A DNA stretch of 64,000 bases from Octopus sinensis (taxonomy: Eukaryota): positions 40,672,001-40,736,000 of the forward strand of contig NC_043007.1 of NCBI RefSeq assembly GCF_006345805.1, written 5' to 3'. The translations under genes were made by a program, and so were the position numbers. Each line of letters begins with the position of its first letter. Positions within the stretch are counted from its first letter, which is position 1. The notes below the pieces were generated by a model. It was not told the DNA's origin. It made no database searches and saw only the letters and a list, made by a program, of their open reading frames with translations. This document shows, piece after piece, positions 1 to 64,000 of the stretch.

Positions 1-233
1 AAAACTTAAGCCAATACATAAGATTAATTAATTTATATTATTTAAATATATATCAAAATTATTAAAAAAGATAATTAATATAACAGTACGATCGTTTCAT
101 GGCTGTTCAATTCTTAAAATTTTCGAGTTACAGTCATTCTTCAGGTGGTTTACATATTTAACTTGGCGAGGTTTAATCAATGAAGTATATATAGGTATAT
201 ATATATTTAGTCACATTCACACCCACATTTACA

Positions 234-278
<45 letters not shown>

Positions 279-419
279 ACACACATATATAGAACGAAGT
301 ATAAGGAAAGGAAAAAAATTACAGTTTTTGCAAATACTAAGTATATATATATTTTTATATATATTCTTTATTTGGACTGTACCAGCGGACTTAGATGTTT
401 GACATTTCGGTCCTCATCG

Positions 420-464
<45 letters not shown>

Positions 465-466
<2 letters not shown>

Positions 467-600
467 CGGGAAAGTTTACGAACATAAACAAAATTAGTAT
501 AGCGCTCAGGTGGAGTACAAATAAACAAAGAAAAGTCTTTTACGTTTCGAGCCTACGCTCTTCGACAGAAAGATACAAAAAAAAGTTGAGAAACAAATAT
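465..600 (-). mobile_element. Short 3'-terminal fragment of a Penelope element related to the 50-55 kb copy
   Basis: acgtttcgagcctacgctcttcgacagaaagatac matches 50295-50330; it abuts (TA)n. Confidence 0.75.
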
Positions 601-609
601 ATATATATT

Positions 610-713
<104 letters not shown>

Positions 714-799
714 TATGCGTGTGTGCGTGTGTGTGTGTAGAAATATATATTCATAAAACATCGAAACTTTATTCTCTCCAGCGCCGCCCCGAGCACTGC

Positions 800-1020
800 A
801 TCATTTGCTCACTGCAACACAATTTCCATTTTCTCAAAAGGCCCTTCTCTCTTTAACATTACCCCAAAACAAATCATAGAAGAAAAGGCTCCCATCACCT
901 TCAAAAGAGACATGGACACATTTCATCAAGGGATTCCAGAAAAGCTGCCTATGCCTGGGTGTATCTCAGCCAACAACTCACAACAGGAATGAGAAATGAT
1001 GCTACAATAATTGACTTAAA
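800..1020 (+). mobile_element. Degenerate 3' end of a CR1/Jockey-type LINE
   Basis: Reads ITFKRDMDTFHQGIPEKLPMPG, resembling the FK..LD.....IPD.P terminus of such ORF2 proteins. Confidence 0.4.
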
Positions 1021-1248
1021 AGTGACCTAACAGATCCTATTATGTAGTGCTGTCAAGTTAAACGTGGTTTGAACCAAATTTTGGTCGAAACATATCCGAG
1101 TTATTTAAGTTCACCCAATGCTGTGGCCACGTTTCATATACCCATACACAATTCAAAATCAAAACACATGAATTCACTGCAACACAATTTCTTTTCCGCA
1201 AATGGCCCTGCTATACAAATGCATGCAAATATATGTATTGTTACATAC

Positions 1249-1387
1249 CAAAGAATACGTAGAAAAAACTATTTATCGACGCTAAAATTACAGAGGCACA
1301 AATCAGAACGAATTGAGTGGTGTGGAAAAATCTTGTTTGTCCCAGAACACGTAGGATTCGATCAACGTCAACTTGGGAAGATCTCAT
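1249..1387 (-). CDS. SLC22-family transporter paralog A, coding exon 1 (gene continues off the left edge)
   Basis: ATG at 1387 reads MRSSQVDVDRILRVLGQTRFFHTTQFVLICASVILASINSFFYVFF(G), then donor GTATGT. Same length (139 nt), phase 1 and sequence as paralog B exon 1 (42150-42288). Confidence 0.9.
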
Positions 1388-1933
1388 ACTGTTTTACTTT
1401 CTTCAATAATTATATTCCAAGGTTATATAATATATAAATTCCAGTTTCTCTAATTGTCTGCTTAACACACACACACACACACCACACACACACACACACA
1501 CACAAACATAACACACACACACGCTCACTCTCACACTCTATATCTTTCTCTCCCCACTAAGTTAAATAAACAACTACACACATATACATGCATAATAATG
1601 CACCAAGCACATGGTTTCATGCTCTCCAAGTTCAATTACTTAAACATTAGTGCCAGTCGACTTCTAATACAAACTTCTCTCATTCTAGCTTTTACATAGT
1701 CGATGTTGCAGTGAGCCAAGTGTGGAAGGAGCAACATGGTAGCTATGACTGTTGCCATTAATCCGGAGTTAAAATCGTTAAACGACATCATAACGCAAGC
1801 TCCCAAATCAAACACGTTTGTCAGTGATAGCTAAGCTTATTTCAATGTGTCGTAGTCTGCCTGTATGTCTGTACCTGTTTTTATCCCTCTTTCTATCCCT
1901 CTTTATCTCTCTCCGTACAGATATAAATATATG

Positions 1934-2006
<73 letters not shown>

Positions 2007-2696
2007 TGCTCGTGACCAGTTCGGTCACCGGCAAAGTCTGAGTTTCCCAGCAACGGAATTTTCTTTCGTGGGGTTTCTTTTCTTTTCCAGATTATTTCGG
2101 ATGCATTCAACGAACGTGACATCGAAATCACGCGTAAACGGCCCCTTTCCACAGAAAATAAAATGTTTAACTGCTATTTCTTTCATACCCTGCTACCACG
2201 TAACCGGTATTTCGGGGCTTTTATGGAATATTTACGGTATTTTTGAAGTCATTTTCACTTTAAAATATTTCTTGAATATGCCAAAAATTTTGTAATAGCA
2301 TTCACTTGAAAATAATTTTAAAAAACATAAAAATATTGTCTGTTTAAAAAAAGCTAAAATATGAATACTTACTGCACAAACAATTTACATTTTTGAAATC
2401 ACATTCACATAAAAAGATTTGTAAATGACTAAAATACTGTTTAGCAAAAGCGAAAATAGAAACATCTTGCTGTAAAAAAAATTCGTATTTTTTCATTGTC
2501 AAGTCATTGTGTCTTATCGAAAGGTAAGACTTTCTTCCCTTCAAGATTAAATTATCCACGCGAATTGGAATTTTTTGTCGAGGGCTTAGTCAGTGCACGG
2601 TGATCGCCATAAGATTTAAGCTTATATAAAAATACCATTATTATTATGTGCAGGATTGTAAAAACGGTGCCGTATAAAAAAATACTCGCACTCAAA

Positions 2697-2735
<39 letters not shown>

Positions 2736-2738
2736 TAG

Positions 2739-3863
2739 TTATAAAATTTATGAATAAATGAAAGAATGGAGTTGAACGACAAATTAACAAATTTCCTTTA
2801 TTTTAGACATATGTTTCGAAGGCTGCATATTCCTAATTGTGAAGGAATAAGGAGTACATTATGCCGCTTTCTCATCAGGAAAAACAAGGAATTTATGTCA
2901 ACATCAAGATTCACAAAAACTTTTTGATGACTGCTCTCACGGAGCGCATAGCGATAATGAGTGTCTCTTTAATATTCCTTTATAAGGAGTGACGTCAAAA
3001 ATTCAGAATTACAGACGCCACAAATTTGTGGCGTATGTAATTCTGAATTTTTTCATATATTATTCGCCAAAATACCTTTAATAAACTCAATCGTCGAGAG
3101 GTCCTACAGGTGCTTGCACTGGAGAAAACACACCTTTCACTCATATGAATAATGACTAACATAGATAACCCCCTTGAATTTTTATTAATATATTTCCATT
3201 TATATATTTCACCCCTTTAGTTTAAAAATTTTTTTATGCTTTCAAAGACATACTACCCAATCTATTGAGGTTTGTTTTGCCTTTGTCCCAATACCTCGCC
3301 CTCCTCTTTCTTTTTCTCTTTCTTCCCCTCTATCTATAGTAATCAAGCACACAGACACATATCTGCTACAACACAACTATCTGTTTTTTTGACATCTACC
3401 CAGCCACATACACACACATAGGTATTAATACAGTTATATTCATTCACTCACACAGACACTCATTCACAAAACAATTTAACAAAACCCACCATACATACGA
3501 CCTGTTCCAAATCACCTTACTTTTCTTAGGCCTCTCTCTCCCCCTACTTCGTTTGAACTCTTGAACCTTTAGAACCTTCTAGAATTTTCTACATTCAACC
3601 AGTTTCACGTCACTCCTTATAAAGGAATATTAAAGAGACACTCATTATCGCTATGCGCTCCGTGAGAGCAGTCATCAAAAAGTTTTTGTGAATCTTGATG
3701 TTGACATAAATTCCTTATTTTTCCTGATGAGAAAGCGGCATAATGTACTCCTTATTCCTTCACAATTAGGAATATGCAGCCTTCGAAACATATGTCGAAA
3801 ATAAAGGAAATTTGTTAATTTGTCGTTCAACTCCATTCTTTCATTTATTCATAAATTTTATAA
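2739..3863. mobile_element. Foldback element with 257-bp near-perfect inverted arms, each carrying a hammerhead ribozyme motif
   Basis: Arms 2739-2995 and 3607-3863 are reverse complements with about 2 visible mismatches. A third partial arm lies at 4780-4858. Confidence 0.85.
3711..3809 (+). ncRNA. Type I hammerhead ribozyme motif
   Basis: CUGAUGA 3724-3730; stem II GAAAGCGGCAUA/UAUGCAGCCUUC; GAAA 3785-3788; helix III AC-AUAU-GU; GUC triplet ending at 3796; stem I UUUUC/GAAAA plus UUCCUU/AAGGAA. Confidence 0.75.
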
Positions 3864-4221
3864 AAATACACACAAATTTCCACACGAAAACACGTAGTCT
3901 CTGCCCTAGGCACGTAACTTCAACCGTGCTATTTCTGATGTGAATTTGCTACCCAGGTATCGGTTAAACGAATTATCCATAAAAAGATATTTCATTTTTC
4001 TATTCAAATATATATATATATATATATAGTAGAAATATGTTATAAAAGAAAGTATAAAATACACATGGAAATGTAAGCGTAAAATATGAAAAATCCACGA
4101 AAATGCATATATATATATGTATGTATGTATGTGTGTATGTATGTATGTATGTATGTATGTATGTATGTATGTATGTATGTATGTACGTATGTATTTATGT
4201 ATGTAAATATGTATATATACA

Positions 4222-4286
<65 letters not shown>

Positions 4287-4559
4287 ATGTCTTTGTGTGT
4301 GTGTATACATACATATATATATATATATTTATGATTTATGTATGAACATCATTGTTCAGTTTTATTTTAAGATTTGTTGCCAATACAGAAAGAGCCGGTT
4401 TCTAACCGAGATCCAAGAACTTTCATTGGAACTTCAACGTCAACAACAGGGCATTTTTGTATGTATGTACACGTGCAGATTTGTACGTTTAGTTTAATGT
4501 ATGTCTTCTCATGCATATACTTGTATGCCTAGACTTGCTCGCATATTCTTAAATGAAAA

Positions 4560-4975
4560 ACTTCTGGAAATTTTTACTGATTTTTACAGTACTAGTGATG
4601 TCTTGGATCTATATTCTTCGAATCAGCTGTTTCCTTTCTGATTTTGAGAAGACTAATTTCACATGATTGGCATTTAGGCAGTGTGTTACATATCCCCATG
4701 TCCCAATAATTATAGGTACAAATATGAACTTTTAGTATGGATAGAGTAATTGCAATATATTTATATATAAATATATTTATAAAATTTATGAATAAATGAA
4801 AGAATGGAGTTGAACGACAAATTAACAAATTTTCTTTATTTTCGACATATGTTTCGAAGATTTCTCAATAGGCCTGCGTTGGTATTTTGTTTTTCACTGA
4901 CCTTCAACTTTCTGTTAACATCCACTGGGCAGCTGATTTCCACAACAGTACACAATTTCTCTTCTCTTTCCACAT
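4560..4975 (-). mobile_element. Decayed 3' fragment of a REL-endonuclease (R4-like) non-LTR retrotransposon
   Basis: LCTVVEISCPVDVN..KVSEK followed by FIFVPIIIGTWG, the C-terminal REL pattern. Confidence 0.55.
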
Positions 4976-5256
4976 CATGTATGTATGTATGTATTATGTA
5001 TGTATGTATGTATGTATGTATGTATGTATGTATGTATGTATGTATGTATGTATGTATGTATGTATGTATGTAGGAATGTATGTATCTATGTATGCATATA
5101 TGTTTGCGTGAGTATATTGTTCTCGTGTGAATATCAGAATTAAAATAACTTTTATACATATATATGTGCGTGTGTGCGTGCGTTCGTGCGTCCGTTTGTA
5201 TGCGTGCGAGCGTGCGTCCGTCTGTGTGTGTGTGTCTGTATGTGTGTGTATAATTA

Positions 5257-6018
5257 TATGGTGCATTCCAGAAGTTTTAAGTCTGTTTCAGACGAGATAT
5301 TAATGTCAGATGAGTACAAAACTATTACCTTCAAAGTATCTTCCAACTTCTGTACTTGTAGAGGTCCCACAGACGCATCCAAAGTGAAAGCATCCAGAAC
5401 CTTTGTCACAGCCACCTTTATTTTCTCATTCAGCTTGGGTAACAACCAAAAGTGTCAGGGAACAAAATTTGAACTGCAAGCTGGATGGGGACCAGTGTTC
5501 ATACCCATCTTTGTATTTGGTTACTAGGACAGAATTGTAGGCTGGTGCTCTGGCCCTTAGCGATGAAATCTCTTCTTGAACTCCCTCTGTCTGACCAGAG
5601 AGATTCCAGTGGATATCGATGATGCTATTGTTGGCGAAAAAGGGGATCACCACGAGCCTCCCGGGGTACTTGCTTTCCCTGGTCTATTGTGCCAGTGAAA
5701 AGCAGACGCTTAGCTCATGCAGTCTGGAACATTTCATAAGTCTCCTCAGCGTTTTTGCTTAGTTTGACATAAAATTTAATTGCATTACAATCTTCCAAAT
5801 TGTCCCGACTCCATTCAGAAAACTACTCGGCTGTGACAAGCAACATTTATCTGGATGTGTTGTGAGTGCTTTCACAGTCGTATCCTTCAATGTGGAATAA
5901 CAAGAGTTGGCAGGTCAGCTTATTTGATGTATCGTACTGACATTTTAAAATCGCAACAATCTAGGATATTTATTTCTGCCTCTCCTAAAAGTTTTCAAAT
6001 CCTCCGGAATTCACCTCG
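5257..6018 (-). mobile_element. Internally deleted mariner transposon
   Basis: Degenerate TIRs (tatggtgcattccagaag / rc cgaggtgaattccggagg) flanked by TA; transposase remnant IKFYVKLSKNAEETYEMF. Confidence 0.7.
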
Positions 6019-7040
6019 TATTCAAAATGCAATATTTCCTAAACAATTTCCTTCGTTAATTGGAAAGACATTTTCGAATTAGTAAGTCATTAAAACATAA
6101 TGATGTGCTAAAGTCGAAATAACATACCACAATTTTAGTCCATCCCACAAATAGGAAGCAAAATCATATTAAATTTAATCTTATGTATTTTCCGGTTTTG
6201 CTCAAGAACCGCTGGATGGATTCGGATAAAACCTTCAGGGATGTTTAGCTTCGTGACTGGCACGACTGATTAGATTATGGGATCGATCCGATATCGGAAA
6301 AAGATTCTGGATTATTTTTCTTATCAATTTGCTTAATTTTTGAGAGCGGTCGGGTTCATTGTTAGTATTCTCGTTTGTTGTCGAGTTTATTTGAGTTATT
6401 TTCATTTTAAAACTCATCTCTGGCTTAATTGTTGAGAGGACGTTGGTGTCGCCTTGGCGGAGGTTTGCGTTCTCTGATTGCTCTTGTTAATATTTTGTTC
6501 TTTCACTTTTTCTATCACTTGACGCATATGCTTTTCTGAATTAACTACTGTTTGCTCAGTCAAAACTTTTCCAATGTGACCAACAAGAGATGTTAAGTAA
6601 GTGAAAGGTAGCATACCAGTTGCTATGAACAGAGCCATCACTCCAATATCACAAATTATTCACAATTAAAATACACACGCCCCATGCAACAAAGGCGTAA
6701 ACTTGCTAGCCACTTTATTATTATCAAAATTATTATTAATACCGGTAATAATACTTATGTAAATTTAAATAAAACTGGCTCACGATCGATAAGTTCGTTT
6801 TAAATATCGCGGGGGCATTCAAATGTAAGAACGCATACGATGTAATGCAATGAATATTTCATAAATAGATGTTGTACCGTTAAGTTTGCCTGATGAGGTT
6901 AAGTACGATTTTTCATAAAGAAAGCGAAATCAATTGATCCTGAGATATGCGCATTACTTACTTCTGTATTGCACGCAAGGTAAGTCGCCTGTTTCTGTTC
7001 TGTTTATTGCATTGGCCGTGTGTACTTTAATTACTCTTAT

Positions 7041-7220
7041 ACTCTTTTACTTGTTTATAAGCATTTGACTGTGGCCATGCTGGAGCACCGCCTGTAGGCG
7101 AGTAAATCGACTCCAGGACATATTCTTTGTAAGCTTAGTACTTAATCTATCTATCCCTTTTGGGGCAACAAAAACACACACACAAACATATACACACGCA
7201 TACATACATACATACATACA

Positions 7221-7292
<72 letters not shown>

Positions 7293-7452
7293 TACGACAG
7301 GCTTCTTTCAGTTTCCTCTACCGAATCCACTCGCAAGGCTTTGGTCGGCCCGAGGCTATAGTAGAAGGTACTTGCCCAAGGTGTCATGCAGTGGGACTGA
7401 ACCCGGAACCATGAGGTCGGTAAGCAAGCTACTTACCACACAGTCGCTCCTA
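7041..7452 (-). mobile_element. tRNA-derived CORE-type octopus SINE (OR-like)
   Basis: Head ggttcagtcccactgc + CORE-like accttgggcaagt; tail atggccacagtcaaatg..aaacaagtaaaagag. Confidence 0.8.
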
Positions 7453-8077
7453 ATTTGTGGTTTTGGAGCAATGGCTCTGTTTAGAGCAGCGGGTATGCTT
7501 TGTATTTTGAATTTTTTATTCAAATATGAACTAAATTCAAAATTCTATTGTATTTTGAATTTAGTTCATATTTTACCTGTAAAAGTGTAAATTTGCTAAC
7601 CACTTTATTATTACCAAAATTATTATTAATAAAGGTAATAATACTTATTTAATTTAGAATTTATATAAATATAAATTAGAAATGGAAACCAAAATAATAA
7701 ATTGTACAATCAAATTAATTAATGATTAAATGATAAATTCAATTCAATTTTATTGTTTTATAGAAAGAAATGTCACCTTGTAAATTACAGCTGTTTCAAC
7801 ACCATTAATAAAGACAAGTTTTTCAAGAATAAAAAAATACCATTTAAATTTAATAAGGTTTCACAAGATAGAATTTATATATATATATATGTATATAAAT
7901 AATTATTAAATTAGAGATAAAACCATTATTAGGCAAATCAAACAGTGAAAAACATAAACCAAAATATAAAGATAAAATTAATTAATACAATATACAAAAT
8001 ATATAAAATATAAAATTCAAAATTTAAATTATTTAAATTTAAAGTGAAAAATTTAAATTATTAATTTATATTTATAA

Positions 8078-8129
<52 letters not shown>

Positions 8130-8944
8130 TTGTTTATTTTTATTTGTATTTTTTTATATATTTATTTATTATTTATTTTTTTAACTATCAAAAAGTATTA
8201 AAAAGTTTAATATGTGTGTGTCTGTGTGTCTGTGTGTCTGTGTGTATGTATAATGTTTGCGGAATCTAGTACAAGGAATCCATAAAGGATTATCTTGAGA
8301 GGAAACCATTAAACAGGAATAACGTGTTCCAAATGTGATCCTCCGATAATAGGATATCAACATAAAGGAAGAATAATATGTGACCCGGATAAGCATAAGA
8401 GTACTAGGCATAGTAACTGGTCATTCTTTTGGGTTTAACTAACAAAAACCAAAATAAAAGAGCTAAAAATATATGCCGGAAAATGAAAAAAGCGTGAGAA
8501 GAAAATTGAACATAAATAGTGAGGAGATAAAATATAGCGTATACTTCACATGTCCTCTAAAACTCTGAGAATCAAGAGGATTGAAATGTGGAACATTAAA
8601 TGTTATTTCTGCTGATGTTGGATTTCCTCAACAGCATCTAGCTTCTTTCTAATTTTGACAACATAGGATCGGGTACACATTTAGGAAGCAAGCTATCTCT
8701 GCATCACTATACTTCCCTTTTAAGGCAACGATTACACCATGATTTTAATTTGCTGAGCTAACATGGTGCATGACTTTATTATCTGAAAGGTAAAGTAAAA
8801 AAAAAAGTTAGAAGTGTTAGAGCTCTTCAAAGGGATAATCCTCAAAAAACTGATGCAACATATATATATATACACACAAACACACACACACACACACACA
8901 AACACACACAAACACACACACTCAAACACACACATACACACACA

Positions 8945-8983
<39 letters not shown>

Positions 8984-9362
8984 ACACACATATATATATA
9001 TATGATATCTTCAACATCAATAGTATTGATAGTGACTTCGGGGTGTGTGGAGCTCTGTTGAATGATACTTAGGTTGTAGGGTAAGTTCTGCTGAAGAGTT
9101 ATTAACAATTCTACTGATTAAATTTGGGGGTTAATTACATTTTTTTGTTCAGAATGTATTCATGCATATAGAACTATGTATTCTGGTGTGTATATTTAGG
9201 TGTGTCAACTTCAGGTCATAGGATTGATTTTGGGGTTTCACAAAAGACTATAGTGAAATGGAATGCGTTGAATTGGACTGTAAAACATCATCCCAACATA
9301 CACTTCATGTTTTGAATTTTTAATGAATTTAATCTTGCTGTCTAAGACCCTCTCAAATATTT

Positions 9363-42288
<32,926 letters not shown>

Positions 42289-42829
42289 ATTGTTTTTGTG
42301 TCTTCTGTTAATACATTCGAAGGTTTTTATATACTCCACTTTATCTAATTATCTGCAACTCTCTCTCATGCTCTCTCACTCTCTATCTGTCACTCTCCCT
42401 CTCTTACTGTTCGAACCTCTCTATCTTTGTCTCTTTGTTTGCCCTCAAAGATAAATGTATAATTATACATGCATACGTAAACTAGTCATCTGTATCGTAT
42501 GATGTTCCGCTAATGCCTGCACATAAAAATTAATATTAGCAGAGGGCCTATGCAAATTTCTCTCCTTCAAGCTGAATACACGCAAATACATACATATATA
42601 CATTCACACACCTACATGTATGTATATGTGTCTGTCTGTCTATCTGTATATATGTATGTATGTATTTGTGTCTAGTTCCGGAGAGGAAGTGCACACAAAT
42701 ATGTAAACATTATGTAACTTTATGTTTCTCTATGAATAAAAGCAACCAATATCAAGTATAAATAATCTCCTGTTCGTGTGGTGTGTGTGAATATCAGTAT
42801 TAATTAGATAAAATGACTTTGATAGGCAT

Positions 42830-43655
42830 TTCCAATGTGCAGTCGTAACATAAATTTCAAAGAAATGCAAAACTCTAATTTCCTTCAAAGTAAAGTCCTC
42901 TGACATCATGCACTTGTAGCACTCCATCCACTTCGTAAAGATCCCATTGAAATCATCTAAACTGGAGTTATCCAGAACCTTTGTCGAAACCTTTTTCATG
43001 TTCACCTTCATCTTGGGAACAACCAAAATTCATAGGGAGCAAGGTGTGGACTGTAAGTAAGGTGATGCACAGTTTTGATACACATCTCTGTCAAATAATT
43101 GGTTACCAGGATGGAATTATCCTGTTACTAGTGTTCTGACCCTTTGCGATGAAATCTCTTTCTGAACTCCCGCGAAACCTCTACAATGTCCTTTTGTTTA
43201 CCGCCTGACCAGAGGTGAACCCAGTGAATGTAGACGATGCCATTGCTGACGAAAAAGCGGATCATCTTGAGATTCCTGTTGGACTTCCTATGCCTGGCCT
43301 CTTATGCTGGCGGAAAACAGATGCTCGGCTCCTACAATTAATCTATAAGCAGTTTGGAACATTTAATAAGTTTATTTAACGTATTTTCCCAGTTTCACAC
43401 AAAATCTTATTGCATAACGAGCTTCCGAACTATCTTCTTGTATCCAACTGCATCCTGCAAACTAATCAGCTGTGGCAAACATGGTTTAATGGTGAGTGTT
43501 CAAAGTGCTGTTTACAGCCGTCTCCTTATAAATCTAATAGCAAAAGTTGGTAGGTCAGTTTATTAAGATGTACAGTAATGATATTCTAAATTTACAATAA
43601 TCTCGGGCATTTACAACTGCGTCTCTTAAAATGTCTCATTCTGGAAATCATCTCG
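42830..43655 (-). mobile_element. Mariner remnant homologous to 5257-6018 (left end approximate)
   Basis: Same TIR (catctcg|ta); C-terminal remnant FNGIFTKWMECYKCMMSEDF. Confidence 0.65.
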
Positions 43656-43808
43656 TATTTAGATGCAATATTATCCGAGCCGGTTTGAAGCCAACAACAA
43701 CCATCTCTTTCTCAAAAATTCCATACTTTAACTGACAAGGAATTGGCAAATTAGCAAGTAATTAAGTCCATTCCATTGACAGAAAGCAAAATTATATCAA
43801 ATTTAACC

Positions 43809-44318
43809 TACAGGTGTTGAACAAAATAATGGAAACACCTTAAAATTTTAAACAGATTTTAATGTGAAGGAGGACCGCTTTTGGCAGTAATTACACTTTG
43901 AATTCTACGAGGTGTGGACTCATACAAATTTGAATTGTTTCCAAAGGAAAGTTTGTCCATTCTTCAGCTAAAACAGTCTCCAGTTCTTGTAGTGATGATG
44001 GTGGAGGATATCGACACTTTACTTGTTTTTCTAAAATGCACCATAGATATTCAATGATATTGAGATTTGTGGACTGTGGTGCATAGATAAAATGTTCAAC
44101 TTCACTAGAATGTTCCTTGTGCCATTCAGTAACAAATTTAGCCATGTAAATTGGTGCATTATCATCCTGAAATAGTGCGTTTCCCGCTGGAAACATTTCC
44201 GCAAACATAGAATGAATTTGAACAGATAAAGTACTTAAATAGTCTTGACTATTAATTCTGCCCTGAAAGGAAACCATTAGCTCGGCGCATTTCCAAGATA
44301 TATCCCCCCCAGACCATG
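43809..44318 (-). mobile_element. 3' half of the same Tc1 family
   Basis: ORF 43891-44349: FQDDNAPIY, NLNIIEYLW; TIR caggtgttgaacaaaataatggaaacacc. Confidence 0.85.
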
Positions 44319-44790
44319 ACAGTATACAACCACTATATCGCTCCACCACCGCTCATGTCTCTCTGAGACATTTAGAAATTCAATATTTATAATTTTGGTG
44401 ATCAGTAAATAAATTTTACTGAAAATAGGATATATTTGCTGAGAAGTTGCAGTCACCTCAGCAAGCGAGGCTGCCTACCCTGGACTGATGACGAGCAATA
44501 CACTCAGAAATATATGACTTCAGGTGCTAGTCTCAGTTGGTGGAGGTGATTGCCTCCTCTTTGCAAAAATAAGGACACACAAAATGTGTCAAAGCCGACA
44601 GGAAACGTCGATGTTTCCTAGGGCTAAATGGCGGTGGTGTAATTCCCTTACGGGACTGCCACGTTGAGTTGACAGTATACAACCATTATATCGCTCCACC
44701 ACCGCTCATGTCTCTCTGAGACGTTTAGTAATTCAATATTTCTAAATATATATATATATATAATGAATATATATGTATATATGTATATGT

Positions 44791-44823
<33 letters not shown>

Positions 44824-45384
44824 AGGTATACAGATTTCTATCTAACGATGTAATAATGTAAGAGATATAAGTTGAATATAATGAAAATAATGCAAAAATA
44901 TTTTCCGATGTAAACAGACGAATTAAAGATCGAAAAATAGTAATAACTTCGGAAGTTAACAACAATATATGATAATATAAGGATAATAAAGAATACAAAT
45001 TGTATTAAAATAATCTAAATTAAAAAAATTATCATGTATATAATTTTTTTTAAAGTAGTGCGTTGGGTTAAAGGTAATCAATGTGTCTTAGAAGGGAAGA
45101 TTTATGATAAGGGTTAGTGAGTAGGATTTGTAGGATATCAGAACTTCATAGAAAAATCGTAGAAATATCTGAATGGGTCAAAATATATTAGCCTTATCCA
45201 AGAGAGGGTTAATATGTTTTTCCATTGATGCATTGCCTGCTTTTAATCTTATTTTCCACCTACAAGTGACACCCATGTTCTATTTTAGTTTACAAATGAT
45301 TTTGATAAAACTGGAGAAGCCTTTTACATTACATCTCCAAATAAGACGGTTGTACGGTTACATATATTTTTTGTTTTTTTTTTT

Positions 45385-45593
45385 ACTCTTTTTACTTGTT
45401 TCAGTCATTTGACCGTGGCCATGCTGGAGCACCGCCTTTAGTGGAGCACATCGACCCCAGGACTTATTCTTTGTAAGCTTAGTACTTATTCTATCGGTCT
45501 CTTTTGCAGAACCGCTAAGTTACGGGGACGTAAACACATCAGCATCGGTTGTCAAGCGATGTTGGGGGGACAAACACAGACACACAAACATAT

Positions 45594-45672
<79 letters not shown>

Positions 45673-45738
45673 CGACGGGCTTCTTACAGTTTCCGTCTAC
45701 CAAATCCACTCACAAGGCTTTGGTCGGCCCGAGGCTAT
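45385..45738 (-). mobile_element. Same CORE-type SINE family, 5'-truncated
   Basis: Matches the 47651-48012 copy in reverse complement. Confidence 0.85.
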
Positions 45739-45740
45739 GT

Positions 45741-47651
45741 TGAGAATTTTTGCTTGAAAACACTTTTTGTAAATTCTAGTGGGCGTATCTCGCCAGAAAA
45801 AGTACAATTTTTTCCGAACTGGAATAAGCCATTTGGATTACCTTTTGGGAGTATTATACAAAGGATTCTCTGTCTGTGCTATTTGTGAGGTTTTTCTTTT
45901 ACTTTTCCCTTCGATTTTTTCTTTCTTTCTAAATTTTGGTTCATTCTTTTCATTACTTTAATTTCAGTTTCCTCCCCTTCTCTTTTATTTTGTTTTATTT
46001 TTTATTCGGTTTAATTTTTTGGCAGACTGTCTTTTGAACTACTTTTGAACTGTTTTTTGACATGGCAGAGAAGGAACTTAAAAAGAAAAACTCTGTCTTA
46101 GAGTTGGAAATTAACCCGCCTAAGCAGTGGTTAAAAGATATGGAGGAGAAGACGATGGTGCTTAGAACTTATTCTAAAGTTCTTAATTCCATCACCGTCT
46201 TTCCAAAACAAGTAATAAAAAATGATCTTAAAGACTATTTGTCCTCTTTAAAATGTATATTCCGTGGTGTCAAACATGCAACCGAATGGTTGCTGTTTGA
46301 CAACGGGGAAAAGGCTCGCCAGTTTGCGAGTCAGCATTTAGAAGGCAAGGAAATTCTGTTCCTTCCGTCATATTGCGGAAGAAAATTGATACGAGCCTGG
46401 GTATGTGGGTTGCCCCCAGGCACCGAGGCGGATTGGATTGAAGATACCATCCGACGGGGACAGGGGGGTGGCGGGCTCAGTCTCTTAAATGTAAGGGTAT
46501 TGCCGGCGGTCGATTGGGAAGGGTCAAAATCGCTTTTGACCCTGTGGACCCCATCGGCCGCAACAGATCTGGTTTTTCCAGATTTCTTGAAAATGGCTGG
46601 CTGCAGGTATCCGGTGATACTTGAGGGACGTCCCCCCAAGTATCACTCGTGCCTGCAGCCAGGCCACATTAAAAGGAACTGCCCGCAGGACCATGGTAAG
46701 GTCCTGGAACAGTCACTGGATGCCACCTCCCCTACCCGGTCAAAGGGAGAGGTGGATGTGGTCGAGGAGGCTTCAGCCTCCTCAACTCAAAAAGGATTAA
46801 AAAGGAAGAAGGCGGGCAACAATAGTTGCCCGCCGAAGGAACCTAAGGCTTCTGGAGGCGGGGGAGAGTCTCCGGACAAAGCGGAAGAGCTCCACTCTCC
46901 CGGAGTCAGGAAGAAAAGAAAAAAAAGAAGGAAGAATGGGTCATCTCAGCGGGGAGATGATGTGCCGTCTGCATGTCCCGAAGTTGTGCCACCCACGGTA
47001 GAAGTAACAACCCCACTCTTAAAGATGATCAATTAATTATCTTTTTCTATGAGGGCGGGGAGGTGGAAAAAATATTAGAAGAACATAAAGATACAGTAGA
47101 TATGCCCTTCACACAGGGTCCCGAATGGCCTCTGCAGATAGCTGTAGAGGTCATAAGGCTTCCCTTATGGGAAAGGCTTAAAGGATTTGGGGAGGAGTGT
47201 CGCATATCGCCCGGTGGCCCTTACACGACTTACATGTCCTACATGAGTGAGGCATGGGAAATGGCGGGATACAGGAACTCAAGCGCTATTGAAGATAATG
47301 ATGAATATATCGATGGATATATCGAAGAGTAGGAGGTGAAAGACCCTCGTTATAGGGTTTGAAACCTCATCTTATTGTATTATTTGCAGTGGTTTATAAC
47401 CTCAATTGTGTGTTTAAAAAAAAAACATGTTAAGTAAGAGGTTTTAGTGCATCCTTCTTGTAAGAGGTTTGAAACCTCATATTATTTTTAAAAAAAAAGA
47501 AAATGTTTTCGAGAAAAATCCAATCGGCGGGTGTTGGGTTTCGTCTCTCATTTATTCATTCTATTTCATTTTCATTCATTAATGTGTTTGTCCAGCCCGC
47601 AAAGCTACACACTCTTTGTACTGTCTATAATGACAAATTTTATGAAATAAA
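45741..47651 (+). mobile_element. Tx1/L1-like element carrying only an ORF1 (gag-like) sequence
   Basis: T-rich leader; ORF 46062-47036 with MAGCRYPVILEGRPPKYHSCLQPGHIKRNC (degenerate CCHC knuckle) and a basic tail; continuation 46973-47332; AATAAA at 47646; no RT. Confidence 0.65.
46062..47036 (+). CDS. L1/Tx1-type ORF1-like nucleic-acid-binding protein (324 aa; possibly frameshifted into 46973-47332)
   Basis: Long non-repetitive ORF; zinc knuckle YxxCxxxGHxxxxC; KR-rich NLS-like segment. Confidence 0.6.
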   Translation: MAEKELKKKNSVLELEINPPKQWLKDMEEKTMVLRTYSKVLNSITVFPKQVIKNDLKDYLSSLKCIFRGVKHATEWLLFDNGEKARQFASQHLEGKEILFLPSYCGRKLIRAWVCGLPPGTEADWIEDTIRRGQGGGGLSLLNVRVLPAVDWEGSKSLLTLWTPSAATDLVFPDFLKMAGCRYPVILEGRPPKYHSCLQPGHIKRNCPQDHGKVLEQSLDATSPTRSKGEVDVVEEASASSTQKGLKRKKAGNNSCPPKEPKASGGGGESPDKAEELHSPGVRKKRKKRRKNGSSQRGDDVPSACPEVVPPTVEVTTPLLKMIN

Positions 47652-48012
47652 GTAGCTTGCTTACGAACCACATGGCTCCGGGTTCAGTCCCACTGCGTGG
47701 CACCTTGGGCAAGCGTCTTCTACTATAGCCTCGGACCGACCAAAGCTTTTGTCGGTGGATTTAGTAGGCGGAAACTGAAAGAAGCCCGTTGTATTTATAT
47801 GTGTGTGTTTGTGTGTCGCTGTTTCTCTCCCCAACATCGCTTGTCAACCGATGCTGGTGTGTTTACATCCCCGTAATTTAGCGGTTCCGCAAAAGAGACC
47901 GATAGAATAAGTACTAGGCTTACAAAGAATAAGTCCTGGGTCGATTTGCACGACTAAAGGCGGTGCTCCAGCATGGCCACAGTCAAATGACTGAAACAAG
48001 TAAAAGAGTAAA
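47652..48012 (+). mobile_element. Same CORE-type SINE family
   Basis: ggttcagtcccactgcgtggcaccttgggcaag..gactgaaacaagtaaaagagtaaaagag. Confidence 0.85.
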
Positions 48013-48015
48013 AGA

Positions 48016-48100
<85 letters not shown>

Positions 48101-48374
48101 GGCCTGTTCGCAAAAATTTTCTTTGAAAACTTTTGGGATTTATGGGGATATGTTATCCAAGCGGGAACCAGTTTTGCGCTATTATCGATTGATAACTCTG
48201 GTTATTGTTCGCGTACTTATGTACTAATGTTTATGGCTTGTTAGTTTAACCATTGTTAGTACGTTCCATTTTTGAAAATCCAATTGTCCCTATTAGAGAC
48301 TACATTCTTTTCGATACATGAAAAATAATTCATAGTCTAACGAAAACAGAGAACACACCTAGAATATTCATTTA

Positions 48375-48673
48375 TGTGTGTGTACGTGAATGTGTGGGTG
48401 TGTCTCTGTCTGGGTATGCTTGAGTTATTTTAATTGTCCTTGTGGTGTGTGAGTGTGTGAGAGAGAGAGAGAGAGCAATCGTATGTGTGTGAGGGTGCAT
48501 ATGTATGTGTGTGTGGGTATGTGTGGATATGTATGTGTGTGAGTGTATTGTATTTATCAGGAGTTCTCTTGGTGTCCGTATGTGTTGGGTTTATCCGGGT
48601 GTGCATGTGCGTTTTGCGTATGTTGGTACTGAGAATGCGTTTTGTGTGTGTGTGTGTGTGTATGTGTGTGTGT

Positions 48674-48725
<52 letters not shown>

Positions 48726-49905
48726 TCTATGTAGCTTCTGGAGGTGTGTGTGCACTTGTGAATATGTGCTGTATTTGTGAGTGATTTGTTTTGTTTGTAT
48801 TGTTAGTGAAGTGTGTGTGTATACAGACCACAACTCAACATACTCTAACAAACCCACATATATACACACACATATATATACACATACACACACACACACA
48901 AACGCATACTCAGTACCAACATATACAAAACGCATATGCACACATATAGACCACCCGGATAAACCCAACACACACGGACACACACACGGACACACACACT
49001 CACATACACATACAGACCCACACATACCCACACGCACATACATATGCACCCTCAAACACACGGTTGCTCTCACACACACACACACACACACACACAGCAC
49101 AAGGACAATTAAAACAGCACAAACATACTCAGAGAGAGACACGCACACAGTCACGTACACACACATAACATCTCCACCAACACAAACTACAAACATACAC
49201 GTACACACATGCACACACGCGAACAAACATATACACACATGCGCACACACAACACACTGACAAATATTAATCATACACATACATACACACATATACACAT
49301 ATACACACACCATCCTACCAAATACAAAACACACACAGACCCATATACATATACCGCAATAAACTCTGGAGGTCCAGTCAAAAAGTCACGCACTTCCAAA
49401 CATAGACACACGCTCATATATTATTCATACTCACACACGTCTGTGACCCCCACACATATACACACACATACCGTTGCTCTCCCACACACACACACACACC
49501 ACAATGACAATTAAAATAACACAAACATACTCAGACAGACACACACACACACTCACGTACACATATATAACATCCCTACCAACACAAAGCACAAACATAC
49601 ACGCACCCACACATAGACGCACACATACATATGCACCCTCACACACACAGAGTTGCTCTCTCACGCACACACAAACACCACAAGGACAATTAAAACTACT
49701 AAAACATACTAAGAAAGACAGATACACATACACACACACAACATACACAACATCCCCACCAACACAAAACACACAAACATACACGCACACACAGACAGAC
49801 GCACACATACATATGCACATTCACAGACGCATACAGTTGCTCACACACACACTACAAGGACAATTTAAACAACGCAAACCTACTCAGACAGAGACACACA
49901 CACAA
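48375..49905. repeat. CA/TG-rich minisatellite (~180-190 bp units) with a foldback
   Basis: Unit cacaaggacaattaaaa..aaacatactcag at ~49098, 49500, 49680 and 49855; 48375-48650 is the inverted copy of 48895-49170. Confidence 0.8.
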
Positions 49906-50068
49906 ACACTCACAACAAAGCTTATAAAAAGCTTTACATTTCACTTTTAACAACCTTTTTTCTAAAAAAGTGAAACCCATCAAGTAAATAAACATCTTTA
50001 AAATTGCATTTTCATACCTTTTCATATATATTTCAACTCGTGCGTTATCTTACAACTTTGCTTTGTTT

Positions 50069-50112
<44 letters not shown>

Positions 50113-50133
50113 CACATATATATACAAAATATA

Positions 50134-50169
<36 letters not shown>

Positions 50170-50189
50170 CATATATATATACATATATA

Positions 50190-53100
50190 TAACGGGAAGC
50201 TTTATGAAAATAGACAAAAGACGAAGGCAGGTGGAAAACAAACAAACAATTGTATTAGTATGGCGCTCAGGAAATATAAATAAACAAGTCTTTAACGTTT
50301 CGAGCCTACGCTCTTCAACAGAAAGATACACAGAGAGAAAAAAAACACAGAAAGAAGGAGAGAAAAAATGCGTGCAGTAACTAACGAATCACATGGCGAT
50401 CTGATTTCGGCCAGAGGTCAAAGATCAAACATGAGACGCGAGAGCGAAATAAGGGGAGATAATAGGGTTGATAATAGGGTTGAATGACACTAGGATAGGT
50501 CTGGACAGGCGTATGTATGGGGTTGGTGTATGTATTAGTATGTATTAGTATGTATTAGTACGTATTAGTATGTATAAGTGTGTGTGTGTGTGTGTATGAG
50601 AGAGTATAAGTGCGTATGAGGGGTCTGGACGTGTGTATGTATAGGGTTGGTGTATGTATTAGTATGTATTAGTATGTATTAGTACGTATTAGTATGTATT
50701 AGTTGGTGTATGTATTAGTATGGCACATCATATATGATGTGATGTGTAAAGTCGTGTGGTGTAGTGAGAAGAGGGGGAGGTGGAGAAGAGGGGGCAGAAG
50801 GGGAGGGGAAAAGAGGGAGGAGGGGGGAGGAGGAAGGGGGAGGAGGGGGAGTAGGGGGGAGAGGAGGGGAGAGAGAGGAGGGGGAGGAGGAGGGGGAGGA
50901 AGGAGGAAAGAGGGGGAGGGGAGGGGGAAGGGGAGTGAGGGAGCAGAGGGAAGAGGAAGGAGGGAGGGAGAAAGAGGGAAGAAGGGAAGGGGAGTAGGGG
51001 TGAAAGGATGAAGGACTGAAGAAGTAGGGGTCGGGGGGAAGGATAGGTGAGGAGGGGGAGAGGGGGGTTAGATGAGGAGGGGGGAGAGTTGAGACCAAAT
51101 GGCGTGTAAGAGCGAAGAGAGAAGATTAATTCCTCTTCACGGCGCAAACGGGAATCCGGATGGCCTCTGTGTAAGGACAAACCGAACACAGATAGGTGTT
51201 GCAAGGAGTGACCGGTGGAGCGGAAATGGCGTGAGACCGGCGTGTCGTTCGCAAGGTGGATGTCACGAAGGTGTTCCGCGAACCGGTCAGCAAAGCGGCG
51301 TCCCGTTTGTCCGATGTACAAAGAATTGCAGAGAGAGCAAGAGACGCAATAGATAATATTGTTGGAGGTGCAGGTGAAGGAGTGGATGATGGGATAGGGT
51401 CGATGGTGGGTGCTAGTGAGGCGGGTGGTGTTGGAGAGGTAAGGCCAAGTGCGGCAACGTGGGCGGGAGCAGGGGAACGAGCCGGGTTGGGAGGTAGGGT
51501 CAGGGAAGGAGCTATGGACCAAAAGGTCTCGAAGGTTGTGGGCTCGTTTGAAAGAGGGGAGGGGTCGGTTAGGGAAGAGGTGTGAAGTGGACGGGTCGGA
51601 CTGGAGATGACGGAAAGCTCGAAGAATGGTGCGTTGGAGACGTAGGGTCGTGGGGTGGTAAGTGAGGGAAAATGGAGGCGGGTGACTACAGGGCGGGTTC
51701 GGGGAGAGAGAGCAGATACACGGTCCACGGACCGTGCTCTGGCAAGGGCGGTGTGGATAGTGGTGAGGGGGTATCCACGTAGGGTGAAGTGGTGAGCCAT
51801 ACGTTGAGACTGAGTCTCAAAGTCATGGTCGTCACTACAGAGCCTACGTAGACGGAGGAATTGGGAATAGGGGATGGAAAGCTTGGTGTGTTCTGGGTGG
51901 GAGGAGAGAAGTTGAGGTATGAGTGTGAGTCTGTGTGTTTGTAGTGAATGGAGGTGGTAAGAGTGGAGTGAAGAATGCTAACCGAAATGTCGAGGAAGGA
52001 GACAGAGGTGTTGGAGATAGTGGAAGTGAAGTGGAGGGCTGGATGGAAAGATTGGACGAAAGAGAGGAAGGAATCTAGATGTTCACGGGAGAGTGAGGTG
52101 GCACCGATAATGTCGTCAATGTAACGACCATATAGTTCAGGAGTGGGACCAGTGAAATTAGAGAATATTTGGGCCTCAACATAGCCAACGAACAGGTTCG
52201 CATAGTTGGGGCCCATTCGCGTTCCCATGGCCACTCCCGAGACCTGATGGTAGAACTCGCCCGCGAACGAGAAGCAGTTCAGAGTAAGGACAAGTTCGGC
52301 CAGACGAATGAGTGTGGAGGTGTCAGGTACAGGGTTAGAGCGGAGGTCAAGAAAGTGTCGAAGGGCCTGCAGTCCTTCGTGTGAGGGATAACAGTATAGA
52401 GGCTTTGGATGTCCATAGTAAAAAGGATTTTGGAGGAGCCGGGAGGAAAGGAGAAAGAGTTGAAAAGCCGGAGAGCATGGTTGGTATCGTGGATGTGGGA
52501 GGGAAGAGATGCCACTAGGGGGGCAAGGACACGGTCGAGGTATTTAGAGATGAGCTCCGTGGGGCAGTTACAGGCGGAGACGATGGGGCGGCCAGGGTTG
52601 TTGGGTTTGTGGATTTTGGGGAGGAAGTAAATGGTGGGGGTACGTGGGGTTCGCACAATTAGGTTGGATGCGGTGCGGGGGAGACGGGAGGACGAGATGA
52701 GGTCTTGGACAGTAGAGGATACCGTCTGTTGGTAGCTACGTGTGGGGTTAGAGGGCAGAGGGGAATAGAAGGAGGTGTCATTGAGTTGGCGGAAAGCCTC
52801 GGCCCTATAGAGGTCCGCGCGCCACACCACTACAGCTCCACCCTTGTCAGCCGGTTGATGATAATGTCAGCGCGCCGTTGGAGGGAACGAAGAGCCAAGA
52901 GCTCAGCCGGGAGATGTTGAGGCGGCGTTGGCGCCTGGAGAAGTTGAACCGCTCCAATGCACGCTGACAAGCGCCCGCGAAAAGATCCACTGCTAGGATC
53001 TGGCCAGGGGCAGGCGTCCACGGGGATGGTCGGCGGCCCAGGCCAGTGAAGCAGTCCTCTTCGTTGGGTGTGGGTGGCGAGTCGTGGTAATGCGCACCCA

Positions 53101-55325
53101 ACCGGACACGGCGCACAAAGCTGTGGACATCAACTCGCGTCTGGAATTCCTTACAGGATGGAGTGAGGGGGATGAAACGCAGACCCCTACCAAGGACGGA
53201 GCGTTCAGCCGCAGAGAGGGGAATCGGGGGGAATGGTAACAACAGACGGAAGTGGAGAAGGTGGGTGGAATAGAAGTAGGAGGGGTGGTAGGTCTCGTGG
53301 AGGTCTGAGGGGGAGGGATTGGGGAGGTGTGTGGGGTGGTTTGGGGGGCAGTAGGGTTGGGTGTAGGGATGGAGCCTTCGGGAGGGGAGAAGGGGTTGTA
53401 GGGAGGGGCAGTGGGTTAGTGTGTGGTGGATGGAGCCTATCGGGAGGGGAGAAGGGTGGTGGAGGAGTTGGGGTAGTGGCGTCGGGTAGGGTGGAATGGA
53501 AGAGTGATTGGAGTTTACGAAGTTTGGTATCAGAAAGAAATTGATGGAGAGTTGATTCAAATGGATAATGAAGCGTAGCGTGTTTTGGAGCATAGAGAGG
53601 CGGCAGAGAGGAGAAGAAGGTGGAGAAAGCAGGAGGAAGAAGGCGGTTGATGGCATGTAGTTTAGAGAGATTGGAGCGAATGGTGGCCCGCATAAGGCGG
53701 TAAATGTTGTGTGCGGAGTATGGGTAAGATGGAAGAATCCGAGTGGAGAGCAGGGTGGAAGTGGAGGCGGAAACCTTTAGGGATGAGTCGGTGATGTAGG
53801 CAGCGGCTTAGGAAAGAGACATGGCTAGAGAAGCGGGTTTTTTTAAAAAGAAGTAGAGAGAGATTAACGGACGGCTGAAGGCAATATACAGGAAGAGAAC
53901 GGAGATTATCCTTCAAACGGTGATGGAGGGTGAGGAGGTAGGACCTAGGATCCGGCATGATGGGATAGCGGAAAAAAACAAACGTTCGAAAAAACAAAAA
54001 AACAAAAACAAAAAATTATCGTATGAAAAAATAGAAAAAAAGGATAGCGAAAAAAGGGAAAAAACAAACGTTCAAAAAACAAAAAAAATAATCGTATGAA
54101 AAACTAGATAAGTAAGCGATAGGGCAGAAAAGACGGGGCAAACGGAAAAGGGAAAGAAAGAAGGGAAGCAGAGAGAGGGGGAGGCAAAAAAAGGGGGGGT
54201 GCAGGCAGAGGAAACAGAGTATGGACATCCAGAGAGGGAAGAAAGACGGAAAGGAGAACAAAAATGCAGGAAAATGTGGAAAGCATGAAATGAATGTAAA
54301 AAAAGTGGTAATATATGAGAAAATAAAAATACAACAAACGGGACAGTTTATGCGAACAAGTTCAAGGTTGAAAGTTCAAGGTGAGAAATGTGTAGACGTC
54401 GTGGTATATTTTTTAAGGATTTCACATCAATGCAAAGTCACTTTGATCCGCGAAAGAGAGGTGCAGCCAATGGTAAGTATCCAAGAGGTAAAGAAAATCC
54501 AAGGTAGAGGTAAGTGTTGATAGTGGTATTGGTAGAATATAGGATGAAGTGAGACCACGTGAGCGCATAATATAAGGGAAGCTTTATGAAAATAGACAAA
54601 AGACGAAGGCAGGTGGAAAACAAACAAACAATTGTATTAGTATGGCGCTCAGGAAATATATAAAACAAGTCTTTAACGTTTCGAGCCTACGCTCTTCAAC
54701 AGAAAGATACACAGAGAGAAAAAAACACAGAAGAAGGAGAGAAAAAATGCGTGCAGTAACTAACGAATCAACATGGCGATCTGATTTCGGCCAGAGGTCA
54801 AAGATCAAACATGAGACGCGAGAGCGAAATAAGGGGAGATAATAGGGTTGATAATAGGGTTGAATGACCCTAGATCGTCTGGACGGCGTTATGTATGGGT
54901 TGGTGTATGTATTCGTATGTATTAGTATGTATTAGTACGTAGTAGTAGTATGTATAAGTGTGTGTATGAGAGAGATAAGTGCGTATGATGGGGGGTCGAC
55001 GTGTGTATGTATAGGGTTGGTTTTATGTATTAGTATGTATTGTATGTATTAGTACTGTATTTATGTATTAGTTGTGTATGTATTAGTATGGCATATCATA
55101 TATGATGTGATGTGTAAAGTCGTGTGGTGTAGTGAGAAGAGGGCGAGGGAAGAGAGGGGGATAAGGGGAGGGGAAGAAGAGGGGTGAGGAGGGGAAGAAG
55201 AGGGGGAGAGGGAGAGCGATAGGGATGAGGGGGAGGAATGAGGAAAGAGGGGAGGGGGAGGAGAAGGGGAAAAGGGGAGTGGGAGCAGAGGGAAGAGGAA
55301 AGGAGGGAGGGGGAAAGAGGGAAGA
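50190..55325 (-). mobile_element. Penelope-like retroelement (Neptune-type), near full length, with upstream partial tandem copy (pseudo-LTR)
   Basis: Frameshifted RT (KPADKGGAVVV, YFLPKIHK..NPGRPIVS, AMGTRMGPNYANLF, YIDD) followed by a Cys linker and GIY-YIG (IIYCVSCSLCNSLYIGQTGR, EEELIF..GLN). The 3' end 50190-~50830 is repeated at 54572-55325, which runs into the N gap. Confidence 0.93.
50728..53958 (-). pseudogene. Penelope RT + GIY-YIG polyprotein, split by several frameshifts
   Basis: Starts MPDPRSYLL at ATG 53958. Continuous homology is spread over ORF-track pieces 53662-53997, 53205-53693, 52847-53656, 52279-52830, 51686-52234, 51126-51800 and 50728-51522. Confidence 0.85.
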
Positions 55326-55425
55326 NNNNNNNNNNNNNNNNNNNNNNNNNNNNNNNNNNNNNNNNNNNNNNNNNNNNNNNNNNNNNNNNNNNNNNNNNNN
55401 NNNNNNNNNNNNNNNNNNNNNNNNN
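55326..55425. other. Assembly gap (100 N)
   Basis: Run of N, true size unknown. Confidence 1.
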
Positions 55426-56030
55426 TAGTAGTTGCGGTGGGAGTAACAGAAGAATGGAAAGATAAAATAGAGGGGCAGATAGTTAGCGAGTGGCAGAGGG
55501 AATGAGTGAATGAGTGGGTAAATTAGTGAGTGAGTGAGTGAGGGAGAGAGAAATATAGTTTTAGATATCTAAATTGCACAAAAGTGAGTTCCTTAATACA
55601 TACATACGTATACATACGCATACCCCACCCCCAATATATTATATATATATATATAGATATATATATATATATATATAGATGTATATCTATCTATCTATCT
55701 ATAGATCTATCTATCTATCTATATATCTATCTATCTATTCTCTCTCTTATATATATATATATATTGTTTATATATTGATTATATATGGATTATATATAGG
55801 TTATATATGGATTACTATAATTATATTTTTTCATTCATACTTTAATTATTTTAAATTATTATTTTTATATTTTAAAATATTGATATTTTAGATTGGAAGT
55901 CCACCGAAGATTGTCCGATCAAGACAAGAAACAATTGTAGTGGCGGTTTTTTTTTGACTATTTATTAAAATTTTATGTATTGATTAAGTCTTCCTTGTTG
56001 TTTTGCAAAATAGTGGTTTTGTCTCTAATA

Positions 56031-56063
<33 letters not shown>

Positions 56064-56984
56064 TATTTTATAGAAGGAGCTTCTACAGGACTAGAAACTG
56101 TTTCATTCAAAAGAAATCATCAGGAAGCGGGGTAACAAGAATAGTCTTGGCATTTATACACTTAGGCAGGTTTAAGGGGTGGTGGTGGGGGACTTTTGGG
56201 GTAGGCATGGCGCAAACTATCATTCTTAGGGGAAGTGGTCAAAGGAATCAGTGATAAAGTAGATAAAAGAATAAATAGAATAATGGAGTTTACATACACA
56301 TACCCACATACATCCATATACACATGTACATATGCACCCATTTACATACATGTACGTACTCACCCATACCCATACTCATACATACCCACAAATATCTACA
56401 CACATATATATGTAAAATAATAAATATAAAAGAGGATATACACCTCATACACACACGCTACATATCCATGTATATGGTATATATATATATATACATATAT
56501 ATATATACATATATACACACATTCATACACACTCTTATATATATCTATATATACACACACATACATATACATAAATATATATTGTTTTATTTGACCTCGA
56601 CCAACGAAGCCGACACAGAGGTAGGTTTCTCCCAAGGGAGCTTGCGTAGCGGGCTTAAGAAACCATTATTGCCCTTTATTGCTACCTTCCTTTCTATCTT
56701 TCTGCCCACTGATACGAGCACAAACACTCACACACGCACACACTCACACCACACACATACACATACACAGACGCACGTGTATATTCATACATACAAAAGT
56801 GTACCGACTTTCACATAAAACGTACACATAGCTATGTACACACAAAACCACATATATAAATGTACTTCAGTACACATAAACACACAAGAACATCTGCCCA
56901 CATATATAGACTCATATGCCTATATACAGACATTTGTGCATTTCTTTTCTATATATATTATTATATATATATATATATATAATA

Positions 56985-57033
<49 letters not shown>

Positions 57034-57489
57034 TATGTATATATCTGTGCCTCTGTGTGTGATTACAAAAGTTTTGGGAATGAAAATTTTCAATAGCACT
57101 GCGAGTGTTTTTCATTCGTTCTTTAAATGTTTTTTGGCCCAAAAGTGTGCATATTTTATGCTGATATAAGATCAAAGCAGCGCGTTCAAGTGAGTAAGGC
57201 GCACATGAACTATTGGAATATCATTCTGGGTGACCAGTTTCAATGCTACCTTTGTCAAAAGACCTGCAAGTCACGTTGAGGATAGAAGCAGCACATGAAC
57301 ATTTATAATGAACAAGCCGAAAATAGAGCCAAAAAGGGAAAAGAAATGAAATATTGCTGCAGTATTTGTGATCAGGTTTTCAAATGTCTTCTGGGCTCAA
57401 AAGTTATTTAAGACTTGATGAGAAAGAAACATATTAGGCAGACGAGGTTAAGCTCTGCATGGCACAGACATTGTATATATAGATACTTG

Positions 57490-57535
<46 letters not shown>

Positions 57536-57562
57536 TACACGCGTGCGCGCGCACACACACAC

Positions 57563-57595
<33 letters not shown>

Positions 57596-57713
57596 TAATA
57601 ATAGGGAATACTATTCCAAACTTACAGGGAAAAATTCATTTTAGCAATACTAAATCAAATTTCACAATATATAATATATGTATATAAATTAGAGAAGACC
57701 CACCTTTTATCAA

Positions 57714-57842
57714 TTTAGTCGAGCAAATCGACCCCGGGACTTATTCTTTGTAAGCCCAGTACTTATTCTATCGGTCTCTTTTGCCGAACCAACATACCAA
57801 CATCGGTTGTCAAGCAATGCTAGGGGGACAAACACACACACA

Positions 57843-57878
<36 letters not shown>

Positions 57879-58053
57879 ATATATATATATATATATATAT
57901 ACATATATACGACGGGCTTCTTTCAGTTTCCGTCAGCATTGGTCGGCCCGGGGCTATAGCAGAAGACACTTGCCCAAGATGCCACGCAGTGGGACTGAAC
58001 CCGGAACCATGTGGTTGGTTAGCAAGCTACTTACCACACAGCCACTCCCGCGC
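57714..58053 (-). mobile_element. Same CORE-type SINE family, internally deleted
   Basis: Intact head ggcgcgggagtggctgtgtggtaagtagcttgc on the minus strand. Confidence 0.8.
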
Positions 58054-58303
58054 CTTATATATATGTGTGTGTGTATGTATGTATATGTGTGTGTATACAC
58101 ACATACATACATACAAACATACATACATACGTATATATATAATTGAAGTAGATGTATGAGATATAGTTTTAGAGACAGCTATATTTCACGTGTGTCTGTA
58201 AGAGTCTTTTTATATTGCAACTTGAAATATCATTCGTGGCAGTCTGGATGTAGTTGAAAAATTTTGCCAACAGTTTAGATTCAACAGACCAGAATTTACT
58301 TAC

Positions 58304-58376
58304 CAGGAGTTTGAGGAATGGTGCTGCCATGGATGTAGCCCGCATGAGAGTCGTAGCAAAACCACTTCCAACACTT
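58304..58376 (-). CDS. SLC22 paralog C exon 9
   Basis: SVGSGFATTLMRATSMAAPFLKLL; 73 nt; donor GTAAGT. Confidence 0.9.
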
Positions 58377-59140
58377 CTACAATCACAAGATATTTACTAT
58401 TAGGAACAATGCTTAGTTAGCATATATAATTCAATAATCATGTCGTATATTTGGGAAGGTTAGAAAAGATAGAACAATGAGTTAAACTCTTTAGAAAAAA
58501 TGTCTAGTTTGTGTTCAAATGATTAAACTGCTTCTTTTCTCTCGGTTGAGCTTCTTAAAGACTCCAAGCACCAATCAAAATTTAGGTAAGGAAGTTAACT
58601 AGTTGAGACGTAACTCATTTCTATATTGGTAAAATTGTTTTGTCTTGTTTTTCAGTTTTAAATTTCAAATAGAAAAAACTCAATTATTTTCATGATATAA
58701 AATAAGGTTGGGTGTGTAAAAGACTTTATGAATTTGGGATATATTAATAAACGACCAGTTAATAATTCACCGGCACTCCGTCGGTTACGACGACGAGGGT
58801 TCCAGTTGGTCTGCTCAACGGAACAGCCTGCTCGTGAAATTAATGTGCAAGCAGCTGTGCACTCCACAGACACGGGTACCCTTTATGTATTTCTACGGGA
58901 GATTCAACATGGCAAATAATGTGAAAAGGTTGGCTCTTTAATAATTAAAATTAAAGTAAAATTTATACGGGAATTGAAATTACAGAATCATATTGATCGA
59001 TACATTACACCAACTTTAGCTTCGTGTAAATTTGAATTCTATATCTAATTTCACATTTAAGTTCTCATATCCTCCAGATACACAAACAGAGGTAGATCTC
59101 GCCATTTGAAAAGATACATTTATTACCAGTGGCTTCGTAC

Positions 59141-59261
59141 CGTAATTGTGTAGGGAAAAGTTCTGATGTATAGATGTAATCACCACCACTACCAGCATTC
59201 AGTCCAGAAACGGCCAAAAAATACAAAACAGGAATGATGCATTCCGTCATTTCACTATTCC
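59141..59261 (-). CDS. SLC22 paralog C exon 8
   Basis: NSEMTECIIPVLYFLAVSGLNAGSGGDYIYTSELFPTQL(R); 121 nt as in paralog B; donor GTACGA at the homologous position. Confidence 0.88.
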
Positions 59262-59801
59262 CTGAAAAGCATAAGATGCACTAGAAATAAAGCATTCAAA
59301 ACAATAATTAATTTAATCAAAACGAAACATAGACCACCAACAACAAAAGTAATAATACATCAGTAAAATAAATAATGAGGCATAACACAATTACTTCACC
59401 TTGTCCTATGTTCGATATTCTGCATGTGGCTAATAAATTAAATTCATTTAAAGTAATACAGAAACGTTCATGCTTCTCCACAACATTCTAATAATAAAAA
59501 TTTATTTCCTGTAAATGATCAGTTATCTAAGAGTCTCCTCGGTTTAGTAGATACAGATGTGTTTTCGATAGAAAATGCACAAAATTGATGAGAATTCAAC
59601 GAAGTAGTAAATGGTAGTTGATTTGCAACACTTAACTGTCGGCTTTGTAAGGTGAATTCTACAATTTCAGTTGTGATTCTCTCTATACGCGCTTTTGTTA
59701 CATACATACAAACACACAGATACACATACATGCATACATACATACATACATACAAACATACCTACTTACGTACATATATATATAAATACACACACACACA
59801 C

Positions 59802-59840
<39 letters not shown>

Positions 59841-59841
<1 letters not shown>

Positions 59842-60230
59842 GAGCAAAACGCCCCCCATCCAATGGACGGTGTTGAGTTGTCAAACATTTAAACCAAATT
59901 TTCTCAAACCAACTTGTCCGACCGTCCCATAGGCCTCCCCTTTGAGAAACATTGTTTTAACCTAAATTTGAGACACCAGCAAAAGAAGAAATAAAGATAT
60001 ACTTTTTTCTATTCCAAAGAATGCCTTATCGATCGCATTCTCACCTAGAATCGATTTTTGTAATTTTTGCCAAACTTATACCTGCCCTGATACCGTCGCC
60101 ATCTACATATCAAATTTGAGCGCAATCGGATGGAGGATGCCCGAGATCATAGAAGACACACACACAGACAGACAGAACGGATTTTATATAATAGACTAGC
60201 TAAAGGTGACCCGTTCTACGCGCGGGTAAG
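59841..60230 (-). mobile_element. Non-autonomous Helitron-like repeat, copy 2, joined head-to-tail to another Helitron 3' end
   Basis: Minus: hairpin acccgcgcgtagaacgggt..CTAG|TCTATTATATAAAATCC. Confidence 0.65.
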
Positions 60231-60259
60231 AGTGTGGTTGTTACTTTCTGTTGCTTTTT

Positions 60260-60572
60260 TTCAGCACGTAAAAAGCACGATCCGAACGTGGCCGATTGCA
60301 GCGCCGCCTTGACTGGCTTCTGTGCCGGTGGCACGTAAAAAGCACCAACCGATCGTGGCCGCTGCCAGCCCCCCTGGTACCTGTACCGGCGGCACGAAAA
60401 GAGCACCCACTACACTCACAGAGTGGTTTGCATTAGGAAGGTCATCCACCTGTAGAAACACTGCCAGATCAGACTGGAGCCTAGTGCAGCCTCCTGGCTT
60501 CCCAGACCCCGGTCAAACTGTCCAACCCGTGATAGCACGAAAAACGGACGTTAAACGAGGATGATGATGATG
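60260..60572 (+). mobile_element. SINE-like repeat with internal gcacgtaaaaagcac repeats and (ATG)n tail
   Basis: Three gcacgtaaaaagcac-like units; ends ggacgttaaacgaggatgatgatg. Confidence 0.55.
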
Positions 60573-60878
60573 ATTCTCCCTCTTTGTTTCTCTCTCCTTT
60601 CTCTCTCACTCTCCCACTCTGTTACTCTTCCTTTCTCTCGGACTCTCCCTTGCTTTATCTCTCTCTCTCCCATTTATAAACAACAAAAGATCTTGAGTAA
60701 GTTGAGAAATAAAATATTTAGAAAGATCAATCATAAATATCAGGCAGTAACAACGGAAAGGTCTGCTTCAAAGCAGACAGCAAAACACTAACATTTAAAA
60801 GGGACAGACGAACTTGCGAGCTGAAAAAAAGTAATAAAATATTGGAAAGCAAAGTTTGAAGGGATAGAATGTGAGGAT

Positions 60879-61126
60879 AGTAGAATCACCATGGCTGGCA
60901 TTTCTTAACGATGGACAGCAACGTATTGACAGTTTAACGGCTGGCGTAAAATTTTGAACTTGATGTAAAAGAAAATTCCTAAACAAGTTTTGAAGTGATT
61001 CTTTCTCACGACAGTAGACTCACCATGGCAAGCATTCAAAACTTCTTCATCATGGACGGCAACACATTGACGATTAAAAGGCTGGCGCAAATTTTTTAGC
61101 TTAATGTAACAGAGAATCCCTAAACA
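60879..61126 (+). repeat. Diverged 134-bp tandem duplication
   Basis: agtaga(a/c)tcaccatggc..atggac(a/g)gcaac..ggctggcg..ctaaaca at 60879 and 61013. Confidence 0.7.
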
Positions 61127-61440
61127 CCCGCTCCTTTAAATTTTAATCCCCTTCCAGCCCCATTTAGACCCCTTTTCACATTTTGGTTAATATAACCCAA
61201 TTTTATTCGGGTCTACTGGGGCCACATTTTATAAGATGAGGAATTTTGTCCTAGAGGTCACGCGTTTCATTTGAGAAAATAATTAGTTGTCATGCAAACT
61301 TGCTAGCACTTTTAACATAGGTGTGCATATTTTCAGCTCAACCGACCACATAATGCACACCTTATATATATATAAAAAATTCTTTCGTGCAAATCTGACC
61401 CTGATACATACGATACAGCTAAGGGTCAGACCCGATTCTG

Positions 61441-61887
61441 ATTGGTCAACAAGTTGATGACGTCTAGCTCAGCTAGAATGGACAGGATACAAACAGGGGA
61501 CAGTCATTAGTCAGAATATTGATGACGTCCTTTTCTGCTTGACTAGTCACCTAACAAGTACAGACAGGGGGCAGATCTAATGTAGCTATAAGTCGTGATT
61601 GGGCAGAATCTGGATGACGTCCCGTTCTGCTTGACTAACGAAGCGACTGGTCAAAACAGGAAACAAACAAGAGGCAGTTATAATGCAGCGATTGGTCAAA
61701 ATAATGATGACGTCCCGTTCTGCTTGACTAAAGCCACCTAACGAAACGATTGGTCAAAACGTTGATGACGTCACGCTACGCTGGATTGACCACCTAACAG
61801 GCATTATAAAACCGAGCACTTCACAAAACTCACTAGAACCACCCAGCGAACATCCACCATGGGTCATCACAATTGCTTAAGGTAAAA
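61441..61887 (+). promoter_or_regulatory. Pol II promoter-like cassette: 5x (ATTGG-N12-TGACGTC), TATA, Inr, Kozak ATG, splice donor
   Basis: Modules at 61441, 61506 (ATTAG), 61598, 61691 and 61749; TATAAAA 61805-61811; TCACT at 61830-61834; CCACCATGG with ATG at 61859; AAG|GTAAAA at 61881/61882. Confidence 0.7.
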
Positions 61888-62276
61888 ATGAATTCCTCGC
61901 TCTTTCGGAAACATCAATCTTCTGTATTGACCGCTTTCCACCACTTTGATCTGTTTTTTGTATTGAATACATATCGCCACCGTGGGCCACTGCATCGAAC
62001 ACTTTGAACATATAGCATGAATGAACTTACTTCAAACTATATATCAACTATACATGAACTCTAAGATGTCTGACTCCGTTGTGTATTATAAATGAATTTC
62101 TTGTGTTTGACGGCATGAGCTGTCTTTTTTTATATATAACTTTTTTTGATAAGGTTCATTTCAGGAACTGAAACATGTTATAATGTATATATAAAAATTA
62201 AAAATTGTATAATACAGCCGCATTTTCGAACTTCATTTTTTACAAATATATATATATATATATATATAAATATATA

Positions 62277-62310
<34 letters not shown>

Positions 62311-63570
62311 CATGTGTGTGTGCGTTGGAGTCCCTCTCATACGTGAGCGTTGACGCTGAATTCGACTGGTAAGCAGGTAACCTTGTGTTTGTTGAAATAG
62401 TTGTGAGCTGCTGGAGTTATTTCTCTGACGGGTAATAGGAATTTCCATATCCTCCGAGGAAACGAACTGTTGACCCAGACAATTAGAATTAATTTTAATA
62501 AAAGCATCAATTTAAGAAAAAATAATAAAGTAGTAAGAAATGAAAATTTAGCACGAAAAATTTGCAGGGTTCTTATTAAATATTAAAATGTAATAGATAC
62601 AAAAAACCTACGTTATCACCAGAACACGAACGTTTGTTGGTGTGTTCTGTTTGTATTTGCCCCATCGGCGCCTTGACAGGCAGACAATAGAATGCGATGT
62701 CGAGATTAATAATATTTGTTCTCAAGATTGTGTGGTGGTGGTGGCGATGATAATTCTCTCTATGAATGCAGACACTGAGAGATAGAAGGCCGTTTGAGGA
62801 AGTGAAAGTAATGGGAATGTAGGAAATAGAGTGAGTGAAAAAGTGCGAGGAAGACAGATACATTAAAGAACGAGAGTGGACTTGTCAAAGTGGGTTTTTG
62901 GCCCTAGCAACGACACCTTTTGAGATGGGTATTTCTAAGGTAGCCCACGGGCATCGTCACCTCATTTTACATGTCCCTGTAAATTTTGGAGTGAATCGGA
63001 CGGGATGTAGTGGCCTTCAAAGCGATCCAAGTGGTAAAAACACATTTCAGTTTTATATATAGAGATATGGATACAGACATACATATATATATATACACAT
63101 ATATATAAAGCAATAAAACGAAAAAGAGAGGGAAAACGGAAACGAGAGAGAGGGGGAGAGATGTATAATTTCTCTATATCGTATGGTTACTGGCAGATAG
63201 CATGCAGTAACATTCATTGACCTACCAATCATTCTTTTGTCATTTAGTTCGACTTAATTACAGACAGTCCCTGTAATTAATCGTAGCATATTGAATAGGC
63301 CTTGTATTATTTTTGTAATGATACCTTCTTCTGAATTCAAGGATGGAAAACTACGACAGTAGAATATCTACAACTTGTGAAAAGTTCGATATTACTGCGA
63401 TGACCAAGTAGATATTAATGCTGATATTCATTAAAACTCCATTAAAACTCATTACAAAAAATAATAAATAAAACTACAACGACAATACCACAAGGGATTA
63501 GACAACAATCAGGGAAATATAGAATAAAATGAATAAAAAAAACATATAGAATGCACATTCTAAGTATTAC

Positions 63571-63656
63571 CTGCAAATATCTTTATCATGGATGCAGAGA
63601 AAAGTGACACTGTAACAAGTGTCTTCCAGGCTTGTAGGGACATTTTGTGACCGAAC
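63571..63656 (-). CDS. SLC22 paralog C exon 7 (gene starts off the right edge)
   Basis: (R)FGHKMSLQAWKTLVTVSLFSASMIKIFA; 86 nt with the same phases as paralog B exon 7; donor GTAATA. Confidence 0.88.
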
Positions 63657-64000
63657 CTAAGAAAGAAAACCGTTTCGGCATACATATATACATACATACG
63701 TATATACGTATGTATTCATACACACACATATATGTATAGATACATACACGTATGTATATTCATGGAGCATATATGAGTGTGTGGGTGTGTGTGCGTTTAC
63801 ACGTATGTCCGTATATATGTATGCACGTATGACATTTAATAACTTTATTTACGTCAGTGTTACTTCGAATTACTTGCTACCGACTTTCACGTAATGATTA
63901 AATTATATATTATTAGCAGAAAGACCGCTCTTCGGGTGGTTCTCTTCTAGCCACTTTATAATATTTTCACATATGATTCTCGATGCAAATAATTTTTATG

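Follow-up and report, generated by a model that had tools for sequence, protein, structure and literature searches.

A CCAAT/CRE module array antisense in an Octopus SLC22 intron is the front half of a non-coding repeat

Results

The window analysed here is a stretch of 64,000 nucleotides of Octopus sinensis DNA (contig NC_043007.1, positions 40,672,001 to 40,736,000 of the forward strand), which carries paralog C of the SLC22 transporter family on the minus strand. Intron 7 of this gene harbors, in antisense orientation and between the two exons listed in Table 1, a compact cassette of promoter-like motifs. The first-pass annotation had placed the cassette in this intron and orientation, and tblastn with full-length relatives confirmed it; once spliced, exons 8 and 9 of paralog C match the O. 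vulgaris protein P0001 with 100% identity. The window sequence resembles that of O. vulgaris. The O. vulgaris annotation shows no gene at the site except SLC22.

Table 1. Features of the intron and of the repeat unit, in window coordinates
Feature	Position	Strand	Basis
Host SLC22 paralog C exon 8, downstream of the intron	59125..59277	-	tblastn
3.2-kb block, element and other repeats, missing from the orthologous O. bimaculoides intron	59840..63073	.	comparison with L081
Neighbouring repeat TE1, ~350 bp, unrelated to the element	59840..60190	.	copies sharing both ends
Neighbouring repeat TE2, (GAT)n tail	60264..60575	+	85% identical copy, O. sinensis L085 1073-1380
One copy of the candidate interspersed repeat, ~0.87 kb, body without tail	61380..62246	+	collinear with the L086 copy
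Partial leading monomer, repeat-unit tail without module	61380..61435	+	by-eye match to L086 unit tails
Module 1, ATTGG-N12-TGACGTC	61441..61464	+	pattern match
Module 2, ATTAG-N12-TGACGTC, degenerate CCAAT core	61506..61529	+	pattern match
Module 3, ATTGG-N12-TGACGTC	61598..61621	+	pattern match
Module 4, ATTGG-N12-TGACGTC	61691..61714	+	pattern match
Module 5, ATTGG-N12-TGACGTCA, sole full palindromic CRE	61749..61772	+	pattern match
TATA box TATAAAA	61805-61811	+	seen in sequence; TATAAA retained in the L086 copy
Inr-like TCACT, putative start site	61830-61834	+	seen in sequence; TTACC in the L086 copy
8-codon ORF behind CCACCATGG, MGHHNCLR and stop (unspliced frame)	61859..61885	+	seen in sequence
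Splice-donor-like AAG|GTAAAA	61879-61887	+	9/9 bases same in the L086 copy
Conserved 3' domain, ends CAAA	62126..62246	+	L086 alignment
Acceptor-like pyrimidine-rich site ending CAG	62140..62164	+	seen in sequence
Small stem-loop	62153-62169	+	within the 3' domain
ATTAAA signal	62197-62202	+	within the 3' domain
Simple-repeat tail, (TG)n flanked by (TA)n on either side	62247..62323	+	TRF
Host SLC22 paralog C exon 7 (family numbering), upstream of the intron	63563..63658	-	tblastn of P0001, P0005

The cassette opens with five ATT[G/A]G-N12-TGACGTC modules between positions 61441 and 61772, where 0 are expected by chance. The pattern ATTRG-N12-TGACGTC has exactly five matches in the whole window, all of them on the plus strand and all in this array, and none of 100 dinucleotide shuffles contained a match. 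Five of the seven TGACGTC sites of the window fall within the array, as do all four copies of TGATGACGTC. Downstream come the TATA box, an Inr-like sequence with its A 27 nt beyond the first base of the TATA box, the only copy of CCACCATGG in the window (61854-61862, with its ATG at 61859) and a splice-donor-like site. The modules, the TATA box, the Inr, the ATG, the donor and the 8-codon unspliced frame all lie where the first-pass annotation had put them, or at most one base away.

Rather than independent motif pairs set in unrelated sequence, the window modules are the core parts of degenerate, tandemly repeated units. Their start-to-start spacing is 65, 92, 93 and 58 nt, and the fixed 12-nt gap is therefore partly inherited by duplication. 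The modules share a core that is 62-84% identical between copies over 45 aligned nt, which qualifies the earlier description of fixed motifs and gap in diverged sequence. Nine columns, GATGACGTC, are nonetheless invariant among the window modules against a mean column identity of 61%; by a hand estimate, a run of nine has a chance of about 1% given random scatter of the 23 invariant columns. A secondary nhmmer match spans 61380-61501, the region of the leading monomer.

The five-module cassette makes up the 5' half of a ~0.87-kb unit that is discrete and ends in a (TA)n tail. At the head of the unit stand about five monomers in tandem, each of 58-121 bp, followed by the TATA box, a short, presumably transcribed leader with the donor-like AAGGTAAA, a poorly conserved middle, a 3' domain of ~110 nt and the tail. 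A second collinear copy lies at 43145-42263 on the minus strand of another octopus sequence (L086), ~150 kb from the window copy and ~40% diverged from it. This copy was retrieved by nhmmer with E = 3.8e-18 over element positions 47-854 (808 of 865 positions aligned), and the reciprocal search returned the allelic copy of the window element in L080 (E = 4e-27) and the window itself (E = 1.3e-22). The L086 copy also lies antisense in an SLC22 intron; the paralog in this case encodes P0013, and the intron is number 8, between exons 8 and 9. The flanks of the two copies are not homologous on either side, and because they occupy different introns (exons 7-8 of paralog C versus exons 8-9), tandem gene duplication cannot explain the pair.

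The architecture of the unit is common to both copies. L086 retains five modules with the exact 12-nt gap, the TATA box, AAGGTAAA, the ATTAAA signal and the (TA)n tail; the pattern ATTNG-N12-TGACGT has exactly five matches there versus 0.03 expected. The CRE core TGACGT stands exactly 12 nt after ATTNG in 10/10 modules of the two copies, with unit lengths that vary from 58 to 121 nt. Better keeping of the motif spacing than of its surroundings, the point on which the first-pass annotation had staked its proposal, is what we observed: all five L086 gaps are kept, and identity between the window and L086 is 90/120 (75%) within modules versus 115/212 (54%) between them (Fisher p = 2e-4). The array shows 17 indel events, of which no more than one, itself of ambiguous placement, falls inside a 23-nt core. 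The two halves of the module have fared differently, the CCAAT half having decayed in L086 and the CRE half having been kept. The CCAAT core reads ATTCG in three of the five L086 modules and ATTAG in one, and the CCAAT pentamer with NF-Y-type flanks, (S)ATTGG(T/G)CA, occurs in 4/5 window modules versus 1/5 L086 modules; NF-Y binding is therefore not a conserved property of every copy.

Outside the modules, the best-conserved long stretch between the two copies is the 3' domain, whose L086-aligned part (62126-62234) is 73% identical, or ~85% when one 14-nt indel is excluded. The five-pair stem of its hairpin is retained in L086 with one one-sided change. Both copies pass from CAAA directly into (TA)n of at least 30 nt, and their 5' ends lie in different monomer phases. 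The leader is only ~56-62% identical, and this together with the lack of any Rfam family led us to drop an SL-RNA or other small RNA gene.

The 8-codon MGHHNCLR ORF is not a feature of the family: its ATG is aligned with AAG in L086, and the stretch is ~56% identical. Spliced products fare no better. The donor and the acceptor-like site of Table 1 would bound an intron of 283 nt, and the acceptor AG reads AA in L086, so splicing is not a conserved feature. All candidate splices from 61881 to the acceptor-like sites identified in the block stop within 1-5 codons, and no splice choice yields an ORF of more than nine codons. Two further readings of the short peptide were discarded: N-myristoylation of MGHHNC, as the PROSITE pattern presumably disallows His at position 2, and a first exon of SLC22 itself, as no similar N-terminus exists among 20 relatives.

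The unit lies within a block of 3.2 kb that is missing from the orthologous O. bimaculoides intron, where the sequences corresponding to window positions 59633-59840 and 63073-63366 abut at a TA/CA microsatellite. Similarly, the L086 copy lies within 2.7 kb missing from the paralog in L087, intron 8 being otherwise just 0.3-0.75 kb long. Both missing blocks exceed the unit, hold other repeats and end in microsatellites, and a single deletion explains the O. bimaculoides absence as well as several insertions do. Among these other repeats, TE1 has copies with the same two ends at 18698-19008 of the window and at 36430-36783 of L086. No unambiguous target-site duplication could be read at either copy, the flanks being TA-rich simple sequence, in which both ends of the window copy lie. 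Introns of O. vulgaris and O. bimaculoides differ by ~12-18%, versus ~40% for the two element copies; if the window insertion postdates the split of these species, its source was not the L086 copy and further copies must exist.

A second O. vulgaris-type genome carries the cassette intact, every motif being unchanged at 98% overall identity. Comparison with the O. vulgaris reference indicates no excess constraint: zero-difference runs of at least 400 bp are common, and a 450-bp run, once considered a sign of constraint, is exceeded by 20 longer runs in 58 kb. The CpG observed/expected ratio is ordinary (0.82 versus 0.78 window-wide), with no CpG island.

Coding or structural hallmarks of known element classes were sought across the region. 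The block contains no ORF above 95 aa, and no Pfam domain was found on its ORFs (20 ORFs and exons searched); exact look-up of 10 block ORFs in a protein collection and of one ORF in a contig index returned no record. Between 59.7 and 63.3 kb there are no terminal inverted repeats longer than 15 nt outside microsatellites, and between 60 and 64 kb no long direct repeat that could represent a second LTR. Rfam gave no family at the gathering threshold or at E<=1, microsatellite artefacts aside, ARAGORN gave none, and neither detected a polymerase III head of tRNA, 5S or 7SL RNA origin. A TIR DNA transposon or Helitron was rejected given the lack of inverted repeats >15 nt and the CAAA at the end of the unit in both copies; an initial Helitron reading of the larger block, based on one CTAG and a 5-bp stem, was dropped once the 0.87-kb unit had been defined.

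In total, two copies are present in ~410 kb of non-redundant octopus DNA, both in one SLC22 cluster. With nhmmer, the O. bimaculoides sequence (117 kb) and the non-overlapping O. sinensis sequence (~86 kb) yielded no copy, and no extra copy came from O. vulgaris L087, O. sinensis L088 or the O. bimaculoides loci L089 and L090. The 3' domain, through which a partner LINE would be recognized, had no other nhmmer match in 476 kb, a sample far too small to exclude such a partner. Beyond octopus, a 15-base module pattern had single matches in 79 IMG/VR contigs, in keeping with chance, and a 23-nt pattern of module plus flank matched none. A 22-base module pattern gave three single matches in JGI metagenomes (L082-L084), about the chance level, with no likeness beyond the module. 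In the literature we found no described CCAAT-N12-CRE rule or octopus family, and general support alone.

Discussion

The cassette is very probably neither the start of a gene nor a virus; it is the front half of an Octopus repeat. Among the origins proposed by the first-pass annotation, a transposon promoter is the one that gains support, from a discrete 0.87-kb unit, a diverged second copy, a shared architecture and a non-homologous context. As far as sequence goes, a discrete unit in two non-homologous contexts is what a mobile element is generically expected to be, and we assign a probability of roughly 0.7 to an interspersed or mobile repeat copy with a promoter-like monomer-array head. 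The cassette would then be the 5' half of one copy of a non-coding interspersed repeat of the Octopus vulgaris lineage.

In the mechanism that we propose, each monomer would offer an NF-Y-type inverted CCAAT box followed by an ATF/CREB-type CRE (GATGACGT) exactly 12 nt downstream, and the monomer array would serve as the element's own RNA polymerase II promoter-enhancer, by analogy with mouse L1 monomers and LTR U3 repeats. Selection acting on the repeat family, rather than on the host locus, may have kept the CRE cores and the gap while the surroundings drifted. Factor binding, promoter activity, the mode of copying and any effect on SLC22 are what we infer from this layout.

The mode of copying is less secure than the mobility itself. 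With its CAAA-(TA)n ends, conserved 3' domain, differing 5' phases and lack of terminal inverted repeats, the element looks, from its structure, most like a retroposon. The conserved 3' domain and the tail point to copying via an RNA intermediate, with reverse transcriptase supplied in trans, which would make the element a non-autonomous non-LTR retroposon. We hold this narrower assignment to be tentative and somewhat doubtful. Transcription set off by the TATA box, in mid-unit, would leave the monomer array out of the RNA, and the retroposon model therefore needs, conjecturally, extra starts at the 5' edge.

The promoter upstream of its own start site is readily inherited if the unit is a solo LTR or a piece of an ERV or LTR retrotransposon, with the array and TATA box as U3, the stretch from ~61832 to ATTAAA as R and the last nucleotides (CA) as U5. 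The order of the parts is indeed LTR-like, with enhancer repeats, a TATA box 27 nt before the Inr and ATTAAA ~45 nt before the end; the window unit closes with ...ACA and the L086 unit with ...TCA, and 0.87 kb is a typical LTR length. Such an origin is nevertheless unlikely: it comes without a second LTR, internal region or gag/pol remnant, and TG...CA ends with a 4-6-bp target duplication yielded chance-level candidates only. As we read the alignment, the homology between the copies continues upstream of the sole shared TG. Moreover, (TA)n rather than unrelated flank follows directly after both copies, and their 5' ends differ in monomer phase.

The clustering of the two copies, ~150 kb apart in one cluster and both antisense in SLC22 introns, with no copy in the other ~280 kb sampled, could instead reflect a local duplication between SLC22 paralogs without any transposon, for instance by templated repair or ectopic conversion of an old regulatory or satellite-like segment. 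We regard this as quite unlikely, given that the copies sit on opposite sides of exon 8 in non-homologous flanks and share the same CAAA-(TA)n junction; the ~40% divergence and the O. bimaculoides absence fit independent insertions from different sources better.

A host promoter with the first exon of an unannotated antisense gene, coding or lncRNA, had also been suggested by the first-pass annotation. It would account for the canonical core-promoter order, the single CCACCATGG in 64 kb, the good donor and the unchanged cassette in the second O. vulgaris-type genome. The observations do not bear this out: the ATG is lost in L086, the splices from 61881 to the identified acceptor-like sites end after 1-5 more codons, SLC22 is the sole gene annotated at the site in O. 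vulgaris and the whole block is missing from O. bimaculoides. With no Pfam match on the block ORFs, no excess conservation and no CpG island, an antisense gene is highly improbable.

Multimerised CRE-containing enhancers are common in viral promoters, which had favored descent of the promoter from an integrated DNA virus or retrovirus; this endogenous-virus reading is close to refuted by a unit of just 0.87 kb that is non-coding in both copies, with no viral ORFs or domains in the block, no LTR pair and IMG/VR matches at chance or 0.

Returning to the mobile-repeat reading, the window copy is most probably a passive intronic passenger. Intronic repeats usually lie antisense, as this copy does. 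If its promoter fires, the antisense RNA produced would be short and non-coding, with an unspliced length of ~410 nt and its 3' end close to the ATTAAA and the tail; alternatively, transcription might read through towards SLC22 exon 7. The strong cAMP- or stress-responsive activity and the interference with the transporter gene foreseen by the first-pass annotation are pure conjecture.

The closest structural parallel is provided by the monomer arrays in the 5'UTR of mouse L1 (A, Tf and Gf subfamilies; PMC9022269, PMC11602158). In both cases a retroelement head, putatively so in octopus, is built of tandem monomers of ~60-200 bp, and copy number and 5' phase vary between copies. Mouse L1 monomers carry transcription-factor sites and act as a polymerase II promoter, and the octopus monomers, judging by their motifs, may do likewise. 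The details differ: mouse L1 is autonomous with ORF1 and ORF2, whereas the octopus unit is 0.87 kb long and non-coding; mouse L1 monomers have YY1 and no TATA box, whereas the octopus element has CCAAT/CRE modules and then a TATA box; and mouse L1 ends in poly(A), the octopus element in (TA)n.

Deltaretrovirus-type LTRs contain three CRE-containing repeats. In human LTR12 and other LTRs, the U3 contains CCAAT boxes in arrays to which NF-Y binds (PMC5085097, as cited in PMC7793273). These LTRs and the octopus unit have in common multimerised CCAAT or CRE units, borne by repeats, upstream of a TATA box. Such LTRs can serve as dispersed promoters in host introns, and the octopus element, alike in layout, might be placed to do so. 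Unlike them, it lacks LTR hallmarks, and its modules join both motifs at a fixed gap.

SINEs and SVA-like composites (definitions in SINEBase, PMC3531059) resemble the octopus unit in being non-coding, with a conserved 3' domain followed by a simple-repeat tail and variable 5' ends, and the internal tandem repeats of the unit recall the SVA VNTR. Unlike SINEs, the unit has no tRNA-, 5S- or 7SL-like polymerase III head and is longer than typical SINEs, and no partner LINE was found for it in 476 kb.

Should the family turn out to be abundant and transcribed, octopus introns would receive dispersed inducible promoters from it; should it comprise only a few dead copies, its interest is local. The boldest extension would be a new class of cephalopod retroposons carrying their own polymerase II promoter of NF-Y/ATF-CREB monomers in the 12-nt geometry and seeding cAMP- or stress-responsive antisense promoters in many introns, so that part of octopus regulation would run through it, a prospect that we deem unlikely. 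For cephalopod genome annotation, the locus is a clean case of a gene-like signature (enhancer modules, TATA, Inr, Kozak ATG and donor) that belongs in fact to the front of a repeat: a perfect context around a start codon, with a donor and a TATA box close by, does not count as evidence for a gene.

The more interesting part is the fixed 12-nt CCAAT-to-CRE geometry, common to 10/10 modules in copies ~40% apart. The ER stress response element (ERSE), CCAAT-N9-CCACG, is bound by NF-Y with ATF6, and several such pairs occur in ER-chaperone promoters. The octopus module does not fit this element, having TGACGTC as second half-site and a gap of 12 nt; an MHC-II-type X2-Y module was likewise set aside for wrong order, half-site or gap. 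Another composite site, DECA-CCAAT, has a fixed 11-bp gap and is bound by NF-Y with PBX/PREP and Sp2 (bioRxiv 10.64898/2026.02.16.706105), and bZIP sites next to CCAAT show a genome-wide positional bias (PMC7793273). In ERSE, DECA-CCAAT and the octopus module alike, a CCAAT box stands at a constant distance, roughly one helical turn, from its partner site. The second site of the octopus module, GATGACGTC, is an ATF/CREB-type CRE, versus CCACG in ERSE or a TALE decamer in DECA-CCAAT, and unlike both, the inverted CCAAT comes first, with 12 nt from ATTGG to TGACGTC. On its pattern of conservation, this geometry apparently preserves the trace of selection on a composite site in nature, and the 12-nt module is a candidate for NF-Y and ATF/CREB co-operation in a mollusc.

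Genomic setting of the cassette

In SLC22 paralog C, exons 63563-63658 and 59125-59277 count as exons 7 and 8 when numbered as in full-length relatives. The intron separating them contains the cassette (61441-61887) in antisense orientation, and placement of the cassette in intron 7 by the first-pass annotation is thus borne out. Spliced together, the two minus-strand exons located at 59.1 and 58.3 kb match a 'solute carrier family 22 member 8-like' protein of O. vulgaris at 100% identity, and one of O. bimaculoides at 82%. Compared over 58 kb with the O. vulgaris reference (chromosome OX597824.1, assembly GCA_951406725.2; allelic locus L080), the window differs by 1.75%, so it derives from a different haplotype or individual, or from a sibling species within the O. 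vulgaris complex. No genes besides SLC22 are annotated across 85 kb of that reference. The cassette itself is 98% identical there, with 10/10 motif halves unchanged and the few differences located in spacers and flanks, an identity uninformative on constraint given so few substitutions; the zero-difference run spanning the TATA box and leader is of a length often seen elsewhere in the window.

The window at ~51.4-56.0 kb gives no alignment to L080. P0001, an annotated 498-aa protein of O. vulgaris (L080 10001-74703, corresponding to window ~9.3-64 kb and beyond), is a chimeric model, with first exons from paralog C and later exons from the next tandem paralog ~20 kb downstream. The O. bimaculoides ortholog of paralog C is a 321-aa model.

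A CCAAT/CRE array followed by promoter-like signals

A reading of 60.7-62.4 kb and a scan of the whole window both place ATT[G/A]G-N12-TGACGTC on the plus strand at 61441, 61506, 61598, 61691 and 61749, as first annotated; 100 dinucleotide-preserving shuffles of the window contained no match. Of seven distinct TGACGTC sites in the window, five lie in the cassette, which also holds all four TGATGACGTC sites. The five modules are the cores of one degenerate tandem repeat, with start-to-start spacings of 65, 92, 93 and 58 nt. Once aligned, the 45-nt cores are 62-84% identical to one another (mean column identity, 61%), and the invariant positions are the nine columns GATGACGTC, ATT-G and CA. The array had been described as fixed motif pairs; the 12-nt gap holds, but the pairs are not independent, since their cores belong to this repeat.

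The TATA box, Inr-like TCACT, Kozak ATG, splice donor and short unspliced frame are likewise present as claimed (Table). The frame encodes MGHHNCLR before its stop, and joining the donor at 61881 to the acceptor-like sites at 62164, 62338 or 62391 leads to a stop within one to five further codons.

Table. Features of the cassette and of the surrounding block (window coordinates)
Feature	Position	Strand	Remarks
Repeat, ~350 bp, discrete	59840-60190		copies with identical sharp ends at window 18698-19008 and L086 36430-36783
Repeat with (GAT)5 tail and internal 67-bp duplication	60264-60575		85% identical copy in O. sinensis locus L085, 1073-1380
TATAAAA	61805-61811	+	seen in sequence
TCACT (Inr-like)	61830-61834	+	seen in sequence
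CCACCATGG	61854-61862	+	sole copy in 64 kb; ATG at 61859
AAG/GTAAAA (donor-like)	61879-61887	+	seen in sequence

The motif CACCATGG occurs three times in the 64-kb window (60887, 61021 and 61855), on the same strand and within 1 kb. It is found in each copy of a 134-bp unit duplicated in tandem at 60831-61126 (71% identity), and no counterpart of this unit adjoins the L086 copy described below.

A second copy in another SLC22 paralog

Neighbouring octopus loci were sampled via SLC22 relatives, yielding ~410 kb of non-redundant octopus sequence, all from SLC22 clusters. A diverged relative of the cassette was found in L086, a locus ~150 kb off on the same O. vulgaris chromosome: using nhmmer, window 61427-62234 is collinear with the minus strand of L086 (43134-42277; E = 3.8e-18), and the reciprocal search returned the allelic copy in L080 (E = 4e-27) and the window itself (E = 1.3e-22). 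The paralog encoding the SLC22 protein P0013 has the L086 copy in the intron separating exons 8 and 9. Relative to exon 8 the two copies are thus on opposite sides, an arrangement for which tandem gene duplication cannot account. The L086 copy sits inside 2.7 kb absent from the paralog in L087, and intron 8 measures 3.1 kb in the gene for P0013 versus 0.3-0.75 kb in four paralogs and orthologs (L086 41974-44661 compared with L087, L089, L081 and window 58378-59125). The two copies match in length (~865 bp) and in the order of their parts, with unrelated flanks on both sides; a unit recurring like this in unrelated surroundings is what marks an interspersed repeat.

The comparison distinguishes inherited from private parts. 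In L086 the ATTNG-N12-TGACGT module occurs exactly five times, always on the same strand, versus 0.03 expected. Both the 12-nt gap and the CRE half are kept in 10/10 modules over the two copies, with unit lengths from 58 to 121 nt. Identity reaches 90/120 inside modules versus 115/212 between them (Fisher p = 2e-4). The array shows 17 indel events, of which at most one interrupts a 23-nt core, its placement being ambiguous (P(0) = 0.003; P(one or fewer) ~0.02 by our own binomial estimate), an outcome that aligners favour. The CCAAT half reads ATTGG in four window modules versus one L086 module, the others there being ATTCG or ATTAG.

Further downstream, TATAAA, AAGGTAAA (9/9) and a short adjoining stretch are retained in L086. 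The Inr-like TCACT is absent, the acceptor-like CAG at 62162-62164 is lost, the leader is ~56-62% identical and AAG replaces the ATG; on this alignment the Kozak ATG is private to the window copy. The best conserved long stretch is a 3' domain of ~110 nt that contains ATTAAA and a stem-loop of five pairs, and both copies end with CAAA running directly into (TA)n. The total difference between them is ~40%, gaps included.

Candidate factors

Together, GATGACGTC and the extended inverted CCAAT, (S)ATTGG(T)CA, would be predicted recognition sites for NF-Y and ATF/CREB-type bZIP factors. In human data, bZIP sites beside those of NF-Y are strongly biased in position (PMC7793273), and composite NF-Y elements whose gap is fixed at ~11 bp are established (bioRxiv 10.64898/2026.02.16.706105). 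We infer that the array may be bound in octopus, may be inducible and may affect the transporter gene.

Single CCAAT-N12-CRE modules, each with a full TGACGTCA(T), were also seen in three eukaryote-like metagenome contigs (L082 172-196, L083 1316-1340 and L084 3144-3168); their number is close to chance expectation and they share no similarity with the cassette outside the module. The L083 module is flanked by long inverted repeats, and L084 has an extra CCAAT as well as TATAAAG ~50 nt downstream.

Origin of the unit

The first-pass annotation had proposed a transposon promoter among possible origins, and the two-copy comparison favours it, the promoter-like array being the inherited, better-conserved part of a mobile unit. 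We estimate at about 70% the probability that the unit is a mobile or interspersed element, two copies in one SLC22 cluster being a thin basis for a family. That location, with only two copies in the ~410 kb sampled, is also what a local, non-transposon duplication within the cluster would give, an explanation that we consider improbable. The copies differ by ~40%, versus ~12-18% for aligned intron sequence of O. vulgaris and O. bimaculoides; if the window copy postdates the split of these species, the L086 copy cannot be its source, and further source copies must therefore exist.

This age argument fails if O. bimaculoides lost the block instead. Window 59840-63073 is absent from the orthologous O. 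bimaculoides intron (L081), where the flanks join at a TA/CA microsatellite. These 3.2 kb form a mosaic that includes further repeats besides the element (Table), among them the ~350-bp repeat (copies 85-87% identical, with an internal (AGAC)n run), which adjoins (TA)n at the block's left edge. Because several pieces are missing together, a single deletion in O. bimaculoides would explain the block as well as a series of insertions on the O. vulgaris branch.

The other proposed origins fared poorly. For an endogenous virus, neither viral genes nor an LTR pair were found, and similarity to viral contigs did not exceed chance. Against the first exon of an antisense gene stand the private ATG, the early stops of the spliced frames and the lack of any annotated gene; the ORFs of the block had no Pfam match, and none was present in the protein collection.

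As for its class, neither terminal inverted repeats, nor LTR-type ends with target duplication, nor a polymerase III head were found in the element. A non-autonomous non-LTR retroposon is a tentative assignment, somewhat short of even odds, suggested by the simple-repeat tail immediately after the most conserved domain, by A/T-rich flanks and by 5' ends at different monomer phases (leading partial monomers of ~55 nt in the window copy and ~25 nt in L086, by our own reading of the alignments). A TATA-directed start at 61832 leaves the array out of the RNA, and the retroposon model therefore also needs starts at the 5' edge, which would carry the array into RNA. Mouse L1, in which transcripts driven by upstream monomers contain the monomers farther downstream (PMC9022269), would be the model for such additional starts in the octopus element. 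A solo LTR would avoid this difficulty but fails the structural tests, lacking LTR-type ends with target duplication.

Other repeats in the window

A 6-kb region at ~50.0-56.0 kb has an extreme GC skew, between +0.45 and +0.56, with a GC content up to 0.55. Fragmented minus-strand ORFs at 50.7-54.0 kb give weak reverse-transcriptase and GIY-YIG matches, both under Pfam cut-offs, a combination as in Penelope-like elements. A mariner/Tc1-like DDE_3 transposase fragment lies at 43891-44349 (minus strand), with inverted partial copies ~3.5 kb away at 40.3-40.75 kb (plus strand). LINE-type ORF pieces with a zf-RVT match occupy 23.8-28.7 kb (minus strand), split by a long simple repeat of ATT/ATA type that codes for isoleucine, and a related piece is found at 31.8-32.2 kb on the opposite strand.
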